Below are positions 1 to 64,000 of a stretch of 64,000 nucleotides of DNA, one piece after another (positions within the stretch are counted from its first letter, which is position 1; the number at the start of each line of letters is the position of its first letter). Both the position numbers and the translations under genes were made by a program. A model generated the notes under the pieces. It saw only the letters and a program-made list of their open reading frames with translations. It made no database searches and was not told the origin of the DNA. The stretch covers positions 64,001 through 128,000 of the forward strand of contig JAHLVW010000094.1 of the NCBI GenBank assembly GCA_019058275.1. The letters run 5' to 3'. Source of the stretch: Candidatus Heimdallarchaeota archaeon. GTDB lineage: Archaea; Asgardarchaeota; Heimdallarchaeia; JABLTI01.

Positions 1-130
1 TACCAGTTCCTGTTGGTAAAACTACAAGTGTATTTTTACTAATGCAAGTGTTAAGAATCGTTTGTTGAAATAATCTTGGTTCGATTCCTTTTCTTAAATA
101 GGGATGTTGTATACTCTCCACTGTTGTCAC
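1..130 (-). CDS. hef: Hef/FANCM-like SF2 helicase, N-terminal fragment (runs off the window start; not in the ORF track)
   Basis: The minus strand from GTG at 130 reads MTTVESIQHPYLRKGIEPRLFQQTILNTCISKNTLVVLPTGTG. This is a Q-motif (EPRLFQ) plus the start of helicase motif I (NTLVVLPTGxG), typical of archaeal Hef/ERCC4-like helicases. Confidence 0.8.
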   Translation of the reverse strand, partial: MTTVESIQHPYLRKGIEPRLFQQTILNTCISKNTLVVLPTGTG

Positions 131-208
131 AAATTTCCACTCAAGACAATTTTTACTACAATAAATAATACAAAGAAATGTATTAAAACAGCTAAATTTT
201 CTTTGAAA

Positions 209-3200
209 ATGATTTTTTCAACATTTAGCTCCTTAAAAACAATTTTTGATGATGTTCTAATGAGGTTATACTCCTTGATAGACCAAACATCTTCAAATGA
301 GATTGAAAATTCCAATCAACATAAGACTTTTGACATTTATAAGAATAAACAATCAAAGTTAAATGAATCGATTCTAGTTCACTATAATATTGAACAAGGT
401 TACTACTCGCTACACATATATGCTATAATACTCATTGAAGATAATTTAACTCCATATACAAATGGAGTTATTGATTTAAGAAAGGAATTTAGAAAAGAAA
501 TGAAATCACCTCTGAAAGTTATAGCATCACAAAAAAGAGGAAGCCTTTCATTCATTAGGTATTTTGTCAAAGATTCAGCTGAATTAGAATATGAGCAAAA
601 AATGAAAGAAAAGTATCCAAATAAAAAAAATCCTAAAAAAAGTAAGTATTTTCCACCCCTATTATTGCTTGTTGCTCATTATTGCGATAAATTCTATATT
701 CCTGATGAACTAACTTCCCAAATTTCACAAATAACCAAGAATTCGATCATGCATTTTGATAATCTAATTCAAGATGAGATTCATTTAGTTTTACGAACTT
801 TAGGCAAACCAATTTATCTTAAAGGTGAAAATAGTCTACTCAATTTCCATCTCTTAAGAGAATTACCTGAAAACATAATAAAAAAGCTGACTGATGAAGA
901 AATACTGATTCCTATTCATAAACTCAAACCTTATTCTAAATTAATTCCAATAGTAAAGAATGCACGAAAAGAAACTCAAGAGCAAGAATTATTGCTTTTA
1001 GAAACTGTAAAACCTGAAGCTATATCACATGTTTATACAACCAAAAATGAATTTCTACCATTATATGAAGAGCGATTTCCATTGATTGTTGTCGGTGAAC
1101 CTAAAGCTAGACGAAATCTAATATTAAACGTATTGAAAAATGCTAATGCTAGATTTCTGATTCTTGATCCTAAGGAAAATTATGGTCGCTTAGCAATGAC
1201 GAACCCTAGAATTCGGGGTTATCTATTAGGAGCAAATTACCTGTTAAATATTATTAATACTGAAGGCAGTAAGATTAGAGAGCAAGTATATGCCTATTGG
1301 TTTGCTAAAATTATTGCAAGTATTTCTGGATTAAGAAACGATTTTGCAAAAACCATTGAAACTTATCTCTTGGGAGCCTATCGTGATCCACAAAACAGAA
1401 CAAAAGCTGTGTTTCAATTCAGAGATTTTGCAAACCAAGAATTGACATCAGAAGTTACTAAAATGGGAAGAGCAGAATCAAATACAATTACCAATGTTTT
1501 ATATCCTTTAGGAACATATGATGAAATTTCGCTCTATACTAGGATAGATCGATCACTATCTTTTGATTCATTATTTGACACAAAAGGAGCGATTATTCAA
1601 TTTGCTAAGAATGATGACCAACTAACTAAGATTGCTTATTTATTTACAGTTTTAAAGTTGCTAAGTGTTCAAAACTATGATCCAAAAATAATCGTTTTAG
1701 ATAATATTGATGAAATTTTTGCACAAAATTACAAGTCACGACAAGATAATGATCTGACTGATTTGATTTCTAGTTTAGCAGAAGAATATTATGTTATTTT
1801 AGGTGCTCGTTCACCATCAAAGATTCAAGAGCTATTCAAAAATACTCGATCTAAATTCATTAATCGTCTTTTAATAAAGGCAGATTGGAATCTCTTAATA
1901 AATGAGTTTAACCTTTCAAAAACTGATACTCTAAATATAAGCAAACTATCAGAAAAGGAATATTTTACACTAGTTCCAGAATTTTCCACAGGCAAATTTG
2001 TAAAGATATGCGCTGAACCAGATACAAAAATGCGTCTCGAAATTGACAACCTCATCAAAGAAAGTAATATTAGAATCATTAAGTCAAATGATTTTATTCG
2101 TGCTGAAGGAATTCCTCCAGAAATACGTAAAGCAATTTTTGATATCATAAAAATACTTAGAGAGAAACCTAAGAAGATGTTTCCAGAAGAAGGAATTGAG
2201 AGCCTAATTTCTGGATGTGCTGAAATGGATATTTTACGAGCTAAGGAAATAGCTCGTAATGAATCATTTGTTAAAATTGTGCAAAGTTCTCCTGACGATT
2301 CACAAGAAACTATCAATCTATTAGTACTAACTGAGCGTGGAGACGAATACTACAAAAGCTATCTAAAACTGAAGAAGCAGATACCAATGATCACTATAAA
2401 ATCTCCTGCTAGTGAGAAGAATTTTGAAAAGGATATTTTCACCATGCTTGGAGAAGTAGATACGCTATTCGAAATGGGTGATAACATATCTGCTATAAAT
2501 CAAATGTTAGAAATTACAGTAAGACTATTGGGAGCATTGCCTGAAAATGATAGATTTGTGAATGGAAAAGATGCAGCAAAGCTTCTAGACCAATGGTCCT
2601 ATTTATCATCCCTGAAAGAAGTTGGCAATGTTGGCAAAGCAAGAAGAATTTCCCAAGAATTTTCTCAAATTGTCACTAATGTTTTGAAATCCATTAAACA
2701 TAGTTTAGTTAAAATAGATGATATTGTGAAGGATAAGAAAAAATCTCGAAAAATAAATATGTCTGAAAAGAAAATCTCCAAAACAGATGTAGATGAGGAT
2801 TTTGAATATAGATTTGATGTGAAAAGTGAACCAAAGAGTTCTTCTGATAAACAAGATCCTTGGAAAAAACAGGTTGAATTGAATAGTGAATCTAGTAACA
2901 CTAAAGGTAAGGATAAAGATTCTAGTTTATTCTTAGCTGCTACTGATGACTTGAAATCAGCTGGATTACCTCATCTTGATTCAACTGGTGATTTTTACAT
3001 ACCAAAAAAGAGCAATATTTTTGAAGAAGATTCCGATGATACATCAACTATTTTTGAACCAACAACAACTGGGGAAGGAAAGGGTAAAAAATCTTCAAAA
3101 ACTCAAAAACAGAAGTCAAAGTTAGATCGAATAAAAAAGAAATTGATGAATAAACTTGCTGAGTATTTGGAGGTTCCAGTTATTGATGATGAGGAATTTA

Positions 3201-3418
3201 TTTGGCATTGCTTAGATACTAGATTTAATGGGGCAATTGATGATGGGTATGTAATTTCTGATATTGTTTCAACATTAAAGCAATTATACAAAGACAATAA
3301 CAACAATGCGTTAATCTCAGAAGGGGCGTTAAGTAAATTAGATAAATTACTAAAAAATCCTAAGCTTTTACCTGATAGTTTAGCTATTGATTTAAAAGAA
3401 TACATTCAAGATTTCTAG
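209..3418 (+). CDS. Large protein with a degenerate HerA/VirB4-like P-loop domain and an acidic low-complexity C-terminal region
   Basis: ORF 104..3418. The real start is probably ATG 209 or 260, because 104-130 overlaps the divergent hef gene. FLILDPKENY and IIVLDNIDE resemble HerA/FtsK-family strands, but the Walker A position reads VVGEPKARR (no GKS/T). Confidence 0.55.
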   Translation: MIFSTFSSLKTIFDDVLMRLYSLIDQTSSNEIENSNQHKTFDIYKNKQSKLNESILVHYNIEQGYYSLHIYAIILIEDNLTPYTNGVIDLRKEFRKEMKSPLKVIASQKRGSLSFIRYFVKDSAELEYEQKMKEKYPNKKNPKKSKYFPPLLLLVAHYCDKFYIPDELTSQISQITKNSIMHFDNLIQDEIHLVLRTLGKPIYLKGENSLLNFHLLRELPENIIKKLTDEEILIPIHKLKPYSKLIPIVKNARKETQEQELLLLETVKPEAISHVYTTKNEFLPLYEERFPLIVVGEPKARRNLILNVLKNANARFLILDPKENYGRLAMTNPRIRGYLLGANYLLNIINTEGSKIREQVYAYWFAKIIASISGLRNDFAKTIETYLLGAYRDPQNRTKAVFQFRDFANQELTSEVTKMGRAESNTITNVLYPLGTYDEISLYTRIDRSLSFDSLFDTKGAIIQFAKNDDQLTKIAYLFTVLKLLSVQNYDPKIIVLDNIDEIFAQNYKSRQDNDLTDLISSLAEEYYVILGARSPSKIQELFKNTRSKFINRLLIKADWNLLINEFNLSKTDTLNISKLSEKEYFTLVPEFSTGKFVKICAEPDTKMRLEIDNLIKESNIRIIKSNDFIRAEGIPPEIRKAIFDIIKILREKPKKMFPEEGIESLISGCAEMDILRAKEIARNESFVKIVQSSPDDSQETINLLVLTERGDEYYKSYLKLKKQIPMITIKSPASEKNFEKDIFTMLGEVDTLFEMGDNISAINQMLEITVRLLGALPENDRFVNGKDAAKLLDQWSYLSSLKEVGNVGKARRISQEFSQIVTNVLKSIKHSLVKIDDIVKDKKKSRKINMSEKKISKTDVDEDFEYRFDVKSEPKSSSDKQDPWKKQVELNSESSNTKGKDKDSSLFLAATDDLKSAGLPHLDSTGDFYIPKKSNIFEEDSDDTSTIFEPTTTGEGKGKKSSKTQKQKSKLDRIKKKLMNKLAEYLEVPVIDDEEFIWHCLDTRFNGAIDDGYVISDIVSTLKQLYKDNNNNALISEGALSKLDKLLKNPKLLPDSLAIDLKEYIQDF

Positions 3419-3419
3419 C

Positions 3420-3917
3420 TCATCTTATTTTATATATTAGACTTGCAATGGATTTTGTAATGTATGGTGCTATTTCATAATCAACAGGTTTCAAAACTGG
3501 TATTATAGATCCTAACTCATTGATTTTTACAATACCAATTCCATTCTTTCTTGCCATTTCGATTTGTTTCTCATCTGTTGGAGCATTATAACTTGATGGA
3601 TATGCAAGTAGTACTCGGTGTGCAAAATTTCTATATAGCAGTGGATGAGTAACCCATAAACCATTTTCAACTTCAATAAAAGTTATTTTACCATCTTTCA
3701 ATGCAGCGACATCAATTCTTACTTTGGAAATATCCTTGCATGCAAGCCTTTTGATCTGGAAATGATAATCATTCAAAACTAATTCTTTTACAACTAAGTA
3801 TCCAAGAGATACAAGATGAGTTCTCAAAATTTCAACAATTCTCTTTTCAGAAAGGCTTTTTCCACTACCTTTTCTTGTTTTTACTTCTTCCATATTCATA
3901 ACCAAATAGTCTATCAC
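3420..3917 (-). CDS. PD-(D/E)xK restriction-endonuclease-fold protein
   Basis: E...GYLVVKE...IDVAALKDGKITFIEVE pattern; the usual ExK lysine is replaced by E. Confidence 0.55.
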   Translation of the reverse strand: MIDYLVMNMEEVKTRKGSGKSLSEKRIVEILRTHLVSLGYLVVKELVLNDYHFQIKRLACKDISKVRIDVAALKDGKITFIEVENGLWVTHPLLYRNFAHRVLLAYPSSYNAPTDEKQIEMARKNGIGIVKINELGSIIPVLKPVDYEIAPYITKSIASLIYKIR

Positions 3918-4074
3918 TTCTTTACTCGAAAATTTAGCATAAAAAGTTACAATTGTATTGAATTAGCTACTTAAATAGAAAAAATAACAAGTTAGTTATT
4001 GAAATGCTTGTTAAGTAATTCAAACATTCGTGAACTAATACAGTTGAAATTATCACTAATAAAGTTGAAGTAAT

Positions 4075-4905
4075 ATGATGAACAATGGGTTAGAAATAAT
4101 TCCACTCATAGAAACTGTTACAATTAAGAATTATGTAGATTGGTTATTGAATATTATAAAAATAACTGGAATGTCTTTAGGTTCAATAATACTCTTCATC
4201 TTTATTTTTTCAATCGTAATCAATGTATTGATAGCTATGCTTGTTAATTTCTTGCCTTTCCTCAAGGGAATTGTTGTTATTCTTGAATATCTAATGTTGC
4301 CAGGTTCTCTTATGCATATGGTATGGCATGTTCTTGCATTAAAACGATTAAAATATCCAACTACACAAACAATAGCTTTTGGTTTGGGATGGAGTCGAAC
4401 AGGTATAAGATTGAAAAAGCAATTGAAAAGTGTAAGAGAAGGTATAATCTTCTTCTGGGCTCCAATACTTAATCTACCAATCATTGTTGGTTGGGTCATG
4501 CCAGGTGCTTTTTTGTTTCAGTGGTTAGATACACTTGTTGAAGGAACAGTCTTTTATTGGATATGGTTTTATGTTCTAATTTCAATGTTGGTCTTTGCAC
4601 TACCAGACATTCATGATCTGTTTGGTCCACTGTATGTATCACTTGTTAAAGTTCCTGAATTCTACTTATTTACAGTTTTTTATGTAATCATAGCACCAAC
4701 GACATTGATTCTCTGGGGTTGGGGAATTACAATCATTTTCTCTCTTTTATATCTGATAACTGCTTTTTATGAAATTGAAAGGATTTCAAGATATGAAACA
4801 TTAAGATTGAAATTGAATAATTTTGATAAACTGAAAACAAGAAGTAGAGAAACAACAATTTCAAGACAAGTAATCATTGTTCCTGAAGGTGAATATACGG
4901 ATTAA
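4075..4905 (+). CDS. Multi-pass membrane protein with a zincin-like HxxxH (possibly a degenerate metalloprotease)
   Basis: Several hydrophobic segments. PGSLMHMVWH resembles PG..HExxH with E replaced by M, followed by downstream WAP and LPDIHD motifs. Confidence 0.5.
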   Translation: MMNNGLEIIPLIETVTIKNYVDWLLNIIKITGMSLGSIILFIFIFSIVINVLIAMLVNFLPFLKGIVVILEYLMLPGSLMHMVWHVLALKRLKYPTTQTIAFGLGWSRTGIRLKKQLKSVREGIIFFWAPILNLPIIVGWVMPGAFLFQWLDTLVEGTVFYWIWFYVLISMLVFALPDIHDLFGPLYVSLVKVPEFYLFTVFYVIIAPTTLILWGWGITIIFSLLYLITAFYEIERISRYETLRLKLNNFDKLKTRSRETTISRQVIIVPEGEYTD

Positions 4906-4917
4906 TGATATCTGATA

Positions 4918-5664
4918 TTATTCTTTTTTGGATTGAAATTCTGTGAAATCATACAAACTGACAAGATCTTTTTGTAACCTACGTAAGAGAATAATTGGTG
5001 CAATGCGTTCATTTGCTATATTCTTTTCAAAAGCAATCATGAGAATCTCAAGTTGCTTCAAAACATAGCTAGTGTATTGGGGTGTGACTTCTAGTTGAGG
5101 ATTGCCAGATATGAGGTGAATAGTTCCTGTGTATGTTTTGTCACAGATGAGTTTTATAACTTCCCAGAAAAGCTCTTCAGTAATAGCAACGCCTTCATCC
5201 TTCAATTTAGCTAGAATTGCTTCTATCAAAGGTTTAGTTTTGAGCAGCTTAGAAATTTCTCCTAAGAGTTTTGGATCTTCTGGAATAGTCTTCAACAATC
5301 GATAATTGTTCAAGTTGACATATTTTTCGTAAATTTGGTGTTGTGTAGGTATAGCATCGATTTTCGTTTTCATATTAGAACCCACGTACTCACCATCAAA
5401 ACTGAGATCAATTAAATGGATGGGTCCATTAAGATGAAGCAAATTTTTACGCATAAACATATTGACGGGAGCATAGATTTCATTATTGCTCCAGATTTGC
5501 ACTGAAAGATTTTTTCCATATGGATCAGTAAGAACTAGACGCAGATATGACTTTTTGTTTTTTGCAACAAGATCCTTAGCGTCTTTAAGTGTTGCAAATA
5601 TGTTAACATTTCCTGGTTCAGTTAAATCCCTGAAGAAAACAATAGGTTCTTTCTTGTCTGGCAA
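4918..5664 (-). CDS. Hypothetical protein, possible N-terminal OB-fold
   Basis: 248-aa ORF with an SD-like AGGAG upstream; YLRLVLTDPYGKNLSVQIW resembles OB-fold strands. Confidence 0.45.
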   Translation of the reverse strand: MPDKKEPIVFFRDLTEPGNVNIFATLKDAKDLVAKNKKSYLRLVLTDPYGKNLSVQIWSNNEIYAPVNMFMRKNLLHLNGPIHLIDLSFDGEYVGSNMKTKIDAIPTQHQIYEKYVNLNNYRLLKTIPEDPKLLGEISKLLKTKPLIEAILAKLKDEGVAITEELFWEVIKLICDKTYTGTIHLISGNPQLEVTPQYTSYVLKQLEILMIAFEKNIANERIAPIILLRRLQKDLVSLYDFTEFQSKKE

Positions 5665-5863
5665 TAAAACATTCTCCTTTAATCACTTCTAGTATTCCAA
5701 TACTACACTTAACTTTTAGGCATTTTGGAATTTAACCTTAGTCGTTATCCATATTGTGCTTTATTGAAACACCTTCTGTAATAAAAGCACTAGTAAGCTT
5801 TAAATATCAATACAAATCAGCAAAAAGTAGAAATCAAAAACTTTTCTTGGTGCGAAAAAAGAA

Positions 5864-7513
5864 ATGTCTCAACAAAATATTCCAGTAATATTACTAAAGG
5901 ATGGCACATCAAGAACAAGGGGTAAAGAAGCTCAAAAGAATAACATGAGAGCTGCAATGGCAATAGCTGAAGCAGTAAAATCAACCCTTGGTCCAAAAGG
6001 AAGCGACAAGATGCTTGTAGATTCCTTAGGTGATGTAGTAATTACAAATGATGGTGCCACAATTCTAGATGAAATTGATGTAGAACATCCTGCAGCAAAA
6101 TTGATGACTCAGGTTGCTAAAACACAAGATGAACAAGTGGGAGACGGAACAACTTCTGCTGTCGTTCTTGCTGGTGAACTCCTCAAGAATGCTGATACCT
6201 TAATTGAATTAGGTATCCACCCATCCATTATCATTTCTGGTTATAAGAAAGCTACAGAAAATGCAAAAGAAATTCTTGATAAAATTGCAATTGATATTGA
6301 TCCTGAAGATAAGAAGACTTTAGCTAAAGTTGCTACTACTGCTTTGAATAGCAAAGTAGTTGCAAGTGAAAAAGAGCTAATGTCCAAAATCAGTGTTGAA
6401 GCAGTTTTGCAAATCACAGAAGTACGAAATAGTAAAAGAATTTCTGATCTTGATTGGATTAAACTTGTTCAAAAAGCAGGCAAAGCATTGAAAGACACTG
6501 AATTAATTAAGGGTGTTTTACTTGACAAAGAGGTTGTTCATCCTGGTATGCCAAAATCTATTTCTAGTGCAAAGATTGCTTTAATTGATGATAATATTGA
6601 AATCCAGAAAACAGAATTCAGCGCTGAAATCAAGATTGAAGAAACTAGCCAAATGCAAGCATTTCTTGACAGAGAACAAGAAATGATTGAAGAAATGGTC
6701 CAAAAGATCATTGATTCTGGTGCTAATGTTCTCGTATGTCAAAAGGGTATTGATGACCTTGCCCAACACTTCTTAGCAAAAGCAGGCATTTTAGCAGTCC
6801 GACGAGTTAAGAAAAGCGATATGGAGAAAATAGCTAGAGCAACTACTAGTAAAATCGTTTCAACTCTTAGTGATTTGAAGAAAAGCGATTTAGGTGTTGC
6901 TGGCAGGGTTGAACAAATCAAAATTGGTGATGACGATAATATTCTCATCTCTGAATCAAAGAACCCACGATCAGTAACCATTCTCATTCGTGGTGGAAGC
7001 AAATATATAACTGATGAAGCTGAACGAGCACTAACTGACTCCTTAAGCGTTGTAAGAGATGCTATAGAAGACGGTAAAATTGTTGTTGGTGGTGGAGCTT
7101 CAGAAGTTGAAATTGCATTGGCACTACGAAACCTTGCTGAAAGCATAGGTGGTCGTGAACAACTAGCAATTGAACGATTCGCAACTTCCCTCGAGATAAT
7201 ACCAAAAACACTAGCTGAAAATGCTGGTCTTGATGCAATTGATCTCTTAACTGAAATAAGATCAATGCACACAGGTGCTGAAGGCTTTAAATTTGGTATT
7301 GACCTTTTCAAAGCAAAAGTCAATGACATGGAGAAAGCTGGTATCCTTGAACCATTAAGAGTGAAATCACAAGCAATAAGATCCGCTTCCGAGGCAGCTG
7401 AATTAATTCTGAGAATTGACGATGTTATTGCTGCAAAAGCTAGACCTGGTGGAATGCCCGGTGGTCCAGGTGGTATGCCTCCTGGAATGGGTGGAATGCC
7501 ACCAATGATGTAA
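5864..7513 (+). CDS. ths: Thermosome (group II chaperonin) subunit
   Basis: [23 protein letters not shown] and [15 protein letters not shown] motifs, with a GGM-rich C-terminal tail. Confidence 0.97.
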
Positions 7514-7535
7514 AACTAGCGAAAAAGTTTCTATT

Positions 7536-7567
7536 GAGACCTTTTGGTCTCTTTTTCTTGTTTTTTA
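7536..7567 (+). terminator. Hairpin plus U-tract terminator after the thermosome gene
   Basis: GAGACC-TTTT-GGTCTC (7536-7551) followed by TTTTTCTTGTTTTTT. Confidence 0.6.
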
Positions 7568-7604
7568 CCAATATAAAATGGTAATGAATTTTTGATATTG
7601 ATAA

Positions 7605-8147
7605 CTAAATTGAGCTTATTGCATTGAGTTCTTTTCTAAGATCATCAATATCTGTGTCTGTAAGGTCTATATCTTCTGCTTCACCAAAATCACTTGGAGA
7701 TACTTTAATTGCTTTAGATTTAATTTCCATTTCTCTTTTCTGCAGCAGTCTTTTCTCTCGAGTCATAAGGTCAGATTGAATGCTTTCATAGAATCCTTTG
7801 AACTGAGTCAAATCATTAGGTGGAATGACCCAAAAACTGTTTGGAATAAAACTAAATGATTCCATACCTAAACCAAAAACACTAGAACGTAGTTTGATTA
7901 AATTACTGAAGTCACCTAAATAAGTAACAATGCATATTTTACCATCTGTTGTAACTGGTAACCAATCAATGGAATTCCTATTTCGTACCAAAGAAACGAT
8001 TCTTCGTAATTTCTTCTCTTTCTCTCCTCCACAATTTTGGAAAACCCATAAAGAACATGAAGTGTCACCCTTCTTTGGATTTCCTTTTCTACTATCTGTA
8101 GGTATTTTTACTGTTTCAATTGAAATCTCACTTTTACCAGTTTTCAT
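7605..8147 (-). CDS. Hypothetical protein
   Basis: 180-aa ORF filling the gap between two confident genes; acidic C-terminus. Confidence 0.5.
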   Translation of the reverse strand: MKTGKSEISIETVKIPTDSRKGNPKKGDTSCSLWVFQNCGGEKEKKLRRIVSLVRNRNSIDWLPVTTDGKICIVTYLGDFSNLIKLRSSVFGLGMESFSFIPNSFWVIPPNDLTQFKGFYESIQSDLMTREKRLLQKREMEIKSKAIKVSPSDFGEAEDIDLTDTDIDDLRKELNAISSI

Positions 8148-8292
8148 TGTTTGAGGACTCCTTTGAACAAGAAAAAAATATCCGTTATAGTATTTTATGT
8201 TTTCTCAAGGAACAAACTTTTGTAAAAGGCTAGTACTACTTTCTCGATAAGATTTTTTAATAGAAAATATAGCTATTTTTGAAGGTATAATA

Positions 8293-9054
8293 ATGTTCAA
8301 GAAATTAATGCCTGGAGCAAAACCATTTTTCTATGAACGAGGTAAAGTGGGCTGTTTACTCTGCCATGGATATACTGGTACTCCTGATGAAGTACATGGA
8401 ATAGGAAAATATTTAGCTGAAAAAGGCATTACAACAATTGCACCATTATTACCTGGTCATGGTACTACATTAGATGAACTGATAAAAACGAACACTGATG
8501 ATTGGTCTAAAGAATATAGTTATGCATTTAACTGGTTGAAAGAATATTGTGAAGAATTTTTTGTTTGTGGATTATCTTTGGGTGGAGTATTAACACTACG
8601 TTTTGCTATTGAAAATGAGGTTAATGGCATTATTTCAATGGCAACCCCTGCGAAGTTTAAATTCCATCAAGGACTCCTCTTGTCTTTAATAGCTCCTATT
8701 TTGAGAAACTTTGCTATCAAAAAAAGCAAAGAAGAATTGAAAGGACAAGAAAAATACAACATTATCTGTTATGATAAGTATCCCATTTGGCCGGCAAATT
8801 CCATAAGAAAATTAGTAAAAAGAAATCAATTTCAACTTAAGGATATTACTGATCCCATACTTATTATCCAAGGATCACTTGATGAAAATTGGTTAAAGGA
8901 ATCTGCAAAAATTATCTATGATAGAGTTTCATCAAAAGACAAAGAGCTAGTGTTTCTTGAAAAATCTCCACATAGTCTAACTCATGGTTCAGAAAAAGAG
9001 CTAGTTAATGAAATCATTTACAATTTTATTAAAAAGAACTCTAAATTGATTTAG
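8293..9054 (+). CDS. Alpha/beta-hydrolase carboxylesterase
   Basis: HGYTG oxyanion motif, LPGHG, GLSLG nucleophile elbow, catalytic D (GSLDE) and H (SPHS). Confidence 0.9.
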   Translation: MFKKLMPGAKPFFYERGKVGCLLCHGYTGTPDEVHGIGKYLAEKGITTIAPLLPGHGTTLDELIKTNTDDWSKEYSYAFNWLKEYCEEFFVCGLSLGGVLTLRFAIENEVNGIISMATPAKFKFHQGLLLSLIAPILRNFAIKKSKEELKGQEKYNIICYDKYPIWPANSIRKLVKRNQFQLKDITDPILIIQGSLDENWLKESAKIIYDRVSSKDKELVFLEKSPHSLTHGSEKELVNEIIYNFIKKNSKLI

Positions 9055-9181
9055 ATTTTCAATAAATATTTGCGAAAAGAATAGCAAAAACTTGGATCAC
9101 ATTTTTGGTCATTTTTATTAAATCCTCGCATTTTAGCGAGAAACCTTTAAATAATTGAAGTCAGACCTCTAACTGATTGGG

Positions 9182-9610
9182 ATGTGGATACTCGACATAA
9201 AATCTGATCTTGGGAAAATGAGTTCTATACAAGTAGCGATACTTATGGAATATGCAAAATCAGGTGAAGAACCAAAAAAGATTACAGACATAATAGCTGT
9301 TTTAAGCAATGCTTTTGAAGGTTACTGGGAACCAAAGAAAGGAACAATTTACCCAGCAGTACATAATTTGCATGTGAGGGGATTCCTGAAAATGCATGCG
9401 ATAAAACCATATGGGTATTCAATCACTGATAAAGGCTTGGAATTAATTCACAAAATGATTTCCAATATAAATCTGCAAATGGAAGTATACATGCAGTACT
9501 ATTCATTTCTACTAAATAATTATGATGCTATAGACCTAAAAAAAGCTACAAAAATAAGAAATCAAATTTTGAAGTCGATAGAAGATTATACAAAATCAAT
9601 TAAAGAATGA
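9182..9610 (+). CDS. PadR-family winged-helix transcriptional regulator
   Basis: WEPKKGTIYPAVHNL...YSITDKG signature. Confidence 0.85.
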   Translation: MWILDIKSDLGKMSSIQVAILMEYAKSGEEPKKITDIIAVLSNAFEGYWEPKKGTIYPAVHNLHVRGFLKMHAIKPYGYSITDKGLELIHKMISNINLQMEVYMQYYSFLLNNYDAIDLKKATKIRNQILKSIEDYTKSIKE

Positions 9611-9713
9611 AAAAAATGAATAGTGGACCGCCTCTTATATCCTAATTGTCCATAAAATGAAACAACTGTTGATACCCTTTATTTATTTCCTTTTGAAAAA
9701 GGAGTATAGAAAA

Positions 9714-9792
9714 TGGAGCCGTTGGAGGGATTTGAACCCTCGTTCTACTGATTACGAAGCAGGTGCCTTAGACCAAGCTTGGCCACAACGGC
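9714..9792 (-). tRNA. tRNA-Thr(CGU), CCA encoded
   Basis: The reverse complement is GCCGTTG TG GCC AAGCTTGGTCTAA GGC A CCTGC TTCGTAA TCAGT AGAAC GAGGG TTCAAAT CCCTC CAACGGC T CCA. Acceptor and T stems are perfect, the anticodon is CGT at 9756-9754, and the discriminator is U. Confidence 0.9.
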
Positions 9793-10008
9793 TGTAAATT
9801 GCTATTCAACTATCCAATTCTTTTCTTTAATATTTCTTACCATTCTGCAAAAAAATCACTTTTCTCTTTTGCTTCAGTACATTTGCTTTTAAATTTTCAT
9901 AACATCATCATCCCCAAAGCTTTTAAGTACTACTTCAGCAATGAAACGTATTACCGATTAGAGTTTATTTTCTGACAGTTAAACAATAAAAAGGTGTTAT
10001 GTGAAACC

Positions 10009-10167
10009 ATGAACCTCATTTCAGTGAAAATTCCAGAAACTTTTCTTGAAGGATTAGATGATTTAGTTAGATTAGGTGTTTATCCAAGCAGGTCTGAAGT
10101 GATAAGAGTAGCTATAAGGGATCTATTACGAAAGGAGTTATGGGATAGTAGAAGAAGAGGCTCTTAA
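10009..10167 (+). CDS. Small ribbon-helix-helix (CopG/CdrS-like) regulator, 52 aa (not in the ORF track)
   Basis: [52 protein letters not shown]: RHH beta-strand plus SRSEVIRxAIRDLL helix. Confidence 0.85.
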
Positions 10168-10250
10168 GTATAATTCATCCTATTCCGAAACTAAAAAAAG
10201 GATTAATATTAACTAACATTTAGAGTATATGACAGAAGGGATAAAGAATT

Positions 10251-10670
10251 ATGGTGATCTATTCTACTGAAATTGATTTGGCTACAGAAGGTGAAACTCA
10301 GATTTTTGATATCACGCTTCAAGTAAGAAATGTTGTGAAAGATTCGGGTATTCTGAAAGGATTAGTTAATGCTTTTGTTCCTGGAGCAACAGGAGCAATC
10401 ACAACCATGGAATATGAACCTAGATTAGTTGAGGATACAATTAACCTTTTGAAACGAATTGTTCCTAAAGGAGTTGGTTATCAACATGATTATCAAGATG
10501 ATAATGCTCATAGTCATTTACGAGCAAGCTTACTTTCACCTGAAATAACTTTTCCAATAATTAAAGGTGAGCCAGTACTTGGAACATGGCAACAAATTGT
10601 TTTCATAGAACTAGACACTCGAGGTAGAGAAAGAAAGATTATTGTGACAGTTGTGGGAGACAAGAAGTAA
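10251..10670 (+). CDS. yjbQ: YjbQ/UPF0047 family protein
   Basis: NAHSHLRASLL and LGTWQQIVFIELD motifs. Confidence 0.92.
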   Translation: MVIYSTEIDLATEGETQIFDITLQVRNVVKDSGILKGLVNAFVPGATGAITTMEYEPRLVEDTINLLKRIVPKGVGYQHDYQDDNAHSHLRASLLSPEITFPIIKGEPVLGTWQQIVFIELDTRGRERKIIVTVVGDKK

Positions 10671-10720
10671 TTTCATTAGAATTTCTTCTTTTTTTTACAC
10701 CAAGTATTTTTGGGATAGAA

Positions 10721-10921
10721 ATGAGTACCAATGAGTTTATTGTTATAAGATGTCCTAGATGTGGAAAATGGACATATGCCAAAAGTAGACAAAAAACTCG
10801 TTTTTGTAGTAGGTGTGAAAAAAGATTCAAGATTAATCCTATACAAGTTATTTACGCAACAAGTCACCAACATGCAAATTTGCTTGTGAAAATGAAAAAT
10901 GAAGAAGAGATGCATAAATAA
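10721..10921 (+). CDS. Small Zn-ribbon protein (DUF1922-like)
   Basis: CPRCG...CSRC in a 66-aa ORF. Confidence 0.7.
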   Translation: MSTNEFIVIRCPRCGKWTYAKSRQKTRFCSRCEKRFKINPIQVIYATSHQHANLLVKMKNEEEMHK

Positions 10922-11048
10922 TCTTATTAATTATATAGAATTTGAATAACTATTTAATTTGCACAAACAAACGGAAAAATATTTTAAAGACAAATATTTT
11001 TACAAACACTAGTCCAAAAAAATCTGAGTATCATATGTGGTGTAAAAT

Positions 11049-11237
11049 TTGAAACCAAGGTCATGGATGATCCTAATAATTGCTATAGGAGCAATTGCTC
11101 TTGTCACTGGTATACTATTAGCAATGCCTGATAGAATTATAGAGTTTTTCAATATCCCTCCAACGTCAATTGACGCTTTTAAGGACTTTATTCAGCAATA
11201 TGTGACCGGAATACCTATCCCACCACCGATATCATAA
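11049..11237 (+). CDS. Small single-pass membrane protein
   Basis: N-terminal hydrophobic helix; directly upstream of, and co-oriented with, the 4Fe-4S membrane protein. Confidence 0.55.
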   Translation: MKPRSWMILIIAIGAIALVTGILLAMPDRIIEFFNIPPTSIDAFKDFIQQYVTGIPIPPPIS

Positions 11238-11266
11238 TAACCAACTAACTTACGGAGAAAAACAAG

Positions 11267-12217
11267 ATGGGTACACGCGCTCAAGATTCAAAGGTCAAAG
11301 CATTTGGTTTACGTGTATTAGAAACTATGAATGCTAGAAAGGTACGTCTCTTAAGATGGCTTGTTCAAATAGTTTCTTTTGTACTAATCAACGGTGGATT
11401 GATTGGCCTAGGTTGGACCTATATACCTTTACCAATTAATCAACCAGCAGGTGCTCCATTTACCACTATTGTTGGAGGATTCGATGCATTTCAACAGATT
11501 TTTTCTGCTGGCTATTTTCCATTCTTAATATTTGGTGTATGCTTAATAATTGGTGGTATATTTGGTAGAATGCTATGTGGCTGGATCTGTCCTTTCGGAT
11601 TCTTCCAAGATTTAATGAGATTGGTACCAGTTAAGAAGCTAAAGGTTTCAAAACCATTGAATAAAGGATTGCGAGATATGCGTGCAGTCGTTTTCTGGGC
11701 AATAATTATTATCGCTGGATTTCTAGGTTACAGAGAACTAATAGGTGATAGTGTTGCAGAAGGGTTCAGAGCATTTGCTAAGCAACCATGGACTCCTTTA
11801 AATCCTGCAGCAACTTTATTTGTAATGTTCTATTACATGGTATTCTGGAAACAATACCCAGGCGGAGAGGAAGACTTCGTAGCTGGTGATTGGAAATTCA
11901 TGTTCTATTTCAGAATAATCCTATTGCTAGCAGTAATTGGATTAAGCATCTTTATTCCAAGATTCTACTGCAGATATGTCTGTCCAATTGGTTATACGAT
12001 GGGTTATACTGCAAAATACAGTCTTATAGGAATTGCTCGAAATCCTGCAAGATGTACACGATGTGGTAGTTGTGAAGACATGTGTGAAAAGAGCGCAATG
12101 CAAGTACCTATACTTGACTACTCGTATGAAAGGGTGCGGGATACCAACTGTACGAATTGTGGCTCTTGCTTAGATGCATGTCCTCATGGAGCTATCTACT
12201 TCAAATTCAAAGGATAA
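11267..12217 (+). CDS. NapH/MauN-like membrane 4Fe-4S protein
   Basis: GRMLCGWICPFG and RFYCRYVCPIG motifs, plus two ferredoxin clusters (CTRCGSCEDMC, CTNCGSCLDACP). Confidence 0.88.
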   Translation: MGTRAQDSKVKAFGLRVLETMNARKVRLLRWLVQIVSFVLINGGLIGLGWTYIPLPINQPAGAPFTTIVGGFDAFQQIFSAGYFPFLIFGVCLIIGGIFGRMLCGWICPFGFFQDLMRLVPVKKLKVSKPLNKGLRDMRAVVFWAIIIIAGFLGYRELIGDSVAEGFRAFAKQPWTPLNPAATLFVMFYYMVFWKQYPGGEEDFVAGDWKFMFYFRIILLLAVIGLSIFIPRFYCRYVCPIGYTMGYTAKYSLIGIARNPARCTRCGSCEDMCEKSAMQVPILDYSYERVRDTNCTNCGSCLDACPHGAIYFKFKG

Positions 12218-12231
12218 TCTTATTAACTATT

Positions 12232-12255
12232 AAATCCCTTTAGGGATTTTTTCTT
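12232..12255 (+). terminator. Hairpin plus U-tract terminator
   Basis: AAATCCCT-TT-AGGGATTT followed by T-rich sequence. Confidence 0.5.
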
Positions 12256-12294
12256 ATTCTTTTTCATTTTCCCGCAAAAGCATTTTAGTTTGAA

Positions 12295-13071
12295 ATGATA
12301 TACTCTTCTAGTGTGGGAATAATGAATTCAGATATGGAATCATGCATTAAGATAGTAAAAGAGCTAAAACGTAAAGGTGCAATTAATGCTTATGTTCTTA
12401 CAGGAGCAGGAATTTCGAGAGCTTCTAATATTCCTACATTTCGAGGAGAAGATGGTCTATGGGAAAAGTACAATTTTGAAGAAGTTGCTACAATTGATGC
12501 ATGGTTGAAAAATCCAACTAAGATATGGACTTTCTATGCTGAGGGTATTGATATTATTCTGAATGCTGAACCCAATCCAGCACATAAATCCATTACTCAA
12601 TTACAAGAACATGGATTCTGCAAATACATAATCACTCAAAATGTTGATAACCTTCATCAAAAAGCTGGATCAAAGGATGTTCTTGAGATACATGGAAATA
12701 TAACACGTGTTCGTTGTATGGAGTGCAATGAGAAGCAAGTTTATACAGAACCCCTAAAAGAAATTCCTCCAATGTGTAAGTGTGGAGGTATGCTGAGACT
12801 AGATGTCGTTCTATTTAATGAACAACTACCATACGAATTGATAAATAAGGCATTTGATATTGCAAAAAAAGCTGATTTAGTATTTATAGTTGGTACAAGC
12901 GCTGAAGTTGTACCAGCAGCTACATTACCATATATCTCTAAGAAAAATGGAGCAAAAATTATAATATTTAACAAAGAAAAAACTGAACATGTTCAAATTG
13001 CTGATTGCTTCATAACCGGAAAATGCGAGGAAAGTCTTCCGAAATTTCTGAATATGTTGCTGAATCATTAA
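12295..13071 (+). CDS. cobB: NAD-dependent protein deacylase (Sir2/CobB)
   Basis: GAGISRASNIPTFRG, TQNVDNLH, HG, Zn CxxC..CxC and GTSAEV motifs. Confidence 0.95.
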   Translation: MIYSSSVGIMNSDMESCIKIVKELKRKGAINAYVLTGAGISRASNIPTFRGEDGLWEKYNFEEVATIDAWLKNPTKIWTFYAEGIDIILNAEPNPAHKSITQLQEHGFCKYIITQNVDNLHQKAGSKDVLEIHGNITRVRCMECNEKQVYTEPLKEIPPMCKCGGMLRLDVVLFNEQLPYELINKAFDIAKKADLVFIVGTSAEVVPAATLPYISKKNGAKIIIFNKEKTEHVQIADCFITGKCEESLPKFLNMLLNH

Positions 13072-13173
13072 ATTCTAATTAAAACAATAAAAAAGTAAAT
13101 TAATTGCTTATCATCGGAATATTTACATTAACAAATGAAATCAAAGTCTATTTGATGATTTGGAGCTAGGAGA

Positions 13174-14433
13174 ATGAAAATTTACTTAACAATTTCGCTA
13201 ATAGGACCTTTCATTCTAGATGATGATGGAAATATCATTAATACTAGAGACTTTAAATTAGATCCGAAACTCGTAGCAAAGAAGCTATCTGCTATTGATT
13301 CAGGAAAGGGTCCCAAAGAATTGGATGAAATCCTCAAAGAACACAAAAAAGACGATATTGTTGTTACAGACTCAAAACTTAATCGAATCCTTTCATCTCA
13401 AGGATTTAAAGTAATTAGCGAATTCCAGAATCCTATTATTAGAAACTTCCACAAGGAGATAATTACTCATATACAAAATATGGGTATCTTCAAAACCGAG
13501 AAAGATTATCTGAAGTTCCTCAGAGAAACATCCATAGCATTAACTCGAGAAAGAGTTAGAGCAGCAGCTGAAAAAAGAGATCGATTGATTGTTCATGCTA
13601 TAGAAACAATAGATGATACAGATAAAACAACTAATCTGTTTGCTAATAGGTTAAGGGAATTTTATGGTATGCATTTTCCGGAATTAGTTGATGCTATTGA
13701 AAATCACAATACTTTTGCTATCATTGTAAGCAAAACTGGAGATAAGATGAACATTGACAAAAAATTACTTGTAGATGAAATCAAACTTCCAGATAAAAAA
13801 GCAGAAACACTTTTGGCATCACGCGAAACTTCAATGGGTTCTGATTTACTCGAACAAGATATGATAATAATTAAAGAACAAGCAAAAACACTTGTTAATC
13901 TATTCAAGCGTCGACAAGCACTTGAAAAATGGATGGAGGAAGCTATGACAACAGTAGCACCAAATATTTGTGGAGTTGTTAGCCCACTTTTAGGTGCTAG
14001 GTTAATTTCACTAGCAGGTTCTCTGAAAGGTTTAGCTTTATGTGCATCAAGTAAAATACAAATTTTGGGTGCGGAGAAGGCTCTCTATAGAACAATTAAA
14101 ACAGGTGCACCTCCTCCAAAACATGGTATTATTTATCAAGATCCAAGATTAAATCAAGCTAAGTGGTGGCTTAGAGGAAAAATTGCTCGAGTGCTATCTG
14201 GAAGACTTTCAATTGCAGCTCGTATGGATTATTTTGAAGCTGACGATAAATCTAAGGATTTAGCTAAGGAATTAAGTAAAAAAATAGAAGAAGTTAAGAT
14301 CAAGTATCCCGATCCTCCTAGTAGACCACCTCGGAAACCAAAACCCATGAAAAGTTTTGCAAAAGGTGGTGCTACAAGACCAAGACCTTCTGGTTCAAAG
14401 AAGAGCAAAGGCAGCTATAAGAAGAAGAGATGA
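13174..14433 (+). CDS. nop5: Box C/D sRNP protein Nop5 (Nop56/58)
   Basis: LREFYGMHFPEL, IQILGAEKALY and PPKHGIIYQ motifs; basic tail; adjacent to fibrillarin. Confidence 0.95.
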   Translation: MKIYLTISLIGPFILDDDGNIINTRDFKLDPKLVAKKLSAIDSGKGPKELDEILKEHKKDDIVVTDSKLNRILSSQGFKVISEFQNPIIRNFHKEIITHIQNMGIFKTEKDYLKFLRETSIALTRERVRAAAEKRDRLIVHAIETIDDTDKTTNLFANRLREFYGMHFPELVDAIENHNTFAIIVSKTGDKMNIDKKLLVDEIKLPDKKAETLLASRETSMGSDLLEQDMIIIKEQAKTLVNLFKRRQALEKWMEEAMTTVAPNICGVVSPLLGARLISLAGSLKGLALCASSKIQILGAEKALYRTIKTGAPPPKHGIIYQDPRLNQAKWWLRGKIARVLSGRLSIAARMDYFEADDKSKDLAKELSKKIEEVKIKYPDPPSRPPRKPKPMKSFAKGGATRPRPSGSKKSKGSYKKKR

Positions 14434-14455
14434 ATTATAGAAGGTGAATTGACAA

Positions 14456-15142
14456 ATGGAAATTAAAAAATACAAATCTTTTGAAGGCATTTATCATGTA
14501 ATCTTTCCAGAGGGAGTGCGAAAAATCGCAACATTGAATTTTACCCCCGGTCATCGAGTTTATGGTGAAGATTTAATTCCATTGGGTAAGCAAGAATATC
14601 GCTTATGGGACCCAACAAGATCAAAGCTCGCAGCTGCCATTGTTAAAGGTTTAAAGAAAGTACCAATAATTCCAGGTAGCTATGTTCTATATTTGGGTGC
14701 TGCTTCTGGAACAACTCCAAGTCATGTCTCTGATATCATTGGTTTAAAGGGATTTGAATATTGTATTGAATTCTCGCCTAGATCAATTAGAGATTTAGTC
14801 TTTCTATGTGAAAAACGTCAAAATATGTCGCCGATTTTAGAAGATGCAAGATATCCCAAGAACTATGAATATTTGGTTAATCCAGTAGATGTAGTATATT
14901 GTGATATTGCACAGCCAGATCAAGCGAAAATTATGGCTGATAATGCAAATGCCTTTCTAAAGAAAGGGGGGTATATCTTACTAGCAATTAAAGCAAGAAG
15001 CATAAGTTCGACTAAAAATCCATCAATTATTTACAAGCAACAAATGGAAATACTAGAAGATGAGGGTTTTGAAATCATAGAAGCTATAGACTTACATCCT
15101 CTAGAAAAAGACCATGCTATGATTTTAGGAAAGAAAAATTAA
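14456..15142 (+). CDS. flpA: Fibrillarin rRNA/tRNA 2'-O-methyltransferase
   Basis: YRLWDPTRSKLAAAI, VLYLGAASGTTPSHVSD and DIAQPDQ motifs. Confidence 0.97.
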   Translation: MEIKKYKSFEGIYHVIFPEGVRKIATLNFTPGHRVYGEDLIPLGKQEYRLWDPTRSKLAAAIVKGLKKVPIIPGSYVLYLGAASGTTPSHVSDIIGLKGFEYCIEFSPRSIRDLVFLCEKRQNMSPILEDARYPKNYEYLVNPVDVVYCDIAQPDQAKIMADNANAFLKKGGYILLAIKARSISSTKNPSIIYKQQMEILEDEGFEIIEAIDLHPLEKDHAMILGKKN

Positions 15143-15244
15143 GCTAGATTTTCACAAACAAAAGATTATATAAACTTGAAAGTAAATCAATAAGTATAAA
15201 CTTTGAATAAAATCGCTGGATATGCATTATAGGAGTTTGCCAGA

Positions 15245-16114
15245 TTGAAACTTAGAAGAACCAGAATTAAAAAAATGTTCAAAGATAAAAATGCTGTTTC
15301 TCAAATTCTGGCTGCTATAATGATGATCTTTCTATTTACAGCTGCGATAGGTGTTGTATGGGGCTATCTCTATCCTACTTACAGACGATTTCAAACAACA
15401 AATGCAATAAACAGTGTTACATTATATATGCTGAATATTGATGAATCGATTTATGATATATATGGAAAAGGAGAAGGAACAACAAAAACCATAAGAGTCG
15501 ATCCTAGTTATGGAACTTTCTTTTATGAGGAAGGAAAAAATGTTAGTTTACAGTATAGTAATACTGCAGGAACATTTACTGGGTCATATGTTTTCTCTAA
15601 ATTGGGTGCGTTTTCATATTCACTTGAAAATAGAAGGGGAGTAATCCTTGACGTAGGACAACATCGATATCTTAAAGGACCTAAAGTCCAAAATACTTTC
15701 TTCATAAATGGATCAGACGATGGTTTAACTTACCAGGGCTTAACAAATCTCACCTTATCACGCACAGATGAAAAAGCAATGAAAATAGAGCTTGAATACC
15801 GAGCAAGAGTTTACTATTGGTTTGATCAAACAAATAACGTATTATCTGTAATCATTAATTTAGTACAAATAGACATTAATGGAGTAGAATTCAGTTTTCA
15901 TGATTATAATGAATTGGTATTAGCTTATAATACTACAAGAACAGTTTATTCAACTAGTGCTAATATTGATGACGATTTCTTTATAGATGGCTCAATAGCT
16001 TCAGTTGGCTTTAACCCTTCAGAACCAGCTTTAACATTTATTAAACCTCTAGCTGTTGCTAATTATGATGTAAATATAGATGTTGTAGTTTCACAAATTC
16101 TATTTTATTATTGA
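15245..16114 (+). CDS. Type IV pilin/archaellin-like protein with a class III signal peptide
   Basis: KDKNA|VSQILAAIMMIFLFTAAIGVVWG: basic leader, prepilin-peptidase-type site and hydrophobic helix, then a beta-rich body with N-x-S/T sites. Confidence 0.7.
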   Translation: MKLRRTRIKKMFKDKNAVSQILAAIMMIFLFTAAIGVVWGYLYPTYRRFQTTNAINSVTLYMLNIDESIYDIYGKGEGTTKTIRVDPSYGTFFYEEGKNVSLQYSNTAGTFTGSYVFSKLGAFSYSLENRRGVILDVGQHRYLKGPKVQNTFFINGSDDGLTYQGLTNLTLSRTDEKAMKIELEYRARVYYWFDQTNNVLSVIINLVQIDINGVEFSFHDYNELVLAYNTTRTVYSTSANIDDDFFIDGSIASVGFNPSEPALTFIKPLAVANYDVNIDVVVSQILFYY

Positions 16115-16215
16115 AAATTAAACAACTTTCATTTATCCTTTTTCATACTAACTTTTAAATACAAGCTTATAGTGCCAAATCATTGCTGAAGAGAATAAGC
16201 TGGAGATTGAATACG

Positions 16216-16524
16216 ATGGTCAAAATCCCCGCGAAAATGCGTACCTATTGTAAAAAATGCAACAAACATACTACCCAAACCGTTAGACAAGAAAAAGGCG
16301 GTCGACGTGGTAGTGGTCTTGTAAAAGGTACTAGACGTGCTAAAAGACATAAAAGAGGATCAGGTAATAAAGGAAAATATTCCAAGAAAGCTGTTTCTCA
16401 ACTTAAGATGGCTTCCAAAACCTCAGCAAAGGTCGATTTAAGATTAACTTGTGATGAATGTAAAGCCACATGGGTTAGAACCTATGCTCGTGCACGTTCT
16501 GTAGAAATAGTCAAAACGGGTTAA
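16216..16524 (+). CDS. rpl44e: 50S ribosomal protein L44e
   Basis: MVKIPAKMRTYCKKCNKHT...KVDLRLTCDEC; start taken at ATG 16216. Confidence 0.95.
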   Translation: MVKIPAKMRTYCKKCNKHTTQTVRQEKGGRRGSGLVKGTRRAKRHKRGSGNKGKYSKKAVSQLKMASKTSAKVDLRLTCDECKATWVRTYARARSVEIVKTG

Positions 16525-16641
16525 ATCCCAATTTTTCAATATTTTACTGATACTTTTCCTTATTTTTCATTCATAAAAGTTAGTCATTTTATTTATGTGA
16601 TGCTTAGTTATATTACAAATGAAATGTTAGTGTGTGTAGAA

Positions 16642-17430
16642 ATGAGTGGAAATCATCTAAATATCATTACAAAAATAATTAGCGACTTTAAATTGAAAAA
16701 TGGAGTACTAATACAATGCTTCCCAGGACAAGGTCTTGTTGGTCGTATTGCAGGGATGCAATTAATAGAGTACTTCAATGCTAAAAAAGCTGCCAAAATA
16801 TATTCAAGTTATTTTCCTCATCTTGTGATATTTCAAGGAGAACTCGGGAAATTAGTTCATGGTGAATTGTGGGCTATTGAAAAAAACAATCCTCCTCTGT
16901 TAATTCTCACAGGTGAAAGTCAACCCCAAGAAGGCGCTGAAGGAATGTTTCAAGTTTTGAATGCAACATTAGACATTGCTGAAAAGTGGGGTATTAACAA
17001 AGTAATTGCTATAGGTGGTTTTAGACCAGCAGATTTAGAATCAACACCTGAAGTAACTGCTTTTGCCTATACTGAAGATGATGCTAATAGGCTTAAAGAA
17101 CATAACATTAATCTCTTCACTGAAGGAAGAGTTAGTGGTGCAGTAGGAGTTCTAACAGCTCTTGCTTCAGAAAGAGGTTTCATGTCATATGGAATAATGG
17201 GTAAAGTAAGACCAGGTGAAGGTTCCGCACTTGCTTTTGGAGTTGATCCTATTGCTTCAAAAAATGTTTTAAATGCTGTCTGTAAATTATTAGGTTTTGA
17301 AATGGATTTATCTAAAATGGATCAAATGATTCAAGATATTCAGCAAACTGAAGCAAAAGCAATGCGTGTCATTGACGATTTAAGTAGAACAAGAACTGAT
17401 AGAGCAGAAAGAAAGACCTACTATATTTAA
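16642..17430 (+). CDS. Proteasome assembly chaperone PAC2 family protein
   Basis: FPGQGLVGRIA, YSSYFP, GESQP, IGG and DPIAS motifs; follows L44e as in the conserved archaeal neighbourhood. Confidence 0.85.
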   Translation: MSGNHLNIITKIISDFKLKNGVLIQCFPGQGLVGRIAGMQLIEYFNAKKAAKIYSSYFPHLVIFQGELGKLVHGELWAIEKNNPPLLILTGESQPQEGAEGMFQVLNATLDIAEKWGINKVIAIGGFRPADLESTPEVTAFAYTEDDANRLKEHNINLFTEGRVSGAVGVLTALASERGFMSYGIMGKVRPGEGSALAFGVDPIASKNVLNAVCKLLGFEMDLSKMDQMIQDIQQTEAKAMRVIDDLSRTRTDRAERKTYYI

Positions 17431-17503
17431 GAAAAAAAGATTAGAATTTTTGAGATTTCTCTCAAAATTTCTTATCCAATATTTGGCTTTTTTTTTATTA
17501 ATG

Positions 17504-18346
17504 TTAAATTTTAATCTTTGCAAGGAGATTATCAATAATCTTCTCGAAGATTTTTTGCGAATCACAATTTGTAGAAACTATTGGTTTACCTGAATCAGCT
17601 AAGGGAACAATTTTCGGATCGATAGGGATTGATCCTAGGAAAGGTATTCCAAGTTCTTGAGCTGCTTTCTTTCCACCATCCTTACTAAAGATATTAATCT
17701 CTTCATCACAATGAGGGCATTTGAATCCGCTCATATTCTCAATAATCCCTAGAACCTTCATACCAACTTTAGCTACAAAGCTAATTGATTTCTTCACATC
17801 AAGTAGTGCAACTTCCTGTGGTGTTGTTACAATAATTACACCATCTGCTCTTGGAATCATTTGTGCAACACTTAGAGGTTCATCACTTGTTCCGGGGGGT
17901 AAATCAATTACTAGAAAATCAAGATGACCCCAATTAACGTCACCAAGAAACTGATTAATTGCTCCCATTTTCAATGGGCCTCTCCAAATAATTGCGTCCT
18001 TTTTATTTTCTAAAAGAAATTCCATGGAAATAATTTTTACACCATCAATTGATTCAACAGGAATCATCTTCTTCTTCTCTTGATCATAATCAGGTCTTTT
18101 ATCTTCAAGACCAACCATCTTTGGTACATTTGGACCAGTTATATCAGCATCTAATATGCCGACAGCATGACCTCTCTTAGCCAAAGATGTGGCAAGGTTT
18201 ACTGCAATAGTAGTTTTACCAACTCCACCTTTCCCACTAGCTATAACAAAAACATGATCTATGTCCTTCAATGCAGCCATTATTTTTGCTTTCATTGGAT
18301 CTATTACCGGTGCACCAGTTGGTGTCTTAATTTCTTTTTTGTCCAT
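17504..18346 (-). CDS. mrp: Mrp/NBP35 Fe-S cluster carrier ATPase
   Basis: [31 protein letters not shown] and ENMS..CPHC motifs. Confidence 0.95.
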
Positions 18347-18514
18347 GATTGGTTAAACCAGCATAAGAATTTGAGTAATAGGTGATTGCTCCTTCTTTTA
18401 AAATTGTCCTCATACATGTTAAAGAAAAGGAGCTAAAATTTCTTATAGAATAAAGAAAGGGCAGAAGATTGAAACTATTTAGCAATCAGTCTATTAGTAT
18501 CAAAAGGTTATGAA

Positions 18515-18844
18515 TTAACACCAAGCTATAACTTTCTCATACTTGTCCATTATCAAAGAAATAGTCTCATCATAGTCTAATTGTTTTATATCAGGATGAA
18601 CATTATCTCCATAAATACCTCTGGCTTCAAGATCTTCTTTAATTGCATAAACAGTTATACCAAATTTTGCAGCATCTGCAATAATGTTCTTTCCTCCTTT
18701 CCAACAAGCAAGAGTACTGTCTTGAATAAGAAGAACACCAACATCGTTTCCATGTTCTTTTTGAGTCTTTGTTATGTCAAGAAGGGTACCTTGTGCTGCG
18801 CAAGTATAGATACTTTTTGAAGTTATAAATAGAATTTTAGTCAT
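18515..18844 (-). CDS. DsrH/TusB-like sulfur relay subunit
   Basis: LLIQDS and VYAIKEDLEARG motifs; last gene of a dsrEFH-like operon. Confidence 0.85.
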   Translation of the reverse strand: MTKILFITSKSIYTCAAQGTLLDITKTQKEHGNDVGVLLIQDSTLACWKGGKNIIADAAKFGITVYAIKEDLEARGIYGDNVHPDIKQLDYDETISLIMDKYEKVIAWC

Positions 18845-18856
18845 TTCTTGTACCTC

Positions 18857-19216
18857 CTAAAGTGCAATGGTTGCATCAGCTTGCAAGAGCAATTCACTAA
18901 ATTCATCAAGAGAAATGATTTTCACTTCTAACTTTGGGTCTAAATCTTCAGGTTTTACTCCTCTTTGTTTTAAGGAGTTTTCAAAAGCAAATATTGGAAT
19001 ATCATATCTATGCATAGCTTCTAGTGCTCCCATAACAGAATGATGCCCAATGCCATCAGGATTCTGATCCTTAATTAAATTAAAGACACCATCATCAATG
19101 AAAATGGCATCAGTTTCTACATCTAACACTAATAATCCTTGAGCAACACGAATGCCTTCAAGGCTGTTAATTTGCCCATATGGACCTTTACGGAAAATAA
19201 CAATTACTTTTTCCAT
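18857..19216 (-). CDS. DsrF/TusC-like sulfur relay subunit
   Basis: IFRKGPYG...EGIR, FIDDGVFNL and SLKQRG motifs; start ATG 19216 after an AGGAG SD. Confidence 0.85.
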   Translation of the reverse strand: MEKVIVIFRKGPYGQINSLEGIRVAQGLLVLDVETDAIFIDDGVFNLIKDQNPDGIGHHSVMGALEAMHRYDIPIFAFENSLKQRGVKPEDLDPKLEVKIISLDEFSELLLQADATIAL

Positions 19217-19229
19217 TTTTCGTTTCTCC

Positions 19230-19595
19230 TTATGCTGAAAAGATGAGTATACGATCTGCCTCTTCGACAAACTCACTTAATGCTCCAAGCCCATCGAATC
19301 CAGTTCCTTCTAATAATATGTCCTTACTTTGTGTTCCACGATATTCTGCACAAATAGGACAAGAAACAACTGTAACACCTTTATCAACTAATTCTTTGAA
19401 TAGCCCGGCGATATTTCTATCACGGTCATCAGATGGTTTGATGGTGTTAACATTGTTATATACCCCATCTGTATACAGGTAAATCCCAGTTACTTCATGA
19501 CCAGTTTTAAGAGCTGCATTAGCTAACTTCAGTACAGTATCAGAATTCTGAAAACTGTATGGGGATGTCATTAATAAAAATGCTATTTTACCCAT
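19230..19595 (-). CDS. DsrE/TusD-like sulfur relay subunit
   Basis: TSPY, YLYTDGV and the active-site region CPICAEYRG. Confidence 0.88.
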   Translation of the reverse strand: MGKIAFLLMTSPYSFQNSDTVLKLANAALKTGHEVTGIYLYTDGVYNNVNTIKPSDDRDRNIAGLFKELVDKGVTVVSCPICAEYRGTQSKDILLEGTGFDGLGALSEFVEEADRILIFSA

Positions 19596-19769
19596 TTTAG
19601 TCACCATATTTTCCTATCAAAAAGAGCTAGGTAGTTAAAGTATAAGTTATACGGTTTAAAAAATAAACCACTAATTTTTCCTTAGAAAATAAATGCTCAA
19701 CTTTATTTAAATGTCAAAGAAGAAGAATATAGCTAAGCTTAAATTAAAGCCCTTAGGATTTTGATTAAA

Positions 19770-20189
19770 ATGGCTGAAACAAAAAGAATGGCTATTGTTG
19801 TACATTCTGGTACATTAGATTTAGCCTATCCACCATTAATGCTTGCTGCTGCAGCGGGTGCATCTGATATGGAAGTTGATATGTTCTTCACATTTTGGGG
19901 ATTAAATCTCTTAAAAAAGAAAGGATTAAAAAGAGCAAAACTTTCTGGTGCATGGCGACTTGGTACAGGCATGATGAAATTGATGATTAAAAGAACAGGA
20001 ATGGCTTCTCTACCTGAATTGCTAGAAGCTGTTATTGATACTGGTAAAGTAAGACTCTATGCTTGTACTGCTACAATGGATATTATGATGGTTAAAAAAG
20101 AACAATTGATACCAGAAGTAACAGGTTTCATGGGAGCAGCTGGATTTTTAGATATTGCTGCAGATTGTGATATACAATTATTCATTTAA
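19770..20189 (+). CDS. DsrE2/DsrE-like family protein
   Basis: SGTLDLAYPPLMLA, FFTFWGL, LYACTATM and GAAGFL motifs. Confidence 0.88.
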   Translation: MAETKRMAIVVHSGTLDLAYPPLMLAAAAGASDMEVDMFFTFWGLNLLKKKGLKRAKLSGAWRLGTGMMKLMIKRTGMASLPELLEAVIDTGKVRLYACTATMDIMMVKKEQLIPEVTGFMGAAGFLDIAADCDIQLFI

Positions 20190-20201
20190 GGTGAAAGCAA
20201 A

Positions 20202-20444
20202 ATGTCTGATATGCCCACTCCAGACAAAACACTTGATGCTCGTGGATTCCAATGTCCTATGCCAATTTTAAAGGCTAAGAAAACCATCCAAAGTATGAAA
20301 ACAGGACAAATTCTTGAAGTTCTTTCTGAAGATCCTGGATCAAAAGAAGATTTTCCACGATGGGCAAAACGTACAGGTAATGAATTACTAGGTATTTTTG
20401 ATGAAGAAGATTATACTCGTTATTTCATAAAGAAGACAGTATAA
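20202..20444 (+). CDS. tusA: TusA/SirA sulfurtransferase
   Basis: LDARGFQCPMPILK and DPGSKEDFPRW motifs. Confidence 0.93.
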   Translation: MSDMPTPDKTLDARGFQCPMPILKAKKTIQSMKTGQILEVLSEDPGSKEDFPRWAKRTGNELLGIFDEEDYTRYFIKKTV

Positions 20445-20530
20445 ACATCTTCTATACCGTTTTTTCTATTTTTTAAGGTTAAAAATAAGTGGAATTTGAG
20501 CTTTAATCAAACACTCATTTATACCAAAAA

Positions 20531-20548
20531 AACGGTAAACTTTAAAAA
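20531..20548 (+). promoter_or_regulatory. BRE/TATA promoter of the permuted 5S rRNA precursor
   Basis: Purine-rich AACGGTAAAC then TTTAAAAA (20541-20548), about 25-30 nt upstream of the start of the terminal stem (~20571). Confidence 0.6.
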
Positions 20549-20571
20549 GTGAAGATTACTCGAAAGACTAC

Positions 20572-20727
20572 GCAGAAACTCATCGCCGGAAGTTAAGCCT
20601 TCATACGTTATGTTAATTACTGATCTGAGCGATCGTTCGGGAACAACATAAAGCTGCGTCTCGACGCGGTCAAAGCTGGAGGGTAACACCCGGACTCGTC
20701 CGATCCCGGAAACGATGAGTTTCGTGC
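20572..20727 (+). repeat. Terminal inverted repeat and BHB-like processing stem enclosing the permuted 5S
   Basis: GAAACTCATCG (20575-20585) and CGATGAGTTTC (20713-20723) form a perfect 11-bp inverted repeat, extended by GCA/TGC across one bulged G. CCGGAA occurs at both 20586-20591 and 20706-20711. Confidence 0.9.
20592..20711 (+). rRNA. rrf: 5S rRNA gene, circularly permuted (3' half 20592-20660, TC linker, 5' half 20663-20711)
   Basis: The re-ordered sequence folds as an archaeal 5S. Helix I is GACGCGGU/GCUGCGUC and helix II is UGGAGG/CCUUCA. The helix III/loop C/loop B region reads ACACCCGGACUCGUCCGAUCCCGGAA|GUUAAG. Helix V is UAUGUU/AACAUA, helix IV is CUGAGC/GUUCGG, and loop E has UAC/GAA. 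Confidence 0.9.
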
Positions 20728-20788
20728 TATCAGACTTTCATTATCTCTTTAACTATTAGAAAATAAAATTTGGATGAGATTGTCTTAG

Positions 20789-21142
20789 TTAAGACTCATC
20801 CTCAACATCAAAAGCAATTTTGCCAGCTTCTTTAGTAAATAATGAAAAATCTATTGTATGTTTGCCTAGTTCTAATTTTCCACTCACTTTAAAAGTAAAA
20901 GTGTCCCCCTTGGTCAATTTAAAGGGATTCTCTTCTGATATACTATCCAAATTTATCTCTTTTTCATTGACAATAACTTTGATTTTACTAGCATCAAATT
21001 CCTTTTCATCAATTTTCAAAGGATCTAAACCAATAATTGTTGCAGGATAAATGGTGTTCAATAATTGAAATGAGATTTCTTCTCCCTCTTGTTTTAAGCT
21101 TCCTTTTAGATAGAGTTTCTTCAACATAAATTTTGGAATCAT
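20789..21142 (-). CDS. Small beta-rich hypothetical protein
   Basis: 117-aa ORF with a GGAG SD; the IPKFMLKKLYLKGSL N-terminus recalls a small Ig-like domain family. Confidence 0.6.
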   Translation of the reverse strand: MIPKFMLKKLYLKGSLKQEGEEISFQLLNTIYPATIIGLDPLKIDEKEFDASKIKVIVNEKEINLDSISEENPFKLTKGDTFTFKVSGKLELGKHTIDFSLFTKEAGKIAFDVEDES

Positions 21143-21270
21143 TGTACTAACTCTCCAAATATCTAAACTAATTAAACAATACTACTAGTTTTTAATTTAT
21201 CGTAATTCTAGATTTTACCTCCGAAGAAATCTTATATAATAAAGCAATATTAACGATTAGTCATTACTGG

Positions 21271-22326
21271 TTGGTTTTATTCATAATGAGAAGGACTAAA
21301 TTTCATTTGCTTTCATTTCTTCTTGTTATTTTTGTATTTGGTAGTTTCATCATTAACTTTCTTCCCATTACAGCATCTCATGAATCCCTTCATCCCATAA
21401 GTAAGAAAGCCAATACATTAACAATAGTAACCTCAATTTCAATTGTAGCTGATTTTGCATCAAAAATAGGAGAAGGTATTTTCACAGTTGAAAGTATAGT
21501 TACTGGTAATGAGAATCCACATATTTATGAACCTAGTCCTTTGGAGATTCAAATGGTAGCTGAATCTGATTTATTTATCAGGTTTGGACTTGAAGGATTA
21601 GAACCATGGGTTCAATCAGTTGTAGATGTAAATCTTGGTATAAAAGTACTGGAACTTGTTAACAGCTCGATGATTGAATTTGATTCATTGATAAATGCTG
21701 ATAACCCCCATGTTTGGATGAATCCTAATAATGTAAAAACAATGGCAAGTATGATTTATCAACAAGTTTCACTTTTAGATCCAGAAAATATTGCAACATT
21801 TAATACTAATCTCAATAACTACTTGAGTAATTTAGATTCTTTATTATCAAGAATTGAGGATGCTAAGGTGGATATGGATGGAATGAAAGTTGTTGTCCAT
21901 CATCCTTCTTTCAAGTATCTATTTGATTTGCTAGGAATTATTCGAGTTGGTGCAATTGAAGAGAGAGAAGGTTCTGAACCTTCACCAGATCATATTCAAA
22001 AGATAATGTCTGACATAGAGACTGAGAATGTTAGTTTAATTGTGAATCAACCACAGTTGGAGGAGGAAACTGTAAATCAAATTGCAAGAGAAACAGGGAT
22101 AAAGATAGTGGATCTAACTCCTTTACTGGGAGTTTTTGGTCTTAATTCATACATTGCTATGATTGATTACAATCTAATAGCATTGAAAAATCCATTTGAA
22201 CCCCCCAAAGTAAATATTGATTTGCCATTTTGGTTTTTGGTTAGTTTTGGAATTACAATTATCTTATCATATATATTATTCATCATTGTAGTTAGGTATC
22301 GACATTCAAGGTCGTTGCTAGTGTAA
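21271..22326 (+). CDS. znuA: Zn/Mn ABC transporter substrate-binding protein with a C-terminal TM anchor
   Basis: NPHIYEPSP, DNPHVWMNP, HHPSFKY and EPSP motifs. Confidence 0.92.
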   Translation: MVLFIMRRTKFHLLSFLLVIFVFGSFIINFLPITASHESLHPISKKANTLTIVTSISIVADFASKIGEGIFTVESIVTGNENPHIYEPSPLEIQMVAESDLFIRFGLEGLEPWVQSVVDVNLGIKVLELVNSSMIEFDSLINADNPHVWMNPNNVKTMASMIYQQVSLLDPENIATFNTNLNNYLSNLDSLLSRIEDAKVDMDGMKVVVHHPSFKYLFDLLGIIRVGAIEEREGSEPSPDHIQKIMSDIETENVSLIVNQPQLEEETVNQIARETGIKIVDLTPLLGVFGLNSYIAMIDYNLIALKNPFEPPKVNIDLPFWFLVSFGITIILSYILFIIVVRYRHSRSLLV

Positions 22327-22350
22327 AATAACTTAAAAGAATAAAATAAG

Positions 22351-23412
22351 GTGCATTTAGGAGAATTAATAAGATTGCCAACAATAATTGAATTCTTTGA
22401 AGCATTTCGATTTTCATTTATGAGAAATGCATTCTTCTCAGCAATAATCATCGGTATAGTTTGTTCGGTGATAGGTGTTTTCGTGCTTCTTAGAGGGATG
22501 GTGTTTCTTGGTCAAGCTATTGCTCACTCAGCTTTTGCTGGAGCTGCGCTAGCAATCCTAATTAATTTTGATCCCATTATTTCAATTATGGGATTTTCAC
22601 TTATTTCTGCGTTAGGTATTGGATTTGTTAACCAAAGAAAGGTAATGAAAGATGAAGTAATCATTGGTGTGGTGTTTTCCTTCTTCATGGCTCTTGCAGT
22701 GCTATTTATAGGGTTACATGGTGAGTATAGTTCCGATATTAATTCTATTCTCTTCGGTAACATACTCCTTGTTGATACTGCCGATTTTATCCTCCTAGGA
22801 GTTTTTTCAATAGTAATACTACTAATAATTTTTTCAATCAAAAAAGAATTATATTTTATCACTTTTAATTCAGAACTTGCACAGATATCTGGTGTCCCTG
22901 TAAATCTTCTTAGTTATGTTTTTCTAGTTGCTGTATCATTTACAATATCTGTTTCGTTAAAAGCGATTGGCGCAATTTTGGTTTTTGCTATGATAGTAAC
23001 CCCAGCAGCAGCAGCGTACCAATGGACCTTTAAATTGAACAAGATGATAACTCTTTCAGCTATTTTCGGTGTTTTTTCATCGATTTTTGGTTTATTCTTC
23101 TCATATTTGCTAGACATTCCTTCTGGAGCAACAATAGTATCGTTAGTGACAATCATCTTCATAATTTCCTTTATTTTCTCTCCTAAAAGACGTTCAATGA
23201 AAAAAGCTATTACTGAGTGTCCTTTCTGTAAAGATTTCATTACAGAAGAAGGTCGTTGCAAAAATCCAAAATGTGCTTTTAATGATGTGCCACATTCACA
23301 TGATCATGAAAGAATTGACATCCGTAAAGATAATTTGCCGCATAAGGAATCCACTATTCATGATCATGATGATTTGAACGATGATACAAACAACAAAACT
23401 GGAGGTAATTAA
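22351..23412 (+). CDS. znuB: Zn/Mn ABC transporter permease with a Cys/His-rich C-tail
   Basis: AIAHSAFAGAAL, ILFGNIL and GAILVFAMIVTPAAAA motifs. Confidence 0.92.
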   Translation: MHLGELIRLPTIIEFFEAFRFSFMRNAFFSAIIIGIVCSVIGVFVLLRGMVFLGQAIAHSAFAGAALAILINFDPIISIMGFSLISALGIGFVNQRKVMKDEVIIGVVFSFFMALAVLFIGLHGEYSSDINSILFGNILLVDTADFILLGVFSIVILLIIFSIKKELYFITFNSELAQISGVPVNLLSYVFLVAVSFTISVSLKAIGAILVFAMIVTPAAAAYQWTFKLNKMITLSAIFGVFSSIFGLFFSYLLDIPSGATIVSLVTIIFIISFIFSPKRRSMKKAITECPFCKDFITEEGRCKNPKCAFNDVPHSHDHERIDIRKDNLPHKESTIHDHDDLNDDTNNKTGGN

Positions 23413-23414
23413 AA

Positions 23415-24182
23415 ATGGCTATAAAAACAACTCCAGAGATAGCTGAAATGGTTGAAAATAAACCAATAATCTGCTTTAAGGATGTAGCAATAGCTTTCCA
23501 AACTAATGTTGCTCTATTTGATGTTAATTTAGATATATTTCAAAATGATCTCTTTGGAATTTGTGGACCTAATGGCTCTGGTAAGAGTACTTTATTGAAA
23601 GCAATTGTTGGTAGCGTAGAACCATTTAGAGGTCACGTTAAGGTATTTAGAAAAGATATTTCAAAAGGAAATATTAGGCATATAAAATCAAAAATAGGTT
23701 ACCTGCCACAGAAAGAGAACATTGATAGGAATTTTCCGGCATTGGTAAGAGATGTAGTTGGAATGGGATTATTCTCACAAGTAGGATTTTTCAAGAAATT
23801 GTCTAAAGAGGACAATGATAAAATTCATCAAGCATTAGAAATCGTTGAAATGGAAAACCTTGATATGAGACCAATTGGCCATCTTAGTGGTGGACAACAA
23901 CAGAAAGCTATGATTGCTCGAGGAATAGTGAATAATCCAGAGATTTTACTTATGGATGAACCTTTCAGTGCTCTTGATTTTAAAGTAGAGCAAAGTATTA
24001 TGCATCTAATTAAAAAAATCCACGATGAAACCAATGTCACCATCGTTATGATAACACATAGTATTAATTTCATTAAACAATACTGTAATAGAGCTGCATG
24101 TTTAGACAGAAGGATAATTTGGAGTGGCAATCCAAAAGAACATGATTTTGATGATGTAATCAAAAGAGTATTCTTTCACTAA
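23415..24182 (+). CDS. znuC: Zn/Mn ABC transporter ATP-binding protein
   Basis: GPNGSGKST, LSGGQQQ and MDEPFSALD motifs. Confidence 0.93.
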   Translation: MAIKTTPEIAEMVENKPIICFKDVAIAFQTNVALFDVNLDIFQNDLFGICGPNGSGKSTLLKAIVGSVEPFRGHVKVFRKDISKGNIRHIKSKIGYLPQKENIDRNFPALVRDVVGMGLFSQVGFFKKLSKEDNDKIHQALEIVEMENLDMRPIGHLSGGQQQKAMIARGIVNNPEILLMDEPFSALDFKVEQSIMHLIKKIHDETNVTIVMITHSINFIKQYCNRAACLDRRIIWSGNPKEHDFDDVIKRVFFH

Positions 24183-24184
24183 TT

Positions 24185-25477
24185 TCATGGAAATGCTGAT
24201 TTCAAGAATTCAATTACGTGCTTAGAAGAGATTTTCGATTCACCTCGAGTTCGAGGACTGAAAACAAAACCAACCCTTCCAACTTTTGTTTCTTTTTTAG
24301 ATGAATGCTTCATTAATTCAAACATAACTTTGTATCCTTTAGCTCGAAATCCTTCTGGATTTGCTTTAATGATTTTTCTCGAGTAATCAGTTTCTCCGCC
24401 AAAAAAACCACTCATTACATCTCCACAACTAGCAGAACGATGGATCCAATGTGAGAATTTTCCTATAACACTTGCTCCCCAAGAAATCAATCTTCTAGTG
24501 AATGGCCAATCAGGAATCTCATCACGCTCACCAGCAACATAATGATATCCTTCTTGAAGTCTCGCAACTATTTCACCAACCTTTTCTGGAGGATGTTGAA
24601 AATCACAGTCCATTACAACATAGTATTTTGTATCTGCCATTTTAATTGCATCAAGAACACTGATAGTTAGTCCATGGATGGGTTCATCTTCACGATCAAG
24701 TAATTGTACACCTGGATTTTTTTCATGAAACTCTCTTACTTGTTCACGAGTACCATCAACAGAACCATCATCAGCAACAATAATCTTTATTCCCTGATAC
24801 TTTTCTGTAAGGACTTCCAATAATGGACCAATATTTTCCCCTTCATTAAACGTTGGAGTAATTACTGTTACATCGCTGAAATCAATATCTCGAGGAATAA
24901 TAATTGGTTGTTCTGGAAGTTCTTCAGCAACCTCAAATGTCCAAACCTCATTCCAAATATAGTTCCAAAATACTGTTATAACAAATGCTACAGCGCTTGC
25001 AGGGACAGTGGCCCATCTATCGCTATGAATGACCAATAGGAATGCTGTTTTGAATGCTGTAGTAAGAAGATATTTCAGAATGGCTCCAGAACCACCTACA
25101 ATAGCGTATTTAAGAAATTGAGTCGTAACTCTCTCAGTTTTTGCTTTGCCAAAGGTCCAATATCTATTGAGAAGATAATTTGAGATTGTAGCAGCTCCAA
25201 TGCCCATGGCTATAGCAACTAAATCAATGATAGTAAAACTAAAAATCCAAATTTGATGATTATATTCCAAAACACTTGAGTCAAATCTGTACATAATAAA
25301 TTCAGTTAAGTTTAATGCAGCTAGATTTACACCTAAACCAATCAAAGAAACTATAGAGAATTTTAGCAATCTTTTTCTAAATCCTTCTCTTAATCGACCA
25401 AACCTCTTTTGTAATCCTGAGGTACCCTTCTCTTTTTCCTGCTCGTTCTCCTCTAAAGTAACATTTTCCTTATTCAA
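24185..25477 (-). CDS. GtrA-like membrane domain fused N-terminally to a GT2 dolichol-phosphate glycosyltransferase
   Basis: Two GtrA-type repeats (KFSIVS...NYLLNRYWTF; KYAIVG...NYIWNEVWTF), then PTFNEGENI, DDGSVDGT, MDCDFQHPP, DVMSGF and RTRGESK. Confidence 0.85.
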   Translation of the reverse strand: MNKENVTLEENEQEKEKGTSGLQKRFGRLREGFRKRLLKFSIVSLIGLGVNLAALNLTEFIMYRFDSSVLEYNHQIWIFSFTIIDLVAIAMGIGAATISNYLLNRYWTFGKAKTERVTTQFLKYAIVGGSGAILKYLLTTAFKTAFLLVIHSDRWATVPASAVAFVITVFWNYIWNEVWTFEVAEELPEQPIIIPRDIDFSDVTVITPTFNEGENIGPLLEVLTEKYQGIKIIVADDGSVDGTREQVREFHEKNPGVQLLDREDEPIHGLTISVLDAIKMADTKYYVVMDCDFQHPPEKVGEIVARLQEGYHYVAGERDEIPDWPFTRRLISWGASVIGKFSHWIHRSASCGDVMSGFFGGETDYSRKIIKANPEGFRAKGYKVMFELMKHSSKKETKVGRVGFVFSPRTRGESKISSKHVIEFLKSAFP

Positions 25478-25579
25478 CTGTAAGCACCTGGTGGTTTAGT
25501 AAAGATATCAAGCTAGCTAATATGATATTTTAATTATATTATTAAAACTATTCAATAAAAACAAAACTTCACTAAAGCA

Positions 25580-26413
25580 TTAAACTTTTTTAGCAATTTT
25601 AAACAACTCATCATAAGCTACAAGTTGTCTATTAATGATCTGTTTTGAGTGAATCCAAATACCAAAATATGTTTCGCGTGGAAAAAGTGGAAGAATGATT
25701 GCAGACTCACCGTTATCAGAGATAATGATGCCTACATAATCAATAATAGAACCTATTTGTCTAATGATATTTACAAATTTTAGATTGGGTTTCATACTAA
25801 TTGGAACATCAACAGTAAAATGATCGAAGCCAAGTTCACTATAAAGCTCAGGCTTCATACTTGAAGCAACACGTGAAAGTTGACTAAAAGTCATCGACCT
25901 AAGTTTTACACCCCTTTCCTTTAATTCCTCAATTTCATCCTTGAACAGAGCAAGAGTTTTAGCACTCATAGCTACTGAAAGCTCCTTCCTTACATTCTGT
26001 ATAAGTCCTTTAACAATTCGTTTAAAGGCACTCAATCCATTAAAAGGTGATATTTCTCCAACAAATGATGGAGCAGTTAATTCAGAGAGATGATCAAGAC
26101 CAGTCTTTAGATTGTTTTCTAGTTCTCGATTTTCTTCTTGAATTCTTCGAACAATAATATCAGGTGAGTAGATTGTGTATTGAACTGGACGAGTTTTAGA
26201 ATGCTGCTTTATCAAATTCTTTCTCAATAAACTTTCAAGTGTCTGGTATACCTTTGGTAAAGGTACATCTGTATGACTATGTATGTCCTTAACAGTAGAG
26301 GTTCCAATAGCTGTAAGTATCGCTAAAACTTGTGACTCGTATTTAGGAAATCCAATATTCATAAACGCATCTACTGTTGGTTCTAATTTCTTTTTAATGT
26401 CCTCTGAACTCAT
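25580..26413 (-). CDS. TrmB-family transcriptional regulator
   Basis: GFPKYESQVL...VPLPKVYQTLESLLRK...RPVQY wHTH. Confidence 0.88.
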   Translation of the reverse strand: MSSEDIKKKLEPTVDAFMNIGFPKYESQVLAILTAIGTSTVKDIHSHTDVPLPKVYQTLESLLRKNLIKQHSKTRPVQYTIYSPDIIVRRIQEENRELENNLKTGLDHLSELTAPSFVGEISPFNGLSAFKRIVKGLIQNVRKELSVAMSAKTLALFKDEIEELKERGVKLRSMTFSQLSRVASSMKPELYSELGFDHFTVDVPISMKPNLKFVNIIRQIGSIIDYVGIIISDNGESAIILPLFPRETYFGIWIHSKQIINRQLVAYDELFKIAKKV

Positions 26414-26470
26414 TTTTTCTCAACTCTGTCAGAACCAGTTATGGAGATCTGGTTTGTTCTTTAGATAATT

Positions 26471-26491
26471 TTATATACTCTGAGTATATAA
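26471..26491. promoter_or_regulatory. Perfect inverted repeat (TACT-N3-AGTA core), likely TrmB operator
   Basis: TTATATACTC-T-GAGTATATAA between the divergent TrmB gene and the ABC operon. Confidence 0.7.
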
Positions 26492-26530
26492 TTTTTATTG
26501 TTGGCATAGCAATTCTAATACTAATTAGAA

Positions 26531-27277
26531 GTGATGACACAAATGACCGAATGTGCTGTTAAATTAACAGATCTAACAAAAGACTACAAAGAGTTACGAG
26601 CTGTTGATAGTATGAATTTAGAAATCCCTGAAGGTGAGATCTTTGCATTGGTAGGTCCTAATGGTGCAGGGAAAACAACTGCCATAAAAATGATATTAGG
26701 AATAACACCACCAACTTCAGGAGAAATTCAAGTTTTGGGTTGGAACATCCCAAAAGAAAGAAAGAAAATCAAGCGTGATATAGGTTATTTAGCTCAACAG
26801 AGAGCACTATATAAATCTCTAACAACTCGAGAGAATATTGAATTCTTCGCTGCAATAAAAGGAATGACTAAAGAGGATATACATGAAAAGACAGACGAGT
26901 TAATTGAGGTTTTGAATCTAAGTGAATATGAAAAAGTTAGAGCTATTAATCTATCTGGTGGTACACAGCAAAGAGTAGCTCTTGCTTCTGCCTGTGTAAA
27001 TTCCCCTCGTTTACTACTACTAGATGAAGCTACTGTTGGACTTGATCCTGTTTTGCGGAAAGATGTTTGGGATTATCTTCGGAAATTTAACAAGAAGGTA
27101 AAAGGAGCAATAATAATTACAACTCACTTTCTGGATGAAGCTGAATATGCTGATCGTGTAGGGTTTATGCGTACTGCAAATATCATTGCTTTAGATACTC
27201 CAGATGCTCTCAAAAAACAAACTTCTTCTGTAACAATGGAGGAAGTGTTTCTAAAATTAGCTAAGGAGGAAAACTAA
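26531..27277 (+). CDS. ABC-2 type exporter ATP-binding protein
   Basis: GPNGAGKTT, LSGG, LLDEATVGLDP and TTHFLDEAE motifs. Confidence 0.93.
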   Translation: MMTQMTECAVKLTDLTKDYKELRAVDSMNLEIPEGEIFALVGPNGAGKTTAIKMILGITPPTSGEIQVLGWNIPKERKKIKRDIGYLAQQRALYKSLTTRENIEFFAAIKGMTKEDIHEKTDELIEVLNLSEYEKVRAINLSGGTQQRVALASACVNSPRLLLLDEATVGLDPVLRKDVWDYLRKFNKKVKGAIIITTHFLDEAEYADRVGFMRTANIIALDTPDALKKQTSSVTMEEVFLKLAKEEN

Positions 27278-27278
27278 A

Positions 27279-28415
27279 GTGCGAATGACGTGGCTAGTCT
27301 CAACAAGAGTGTTTAAGTTCATATTACGAGATAAACGCTTAATCGCACTAATGTTAATAATTCCCGTTGTTATGGCTTTAGTAATAGGTTATGGTTTCGG
27401 TGGAGAAATTGATCATGTCTCAGTTGCAATAATCAATCTTGATGAACCAACAGCAATACCGATATCCTTTAGCAACCGTTTAATTGATTATCTTGATCTC
27501 AAAACAGATCTAGTTGATGTTACAAAGATAATTGATCCAACAATTGAAGATTGGGAAACAATAAAACAAGCAGTTTTTGATGAAGAGTATTACGGAGTTA
27601 TTTTGTTTCCAGAAGACTTTACTGATAATCTTGCAGCTAGATTACTGAATGGCACAGCAGTTGAAACATACATAGATATATTTGTAGATAATTCTAACCC
27701 ACAAATAAGTTCCTCAATTATTAAGGTTGTAAGCAAAGGTTTTCAAACAGAATTTGGTGAAAGTATGGGTTTAACAATAAACACTGAATTTGCTTTTGAT
27801 GAAACGCTTACACAATTACAGTATATGATACCTTCAATCATGCCTTTCGCAGTCTTCTTCATGTCTTTCATCCTTTCGATTATCTCATTAATTAATGAAC
27901 GAAAAGCAGGAACCTTAGATTTACTTCTATTATCCCCATATCGTAAAATCAACATTATTCTTGGTTATATGATTCCGCTTTCAGCTGTTTCAATTATTCA
28001 AGCAACTATTCTTCTTCTCTTGACAATATTTGCTTTTAACGTACCAGTTGTAGGAGGAGTCGGAGCTTATTTTGCAATCTATATTATGATGTTGTTGTGT
28101 GGTTGGTGCGGTATGGGACTAGGTTTCTTACTTTCAACTGTTGCAAAGAGTGAGCTTCAAGCAGTGCAATTTATTCCTATGGTTATCTTCACAATGCTCT
28201 TACTATCAGGTATACTAATGCCATTAGAGACGTTACCAACATGGTTACTACCAATATCATACATGATACCTTTAACATATGGAGCTGAATATCTGAGAAC
28301 AGTAATGGTAGAAGGAACAGGTTTCCTATGGCACTGGCATATTGCTCCGGTCGTAGGATTTGTCGTACTGATGGTATTATTGTCTGCTCTAACATTGCGG
28401 GAAAGACAAATATAA
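27279..28415 (+). CDS. ABC-2 type exporter permease
   Basis: N-terminal TM, extracellular loop, ERKAGTLDLLLLSP and LSGILMPLETLPTWL motifs. Confidence 0.9.
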   Translation: MRMTWLVSTRVFKFILRDKRLIALMLIIPVVMALVIGYGFGGEIDHVSVAIINLDEPTAIPISFSNRLIDYLDLKTDLVDVTKIIDPTIEDWETIKQAVFDEEYYGVILFPEDFTDNLAARLLNGTAVETYIDIFVDNSNPQISSSIIKVVSKGFQTEFGESMGLTINTEFAFDETLTQLQYMIPSIMPFAVFFMSFILSIISLINERKAGTLDLLLLSPYRKINIILGYMIPLSAVSIIQATILLLLTIFAFNVPVVGGVGAYFAIYIMMLLCGWCGMGLGFLLSTVAKSELQAVQFIPMVIFTMLLLSGILMPLETLPTWLLPISYMIPLTYGAEYLRTVMVEGTGFLWHWHIAPVVGFVVLMVLLSALTLRERQI

Positions 28416-28513
28416 AGAAATGGACAAACCATTTCTCTTCTTTTTTTCTTAAATCTTTATATTTCTGAAGATAAAAAAAGAGTGAAGAGAGGTTGATTAA
28501 ACCTCCTAGTTTT

Positions 28514-29935
28514 CTACTTAACAATTCCAACTATTGATTTACTTGGGTCAAGTGTTTTTCTTGCGTCTTTCAAATCACTACGTAGATTTGCAGGCATTCT
28601 TGTAGGTAGATTAAATCCACTTTCTTCATCCTGAGCGTAAGCAAATACAAAAGTTAGGTAAGCTGTTTTCATAGGTCTAAATATGAAGAAAGTAGGAATA
28701 TTTGCGAATATTACCATTGGAATTATGCAAATTAACATTGCTGTAGTCCAACTTAAAGAAGGAACTGCTGCTTTTACGATTAAACCAACAATTGCTCCAA
28801 GAATACCATAAATAAAGAAAGCGATCCATTGAACGATGGCCATAGCTCGTTGAACACCAGTTTCACGAATGAGGACATCCATATAGTATTTCTTCAAAAG
28901 ATTAAAACTACGGGTAACACCACTTCTGAAATTTAGTCCTTCCACAGTAATTGCTGGTAAGGTGAAATATGTAAGATACTTGAATACAAAACCAACTATA
29001 GCTGCAATAGCACGAGCTAGAATTGCCAAAACCAAACCTGCAACATTACCTTTTGATTGAGAAGTCGTTGCAGCATTCCTTAACATTTGCTGAATCCAAC
29101 TGACTATTGCAGTAATTGCTCCAAAGGCAAATATAGGACCAAATTGCCCTGCAACATTCCTTACACAGAATTTCATATCCGGATCTCTTTTACGATACCA
29201 TTCGTATGCATATGTTGTATTAATTGATTCAGCAATGTAGAAACTTCCATAATAGACAATTAATTGTAATAATGAAGCAATTGAAGCTACGAGATATCCA
29301 GCCCAAACGAAAGATGTTTCATAGAAAATGGCTACCAAATATGCAAAAATAGATCCCATAGTTAGAAAGTTAATGACTGAAACCCAAGAGACAAAGAGTG
29401 GAGCTAAAATCATACCTTTTTCAGCTAACACTACTTCACCTGTGAACTTCATAAATTCTCCAGCTCTTTTGAACTTTCGAATATTTGTAAACATGCCAAT
29501 AATAAGAAATACTACTGGTACTAGGGAAATCAATGCAATAAGTACACCACCAAATGGTATTGCTAAGAGTATTCCTACAACAGCTCCTATAATATAAACA
29601 GCGATTCCTGCGTAAACCAAGATGTGTCCGAATTTCTTAACCAAGAAAAGCAAAAGCCAACCTACGAGGAAACCAACAACCATCAATCCAACAACGATTA
29701 GGAGGATAACCCACCAGTATTGTTGAATCGTACCTCCAGCAATAATTAGAGCAACTACTGTAGTTAATAAATCACTAATAACTTCACCAAAAGTATCAGA
29801 AGTATTTGGAACTAACGTATTCCATAAAAGAATAAAACAAAGGATACCTATACCAAAGAAAATTAGCGAAACAAAAGTATAACCAAAAATTGCTTTTTTG
29901 TTTGCTGGTTTTGTTGTAATTTTACCAACAGTCAT
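28514..29935 (-). CDS. Multi-pass membrane protein, CTL/SLC44 (choline transporter-like)-related
   Basis: About 10 TM segments. FGPIFAFGAI and KYLTYFTLPAITVEGLNFRSGVTRSFNLLK resemble the CTL-family GSxxxG and (N)xxAxxxxAIxGxxFxxSxxxxFxLL segments. Confidence 0.55.
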   Translation of the reverse strand: MTVGKITTKPANKKAIFGYTFVSLIFFGIGILCFILLWNTLVPNTSDTFGEVISDLLTTVVALIIAGGTIQQYWWVILLIVVGLMVVGFLVGWLLLFLVKKFGHILVYAGIAVYIIGAVVGILLAIPFGGVLIALISLVPVVFLIIGMFTNIRKFKRAGEFMKFTGEVVLAEKGMILAPLFVSWVSVINFLTMGSIFAYLVAIFYETSFVWAGYLVASIASLLQLIVYYGSFYIAESINTTYAYEWYRKRDPDMKFCVRNVAGQFGPIFAFGAITAIVSWIQQMLRNAATTSQSKGNVAGLVLAILARAIAAIVGFVFKYLTYFTLPAITVEGLNFRSGVTRSFNLLKKYYMDVLIRETGVQRAMAIVQWIAFFIYGILGAIVGLIVKAAVPSLSWTTAMLICIIPMVIFANIPTFFIFRPMKTAYLTFVFAYAQDEESGFNLPTRMPANLRSDLKDARKTLDPSKSIVGIVK

Positions 29936-30147
29936 TTTTTAACCTCAAAAAATGTTTTTTGATTCTATTTAATGGTTACAACAATGACTTAAGAATATTA
30001 TTGCGAATTAATCTGAAAGATACTTGGTTGCTAATGTAAGCAAATATTGCAAGAATCCTTTTAAAAGAAATAAGCAGTCTTTTTGTTATATACTAAGCAA
30101 AGAGTTTAATGAATATTATTCATTGAATGTAATTAGTGGTGAACTAA

Positions 30148-31593
30148 ATGACTTTGGTTGTTCGAAATACTCTTACTCGAAAAATGGAAGAATTCAAACC
30201 GCTAGTTGATGGTAAAGTTACTATGTATACTTGTGGTCCTACAGTTTATAGCACTCCACATATTGGTAATTATAGAACTTTCTTCATGTCAGATATGATT
30301 CGTAGATATCTTGAATTCAAAGGCTATGAAGTCTTTCATTTAATGAACATCACAGATATTGACGATAAAATAATCCGTGATATAAAAAAAGAGGAAGGTC
30401 TTTCTCTTAAGGAATTTACAGAGAAATACATTGATGTGTTCTTTGAAGGTATTGATTGGCTTAACATAAAACGTGCTCATTTATATCCCAGAGCTACTGA
30501 TCACATTGAAGAAATGGTTGCAATGATCAAAACTCTTGAGGAAAAAGGGTTTGCGTATGAAACGGATGATGGTGTTTATTTCAACATACGAAAGTTCAAA
30601 GAATATGGAAAGCTAGCGAATATTGATCTCGATTCTTTGCAAGTCGGTGAGCGAGCTAGAGCAGACACCTATGAAAAAGGAAGTGTTCAGGATTTCGCAT
30701 TATGGAAGAAAAGCACTGAAGATGAACTAAAACGAAAGATATTCTATGAGAGTCTTTGGGGCAAGGGTCGTCCCGGTTGGTCTATAGAATGTTCAGTTAT
30801 GTCAATGAAGTATTTAGGTGAAACACTGGATATTCATACAGGTGCTGTCGATCTAAAATTCCCACACCATACGAATGAAATTGCCCAATCAGAAGCAACT
30901 ACTGGAAAACTTTTTGTAAAATATTGGTTACATGGTGAATTCTTAAATCTAAAAGAGGAAAAAATGTCAAAATCACTTGGCAATGTTACTACACTTCATG
31001 TGCTAATGGATAAATTCGATGCTGATACAATTCGATATTTCTTCCTTTCAACAAGGTATGATGCTATACTAGAGTTCACTGAGGACAAGATTATTGGAGT
31101 AAAAAATAGTGTAGACAGATTACGAACAACATATGAGAATGTTCAGAGCTATATGCGATCACTTACTCAAAAATCTCCTATGGGTAAACGAGAAGAAACG
31201 TTGCTCAAAGAAGCTCATAAAGTCAGGGAGAATTTCGAAAGAGATATGGACAAAAACTTTGACACACCAAAGGGACTCAAAGCTATTCATGAATTAGCAA
31301 AGGCTTTGAATAAATACATAGAAGGAGAAATCAACCACGGAACCTTAAGTGAAGCATTTGATATTTACAAATTACTACTCTCAATCTTTGGACTCTTTGA
31401 AAAGATCTCTGAAGGATCTCTCGCTGACAATAAAACTTACGATGAGTTACTAAAATTGATTATTGAGCTAAGAAATGAAGCTCGTAAAAAGGAAGATTAT
31501 CCAACTAGTGACAAAATACGTGATAAGTTGGCTGAATTGAATATAGTTCTTGAAGATTCAGCAAAAGGAACAATTTGGAAAATCAAGAAATAG
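30148..31593 (+). CDS. cysS: Cysteine--tRNA ligase
   Basis: CGPTVY, HIGN, DFALWK, GRPGWSIECS and KMSKS motifs. Confidence 0.97.
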   Translation: MTLVVRNTLTRKMEEFKPLVDGKVTMYTCGPTVYSTPHIGNYRTFFMSDMIRRYLEFKGYEVFHLMNITDIDDKIIRDIKKEEGLSLKEFTEKYIDVFFEGIDWLNIKRAHLYPRATDHIEEMVAMIKTLEEKGFAYETDDGVYFNIRKFKEYGKLANIDLDSLQVGERARADTYEKGSVQDFALWKKSTEDELKRKIFYESLWGKGRPGWSIECSVMSMKYLGETLDIHTGAVDLKFPHHTNEIAQSEATTGKLFVKYWLHGEFLNLKEEKMSKSLGNVTTLHVLMDKFDADTIRYFFLSTRYDAILEFTEDKIIGVKNSVDRLRTTYENVQSYMRSLTQKSPMGKREETLLKEAHKVRENFERDMDKNFDTPKGLKAIHELAKALNKYIEGEINHGTLSEAFDIYKLLLSIFGLFEKISEGSLADNKTYDELLKLIIELRNEARKKEDYPTSDKIRDKLAELNIVLEDSAKGTIWKIKK

Positions 31594-31622
31594 TAGATTT
31601 AAGGAATCTACTTCTCTTTTTT
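31592..31622 (+). terminator. Hairpin plus U-tract terminator after cysS
   Basis: AGTAGATT-TAAGG-AATCTACT followed by TCTCTTTTTT. Confidence 0.55.
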
Positions 31623-31686
31623 AATTTCATTATATTAATAAAGTAAGATACATAAAGTCCATTTGCATTATTGCATGTGAATTCTT

Positions 31687-31941
31687 ATGTTCGGGAACTA
31701 TATTAGAAAATTAAAGGATAGAGAGTATGCTTTCGAGTTTGGTCGAAAAATGCAATGTCCTCATTGCAAAGAAAATGTTTCCTGGATAAAGGGATATATT
31801 GGTCAAGATCAAGGATTGAAATCACTAATTGGTACCAAAATAAACATCATGGTTATGGTTTTCCTTTGTCCAAATTGCGAAACAATACTAAATGCACAGC
31901 AAGTTGGTGTAGGAAATAAAATATTTGCAGATTTAAAATAA
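31687..31941 (+). CDS. Small Zn-ribbon protein
   Basis: CPHC...CPNC. Confidence 0.65.
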   Translation: MFGNYIRKLKDREYAFEFGRKMQCPHCKENVSWIKGYIGQDQGLKSLIGTKINIMVMVFLCPNCETILNAQQVGVGNKIFADLK

Positions 31942-32137
31942 TCCTATCCAACAAAGATTCGATTTTTTTTCTTTTTACATTTTTTTGTCTATAAATGAGA
32001 TTTTTTAAGGTACAAATCATTAGTTATATTCAAATATAATAGAAAAACTTGAAAAGCGTTTATGATTGCCGATTAACTAGTAAAAGTGAAAAATAATTCC
32101 TAAAATATCTGATATCCTTTGGGAAGAGTGAAATAAA

Positions 32138-34330
32138 ATGCCAACAAAGTCTAATATAAATCTAAAAGTTGCAGAAGCAAGACAAAGGGACATTGGAAGA
32201 CAAAAAGTTCGAATTGATGGTCTTTCAATGCGACAAATTAATGTCACCACTGGTGATGTTGTCGAAATTAAGGGGAAAAAGGTCACAGCTGCAATTGCCT
32301 GGCCAGCATATCCAGAAGATCAAAATGCAGGTCTTATTAGAATGGATAAATTACTGAGAAACAATGCAGATGTTGGATTATCCGAAAAAGTAACTGTAAC
32401 AAAAGCAAATGCAAAGAATGCTAAAATAGTCACTTTAGCACCCTTCCAAACACCTGTAGCAATAGACTATAGTTTTGAGAATTTTGTTAAAAGAAAATTA
32501 CTAGGTTATCCACTAACAGAAGAAGATACTGTTTTAATTCCCATTTTAGGTAAATCTTTACCATTTACTGTAACCTCTACTACTCCCAAGGGTATTATTA
32601 GAATAACAGAGGATACTGAGCTAAAAGTAATTGACAAACCAGTTCAAGTTTCTGACAAAGCACTGCCCAGAACCTCCTATGAAGATATTGGTGGTTTAGG
32701 TGACCAGATTCGCAGGATTCGTGAAATGGTAGAACTTCCTATGAAACACCCAGAACTTTTCCATAAGCTGGGAATTGATCCGCCAAAAGGAGTTCTTTTA
32801 CACGGACCACCTGGCTGTGGTAAAACATTGATTGCAAAAGCAGTAGCTAATGAAAGTGCTGCAAATTTCACAACAATTAATGGTCCTGAAATCATGTCCA
32901 AGTTTTATGGTGAATCAGAACAAAGACTTCGTCAAATTTTCAAAGATGCATCTGCAAAAGCTCCAACAATAGTTTTCATTGATGAATTAGATGCTATCGC
33001 TAGTAAGAGAGCTGATGTTACAGGCGAGGTTGAACGAAGAGTTGTAGCTCAGCTATTAGCACTTATGGATGGCATGGTATCTCGAGGAGAAGTTTTAGTC
33101 ATAGGAGCAACCAATAGACCTAATGTAATTGATCCTGCTTTAAGAAGGCCAGGTCGATTTGATCGAGAAATCGAAATAGGAGTTCCTGATCGAGATGGCA
33201 GACGAGAAATCTTACAAATCCACTCAAGAGGTATGCCTTTAGCAGAAGATGCTAATTTAGATCTAATCGCTGAAAAGACTCACGGATTTGTAGGAGCAGA
33301 TTTACAGGCACTATGTCGTGAATCAGCTATGAAAGCTTTGCGACGCTTCCTACCAGATATCGATTTTGCTGATAAAATAATTACACCAGAATTACTAGAT
33401 AAGCTAGAAGTTACTCAAGAAGACTTCCAATCAGCTATGAAAGAAGTCCAACCTTCTGCAATTAGAGAAGTATTTACGGAAATTCCAAACATTAGATGGA
33501 CGGATGTTGGAGGTTTAGATAATCAAATAAGAGAATTAAAGGAAGCAATTGAATGGCCCCTTAAATTTAAAGAATCATTTTCAAGAATGGGCATTCGACC
33601 TCCACGTGGAGTTTTGTTATTTGGTCCTCCTGGTTGTGGCAAGACTTTGCTTGCAAAAGCTGTTGCAACAGAGAGCGAAGTTAATTTCATTAGTATTAAA
33701 GGACCTGAGGTTATGAGCAAATGGGTGGGCGAGTCTGAGAAAGCAGTTAGGGAAATCTTCAGAAAGGCAAAAATATCTGCTCCAACCATTGTTTTCTTTG
33801 ATGAGATAGATGCATTAGCACCAAAAAGAGGTAGCGGTTTTGGTGATTCTGGAACAACTGAAAGGGTCATTAGCCAATTGCTAACAGAAATTGATGGTTT
33901 GGAAATGATTAAGCAAGTGGTCATTATTGCAGCAACTAATCGTCCTGATATTGTTGATAATGCTCTATTAAGGCCTGGTAGGTTTGACAGATTCGTTCTA
34001 ATACCACCACCTAATCAAAAATCAAGATTGAAAATTCTCAAAATCTTTACCAAAGAAATGCCATTAGATGACACTGTTGATCTAAAACAAATAGTAAAAG
34101 AAATTGACGGATTTTCTGGAGCTGATATAGAATCTCTGTGCAGAGAAGCTGCAATGTTAGCATTACGTGAGGATATGAACGCCAGTAAAGTTTGTGCAAT
34201 ACATTTCGATGCTGCAAAGAAGAAAGTTCATGCTTCAATAACTCCAGAAACAATGAAATATTACGAGAAATCCGTAGAGAAATTCAAACGAGCTTCGGTA
34301 GAAATAGCTGAACTTAAACCAATAATATAA
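32138..34330 (+). CDS. cdc48: Cdc48/VCP/p97 AAA+ ATPase
   Basis: N-domain plus two AAA modules (GPPGCGKT twice, DELD/DEID, RPGRFDR twice). Confidence 0.97.
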
Positions 34331-34471
34331 AACTAAAAGTTAGCACTACTAGCTTCTTTACAATTTCTTTGTATATTCCATAATTTTTTAAAGGGTATAA
34401 ACCACATTGTAAAATGAGAATTTTCCTCAATTTTTTACTGATTAACCTATTTATGGAGTTTTATATTTAAA

Positions 34472-34744
34472 ATGTCAAAAGAGAAAGCAGCTATCTGGAA
34501 AACTATGCCCTTAGCAACAGCAGTTCTTATGGCTATTCAGAAAAGACAAGGCGTTTTGCTAGATGATGAACTACTAAAAATCCTTTCCATGGAATTTGGT
34601 GAAGTATCTAAAACAGAAATCAATGAAATTTTGATGGAGTTAGAAATAAGAGGACTAATTCATGTTAGTTATATCACCAAAACCAAAAGACGCATTGAGC
34701 TTATAGGAAAAGATATGGTTTACATGGCTGTAGGTGAAGACTAA
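34472..34744 (+). CDS. Small winged-helix protein, Cdc48-associated
   Basis: 90 aa; EINEILMELEIRGLIHV...KRRIEL wHTH pattern. Confidence 0.7.
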   Translation: MSKEKAAIWKTMPLATAVLMAIQKRQGVLLDDELLKILSMEFGEVSKTEINEILMELEIRGLIHVSYITKTKRRIELIGKDMVYMAVGED

Positions 34745-34756
34745 AAAAATTCTTTT

Positions 34757-34777
34757 GTAGCGTGAAAAACACGCTAC
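34757..34777. terminator. Hairpin between convergent genes
   Basis: GTAGCGTG-AAAAA-CACGCTAC. Confidence 0.55.
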
Positions 34778-34790
34778 CGATATTCTTATT

Positions 34791-35453
34791 CTATGCTCCG
34801 CTTCTTTCACGTTCTATTTTCTTTCGGAGCTCGGATATTTCATCCCCAATTTCATCGTCTTCTTCTTTTACTTTTGTTTTAGTTGGTTTAGTTGATACTC
34901 CTACATCTGGGAGTTCATCAACTTGACCTAAAGACAATTCCATTTCTAATTCTTTCATTTCTAGGTCGATCATATCTTCCATATCGATATCCAATTCTGT
35001 TTCGGAGAATGAAGTATCTGATAATGCTTCAGAAGCGAACGATACCTTTTCCATGGATGATTGCATTTCAAACATAGCCCTTTCAGTATCTGCAGGAGTT
35101 ACATCTTTGAGCGTATCTTCTATAACTACAACCCCTTCTTTTATTGCATGAGTGGTTTCTGCAACATCCTTAGCTTCTGAAATGGATTCAATCATTCCTT
35201 GTAAATTGAGAATTTTATTTTGAGTTTCGTTTAATTTCTTAAGATAAAGCTGACGTCTCATTAGTGCTTGTTTTGCTCCAGCTTTATTACCACTTTTCAT
35301 CATATCTCGAGCAATATCTTTCTGCTCATCGGATTGTTGGGTTAACCTTCTAGATTGGAGAGTATATTTGTTAATTACTCTTCTAATTTTAGCAATACTT
35401 TCAGTATCTTTAGGTTGATCTTTTCCGAAAAGCCAGTTTTTGATCTTGGGCAT
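34791..35453 (-). CDS. ESCRT-III / Snf7-family protein (Vps20/32/60-like)
   Basis: N-terminal amphipathic NWLFGK, basic coiled-coil hairpin with GNKAGAKQALMRRQLY, acidic C-half and LPDV motif. Confidence 0.85.
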   Translation of the reverse strand: MPKIKNWLFGKDQPKDTESIAKIRRVINKYTLQSRRLTQQSDEQKDIARDMMKSGNKAGAKQALMRRQLYLKKLNETQNKILNLQGMIESISEAKDVAETTHAIKEGVVVIEDTLKDVTPADTERAMFEMQSSMEKVSFASEALSDTSFSETELDIDMEDMIDLEMKELEMELSLGQVDELPDVGVSTKPTKTKVKEEDDEIGDEISELRKKIERERSGA

Positions 35454-35518
35454 GCTTTTATTACCAACCAGTTATTTTTTTGACAATTTTTTTTATTATT
35501 TTTTGGTTTCTTCCCTTT

Positions 35519-36546
35519 CTATGTTCCGAGCCTTCTTTTCATCGAACTGGTAGCATTCTTCAAGTCAGCATTGCTCATGAGAGGGAATTGATGCTTCTCA
35601 GCATCTTTGGTACATTCAAGATTTCTCTTTTTTGTTACCGATTCTGAGATTTCCTTTAAGATTATTCTGTCATTCACAATTTTTAATGTTCCCATATAAT
35701 ACTCATTTATTGCTAAGTTCACCATTATTAATAAATGGGTTCTTAATGAAGTTTTTTTATAACTCATTGCTTCTACTATGCGAGTTAACTTGTTGGAATG
35801 ATATATAAAGTTATACAATTTGTAAGCGGAATCACTTCTTTTTTCAATTTCTTGTGCTAACTCTTGGAAATCTATTTCCCCATTGATTATGTCATATCTT
35901 GATTTGGTCTGCAAAACTTTTTTCCTTGTAATGTAAGATGCAATGGAATCATAACGTTTGATCAATCTGATTAGTTGATTATCATTCAAATTGTTTCCGT
36001 GGTGGTTTAGACAAGCTTCTCGAACCTCTTCATCAAGTATCGTAACTTGTTTATAGATTTTACTTGGATGTTTCTCAGTATGAACAAAGTCATGAAGCAT
36101 AAGAGCAATCAGTAAACGCTGTAAAGATCTTGGATAATTAACTCCTAATCCTTTTCGAATCCTGAGTTTCCTTCTACGAGAAATTACCTTCTTTTTGTAT
36201 GCTTCAACTTTGTAATTTAACCATTTCACTTTTCCAAATCCTTGATTTCTCTTGCTTCCTAAGTTATCGAATGCCAGTATTCGTTCTATTTTTTCTTTAC
36301 CCCTCTTTTCGTTATGATCAACACAAGTTACTTTGACAAATCCGCGAAAAGCTTTCAAAACAATTGGCGCCTTTCGTTCTCCCCTTACTAGTTTTCCAAC
36401 ATAACTCCTGCGAGGTTTTTTCTTTGTTGCAAATCCCCTACTATCTTAAACCAACACCCATGTTTCTTAAAAAATGGAGAAGAAGATACAAGAGGAGTAA
36501 GTAGTTTCCCTTCCAAAGCGAAGAGTTTCTTTTCTTGTGTTACCAT
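35519..36546 (-). CDS. Cas5-like RAMP fused to an HD-type domain; split by a -1 frameshift near 36416-36421
   Basis: ATG 36546 overlaps the Cas7-like stop and reads MVTQEKKLFALEGKLLTPL (RAMP beta-1). The -1 frame continues to ORF 35519..36358, which has the G-loop LGSKRNQGFGKV, then LMLHDFVH...HH...YD (HD motifs). Confidence 0.7.
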
Positions 36547-37298
36547 GCTTCCTCCATTTGCTTCCAGAGGTTTCGTTCTTTTTCCTCCTCGATTATTTTA
36601 CCATTTTTTCCAATTGTTCTTGTCCGAAAAACTTCTTGGAGAACAATCTCCAGTAATTCAATTTTACCTGAGCCATTGTTTACACTTCCTCCGAGTCCAA
36701 GTTCAGGCATGAATAGTATCGCTTTGAGAAGAAATCCTAGTTCTTCTTGTTTTAGTTCCTCGTTGAAATCTATTATGAATGTGAATTCTCCAGAGAAATA
36801 TCGTTCCCCGAAATCTTGCATTGCTTGTTTTAAACCATGTGTTAAACTATTTCTTGTTTCAGTTGCTATGTGCACTTTTTGTGCATCCCCATTCTCCCCT
36901 TTTGAATATGTTGAAACAATAACTACTGGTTCGAATTTTACTCGAGAAAATCTTTTTATTGACCCCATAATACTATGCCAAATACATTCACTTTCAGGGA
37001 AACACGCACCATTTGGATGGAATCCTTCTGGGAGTAGTTTTTCCCCACTTTGTGTTTCTGTTTTATCTGAAGAGTGACAGATCTCTACTCCTTGTTGTTT
37101 TGCTATTGCCATCATGGAGTGATTAAGTAATCCTCTTATCCCTTTCACTAAGTATCTTTTCCCATCGTTTCCATTTTCTCCATTTGTTCCTAGGAGTAGT
37201 AAGTTGTTTACTTTTCCTCCGGAAAACGCTCCATTTCCTGTCTTAGTAATGGGTGTTCTTACTCTTACTTTTATTCGCTTAAATTTTCTCGAAACCAT
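36540..37298 (-). CDS. Cas7-group RAMP protein (Csm3/Cmr-like, Zn-binding)
   Basis: VRVRTPI, GIRGLLNH, C...C...C..HSIMGS, and a C-terminal G-rich loop LGLGGSVNNGSGKI. Confidence 0.8.
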   Translation of the reverse strand: MVSRKFKRIKVRVRTPITKTGNGAFSGGKVNNLLLLGTNGENGNDGKRYLVKGIRGLLNHSMMAIAKQQGVEICHSSDKTETQSGEKLLPEGFHPNGACFPESECIWHSIMGSIKRFSRVKFEPVVIVSTYSKGENGDAQKVHIATETRNSLTHGLKQAMQDFGERYFSGEFTFIIDFNEELKQEELGFLLKAILFMPELGLGGSVNNGSGKIELLEIVLQEVFRTRTIGKNGKIIEEEKERNLWKQMEEAW

Positions 37299-37427
37299 GT
37301 TTTTTCACCTTTTCTCTTAAATTCATTTTTCAAGATATGTTCATCGTGCATATCTTTAGTATATACTTTGTATATGGCAAACATTATTTATAAATATTCC
37401 TACCATATACATGTGGAGACAATTATT

Positions 37428-37592
37428 ATGACAGGACTAAAGTTTAGACGAAAGGTTATAATGAGCAACAGGAGTCTAATGGTCAACATACCACAAGAGA
37501 TAGCTGAAGCAATGGAAATAGAGAAAGGTGATGAGATAGAAATAACTTATCAAGAGAAGTCATTTACTTGCAAGAAGAAAATCAAAAATTGA
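37428..37592 (+). CDS. AbrB/MazE/SpoVT-family DNA-binding protein
   Basis: RKVIMSNRSLMVNIPQEIAEAMEIEKGDEI; start ATG 37428 after GGAG. Confidence 0.85.
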   Translation: MTGLKFRRKVIMSNRSLMVNIPQEIAEAMEIEKGDEIEITYQEKSFTCKKKIKN

Positions 37593-37682
37593 TTTAGTTC
37601 AATCATATGTGCTTATTCTGTTATAACTCATTACCGAGGAGTTAATATTGATCGTACAAACAAAGCTTCGAGGAATTACTCC

Positions 37683-47084: not shown

Positions 47085-49718
47085 TTATTTTAGATTGAAG
47101 ATTTTATCATAAGTGCTTTTCTTGAAACGTTCTTTAGCAACCACTAGATAAGAGATAGCTGTTTCATCTTTAAGAATTGTATAAGCAATTCCTAATGTTG
47201 CACTTTCCAATCTTAATAATATAACAACAGAAGACTTCTCAGGGATAACTGAGTTAATTTCCCAACCAATACCTTCTAGTTGCTTGATTATGCCAGGGAT
47301 TATGTCTTCAACCGGTCTATTGACAACACCTGATCTTTGATGCTTATCAAACCGAGTTGATTTTGAACCATCAAAAAGAAACATGTTATGTCCATATTCC
47401 AGTTTTCTTTCTAGCGTACTTAGAACCATTTTCTCTGGGAATTTGCTTGGTTCTGGTATTGGAAAGTCCATTTTTGCAGTAGATTTTCTGGGCTTAGTAT
47501 CCCTAGGTTTTGGTTTATCAAGTAGAGGTTCAGGAATTAGTGGTTGAGTATCTTTCTTTCCTTCTACTCTTGGGCTTTTAATTTTTGATTCAATTAGAAC
47601 ATCTCTTTTGTCAAGTGAAGGTGCTTCAGCTTGCTTATGGTCACGCATTTTTTCTCTCAAGGATTTTGGTACAGCTTCACGTCCAGCATGTAACGAAGTT
47701 CTTGGTCTAACTTTCATTATAAAACTTCTATTCTGTGTTTTTTGATCAGAGAATAGTCCTACACCTGTTGGCATACTTCGAACAAAATCTGAATCCTCAA
47801 ATTTCTCAGGAACAGATGAAGGTACTCGTTTAAGGAACGCTTTAATGTCATCCTCAAATGTCAATAAATGGGTAACCATCAAATCAATTTGACTCATTAT
47901 GTCTTTATGCATCGCAGATGGTTGTTGAGTTACTAATACTAACGCACACCCAGGTTTCCGACCTTGTTTTGCATATTCAATAAGCGGATCCGATGCTACT
48001 GTCTTTCTATTATGAGGTACTAGAACATGTGCTTCGTCTATTAATAGCCAGGTAATTGGTATTGCACCATCGTCTTCACCAGACTCTTCGAAGATTTCAC
48101 CTCGAGAGCTTTTTATTCTAGCTTCAAGTATCTTTCGAGCAATGATACCTACCAGTAAAGCTCGTAAGCTATCACCTATTTTTGGATTGCTAATGTCTAA
48201 AACAGAGATTTTATTTGGCGAGCTTAAACGTGATAATGGAGTTCCAGTTCCGGAGAATATTCCCCAACCCTTTGCAGCATTCATTCTAGATCTTATAGCT
48301 TGAATAGAATCACTTCGATAGGTATTAACAATTGAGGGATCATCTAAAGCAGAAATTATATCATCAATGGAATAATCAGGATTTTCCCTCGAGACAATTT
48401 GCATCGCTTTTTCAAGAACAGTTCCTCTAATTTCATACCTATCAATGTCAAATGTTTTACACCAATCTTCAATATACAAATCAGATGGTTTTAGAGCAAA
48501 AGGAGAATCTATAGTATCATCTCGGTAATCTCCATAAATGCCAATTGGAGTGAAAACTTCAATATTCTTGATATGATCAGGTTTTAATCCCCATTGTTCA
48601 AGGAGAACATTTTCACCTTTGTCAGTATTTTCATTCTTTAAAGCCCAAAAGATACCTATAGGATCTATGAGAATAATACCGAGACCTAAATTCGCTTTAG
48701 CTAATTCCTCTGCAATAACACCTAAAGTATAGCTTTTACCAGAACCTCTGTGTCCTGAAATAAAGAAGACATGTGGAAAAACAGCGTCTACTAAAACTTT
48801 CTTACCATAGTTACCATGTTTACCTTTTTCAGTCACTCTACCCAAATACATGGTTCCTTGACAACCAAGTTTTTTGATGGTTGAACCACCTCGTCCCAAA
48901 ATAATGGCATCTTCAGTTGGAGCATCTCTGCATTGCATTGGGAGATCCACTTCAGGTGAGAAATCCATAGCATTAGAAACTTCATCGATATTTCTTTGGA
49001 TATTTTCCAAAACGTTTTCATTACGCATAAATCCTAAAACGAATAACAAATCAATAGGTTGATCGCATTGATAGATTTCAGTAGCTAATTGTTTTCTCAT
49101 TTCAAAATTACGAGGACCAAAATCCGGATCATACATAGATTTAATCCAAATAACCTTATCAAGATAAGCTGCTGGCTTGTCAGAACCAGACATTTCCTTA
49201 GCTAAATCAATAATATTGCTTGGTAGTTCAAATTCTCTATTGGTCATTATGTAAGCAGTAGCATAAGGCCAGAGTTTTTCCTCTTTGGGTAATGAATCTA
49301 ACAACTCATAGATCTTGTCCTTTAAATCGCTTTTATCAATAGAAATACTGTAAGCAAGTAATAAAGCACATATCCTATCATCAGGATCGGGCCATTTATC
49401 TTGAAGCTCAATAATACGATTAACTTGAGCCTCATCAATTACTACGGATCCTTCTCGATGTAGGAAATATAACAATTTTAATTCATCTTCTTCTGGAACA
49501 TAACTTTCTTTTGTCAAGATATCCCTTAAAATCTCTTTACCGTATTTTCGAGCATTAGTTGCATATTGTTTGTGATCTGTAATCTCATACGCTAACATAT
49601 TTGCTCTTGCCAACAGTGCTCGTTCATGAGGTTCCAAAAGGGAACTATTCAAATCAGCTAGATTTTCGAGTACTGTTGGTAAATAATGGCAGGGAGATCG
49701 CCCAAATTCATACTTCAT
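47085..49718 (-). CDS. HerA/DUF87-family P-loop ATPase with a long N-terminal helical domain
   Basis: PHVFFISGHRGSGKSY, LIDPIG, LLIDEAH, QGRKPG and TQQPS motifs; start ATG 49718 after GGTGA. Confidence 0.85.
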   Translation of the reverse strand: MKYEFGRSPCHYLPTVLENLADLNSSLLEPHERALLARANMLAYEITDHKQYATNARKYGKEILRDILTKESYVPEEDELKLLYFLHREGSVVIDEAQVNRIIELQDKWPDPDDRICALLLAYSISIDKSDLKDKIYELLDSLPKEEKLWPYATAYIMTNREFELPSNIIDLAKEMSGSDKPAAYLDKVIWIKSMYDPDFGPRNFEMRKQLATEIYQCDQPIDLLFVLGFMRNENVLENIQRNIDEVSNAMDFSPEVDLPMQCRDAPTEDAIILGRGGSTIKKLGCQGTMYLGRVTEKGKHGNYGKKVLVDAVFPHVFFISGHRGSGKSYTLGVIAEELAKANLGLGIILIDPIGIFWALKNENTDKGENVLLEQWGLKPDHIKNIEVFTPIGIYGDYRDDTIDSPFALKPSDLYIEDWCKTFDIDRYEIRGTVLEKAMQIVSRENPDYSIDDIISALDDPSIVNTYRSDSIQAIRSRMNAAKGWGIFSGTGTPLSRLSSPNKISVLDISNPKIGDSLRALLVGIIARKILEARIKSSRGEIFEESGEDDGAIPITWLLIDEAHVLVPHNRKTVASDPLIEYAKQGRKPGCALVLVTQQPSAMHKDIMSQIDLMVTHLLTFEDDIKAFLKRVPSSVPEKFEDSDFVRSMPTGVGLFSDQKTQNRSFIMKVRPRTSLHAGREAVPKSLREKMRDHKQAEAPSLDKRDVLIESKIKSPRVEGKKDTQPLIPEPLLDKPKPRDTKPRKSTAKMDFPIPEPSKFPEKMVLSTLERKLEYGHNMFLFDGSKSTRFDKHQRSGVVNRPVEDIIPGIIKQLEGIGWEINSVIPEKSSVVILLRLESATLGIAYTILKDETAISYLVVAKERFKKSTYDKIFNLK

Positions 49719-50021
49719 TTCTTTCACCATATGTATACAAATGTGTAATATACTTACAATATTTTTGCACAATCTGTAATAATAACATTTGGAAATGTTT
49801 TTTCAAACATCTTCTGTAATTGTTTCTCTCACTTATTACTATTTAAAGTTGTTAAATTAATTTTCTGGAAAAAGTAATTGTAAATGTCAGTATCGCAACT
49901 TATAAAACAACTCTAAATTAGTCTATTACGTATAACACTTCAAGTAATATGAAATTACATACAATGATACTTTGATTACTACGGAGATATCAAAGGGTAC
50001 GAAAATAGGTTGTTGATTTAG

Positions 50022-53000
50022 TTGGTCTCGCAAATCATAATATCCCATGAGGACAGTACAAGTTTTTTTTCAATAGGTTCTGTTCAAGATGATGCATCGT
50101 TGGTTTCAGCTCTAGGTGGTGCCTTAGCTAGCTTTGCAATAGAAATGGGGCTTTCCGATACCGGCACAACACAAGCGAATTATTCAAGATTTCAGAATGG
50201 TATTTTGATTTCAAAATGGTTGGAAATTGATAACCATCGACCATCTCTAATGATAGCACTTAGAGGTTTTGAAAATATAGCTCAATACCAGCAAATGTTT
50301 TTGATAGATTATGGTACTTTGATAACAAAAAAAATCATTACTACTTATGAAAAGATGTATGTAGGCGATGGTGAAATTCCTAAATTTGATGAAGCTATCA
50401 AATTACTCCCATCTATAGCTCATGAGTTACAAAAAGATTCTCCAAGTACACTAAAAGAGTTCAAATCAAAAATAGATGAGTCGTCCTCAAAATTACTAGA
50501 TGACATATGGGAGAATCAAGATGATAAGGGATTACATCCATTCAAATTTAGATCTCAATCTTATAGCGTCTCAAAATTAGAACAAATTAAAGATGAATTT
50601 ACAAATTACTTCTATCGTGAAGGTACAAACCAAGATGCTCTTTTCCCATTAGGGTTTGCTGGTTCTTCAGATATGAGTCAAGTAAAGAAATTCGCAAATG
50701 GTTACCTAAAAAGGAAATCAAATTCATCACGTACTGAAATATCTAATGAGATAACTAAAATTGTCAACCAATTGCAACTTATGTCTAGTTTACGTTCAAA
50801 AAGAGGAAAACAAGTTATTGAAACTGTTGATCTCATTAATGCTGATGTAATTTTCGAAAAGCTTTCTGTTGCCAAAATTACTACTGTCGATAAAATCAGA
50901 TCAAAGATTTTAAATGAATTGTATGCAACTTTATTACAAAAACTATACCAAAAATATCCTTTGAAATTCCTTTCAAATTCAAATAATCCTATTGATCTTA
51001 ATTTTATCAGCAAAAGTTTTGAAAAATCTGTACAATCACTTTTGAATAGTTCCTTTTCCGACTCTGTTAGAATAACAAAACAATTTGCAACAATTCTACG
51101 AGATACTACTGCTGATTTTACTCCAGAAGAAGCTATTAATCAAAGAGAAAAAATTCTCAAAGAAGTTGAAAAACGGTATATTAGAAAAGTAATACAAGAA
51201 GATCCTTTCATCATAATTGCTGATTCACAGCTAAAGAGGTTAAAAAAAGTAGCAAATAAATTTGCAAAAGAATCATTTCAGCAATATAGAACAGCTCATG
51301 ATGAAGCAATGGCTTTATGGTATATTATTAGACAAATTAATACCTCTATAGCAAAGATGAAATCAACAACAATAACAAACCAAATGAAGATTCATCTCTT
51401 ACAAGAGCTAGTTAGAAAGTATCAATTTAGAACTGTTCCAAAAATAATTTATGACCTAACAAAAGGTATTCTCATCAATTTAGTTTCATCTTCTTCAACT
51501 AAGGATCCAATCAATTCATTAATTCAAAGAAATTTAAACACTTTTGAAAATGAATCAGCTATTAGAATTCCAGATGAATAAAGAAAATTATCTTTAGAAA
51601 ACTCAAAGTTGTTAAGGTTTCAAAAAGCTTTGAAAATATAGAAGAGCTTTCGTATTTTTCTAGAGCATTTACTCTATCATTAGAGTCCACAATAGTAAAA
51701 ATACTTGAGCTGTTTTTTGGAACTAAGAACTACCCTCAACCCCCTGAATTATTATCAGATTCAATTGAAGCAATAATCCTATCATCACAGAGTCTATACT
51801 CATTAGCTAGAGTAATTCAAGCAATAATTTCCCAATCTGGTGCTAAAGGATTATTCAGAAAAGAAACTGTAAATATTCTGCAAAGCACTAAGAAGTTTAA
51901 ATCCGTTATTCCTAGTCCACTAGAACTCGCTAGAATTGCTTTAGAAAAAGGTTGGATGGTTGAATCTACGAATGTAAAAAGAGAATATTCGAAAATCACT
52001 GATGGCCAGCTTTTAGCTAAAATAATTACAATTCCAAAGTTGGAATTATCAGGACGCATATCCAGCTTGGTAAAAGATCCCATTATTGTTATTGAATTGT
52101 ATGTGTTATTCACAGAAATAGCTCTTATGAATAGATATTCAGCTCTTAAAGTAGAACTAAACAATCAAAAGAAAAGGTTGAGAACAGCAAATTCTCCATC
52201 TGGAAAGAAGAAAATAGCAAATAGAATTAAGAAAATAAAAACCATTATGCGATCTTTTGAACAAATTCTCTCTGGAGGGAACTTCATTCAAAAATTATTT
52301 TTGAGAAAGAAGGATTTACCAAAAATAGTGTCAGATGCAGCAAAAGAAAGATATCCTAAACTAAATTACTATCCTGATAATTTTAAAATTGATGGAGAGA
52401 ATAGTATGGTTTTTGGTGAAAACATCACCGTAAACATGGATCCAATGTTCGGTAGCTACCAGAAACTCTTAGAGGTTTTCGCATCAACCTGGGTAAAAGA
52501 CTCAGAGTATATAAAGAAATTAAAAGAAGAAATTCTTTGGAGAATTTTAGAGAAAAACTCAAAAAACCAACCATTAGAGCGAAAAATAATTGGTAACCTA
52601 CAACAGGCTGCTCAACAAGGTGAAAGGGTAGATCAAGAAACCATTGTTAGAACAACTATAGAGCAAGAAGTTTCACTAATGTTCAACAAGGCAATTCGGG
52701 AATCGATTTCCTTAGCATTTAATTCAATAAAAGATGATCTAATTGTAAAGATAGACTTGAGAACAAGAGAATTTTATATCTCAATTGAAACCATCGATTT
52801 GGATAAGCAATATTTACAATCAGTATTTGATAAATTGGCCTATACAAAATATATGAAGAAAGCTGATGATAAAACAGAAATTAGATTGAATATATCAGAA
52901 TTGCTTCCATTGATTAGCTCTCGAAAGAAGAAAAATCAAGCTATTAGAGCTTTCTTGAGAGATGGTATAAAGGAAAATTTGAGATCAAGACATTTGAAAT

Positions 53001-53113
53001 CACTAAATGCTTTAGGAGAATTAATAGAACTATATATTGGAGATCAAGCTGGAGATTTATTTTTTAAGAAGAGTCGAATTTTGGAACAACTCGTACTCGA
53101 ATCTATAGACTAA
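50022..53113 (+). CDS. ~1030-aa protein with an N-terminal longin-like domain; split by a -1 frameshift at ~51576-51581; paralog of 55911..59021
   Basis: DASLVSALGGALASFAIEMG longin-type helix. The -1 frame after IPDE continues IKKIIFRK...FENIEELSYF...PSPLELARIA, colinear with the paralog. Confidence 0.75.
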
Positions 53114-53247
53114 AGTTGAATTTACTCTAAAGAAAACAAAGAGTAAGATATTACTATCATTAAAATAATTATCTAGTCAATGAAAATAGTCTTATTAAAC
53201 ATAGTTTATACATCGAATTACTAGTTAAAATTTCTAGAGGAACTAAA

Positions 53248-54534
53248 ATGAAAAGTTTAATTATAGATGCCCAAATTGCTGGTGCATCAGGTGACATGTT
53301 TCTAAGTGCTCTACTTGACCTGGTTTATTCCGATGATAAAAAGAAAATAGATGCTGATAAGAAACGTAAGAACCTTTTATTGGATATAGCTACCAAAATC
53401 ACCCTTGCTGAAGACTTGAAGGAAAAAGCAAGTTTAGACATTGATTTGATAAGAAAGAATGTAGCTGCACTTGAAGGGATTAATTTAAAAATAACTTTAA
53501 AAGAACCAAATAGACACCTAAAAGTTCCACAAGCTCATAAAATATTAGAAAATATCTTCAAACAAATGAAACTTTCTGATAAAGCTCAAGAATTTAGCAA
53601 AAGAGCTTTAGACATTTTATTTGATGCTGAATCTAAAGTCCATGGAGAATCATTAGAGAATGTACATTTACATGAAGCTGGCTCTTTAGATACTTTCTTA
53701 GATATCATTGGATCAGCATATTTATTGGACCAATTAGAACTATTTGATGCGAAAATTTTTCTACTCCCTGTTGCACTGGGCTCTGGTACTGTTACATTTT
53801 CACATGGAACTCTACCTGTTCCTGCACCTGCTGTTACTGAAATAGTTAAACAATATAAAATTCCCGTTCACAGTGGAACCTTAAAAGGTGAACTGCTCAC
53901 ACCAACAGGTGCAATACTAATTGCTTCTCTTCTAGAAATTTCAAAAGGATTAGCAGTTAAAGAATGTCCATACATCACTATTAATCATATTGGAATTGGT
54001 TTTGGTAATAGGGAATATGAAAAAACACCAAATGCTTTGCGTTTGATTTTAGGCAAAGAACTAGAAGAAAAACTTCTGCAAGAGGAGATTGCTATTATTG
54101 AAACAAATATTGATGATTGCTCAGGAGAAACCATAGGATTCCTAAGTCAAAGGCTATTAGATATGGGTGCTAAAGATGTTTATTTGACACCAATATATAT
54201 GAAGAAAGGAAGACCTGGAACAAAAATTTCTGTTCTCTGCAATGTTGATGAAACTAAGCTCTTTTCAACTGAAATAATGAATCAAACAAGTACAATTGGC
54301 GTTAGAATAATCAACAGCACAAAAATCATGTTTAAAAGAGAAATTAAACAATTCAAAGTGGAAATTAAAGGAAAAACATTTACTGTTAGGGGAAAGATAG
54401 CTTACAATACTAAGGGTGAAGTTGCACATTTTAAACCTGAATTTGATGATGTTAAAATAATCATTGAAGAAACTGGTTTAACAAGTAATGAAGTAGTTTC
54501 CATTACTAGAAGAGAAATAGCTAAGAAATTATAA
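53248..54534 (+). CDS. larC: Nickel-pincer cofactor Ni-insertase LarC
   Basis: GASGDMFLSAL, AESKVHG, VHLHEAG, HGTLPVPAPA, ELLTPTG, ETNIDD, MKKGRPG and KPEFDD motifs. Confidence 0.93.
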   Translation: MKSLIIDAQIAGASGDMFLSALLDLVYSDDKKKIDADKKRKNLLLDIATKITLAEDLKEKASLDIDLIRKNVAALEGINLKITLKEPNRHLKVPQAHKILENIFKQMKLSDKAQEFSKRALDILFDAESKVHGESLENVHLHEAGSLDTFLDIIGSAYLLDQLELFDAKIFLLPVALGSGTVTFSHGTLPVPAPAVTEIVKQYKIPVHSGTLKGELLTPTGAILIASLLEISKGLAVKECPYITINHIGIGFGNREYEKTPNALRLILGKELEEKLLQEEIAIIETNIDDCSGETIGFLSQRLLDMGAKDVYLTPIYMKKGRPGTKISVLCNVDETKLFSTEIMNQTSTIGVRIINSTKIMFKREIKQFKVEIKGKTFTVRGKIAYNTKGEVAHFKPEFDDVKIIIEETGLTSNEVVSITRREIAKKL

Positions 54535-54559
54535 ACTTACGTGTTTGGAGTCATACTTC

Positions 54560-55594
54560 TTAAGTACTTTTCTTAGGAACAAGCTCCAACATACAATAGC
54601 GATCTCTTTTTCCTGCATGATAGAGCTCTTTAATCTTTATGGGAATGCTAAAAATCTCACTTAATAATCCAACCCACATACCACGGATGAAGGTACATCT
54701 ATTAACAAATTTCTTATCAGCACAGAATAAACGACATTCATAATATATCAAGTAATTAATTGCATGTCGATCCCTAAGTGTAGTTTGTAATCTACTAATT
54801 AAAGAACCTGATATTTTAGTAGAAAGGATTTTAACAACAAATTCACCTAGAATTTCGGACATGTTTAAGATTTCATTTTCCTCTTCATTTTCAGTAAGCT
54901 TCATAATAATCAATGATAGATTTTCCATGGTTGGATTTTTTAGTGCTTCTTTAACAAAATCACTTTCATCAGTAACATTAGCGACATATGATTCTGTAAC
55001 AACTTTCCATATAGTTTCGAATAGAATCACAGAAGGAACATCTTTTGTAAAAATTGGATTAAACATAGAATCAATTGTCAATGTCTCATGTATTGATCTA
55101 TCAGCAACTTCAAAAGGAACAGCGCTAGGTTTATCTAAAACAGTATCTGCTTGGATCTTTTTTCTAGTTAAGGTGATATTATAATAGCTTGAAGAGCTTA
55201 ATGAAAGCTCTACTTTTGCTGACACTGGTGATTTGAAAATGTAACTTCCAATTCCCTCAAAAAGTGCTTGTATAACTAGTAAAGCTCCTTTGGAATCAGC
55301 TATTTCATTAACAATAAACCTATTTTTGCCTAGGTTAATATTGCCATTTCCTCGTTCAAGATTGATATCCATTCCTATACTTTTCCAACCTAGTGTTTCA
55401 AGTAACTCTCTCGATGCTTCTTTGACATCTCTAGTATCTTCTTCTCTCAAAGTTTTTTCGCTAATGAATTTCCCTACTTTAGAAACAAATTGCTCACAAT
55501 GAGCCTTATTATCAACTACCAAATCCGCAGATTGTATTAATGAATAGAATATTGTTCGAATCATACGTTGTTCTTTTATGATATCCAGAGCCAT
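54560..55594 (-). CDS. Tandem V4R/TRAPP(Bet3)-like domain protein
   Basis: N-domain VGKFI...LETLGW...ALFEGIGSYIF; C-domain ECRLFC...CTFIRGMWVGLLSEIF...ELYH...RYC (V4R-type Cys/His). Confidence 0.65.
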   Translation of the reverse strand: MALDIIKEQRMIRTIFYSLIQSADLVVDNKAHCEQFVSKVGKFISEKTLREEDTRDVKEASRELLETLGWKSIGMDINLERGNGNINLGKNRFIVNEIADSKGALLVIQALFEGIGSYIFKSPVSAKVELSLSSSSYYNITLTRKKIQADTVLDKPSAVPFEVADRSIHETLTIDSMFNPIFTKDVPSVILFETIWKVVTESYVANVTDESDFVKEALKNPTMENLSLIIMKLTENEEENEILNMSEILGEFVVKILSTKISGSLISRLQTTLRDRHAINYLIYYECRLFCADKKFVNRCTFIRGMWVGLLSEIFSIPIKIKELYHAGKRDRYCMLELVPKKST

Positions 55595-55910
55595 GATAAT
55601 GTTTCCGATTTAATAATTTTTAATACGAATCAATCAGTGTTTTAGTTGTTACAATAACAAGGAATTTTATTGATAGAATCCTTTGATATGATAATATCTG
55701 TAAAACAACTCGTTAAAAAGCACTTTGATATCGACAAATCCGTTCAAATAATTTTTTGCCTTTTTTAAACCTTTAAATAGTATTATTGTATAATTCAAAA
55801 GTGTTTTAAAAGAAATGCTTTCTTAAATTCAACATATCTTCCCCATAATTACAACTATTTCCATTCATCTACAGTTTTACTGTGAGTATAATCACGATTG
55901 GTGTTAAAAT

Positions 55911-58900
55911 TTGGATGCTCAAATCATCATATCACGTGAGGATAATACTGACTTCCTCTCCATTGGCTTTATACAAACTGATACTTCATTAGTAAGTGCT
56001 TTAGGTGGCGCCTTAGCTAATTTTGCAGAAGAAATTGGTTTAGCAGGTGATCGAGCATCTGGAGAAAAATCAGAAACAAAAAAAGATGCGATTAATTTCT
56101 CTAGGTTTCAAAACGGCATACTTGTATCTAAAATCGTTCCAGTAAAGGAACATAATCCAATTATATTAATTGCTATCAAAGGTTTTGATGGAGAAGATCG
56201 AGAATTAGATTTCGTAGTTGATTATGCTTCTGAATTGGCCAAACAAATTGTAACGAAATTTGAAGCTGAGTATACAAGTATAGGAATTGTTCCTAGAATC
56301 GATGATTCTTTTGACATTGTATCAAATGTTGCTCATCAAATGTATCGTAAATCAAGTGATAAAGTAAGATTTTTTACTAAATCCTTGAAATCTAAAATAA
56401 CCTCTCTTCTAGATGATTTATGGGTTAATCAAATTGAATTCGAGCCATGGTCTCGCAATCAAACATCAAAGAAAATATCAACAATGTCTCAATCTGAGGT
56501 GCAAAAGGAGTTAGCTAAATACTTCTATATCCAAGGTATAAAGATGGATGGTTTCTTCCCATTAGTTTTCTCATCATCAAGCAATCCTCTTGGTGAGCTT
56601 ACTAAATTAATTGAGCATTTCCTTAATAAAAAAGCAGCTATAGCTAGAAAGGAAATTGTAAGTGAAATTACAAAAATCTATACTCAACTAAAGGATTCTT
56701 CACGTGCACTTTCTAAAAGAGGAACAATAGAAATTCCTGAGGTTGAACTCATAAATGAGAGTTTTATCTTCGAAAAGGTTCTTGTTACAAAAACTAATAA
56801 TCTTGAGAAAGTATCAGCTGATTTAATTAGCTCTACTAATAAAGAATTGTATAAAAAATTGTTTAGGAAATATCCACTAAAGTTTGTGGCTATGTCAAAA
56901 GATGTTGTTTTTGATAAATCTGAGCTAGATAGAATTGTTACAAAAGTTCTAGATAATATAATAAAAACTGAAATATCAGATCGGACCTGGCTAACTAAAA
57001 AAATAGCTTCTATTTTACGACAAGTCACTTCCAAATACACCCCAAATGATGTAATGAAGAAGAAAACACAAATCCTTGAGAAGGTCAATTCTGAATTTAT
57101 TGGCTCATTGAAAAAAGAACATCCATTTATTTTGTTAGCTGTTCCAAAATTATCACAATTAGCTAGTTATGTTAAAACTGAAGCTGCAAATTCATTAGAA
57201 CGATTCAAGACAACATTAGATGAAGCTGTAATTTTATATAATGTAATTGGAGAGATTCACTCATCTCTTTCAAACGAAAGATCACCATCAACACAGGATT
57301 TGATGATTCTCTATTTCTTACAATCAGTAATTCAACCATATCAATTCCGAGAAGTTTCAGGTATAGTTTACTCATTAATAACAGAATGTTTGGAAAAAAC
57401 TGCTTATGGTAAACGATATAAACCTGCAACGATAATACAAAATAATATATCAAAATTTGAAAGGAAATTAAACTTTCAATTGATACCTGAAACTAAGAGC
57501 TTAGTATTAAGAAGAATTTCAAGAGCTAAACCAACACAACAACGTTTTGAAACATTTGAAAACCTGTCGTATTTCTTCAAATCTTTCAGAGCTTCATTAG
57601 AACTAACAATTACAAGAATCTTGCAAACTATATTTGGACCTGAGAAATTACCAAATATACCTTCTGTGATAACAAACATTCGCAACCAGTTAGCTAGTGA
57701 TTTACAAAGTGTTTATGTTATAACTCAATTAATTGGAAAAATCACTAAAAGACCACATGCTCGAGAGCTTTACTCAAATGATAATTCAAAATTCCTAGAG
57801 AAGAACACAAAATTTAGACACATATTTCCATCACCTTTAGATCTTGCTCGAATAGCTTACAATACTGGTTGGATTAAACCAACTGAAAAGAAGAAAGAAC
57901 CCAAAATTCCTGACATTCAATTAAATGCATTAAAAGTCAAAATTCCTTCATTAAAACTTGAAGGTAAACTTTCAACATTACTTGAAAAACCAATTGTTCT
58001 AGAAAAATTATGGGTAAATTATTCCTTATTGGCTTTAGATAAGCGTCAAAAAGAGTTGAAAGTTTTAATATCCAAATATGAAAAGCAAGCTAAGGTTTCC
58101 GCTGGACAAACTAGCGGAAAGAAGAAGTACGGTTTAATAATTAAACGCCTAAAAGAATCTAATAGATGGTTAAGTAACATTGTCTCTGGTGGAGGGTTTA
58201 TGCGAAAGCTCTTCTCAGGAGGAAAAGAACTCACTCAAATTTTCCAAGATATTTCGCAAAACACATACCCAAGTTTTAAAGAACATCCAGAGACCTTTCA
58301 AAATGAGATTACTTTAAAAAATAGATCACTAAATGCTTCAATTCCAATTGATGGCGATTTTCAAGAACTAATGATGATTTATGCATCTCTTTGGGTTGCT
58401 GATTCTAAATATATTGAAAACATTGCTGATGAGCTATTTTGGGATGGTATCCTAAAATCGAATGGTATTAATCAATACAGTTCTCTACTTGATAAAAAGA
58501 TAAATCAAAACTTGAAAACTTCATACAAAAAAGACTCTATAAAGGACCAGAAAGCAGTAATTCGTAATGCTATTGTAGAAGAGGTAGTTCCAGCATTTAA
58601 CAAAATCGTTAGAACAACAATGGCAAGTTCATTCGATGTGCTAAAAGATAATCGAATTGTGAGTTTTGATGAAAAAACCAATGATTGGTATATATCTTTG
58701 GGTACTGTGAATATCCCTATTAATTCAATGAAACACATTTTCAGTACAATAGAAAATGTGAGTTTTGTTAAAAGTAGAGATGATTTAACAGAAGCTAGGC
58801 TTCTATTGAACAAATATTATTCACTTAAACGCTCAAAAGAATCTCAAACCCTTGAAGAATTCATTCGTAAAGCAGCTTACAATCACTTGAATAAGAGCGA

Positions 58901-59021
58901 AGTAAAAGCACTAGAATTTTTCAGTGAATTAAATGAGAAATATATTGGAAAATCAGCTGCTGATACATTTTATTCAAATATCAGATCGTTAGCTCAGATA
59001 ATCATAACACCAGTAGAATAA
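55911..59021 (+). CDS. 1036-aa protein with an N-terminal longin-like domain and a helical body
   Basis: DTSLVSALGGALANFAEEIG and SRFQNGILVSK; colinear similarity with 50022..53113 over its full length. Confidence 0.75.
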   Translation: MDAQIIISREDNTDFLSIGFIQTDTSLVSALGGALANFAEEIGLAGDRASGEKSETKKDAINFSRFQNGILVSKIVPVKEHNPIILIAIKGFDGEDRELDFVVDYASELAKQIVTKFEAEYTSIGIVPRIDDSFDIVSNVAHQMYRKSSDKVRFFTKSLKSKITSLLDDLWVNQIEFEPWSRNQTSKKISTMSQSEVQKELAKYFYIQGIKMDGFFPLVFSSSSNPLGELTKLIEHFLNKKAAIARKEIVSEITKIYTQLKDSSRALSKRGTIEIPEVELINESFIFEKVLVTKTNNLEKVSADLISSTNKELYKKLFRKYPLKFVAMSKDVVFDKSELDRIVTKVLDNIIKTEISDRTWLTKKIASILRQVTSKYTPNDVMKKKTQILEKVNSEFIGSLKKEHPFILLAVPKLSQLASYVKTEAANSLERFKTTLDEAVILYNVIGEIHSSLSNERSPSTQDLMILYFLQSVIQPYQFREVSGIVYSLITECLEKTAYGKRYKPATIIQNNISKFERKLNFQLIPETKSLVLRRISRAKPTQQRFETFENLSYFFKSFRASLELTITRILQTIFGPEKLPNIPSVITNIRNQLASDLQSVYVITQLIGKITKRPHARELYSNDNSKFLEKNTKFRHIFPSPLDLARIAYNTGWIKPTEKKKEPKIPDIQLNALKVKIPSLKLEGKLSTLLEKPIVLEKLWVNYSLLALDKRQKELKVLISKYEKQAKVSAGQTSGKKKYGLIIKRLKESNRWLSNIVSGGGFMRKLFSGGKELTQIFQDISQNTYPSFKEHPETFQNEITLKNRSLNASIPIDGDFQELMMIYASLWVADSKYIENIADELFWDGILKSNGINQYSSLLDKKINQNLKTSYKKDSIKDQKAVIRNAIVEEVVPAFNKIVRTTMASSFDVLKDNRIVSFDEKTNDWYISLGTVNIPINSMKHIFSTIENVSFVKSRDDLTEARLLLNKYYSLKRSKESQTLEEFIRKAAYNHLNKSEVKALEFFSELNEKYIGKSAADTFYSNIRSLAQIIITPVE

Positions 59022-59042
59022 AAAAAGAGAGTAAAAAACTCT

Positions 59043-60416
59043 CTAAGATTTACTTTTTCTTATTTCATTCCATTTATCAAGAGCATATGCTCCCCATGCT
59101 GCTCTTTTTGGTGTTGGAAAGCTTGGAATATTGTTCTCACGTAGAATCCTAATGGCATTTTCTACTTTCTTTCCAGCAAGTAAACAACCAATTATGGCGG
59201 TGTTGTGCTCTTCATTAGCGATTTTTACTATAAGTTTAGCTACACCATCTACATCTGCATCACCGGGTGGAACCATAACAACAATGATGGTATCAAATTC
59301 ACCAGAATGAGCTAATGCTCTAAGAGCTAATTCATATCTTTCGGGATTTGCATCACCTAGTAAATCAAAAGGATTTTCTCGAGGACAAGCTTCAGGAAGT
59401 TCCTTTAATTGTTCACGTAATTTATCTGATGGTTGATTTAATTCGAGATTTAAGAAATCTAAATTATCAGAAATTAATACTCCAGGTCCACCTGAATTGG
59501 TGACAATTGCAACTCTTTTTCCTCCTCGATCTAGATATGTAGATAAAACAGCATAAGTATCAAATGCTTCATCCAATGATTCAACCCAAATTGCCCCTGT
59601 TTGTTTAGCAACGGATTCATAAATTTTAGGATCTCCACCTAATGATGCTGTATGAGTCATTGCTGCCTTATTACCAATCGCTGTTCTTCCACCTTTCAAG
59701 AAAATCACTGGTTTATGTTTAGTAGCTTCAGTTAAAGATTCAACCAATTTCCTTCCATTTGTTGCGCCTTCTAAATAGAGAAACAAAACTTTTGTTGGAG
59801 AATCCTCTTCTTTTGCTAAATAATTTAGCAATTCCGCTTCTTCTACATCAGATGCATTTCCAAATGAAATCCACTTATCTATCCCTAATCCTTCATAAGT
59901 AGCTCGTAACATCATGGAACCTGCTAAAGCTCCACTCTGTGAAATTATTGTAAGACCACCTGGAATGTAGGTATTTTCCATTGCAGCAATCATATTTGTG
60001 TGTGTGGAAGCAATTCCCGCACAATTAGGACCTATAACTCTTATATCATGCTTTCTTGAAACTCGAATTAACTCCTCTTCTAATTCTTTATTGCCTACTT
60101 CTGCGAAACCACTGCTAAGAACAATTGCATGATGGATATTTCTTTTCACGCACTTTTCTAGTTCTGCTGGTACAAACCGAGCAGGTATTGCTATAACTGC
60201 CAATTCTGGGTCTTTAGGTAAAGCTTCGATGTTAGGATAACACTTGTGACCAAAAACACTATCACGTTTTATATTAGTAAAATACAAATCACCTTTGAAT
60301 TTGCCTTCAAGAAGGTGTTTTGCTAACATTCCACCAATAGAACCAGCTCTTTCTGAGGCACCAATAAGCACCAAACTTTTAGGATTAAATAATGGTCTTA
60401 AATCTGTTGTAGGCAA
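59043..60416 (-). CDS. acdA: ADP-forming acyl-CoA synthetase alpha subunit
   Basis: LFNPKSLVLIGAS, SSGFAE, IGPNC, SQSGA, THTASL (phospho-His), TNSGGPG and NPFDLLGDA motifs. Confidence 0.92.
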   Translation of the reverse strand: MPTTDLRPLFNPKSLVLIGASERAGSIGGMLAKHLLEGKFKGDLYFTNIKRDSVFGHKCYPNIEALPKDPELAVIAIPARFVPAELEKCVKRNIHHAIVLSSGFAEVGNKELEEELIRVSRKHDIRVIGPNCAGIASTHTNMIAAMENTYIPGGLTIISQSGALAGSMMLRATYEGLGIDKWISFGNASDVEEAELLNYLAKEEDSPTKVLFLYLEGATNGRKLVESLTEATKHKPVIFLKGGRTAIGNKAAMTHTASLGGDPKIYESVAKQTGAIWVESLDEAFDTYAVLSTYLDRGGKRVAIVTNSGGPGVLISDNLDFLNLELNQPSDKLREQLKELPEACPRENPFDLLGDANPERYELALRALAHSGEFDTIIVVMVPPGDADVDGVAKLIVKIANEEHNTAIIGCLLAGKKVENAIRILRENNIPSFPTPKRAAWGAYALDKWNEIRKSKS

Positions 60417-60508
60417 TTTACATTCTCCTGATTTTTCTTGTTGTATTTTTTTCTTGTTTCTTTATAATGATTATGATGAAAAGTAACAATACAATTTAAT
60501 GAACTTCT

Positions 60509-61576
60509 CTACTCGAGAAGCTCATGGAAATTTCTTGCGAAAGCTTCGATTAATTCACATGTTCTTTTAATATCTTTCAATTCTAGTAGACTTATCGGAC
60601 TATGGATATATCTACATGGAACTGATACAACTGCTGATCGTACTCCTGAACGAGTTAATGCAATTCGACCGGCATCAGTACCACCATAAGCAGGTTTCTT
60701 ATATTGCCAAGGAATTTTAAGACCATTTGCTAGTTCTTTTAGTTTCTCTAACATTGGTTTGTCTACAACTAAAGATCTATCAGCTATTGTTAGTGCTGGA
60801 CCATTACCAAGTTTACAGGGACAATCCTTTCCTGCAACTCCGGGTGTATCTGCTGCTGTAGTATTTTCCAATGCTATTGCCATATCCGGTTTAATAGCAT
60901 ATGCCGCTGTAGTTGCTCCCCTACCGCCAACTTCTTCTGCTGAAGCAAAATTAAACACAATTGTTCCAACTGGCTTTTCTTTTGATAGTCTCCTTAGTGT
61001 TTCTAATATAACAACGCATCCTGTTCTATCATCAAAAGCTTTTCCAAGAACTCTTCCACCTGTCAATTCTCTAAATTCTCCATTAAGAGTTCCAGTTGTA
61101 CCTATTTCTATACCTAGCAAGTTAACTTCTTCTTTTGATGTTGCTCCTATGTCAATAGCAAGTTCATCAGCTTCGGGTATTTTCATTTCACCACCAGGAG
61201 TTAAGTGTGGTGGTTTAATACCAATTACACCAAAAACTGGTGGTTTTGACTCATCATCTGGTACGAAGATAACAGTTTGGCCTGGGAAAATCAAATCTAC
61301 AAAACCACCCAATTTGGCAAAATAGATAAATCCATCTGCAGTTATGTGACGAACCATTAATCCAATTTCATCTGTATGGGCATCTAACATTAAAATTGGT
61401 CCATCTTTTTTCGTACCTTTTAATGTAACAATAAGGTTGCCAAGAGTGTCAATTTTAACCTCGTCAGCTATAGATCCAATTTTCTCTTTAATCATCTTCA
61501 CAACTCTACTCTCTCGAGAAGGAACACCTACTACTTGGGATAAATCTCGAAGGTCATTTTTCAATTGTTCAAGCAA
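60509..61576 (-). CDS. M42 family (TET-like) aminopeptidase
   Basis: DAHTDEIG, KAFDDR, EEVGGRG, GGTDAG and RYIHSP motifs. Confidence 0.93.
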   Translation of the reverse strand: MLEQLKNDLRDLSQVVGVPSRESRVVKMIKEKIGSIADEVKIDTLGNLIVTLKGTKKDGPILMLDAHTDEIGLMVRHITADGFIYFAKLGGFVDLIFPGQTVIFVPDDESKPPVFGVIGIKPPHLTPGGEMKIPEADELAIDIGATSKEEVNLLGIEIGTTGTLNGEFRELTGGRVLGKAFDDRTGCVVILETLRRLSKEKPVGTIVFNFASAEEVGGRGATTAAYAIKPDMAIALENTTAADTPGVAGKDCPCKLGNGPALTIADRSLVVDKPMLEKLKELANGLKIPWQYKKPAYGGTDAGRIALTRSGVRSAVVSVPCRYIHSPISLLELKDIKRTCELIEAFARNFHELLE

Positions 61577-61681
61577 AAATAGTCACCATTCTTAAAAGAC
61601 AAAAACATTTGAACTTAAATATTTGTTAAATTTTAAAAATAAAAAAAGGGAAACAAGAATGTTTCCGGTTGTTTAGAAATA

Positions 61682-62671
61682 TTATTTCCTTCTTCTAGCA
61701 ATAACTACAATTGTACCAACGACAATTAATCCACTAATAATAGAAGCATAGTAGAGTAGAACACTTTCTGTGAAGTATTCTTCATTAACACCGATTATTG
61801 GGTCATGAACTAATTTGCTTTCATTTCCATAGTTAGGATAAGTTAGCCAGAGATGTCCAAGACCTTCTTTATTTCCTGCAGCTCCAGTTGGGGGAGCAGT
61901 TATTAAGTCATCAAAGTATGCAGTACCAACATCAACTGTCTCTACGTAAGTGTCATTTTCATCGAAAACATCAGCAGTTTGAGTCCATTCATAAAAAGCA
62001 ACGACATTGCCATCGAATTCTTCACTTTCAAAGTTCATACGTCTGAGTAAAGTACCATTTTCTAAGGAAGTACCGTTTCTTAATCGCATAGTGTGTCGTT
62101 CTTGAACTTCATCAAGATATGATTGAATGCCTATACCTTGTGCACCTGCAGAGAATTCCCAGTTATTGATGATGATGTCAAATTTGATTTCATGAGTAGC
62201 ATCGATCATAACCTCGGTTCCTTCTATAAGTGTGTCTTCAGTGTAAATGTGCATAACTAAATGAATATCTGCACCACCTGCAAGTCCTAAAAGACTCAAG
62301 GTAATTATGACATGATCAGGATCAGTGTCATTAACATCGCTAACCCAATCTTCTGTGATAAGATTGTAAAATTTACCACCAACAAGTTCTGTTCTGTCAT
62401 CAAGAATATCATCATCACCAAAGTATTCTTGAATCTTAACTAATTGGAGTTTATACATTTCATCAGCATCAGATTTATTTCCATGCCACCACATAAGATG
62501 TCCTTGACTAGGGATTATCTTGACAGTTAATCCATTAGTTTGAACTGTTATTGCGCCTAAATTCTCGCTAATAGTTACTCCTTCGGATCTAGCAGTTAAT
62601 TGTGAACCAGCAGATAAGAGGAATAAACTGATTAATGAGATTCCTATTAATGATTTTTTTAATGATTTCAT
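61682..62671 (-). CDS. Secreted/surface protein with a signal peptide and C-terminal TM-RRRK anchor
   Basis: N-terminal signal peptide, acidic beta-rich body, HDPIIG, and a C-terminal hydrophobic helix plus RRRK. Confidence 0.75.
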   Translation of the reverse strand: MKSLKKSLIGISLISLFLLSAGSQLTARSEGVTISENLGAITVQTNGLTVKIIPSQGHLMWWHGNKSDADEMYKLQLVKIQEYFGDDDILDDRTELVGGKFYNLITEDWVSDVNDTDPDHVIITLSLLGLAGGADIHLVMHIYTEDTLIEGTEVMIDATHEIKFDIIINNWEFSAGAQGIGIQSYLDEVQERHTMRLRNGTSLENGTLLRRMNFESEEFDGNVVAFYEWTQTADVFDENDTYVETVDVGTAYFDDLITAPPTGAAGNKEGLGHLWLTYPNYGNESKLVHDPIIGVNEEYFTESVLLYYASIISGLIVVGTIVVIARRRK

Positions 62672-63073
62672 AATATTTTTACCTCCAGGGTAATAGTTTA
62701 ATTGAAACTTTAAGCAACCAATTCATTGTGGAAGAATGGCTTTCTTCTCTGTGCATTCTTTTTAGCAACACATAAAAGGTGCTCATTGTTTACTGAAACT
62801 AGTATAGAACACAGTTGATTTTTAATAATCTCAAACAATGGTTGAGCAAGTGTATGTGAAGGTTCAAAATAGGTTTAGAATACGTTTACAAAAGTGATTT
62901 TGAACAGTTTTCCAACTGAAAGGAGCTATTTTCTACTATTTTGAATGGAAATTCATTGTAAAATGGGCTGTTTTTTCTTAAGAATATAATTCATTCATAA
63001 GCTATTGAACGTTCAAGATTCTCAGAAAGAATAATAAATTAATTATACTACTCTAATAATGGAGTAACCTACT

Positions 63074-64000
63074 ATGCGAGATCTCACAGAAAAAGCATTA
63101 GAGACTTGCAGCAAGGAAGGAACTTCGTATGCAGACATACGAATAGTGACAATCAAAGACGAAGACATTTCCATCAAGAGGGGGAACATTCAAGCATTAA
63201 ATATTACCAATATCAAAGGATTTGGAATAAGAACAATAGCTAATGGTGGACTTGGATTCGCAGGATCGTACTTAGTTACCCCTGAGGAAATTGAAAGGGT
63301 AGCGAAACTTGCTGTAAGAATAGGAAAGGCTTCAGGAGCAACGCGAAAGAAGCCAATAGAATTTGTTGATGTAAAAGCAGTGGAAGACAGCTACAAAACT
63401 CCAATCAAGAAGGATCCGTTCTCTATTCCAACAGAGGAAAAAATCGAAATTTTGGTTGAAGTGGATAAGAGGTTGAGAGAATTCAATCCTGATGTCATTA
63501 AATTGACTCAATCAGATTATCGAGGACATCAAGAAGACAAAATTTTCGCAAGCACAGAAGGAGCTTATATAACTCAACAAATAACCTTTGCTGGAGGAGG
63601 ATTTTCCTGCACAGCAATAAGCCCTGGAACACAACCACAAAGAAGATCATTCCCAGGATCTTTTAGAGGAAACTTCTCATCACAAGGATACGAGTATTTT
63701 GAAAGCTTGAATCTCCTTGAGAATGTTGAAAAAACAGCTAAGGAAGCAATTGCTTTAACAGAAGCAAAAGCATGCCCAACAGAGAAAACAACTCTTCTAA
63801 TAGATGGACATCAATTGATGTTGCAGATCCATGAAAGTTGTGGACATCCTACAGAACTAGATCGAGTTTTAGGAACAGAAGCAGCATTCGCTGGAACTAG
63901 CTTCATGACTCCAGATCTTCTTGGGAAGCTACAATATGGCAGTGAACATGTCAACTTTGTAGCAGATTCAACATCACCAACTGGTTTAGGAACATATGGT
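63074..64000 (+). CDS. tldD: TldD/PmbA-family metalloprotease (partial, runs off the window end; not in the ORF track)
   Basis: From ATG 63074: MRDLTEKAL...YADIRI...GFGIR..., later FASTEG and QIHESCGHPTELDRVLGTEAAFAGTSF (TldD HExxGH). Confidence 0.92.
   Translation, partial: MRDLTEKALETCSKEGTSYADIRIVTIKDEDISIKRGNIQALNITNIKGFGIRTIANGGLGFAGSYLVTPEEIERVAKLAVRIGKASGATRKKPIEFVDVKAVEDSYKTPIKKDPFSIPTEEKIEILVEVDKRLREFNPDVIKLTQSDYRGHQEDKIFASTEGAYITQQITFAGGGFSCTAISPGTQPQRRSFPGSFRGNFSSQGYEYFESLNLLENVEKTAKEAIALTEAKACPTEKTTLLIDGHQLMLQIHESCGHPTELDRVLGTEAAFAGTSFMTPDLLGKLQYGSEHVNFVADSTSPTGLGTYG

What the first reader, a model, noticed from the sequence alone, without database searches (positions are those of the whole stretch)
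20571..20727. Circularly permuted 5S rRNA gene with a built-in BHB-like splice site: predicted circular 5S rRNA
Seen in the sequence: the 5S halves are in swapped order. The 3' half (G20592-C20660) comes first, then a 2-nt TC linker closes helix I as a hairpin (GCTGCGTC-TC-GACGCGGT), then the 5' half follows (G20663-A20711). The unit is enclosed by a perfect 11-bp inverted repeat (20575-85/20713-23). Inside it, CCGG(20586-89) pairs with CCGG(20706-09) as a 4-bp helix, with a 3-nt segment 3' of it on each strand (AAG, AAA). This is BHB geometry; the inner flanking helix is unpaired, so it is a relaxed BHB/BHL form. Established knowledge: archaeal splicing endonuclease cuts after the second bulge nucleotide and RtcB ligates. 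Cuts at 20591^20592 and 20711^20712 would release a 120-nt piece whose circularisation regenerates ...GAUCCCGGAA|GUUAAGCC..., the canonical loop C/helix III/loop B sequence, with no extra or missing base. A TATA box sits at the right distance upstream. The same logic is known for the permuted SRP RNA of Thermoproteus and permuted tRNAs of Thermofilum; I know of no description for a 5S rRNA gene. Inference: this lineage makes its 5S rRNA via tRNA-splicing machinery, either as a closed circle or re-opened at the TC linker. Such genes would be missed or split by standard rRNA annotation.
Basis: partly seen in the sequence, partly recalled or inferred. Interest (0 to 1): 0.97.

Follow-up and report, generated by a model that had tools for sequence, protein, structure and literature searches.

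The report
Back-to-front 5S rRNA gene, ring product
This Heimdall-group Asgard archaeon encodes its only 5S ribosomal RNA with the back half before the front half, between tRNA-intron-type cut signals, and environmental RNA contains exactly the predicted re-joined 120-base ring, which explains why 5S genes seemed to be missing from these close relatives of eukaryotes.

Summary
Window 20592-20711 is a complete 5S rRNA in rotated order. It is framed by a perfect 11-bp stem (20575-85/20713-23), a 4-bp CCGG:CCGG helix and two 3-nt bulges. One correction: helix I is 7 bp capped by a CUCG tetraloop, not 8 bp with a 2-nt loop.

- **Only 5S in the genome:** Rfam 5S finds just two weak split hits, both at this locus.
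- **Re-ordered sequence:** it matches a canonical Asgard 5S profile full length.
- **Conservation:** a model of the permuted form hits all 28 same-class genomes and most other Asgard families sampled. Canonical 5S is confined to six other families.
- **Covariation:** the flanking stem and central helix covary across about 20 family-level groups.
- **RNA evidence:** contigs from four metatranscriptome studies run from 20711 straight back into 20592 and also span the helix I cap. They are 148-150 nt long, as expected for a 120-nt circle.
- **Enzymes:** the genome has two EndA paralogues and RtcB.

Cut-and-join is strongly supported. It is open whether the ring itself is the ribosomal form. I found no published description. 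This scan has noted the same thing before on other DNA (110 notes, at least 88 genomes).

The parts
20541..20548 (+). TATA-like box (TTTAAAAA) of a stand-alone transcription unit. The predicted start is near 20570.
   Evidence: Read. A TTTAAA/TTAAAA box stands in the same column in all 12 same-family homologues, about 26-34 nt before the outer stem (alignment). The start site is inferred from the usual archaeal TATA-to-start distance and was not measured.
20575..20585 (+). Leader strand of the outer (exon-side) helix of the BHB-like motif
   Evidence: Perfect 11-bp complement of 20713-20723. It keeps 11 of 11 pairs in all 9 distinct same-family versions despite base changes such as G-C to A-U next to the central helix.
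20586..20589 (+). Leader strand of the 4-bp central helix (CCGG)
   Evidence: Pairs with 20706-20709. In other lineages the two strands change together: CUGG:CCAG, CAGG:CCUG, CGUG:CACG, CCGC:GCGG. So pairing is conserved, not a direct repeat.
20590..20592 (+). 5' bulge AAG, with the cut between 20591 and 20592
   Evidence: RNA contigs join 20711 to 20592. The tool reports the joint as 20705 to 20586 with 6 letters (CCGGAA) that fit either side.
20592..20659 (+). Back part of 5S. Helix III lower 3' strand GUUA is at 20592-95. Helix II 3' strand is at 20598-20603. Helices V/IV span 20608-20651. Helix I 3' strand is at 20653-59.
   Evidence: Canonical 5S profile positions 45-119. Fold of the re-ordered and of the circular RNA. 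Covariation on 40 permuted genes: 96.7% of cells paired, 24 of 33 pairs with changes on both sides.
20660..20663 (+). CUCG tetraloop that caps helix I and joins the natural 3' and 5' ends
   Evidence: In most other family-level groups the cap is a UNCG-type tetraloop (UUCG, UGCG, UACG). The RNA contigs read CGCG here (T20661G).
20664..20711 (+). Front part of 5S. Helix I 5' strand is at 20664-70 and helix II 5' strand at 20677-82. Helix III 5' strand is UAAC (20684-87) plus CCGG (20690-93). Loop C follows, then helix III upper 3' strand CCGG (20706-09) and AA (20710-11).
   Evidence: Canonical 5S profile positions 4-50; folds; covariation.
20706..20709 (+). Trailer-side strand of the central helix. 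The same four bases form helix III in the mature RNA.
   Evidence: A precursor fold with the BHB enforced costs only 1.8 kcal/mol more than the minimum-energy fold (-54.1 against -55.9).
20710..20712 (+). 3' bulge AAA, with the cut between 20711 and 20712
   Evidence: Same joint in the RNA contigs. Loose end GTTAAGCCT directly behind 20711 in runs X13 and X14.
20713..20723 (+). Trailer strand of the outer helix

Best explanation
Window 20570-20725 is the single 5S rRNA gene of a Heimdall-group Asgard archaeon, written in rotated order. It sits alone between protein genes and is probably transcribed from its own TATA box as a precursor of about 150 nt. In that precursor the leader and trailer pair over 11 bp. 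Next to this stem, leader CCGG pairs with the last CCGG of the 5S sequence, and a 3-nt bulge follows each strand. This is a bulge-helix-bulge signal without the inner helix. The archaeal splicing endonuclease is inferred to cut after the second bulge base on each strand (20591|20592 and 20711|20712). The genome has two paralogues of this enzyme, one apparently non-catalytic, which fits the type that accepts relaxed motifs. RtcB is inferred to join the ends of the released 120-nt piece. The joint re-creates the helix III string CCCGGAA-GUUAAGCC, so a canonical 5S sequence exists only after joining. Helix I is already closed by a tetraloop, so the product is a covalently closed 120-nt ring. Shown here: the gene order, its uniqueness in the genome, its conservation and covariation, and the exact joint and ring-shaped contigs in RNA data from a near-identical relative. 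Inferred: the enzymes, the start site, and that the ring is the form built into the ribosome. I put that last step at about 55-60%.
For: - **Gene order and identity:** one full-length hit of a canonical Asgard 5S profile on the re-ordered sequence (63.9 bits), against two swapped partial hits on the native DNA. The re-ordered and circular RNAs fold into the 5S three-way junction.
- **Only 5S in the genome:** RF00001 at E up to 10 finds only the two weak split hits at this locus in the 4.12-Mb genome, which is 92.8% complete. The permuted model R1 finds one hit, at 130.9 bits.
- **Structure of the permuted form:** on 40 permuted genes 96.7% of cells are paired, against 72% in shuffles and 32-46% when partners are slid. 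24 of 33 pairs change on both sides.
- **Distribution:** the same arrangement occurs in 11 of 11 same-family genomes. It occurs in closed Heimdallarchaeum genomes and in Hodarchaeota, Atabeyarchaeia and Asgardarchaeum records. R1 hits all 28 same-class genomes and most other Asgard families full length, at about 80 bits or more for most. Exceptions are f5 at 66, one Hod-family genome (G013) at 73, and family f13 at 35-73. RF00001 passes its cut-off only in families f10, f16, f19, f14, f26 and f27.
- **BHB covariation:** a leader paired with its own trailer gives a mean of 8.6 of 11 outer pairs, against 4.1 with trailers from other groups. 61% of own combinations reach 9 or more pairs, against 0.6% of cross combinations. 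The central helix shows compensatory types.
- **RNA:** contigs from four metatranscriptome runs of four studies are 99% or more alike. Three carry the joint 'goes back 120' (20705 to 20586, with 6 ambiguous letters, which equals 20711|20592). The fourth shows the same joint as loose ends. Each contig also spans the helix I cap, and their lengths are 148-150 nt.
- **Enzymes:** two EndA paralogues and RtcB are present.
- **Literature:** 5S genes 'could not be predicted' in the closed Heimdallarchaeum genomes (PMC8813620). Capping the native 5S ends with a tetraloop is tolerated in E. coli ribosomes (PMC7283268).
Against: - The RNA evidence comes from assembled contigs of environmental libraries, not raw reads. 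It comes from a sequence that differs at one base (T20661G), so from a near-identical relative rather than provably this organism.
- Contigs cannot show ends, strand or abundance. Random-primed cDNA from small circles may be over-represented compared with 120-nt linear RNA. So the dominance of the ring is not established.
- The tool could not say whether the joined form also stands in DNA runs (table 5b).
- The inner helix of a canonical BHB is missing.
- The precursor's minimum-energy fold pairs the leader CCGG with the helix III 5' strand instead of forming the BHB. The BHB form lies 1.8 kcal/mol higher.
- No cleavage or ligation assay exists, so the roles of EndA and RtcB are inferred.
- RF00001 could not be run on the re-ordered sequence.
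Confidence: 0.87

Rival explanations
1. The ring is only a processing intermediate. After cutting and joining, a nuclease opens the helix I cap (20660-63), and the ribosome carries an ordinary linear 5S. This would parallel circular pre-16S/23S intermediates and permuted tRNA genes, which pass through a circular intermediate.
For: Re-linearisation of circular pre-rRNA is the accepted route for archaeal 16S and, in many species, 23S (PMC12918454; PMC10515664). Permuted tRNA genes are expressed via a circular intermediate (Soma 2007, as cited in PMC4267664). Contigs cannot show RNA ends, so a linear mature form would go unseen.
Against: Every RNA contig that holds the joint also holds the intact helix I cap. 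Total depth is only 4-8, so a rare intermediate should not assemble. This is an inference, open to library bias. The cap is a UNCG-type stable tetraloop in most family-level groups. That looks like selection for a lasting structural cap rather than a cleavage site. No conserved sequence signal surrounds the cap. Circular SRP RNA (PMC4731332) and circular 23S (PMC12918454) are reported in their functional particles, so a ring need not be re-opened.
Confidence: 0.33
2. The transcript is cut but not joined, or not processed at all. The organism would then use a linear permuted 5S with its ends in helix III and helix I closed by the loop, like the permuted mitochondrial 5S of brown algae.
For: Permuted 5S rRNAs that stay permuted in the final product exist in stramenopile mitochondria (PMC4267664). 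The precursor can fold into an almost complete 5S using the leader copy of CCGGAA.
Against: RNA contigs from four studies contain the ligated joint 20711|20592. The conserved feature of the flanks is complementarity with a fixed 4-bp helix and 3-nt bulges, as in splicing substrates. It is not a duplicated helix III strand: CAGG:CCUG, CGUG:CACG and CUGG:CCAG are complementary, not repeated.
Confidence: 0.04
3. The locus is a pseudogene or an assembly artefact. The ring-like contigs would come from DNA of some organism with head-to-tail 120-bp 5S repeats, and the real 5S gene lies in the unassembled 7% of the genome.
For: The genome is a 118-contig metagenome assembly, 92.8% complete with 6.8% contamination. 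rRNA genes are often unassembled. RNA libraries can contain DNA, and the tool could not say whether the joined form occurs in DNA runs.
Against: The same arrangement stands in closed long-read genomes that have no other 5S (PMC8813620). It also stands in all 28 same-class genomes sampled. Its 5S helices and flanks are under clear compensatory selection. No spacer-free 120-bp tandem array was seen. The only tandem copy found has a 157-nt period that includes the flanks (L080). DNA runs from the likely source samples hold all sampled words of the native arrangement.
Confidence: 0.02

Closest known systems
Permuted, circularised SRP RNA gene of Thermoproteus tenax (Plagens et al. 2015, eLife, PMC4731332)
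   Same: A universal structured RNA gene that looked 'missing' is encoded in permuted order. [quoted passage not shown] RNA-Seq shows the termini ligated into a circular RNA, and the sequence becomes canonical only after joining.
   Different: The RNA here is 5S rRNA, a ribosome component. The break lies at the AA bulge of helix III. The state is fixed across most families of a whole phylum rather than a few species of one genus. Protein binding and endonuclease cleavage were shown for the SRP RNA but not here.
Circular pre-16S/pre-23S rRNA intermediates and circular or permuted 23S rRNA in archaeal ribosomes (PMC12918454, PMC7758197, PMC10515664)
   Same: A leader-trailer stem carries a BHB motif. 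The RNA is excised and the rRNA piece is circularised. For 23S the ring can persist in the ribosome.
   Different: Those genes are collinear, and the joint lies at the natural ends (helix 1). The gene therefore encodes a recognisable rRNA without splicing. Here the gene itself is permuted, the natural ends are fused in the DNA, and the joint creates an internal conserved helix. These papers state that circularisation applies to 16S and 23S 'but not 5S'.
Circularly permuted tRNA genes of Cyanidioschyzon merolae (Soma et al. 2007, as cited in PMC4267664)
   Same: The 3' half is encoded before the 5' half. The RNA matures through cutting at a BHB-like site and ligation, via a circular RNA.
   Different: There the circle is an intermediate that is re-opened at the linker to give a linear tRNA. 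That system is eukaryotic and nuclear. Whether the 5S ring is re-opened is unknown. The UNCG-type cap argues against it.
Permuted mitochondrial 5S rRNA of brown algae and other stramenopiles (Valach et al. 2014, PMC4267664)
   Same: It is a 5S rRNA whose domain order departs from the canonical one, and standard models miss it.
   Different: It is organellar. Only the alpha domain is rearranged: helix I is replaced by a terminal hairpin. The final RNA stays permuted and linear, with no BHB, no ligation and no ring.
Engineered cp5S rRNA in E. coli (Huang et al. 2020, PMC7283268)
   Same: The native 5S ends are linked by a tetraloop and new ends are opened elsewhere. The ribosomes function.
   Different: It is artificial and bacterial. 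The new ends are in loops C or D and are tethered into 23S rRNA. It is not a free ring.

Membership tests
5S rRNA (Rfam RF00001) | Match to the covariance model at or above the gathering score (38 bits) on the genomic sequence | tested here: not met
   Native locus: 18.3 bits (20545-20662) and 13.9 bits (20662-20752), both below the cut-off. A permuted gene is expected to fail this test.
5S rRNA (Rfam RF00001) | Full-length collinear similarity to canonical 5S once the halves are re-ordered | tested here: met
   nhmmer with a profile of 12 canonical Asgard 5S genes gives 63.9 bits, profile 4-116 of 120, on 20663-20711 + 20592-20660. RF00001 itself could not be run on the re-ordered sequence, because the tool takes stored sources only.
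5S rRNA (Rfam RF00001) | Three-way junction with helices I-V, supported by covariation | tested here: met
   Folds. RNAalifold predicts 31 pairs, 21 of them with compensatory changes. 96.7% of cells are paired and 24 of 33 pairs change on both sides, with 0 of 500 shuffles as high.
5S rRNA (Rfam RF00001) | Presence in the large ribosomal subunit | not testable with these tools
   This needs purified ribosomes. Indirect support: it is the only 5S-like locus in the genome.
Substrates of the archaeal splicing endonuclease (BHB motif) | A 4-bp helix flanked by two 3-nt bulges on opposite strands | tested here: met
   CCGG 20586-89 pairs with CCGG 20706-09, with bulges AAG and AAA. The same geometry with compensatory helix types is seen across about 20 family-level groups.
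Substrates of the archaeal splicing endonuclease (BHB motif) | Helices on both outer sides of the bulges (strict hBHBh') | tested here: not met
   The outer helix is present (11 bp). The inner helix is absent: U20593 faces C20705 and cannot pair. This is therefore a relaxed form. Such forms are cut by heteromeric EndA types (own knowledge), and the genome has two paralogues.
Substrates of the archaeal splicing endonuclease (BHB motif) | Cleavage after the second bulge base, followed by ligation of the ends | tested here: met
   The joint 20711|20592 stands in RNA contigs from four studies. The position fits the rule exactly. The enzyme responsible was not tested.
Substrates of the archaeal splicing endonuclease (BHB motif) | EndA and RtcB encoded in the genome | tested here: met
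   PF01974 at 97.6 and 72 bits in two genes, and PF01139 at 575.9 bits.
Permuted RNA genes restored by circularisation (Thermoproteus SRP RNA type) | Gene halves in swapped order, natural ends fused, new ends at a BHB site, and circular RNA detected | tested here: met
   The contigs are 148-150 nt long and contain both the fused natural ends and the new joint, as expected for a 120-nt circle assembled with 31-letter words. The last point is an inference.
Circular pre-rRNA processing intermediates (16S/23S type) | A collinear gene whose leader-trailer BHB joins the natural ends of the rRNA | tested here: not met
   The gene is permuted. The joint lies inside helix III, and the natural ends are joined in the DNA by a tetraloop.

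The most novel reading that the evidence does not exclude
The covalently closed ring of about 120 nt is itself the 5S rRNA of the ribosome in Heimdallarchaeia and in most other Asgard lineages. The large subunit of the closest archaeal relatives of eukaryotes would then contain an end-less 5S made by the tRNA-splicing machinery. The gene permutation would be a rare, nearly irreversible genomic change. It splits Asgard families cleanly into permuted and canonical, so it can be used to polarise Asgard phylogeny. It would also test where the eukaryotic stem, which has a collinear 5S gene, branches, or force a re-linearisation event on that stem.
Probability: 0.5. Interest if true: 0.95.

Novelty: new variant of a known kind. 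Interest (0 to 1): 0.88.

Why it matters
- **A solved puzzle:** 5S rRNA is a universal ribosome component whose gene is said to be easy to find, yet it could not be found in closed Heimdallarchaeum genomes (PMC8813620). This locus explains why. The gene is there but back to front, so standard rRNA annotation and genome quality criteria under-call it across most Asgard archaea.
- **An essential dependence on splicing:** these organisms would need the tRNA-splicing endonuclease and ligase to make any 5S-shaped RNA at all. This also extends rRNA circularisation to the one rRNA for which recent papers say it does not occur.
- **A new kind of ribosome component:** if the ring is the mature form, it would be, as far as I could find, the first natural circular 5S rRNA. 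That bears on RNA stability, ribosome assembly and structure work on Asgard ribosomes.
- **A phylogenetic character:** the clean split into permuted and canonical families offers a discrete rare-change character for Asgard phylogeny and for placing eukaryotes. It can be tested with existing cultures and enrichments.

Tried and rejected
- **RF00001 on the native sequence** gave only sub-threshold split hits. It could not be run on the re-ordered sequence, so I used a profile HMM of canonical Asgard 5S instead.
- **Pattern scan of genome contigs:** one of 45 stretches (L095, 'Aeropyrum sp.' MAG) is a false positive. It is a canonical 5S gene with a chance upstream match. Several NCBI labels (Bathyarchaeia, Thorarchaeota, Hermodarchaeota, Promethearchaeota) belong to records that the genome tool places in the window's own class. 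I did not read them as spread outside it.
- **The single 'canonical' RF00001 hit in the class (G036, 38.4 bits)** is the 5' half plus trailer of a permuted gene at a contig start.
- **An unrestricted BHB scanner** picked spurious sites in Heimdallarchaeaceae. I restricted it to the homologous site.
- **MAFFT alignment A1** shifts the trailers by one column between groups. The BHB register also slides by one base relative to the mature sequence between lineages. I therefore did not count BHB pairs on a homology alignment. I counted them on structure-anchored coordinates with a cross-pairing control.
- **RNA contigs give no cover on leader 20500-20585 or trailer 20712-20800.** I use only the fact that the contigs run from 20711 directly into 20592.
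- **Other weak Rfam matches near the locus** (hammerhead, miRNA and others, E 1.3-6.8) I treated as chance.
- **My first reading of loci L174, L186 and L188** as linear, unspliced variants was dropped. They carry a BHB at a different break point (lead).
- **Eight literature searches** found no description of a permuted or circular archaeal 5S. One further search attempt failed on a term that was too short. The library lacks most subscription journals, so this is not proof of absence.
Full report
**What is in the sequence**

The stretch 20570-20725 lies in a 345-nt spacer. Upstream are a DsrE-like gene and a TusA gene (19761-20444, + strand). Downstream is a convergent gene (20789-21142, - strand).
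- GAAACTCATCG (20575-85) is the perfect complement of CGATGAGTTTC (20713-23). This is the only inverted repeat of 8 nt or more in 20500-20800.
- CCGG follows the leader arm (20586-89), and CCGG precedes the trailer arm (20706-09).
- AAG and AAA follow each CCGG.

Between these elements lies 5S rRNA sequence in rotated order. Rfam's 5S model does not reach its cut-off anywhere in the window. With permissive settings it gives two weak adjacent hits, at 18.3 and 13.9 bits.

A profile built from 12 canonical 5S genes of other Asgard families hits the native DNA twice, in swapped order. Profile positions 45-119 come first and positions 4-50 second. The same profile hits the re-ordered sequence once over its full length, at 63.9 bits. 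The re-ordered linear RNA and the 120-nt circle both fold into the usual three-way junction with helices I to V.

One detail needs correcting. Helix I is 7 bp (20653-59 with 20664-70) capped by the tetraloop CUCG (20660-63). It is not 8 bp with a 2-nt loop.

**It is the only 5S gene of the genome**

The window belongs to a 4.12-Mb assembly of 118 contigs, 92.8% complete. RF00001 at E up to 10 finds nothing there except the two split hits at this locus. A covariance model of the permuted form (R1, built from 40 permuted genes) finds exactly one hit in the genome, here, at 130.9 bits.

**Who else has it**
- A DNA search finds the same unit at 88-94% identity in 11 of 11 genomes of the same family. 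It finds it at about 70% identity in another family of the class.
- I scanned 185,579 species genomes with a pattern that can only match the order '3' end, hairpin, 5' start'. It returned 45 stretches, and 44 of them are permuted 5S genes. By record title nearly all are Asgard. They include the closed genomes of Ca. Heimdallarchaeum aukensis and H. endolithica (two copies each). They also include Hodarchaeota, Atabeyarchaeia-1 and Ca. Asgardarchaeum abyssi.
- Over 151 genomes sampled across the phylum, R1 gives full-length hits in all 28 genomes of the window's class. Most score about 80 bits or more. The exceptions are f5 at 66 bits and one Hod-family genome (G013) at 73 bits.
- R1 also hits families f7, f8, f9, f11, f12, f17, f18 and f20-f25. 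Family f13 is hit in 21 of 25 genomes at 35-73 bits. I inspected nine f13 loci. Six show the helix III BHB, and three (L174, L186, L188) break in loop C.
- RF00001 passes its cut-off only in families f10 (26 of 26), f16 (17 of 19), f19, f14, f26 and f27. In those families R1 gives only weak cross-hits, up to about 38 bits, and the ones I compared overlap the canonical gene.
- The single 'canonical' hit inside the window's class (G036) is the front half and trailer of a permuted gene at a contig start.

In this sample the two states therefore exclude each other by family. Family labels are anonymous. Reading f7 as Odinarchaeia and f17 as Atabeyarchaeia rests on genome size and on record titles, so it is an inference.

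**The flanks behave like a splicing signal**

On 40 permuted genes the 5S helices, including the capped helix I, are strongly supported. 96.7% of cells are paired, against 72% in shuffles and 32-46% when partners are slid. 24 of 33 pairs change on both sides.

For the flanks I anchored each gene on its own motif, because the motif slides by one base relative to the mature sequence between lineages. In 54 distinct leader/trailer combinations from 21 family-level groups:
- A leader paired with its own trailer gives 8.6 of 11 outer pairs on average. The same leaders paired with trailers of other groups give 4.1.
- 61% of own combinations reach 9 or more pairs, against 0.6% of cross combinations.
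- The outer stem has a completely different sequence in different groups, yet keeps 10-11 pairs in most.
- The 4-bp helix occurs as CCGG:CCGG, CUGG:CCGG, CUGG:CCAG, CAGG:CCUG, CGGG:CCUG, CGUG:CACG and CCGC:GCGG. What is conserved is therefore pairing, not a repeated word.
- The bulges are 3 nt and A-rich.
- The predicted circles measure 119-130 nt in most groups, and the predicted joint always restores the canonical helix III string.

Exceptions exist. Heimdallarchaeaceae have only 3-6 of 11 outer pairs and instead carry their own leader and trailer hairpins. One Atabeyarchaeia gene has its stem partner about 30 nt further upstream.

In the window the inner helix of a strict BHB is missing, so the motif is a relaxed form. 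The genome encodes two EndA paralogues of 191 and 196 aa that are 27% identical. In the pairwise alignment the second lacks the histidine of the catalytic triad. This fits the heteromeric enzyme type known to accept relaxed motifs (own knowledge). RtcB is present.

**RNA evidence**

Six metatranscriptome runs hold part of the stretch. I laid contigs of four of them, from four studies.
- Three runs each contain a contig that runs from 20705 back to 20586, with six letters (CCGGAA) that fit either side. This equals a joint 20711|20592, exactly as predicted.
- The fourth contig covers 20586-20711. Its loose ends are CGGACTCGTCCGATC before 20586 and GTTAAGCCT behind 20711. Those are the sequences expected across the same joint.
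- Each contig also crosses the helix I cap.
- Contig lengths are 150, 150, 148 and 150 nt. A 120-nt circle assembled with 31-letter words would give 150 nt. This is my inference.
- The contigs are 99% or more alike and share one difference, T20661G in the cap. They therefore come from a near-identical relative.

The joined form contradicts the DNA arrangement, so DNA carry-over of this locus cannot explain it. The tool could not report whether the joined form exists in DNA runs.

**Mechanism**

Shown:
- the permuted gene order;
- its uniqueness in the genome;
- selection on both the 5S helices and the flanking motif;
- ligation at the predicted site in RNA.

Inferred:
- transcription from the TATA-like box at 20541-48, which is conserved in position in the family;
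- cutting by EndA and joining by RtcB;
- the ring as end product.

Three points favour the ring as end product. Joint and cap occur together in contigs of low depth (4-8). The cap is a UNCG-type tetraloop in most groups, which looks like a lasting structural cap rather than a cleavage site. And E. coli ribosomes tolerate a tetraloop joining the native 5S ends (PMC7283268).

Against it, contigs cannot show ends, library methods may favour circles, and archaeal 16S and often 23S rings are re-opened (PMC12918454, PMC10515664). I put cut-and-join at about 0.9 and the ring as the ribosomal form at about 0.55-0.6.

**Comparison with what is known**
- **Closest precedent:** the permuted SRP RNA gene of Thermoproteus tenax. 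A 'missing' gene turned out to be permuted, the splicing endonuclease processes the termini, and the functional RNA is circular (PMC4731332).
- **Circular pre-16S/23S rRNAs and circular 23S in ribosomes:** these share the enzymes and the leader-trailer BHB. They come from collinear genes, however. Recent papers state that circularisation concerns 16S and 23S 'but not 5S' (PMC12918454).
- **Permuted tRNA genes of Cyanidioschyzon:** these use a circular intermediate that is re-opened.
- **Permuted mitochondrial 5S of brown algae:** this stays linear and involves no splicing (PMC4267664).

I found no paper describing a permuted or circular archaeal 5S. The library has gaps.

Within this scan the same thing was noted before on other DNA: 110 notes in at least 88 genomes. 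Follow-up reports reached the same reading for Heimdall, Hod, Atabey and Odin genomes. A later check of one of them priced 'the closed ring is the ribosome's 5S' at 35 of 100. My results were obtained independently and agree with those notes.

**Verdict**

It is a new variant of a known kind: a permuted gene restored by BHB splicing and circularisation, here applied to 5S rRNA and fixed across most of a phylum. Interest is high, because it explains missing 5S genes and makes 5S formation depend on the splicing machinery. It also predicts a circular 5S in the ribosomes of the closest archaeal relatives of eukaryotes, and it supplies a discrete character for Asgard phylogeny.

Noticed in passing
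L174, L186, L188 (family f13; genomes G113, G098, G151): A sublineage has the 5S break point in loop C instead of helix III. The leader reads GCG-CUGG-AAC followed by CAUCCGAAC. The trailer reads ACCCGG-ACA-CGC. Cutting after the second bulge base would join ...CCCGGAC to CCAUCCGAACCCGGAAG. So the permutation point has moved at least once, each time with a BHB.
   Followed up: partly
L020 / L049 / L101 (Hod-group genome G015), about L020:1640-1700: The permuted 5S carries an insertion of about 29 nt in loop C (AGATATGAAGGAATTTCTTCATTCCGGG), which makes the predicted circle 149 nt. It could be an expansion, a partial duplication of loop C or a small intron.
   Followed up: no
L080:3660-3973 (Heimdallarchaeota isolate S146_22): Two permuted 5S units stand head to tail with a 157-nt period. 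Each has its own 10-11-bp outer stem of different sequence and a shortened helix IV/V region. The predicted circles are about 115-117 nt.
   Followed up: partly
L067 / L165 (Atabeyarchaeia-1, CP147779): The complement of the trailer stem (GTGGCAACA), with CGTG-AGAG, lies about 30 nt upstream of a second CGTGAGAG copy that abuts GTTAAG. The leader therefore holds a duplicated half-motif and an extra hairpin. Which copy is used is unclear.
   Followed up: no
Heimdallarchaeaceae-type loci (L005, L009, L028, L031, L063 and others): The outer leader-trailer helix is short (3-6 of 11 pairs). Instead the leader carries its own hairpin with a UGCG loop (CAUCUGGA-UGCG-UUCCAGAUG), and the trailer carries a hairpin followed by a U-run. 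This is a different way of framing the same central helix and bulges.
   Followed up: partly
G000:C96:4458-4712 and G000:C11:10651-10911 (L107, L108): The genome has two splicing-endonuclease paralogues of 191 and 196 aa that are 27% identical. In the BLAST alignment the second has no histidine at the catalytic position. It also gives a weak Sen15 match just above Pfam's cut-off and a Sen54-type N-terminal match just below it.
   Followed up: partly
window 19761-20444 and 20789-22326: The neighbours of the 5S unit are a DsrE-like protein, TusA, a small protein matching the N-terminal domain of HMG-CoA reductase, and a ZnuA-type binding protein. No rRNA or tRNA gene is adjacent, so the 5S gene is unlinked from the rRNA operon.
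   Followed up: partly
G036 contigs C77, C90, C106, C132: Four identical permuted 5S copies (99.5 bits each) sit at or near contig ends. This suggests a repeat that breaks the assembly of that genome.
   Followed up: no
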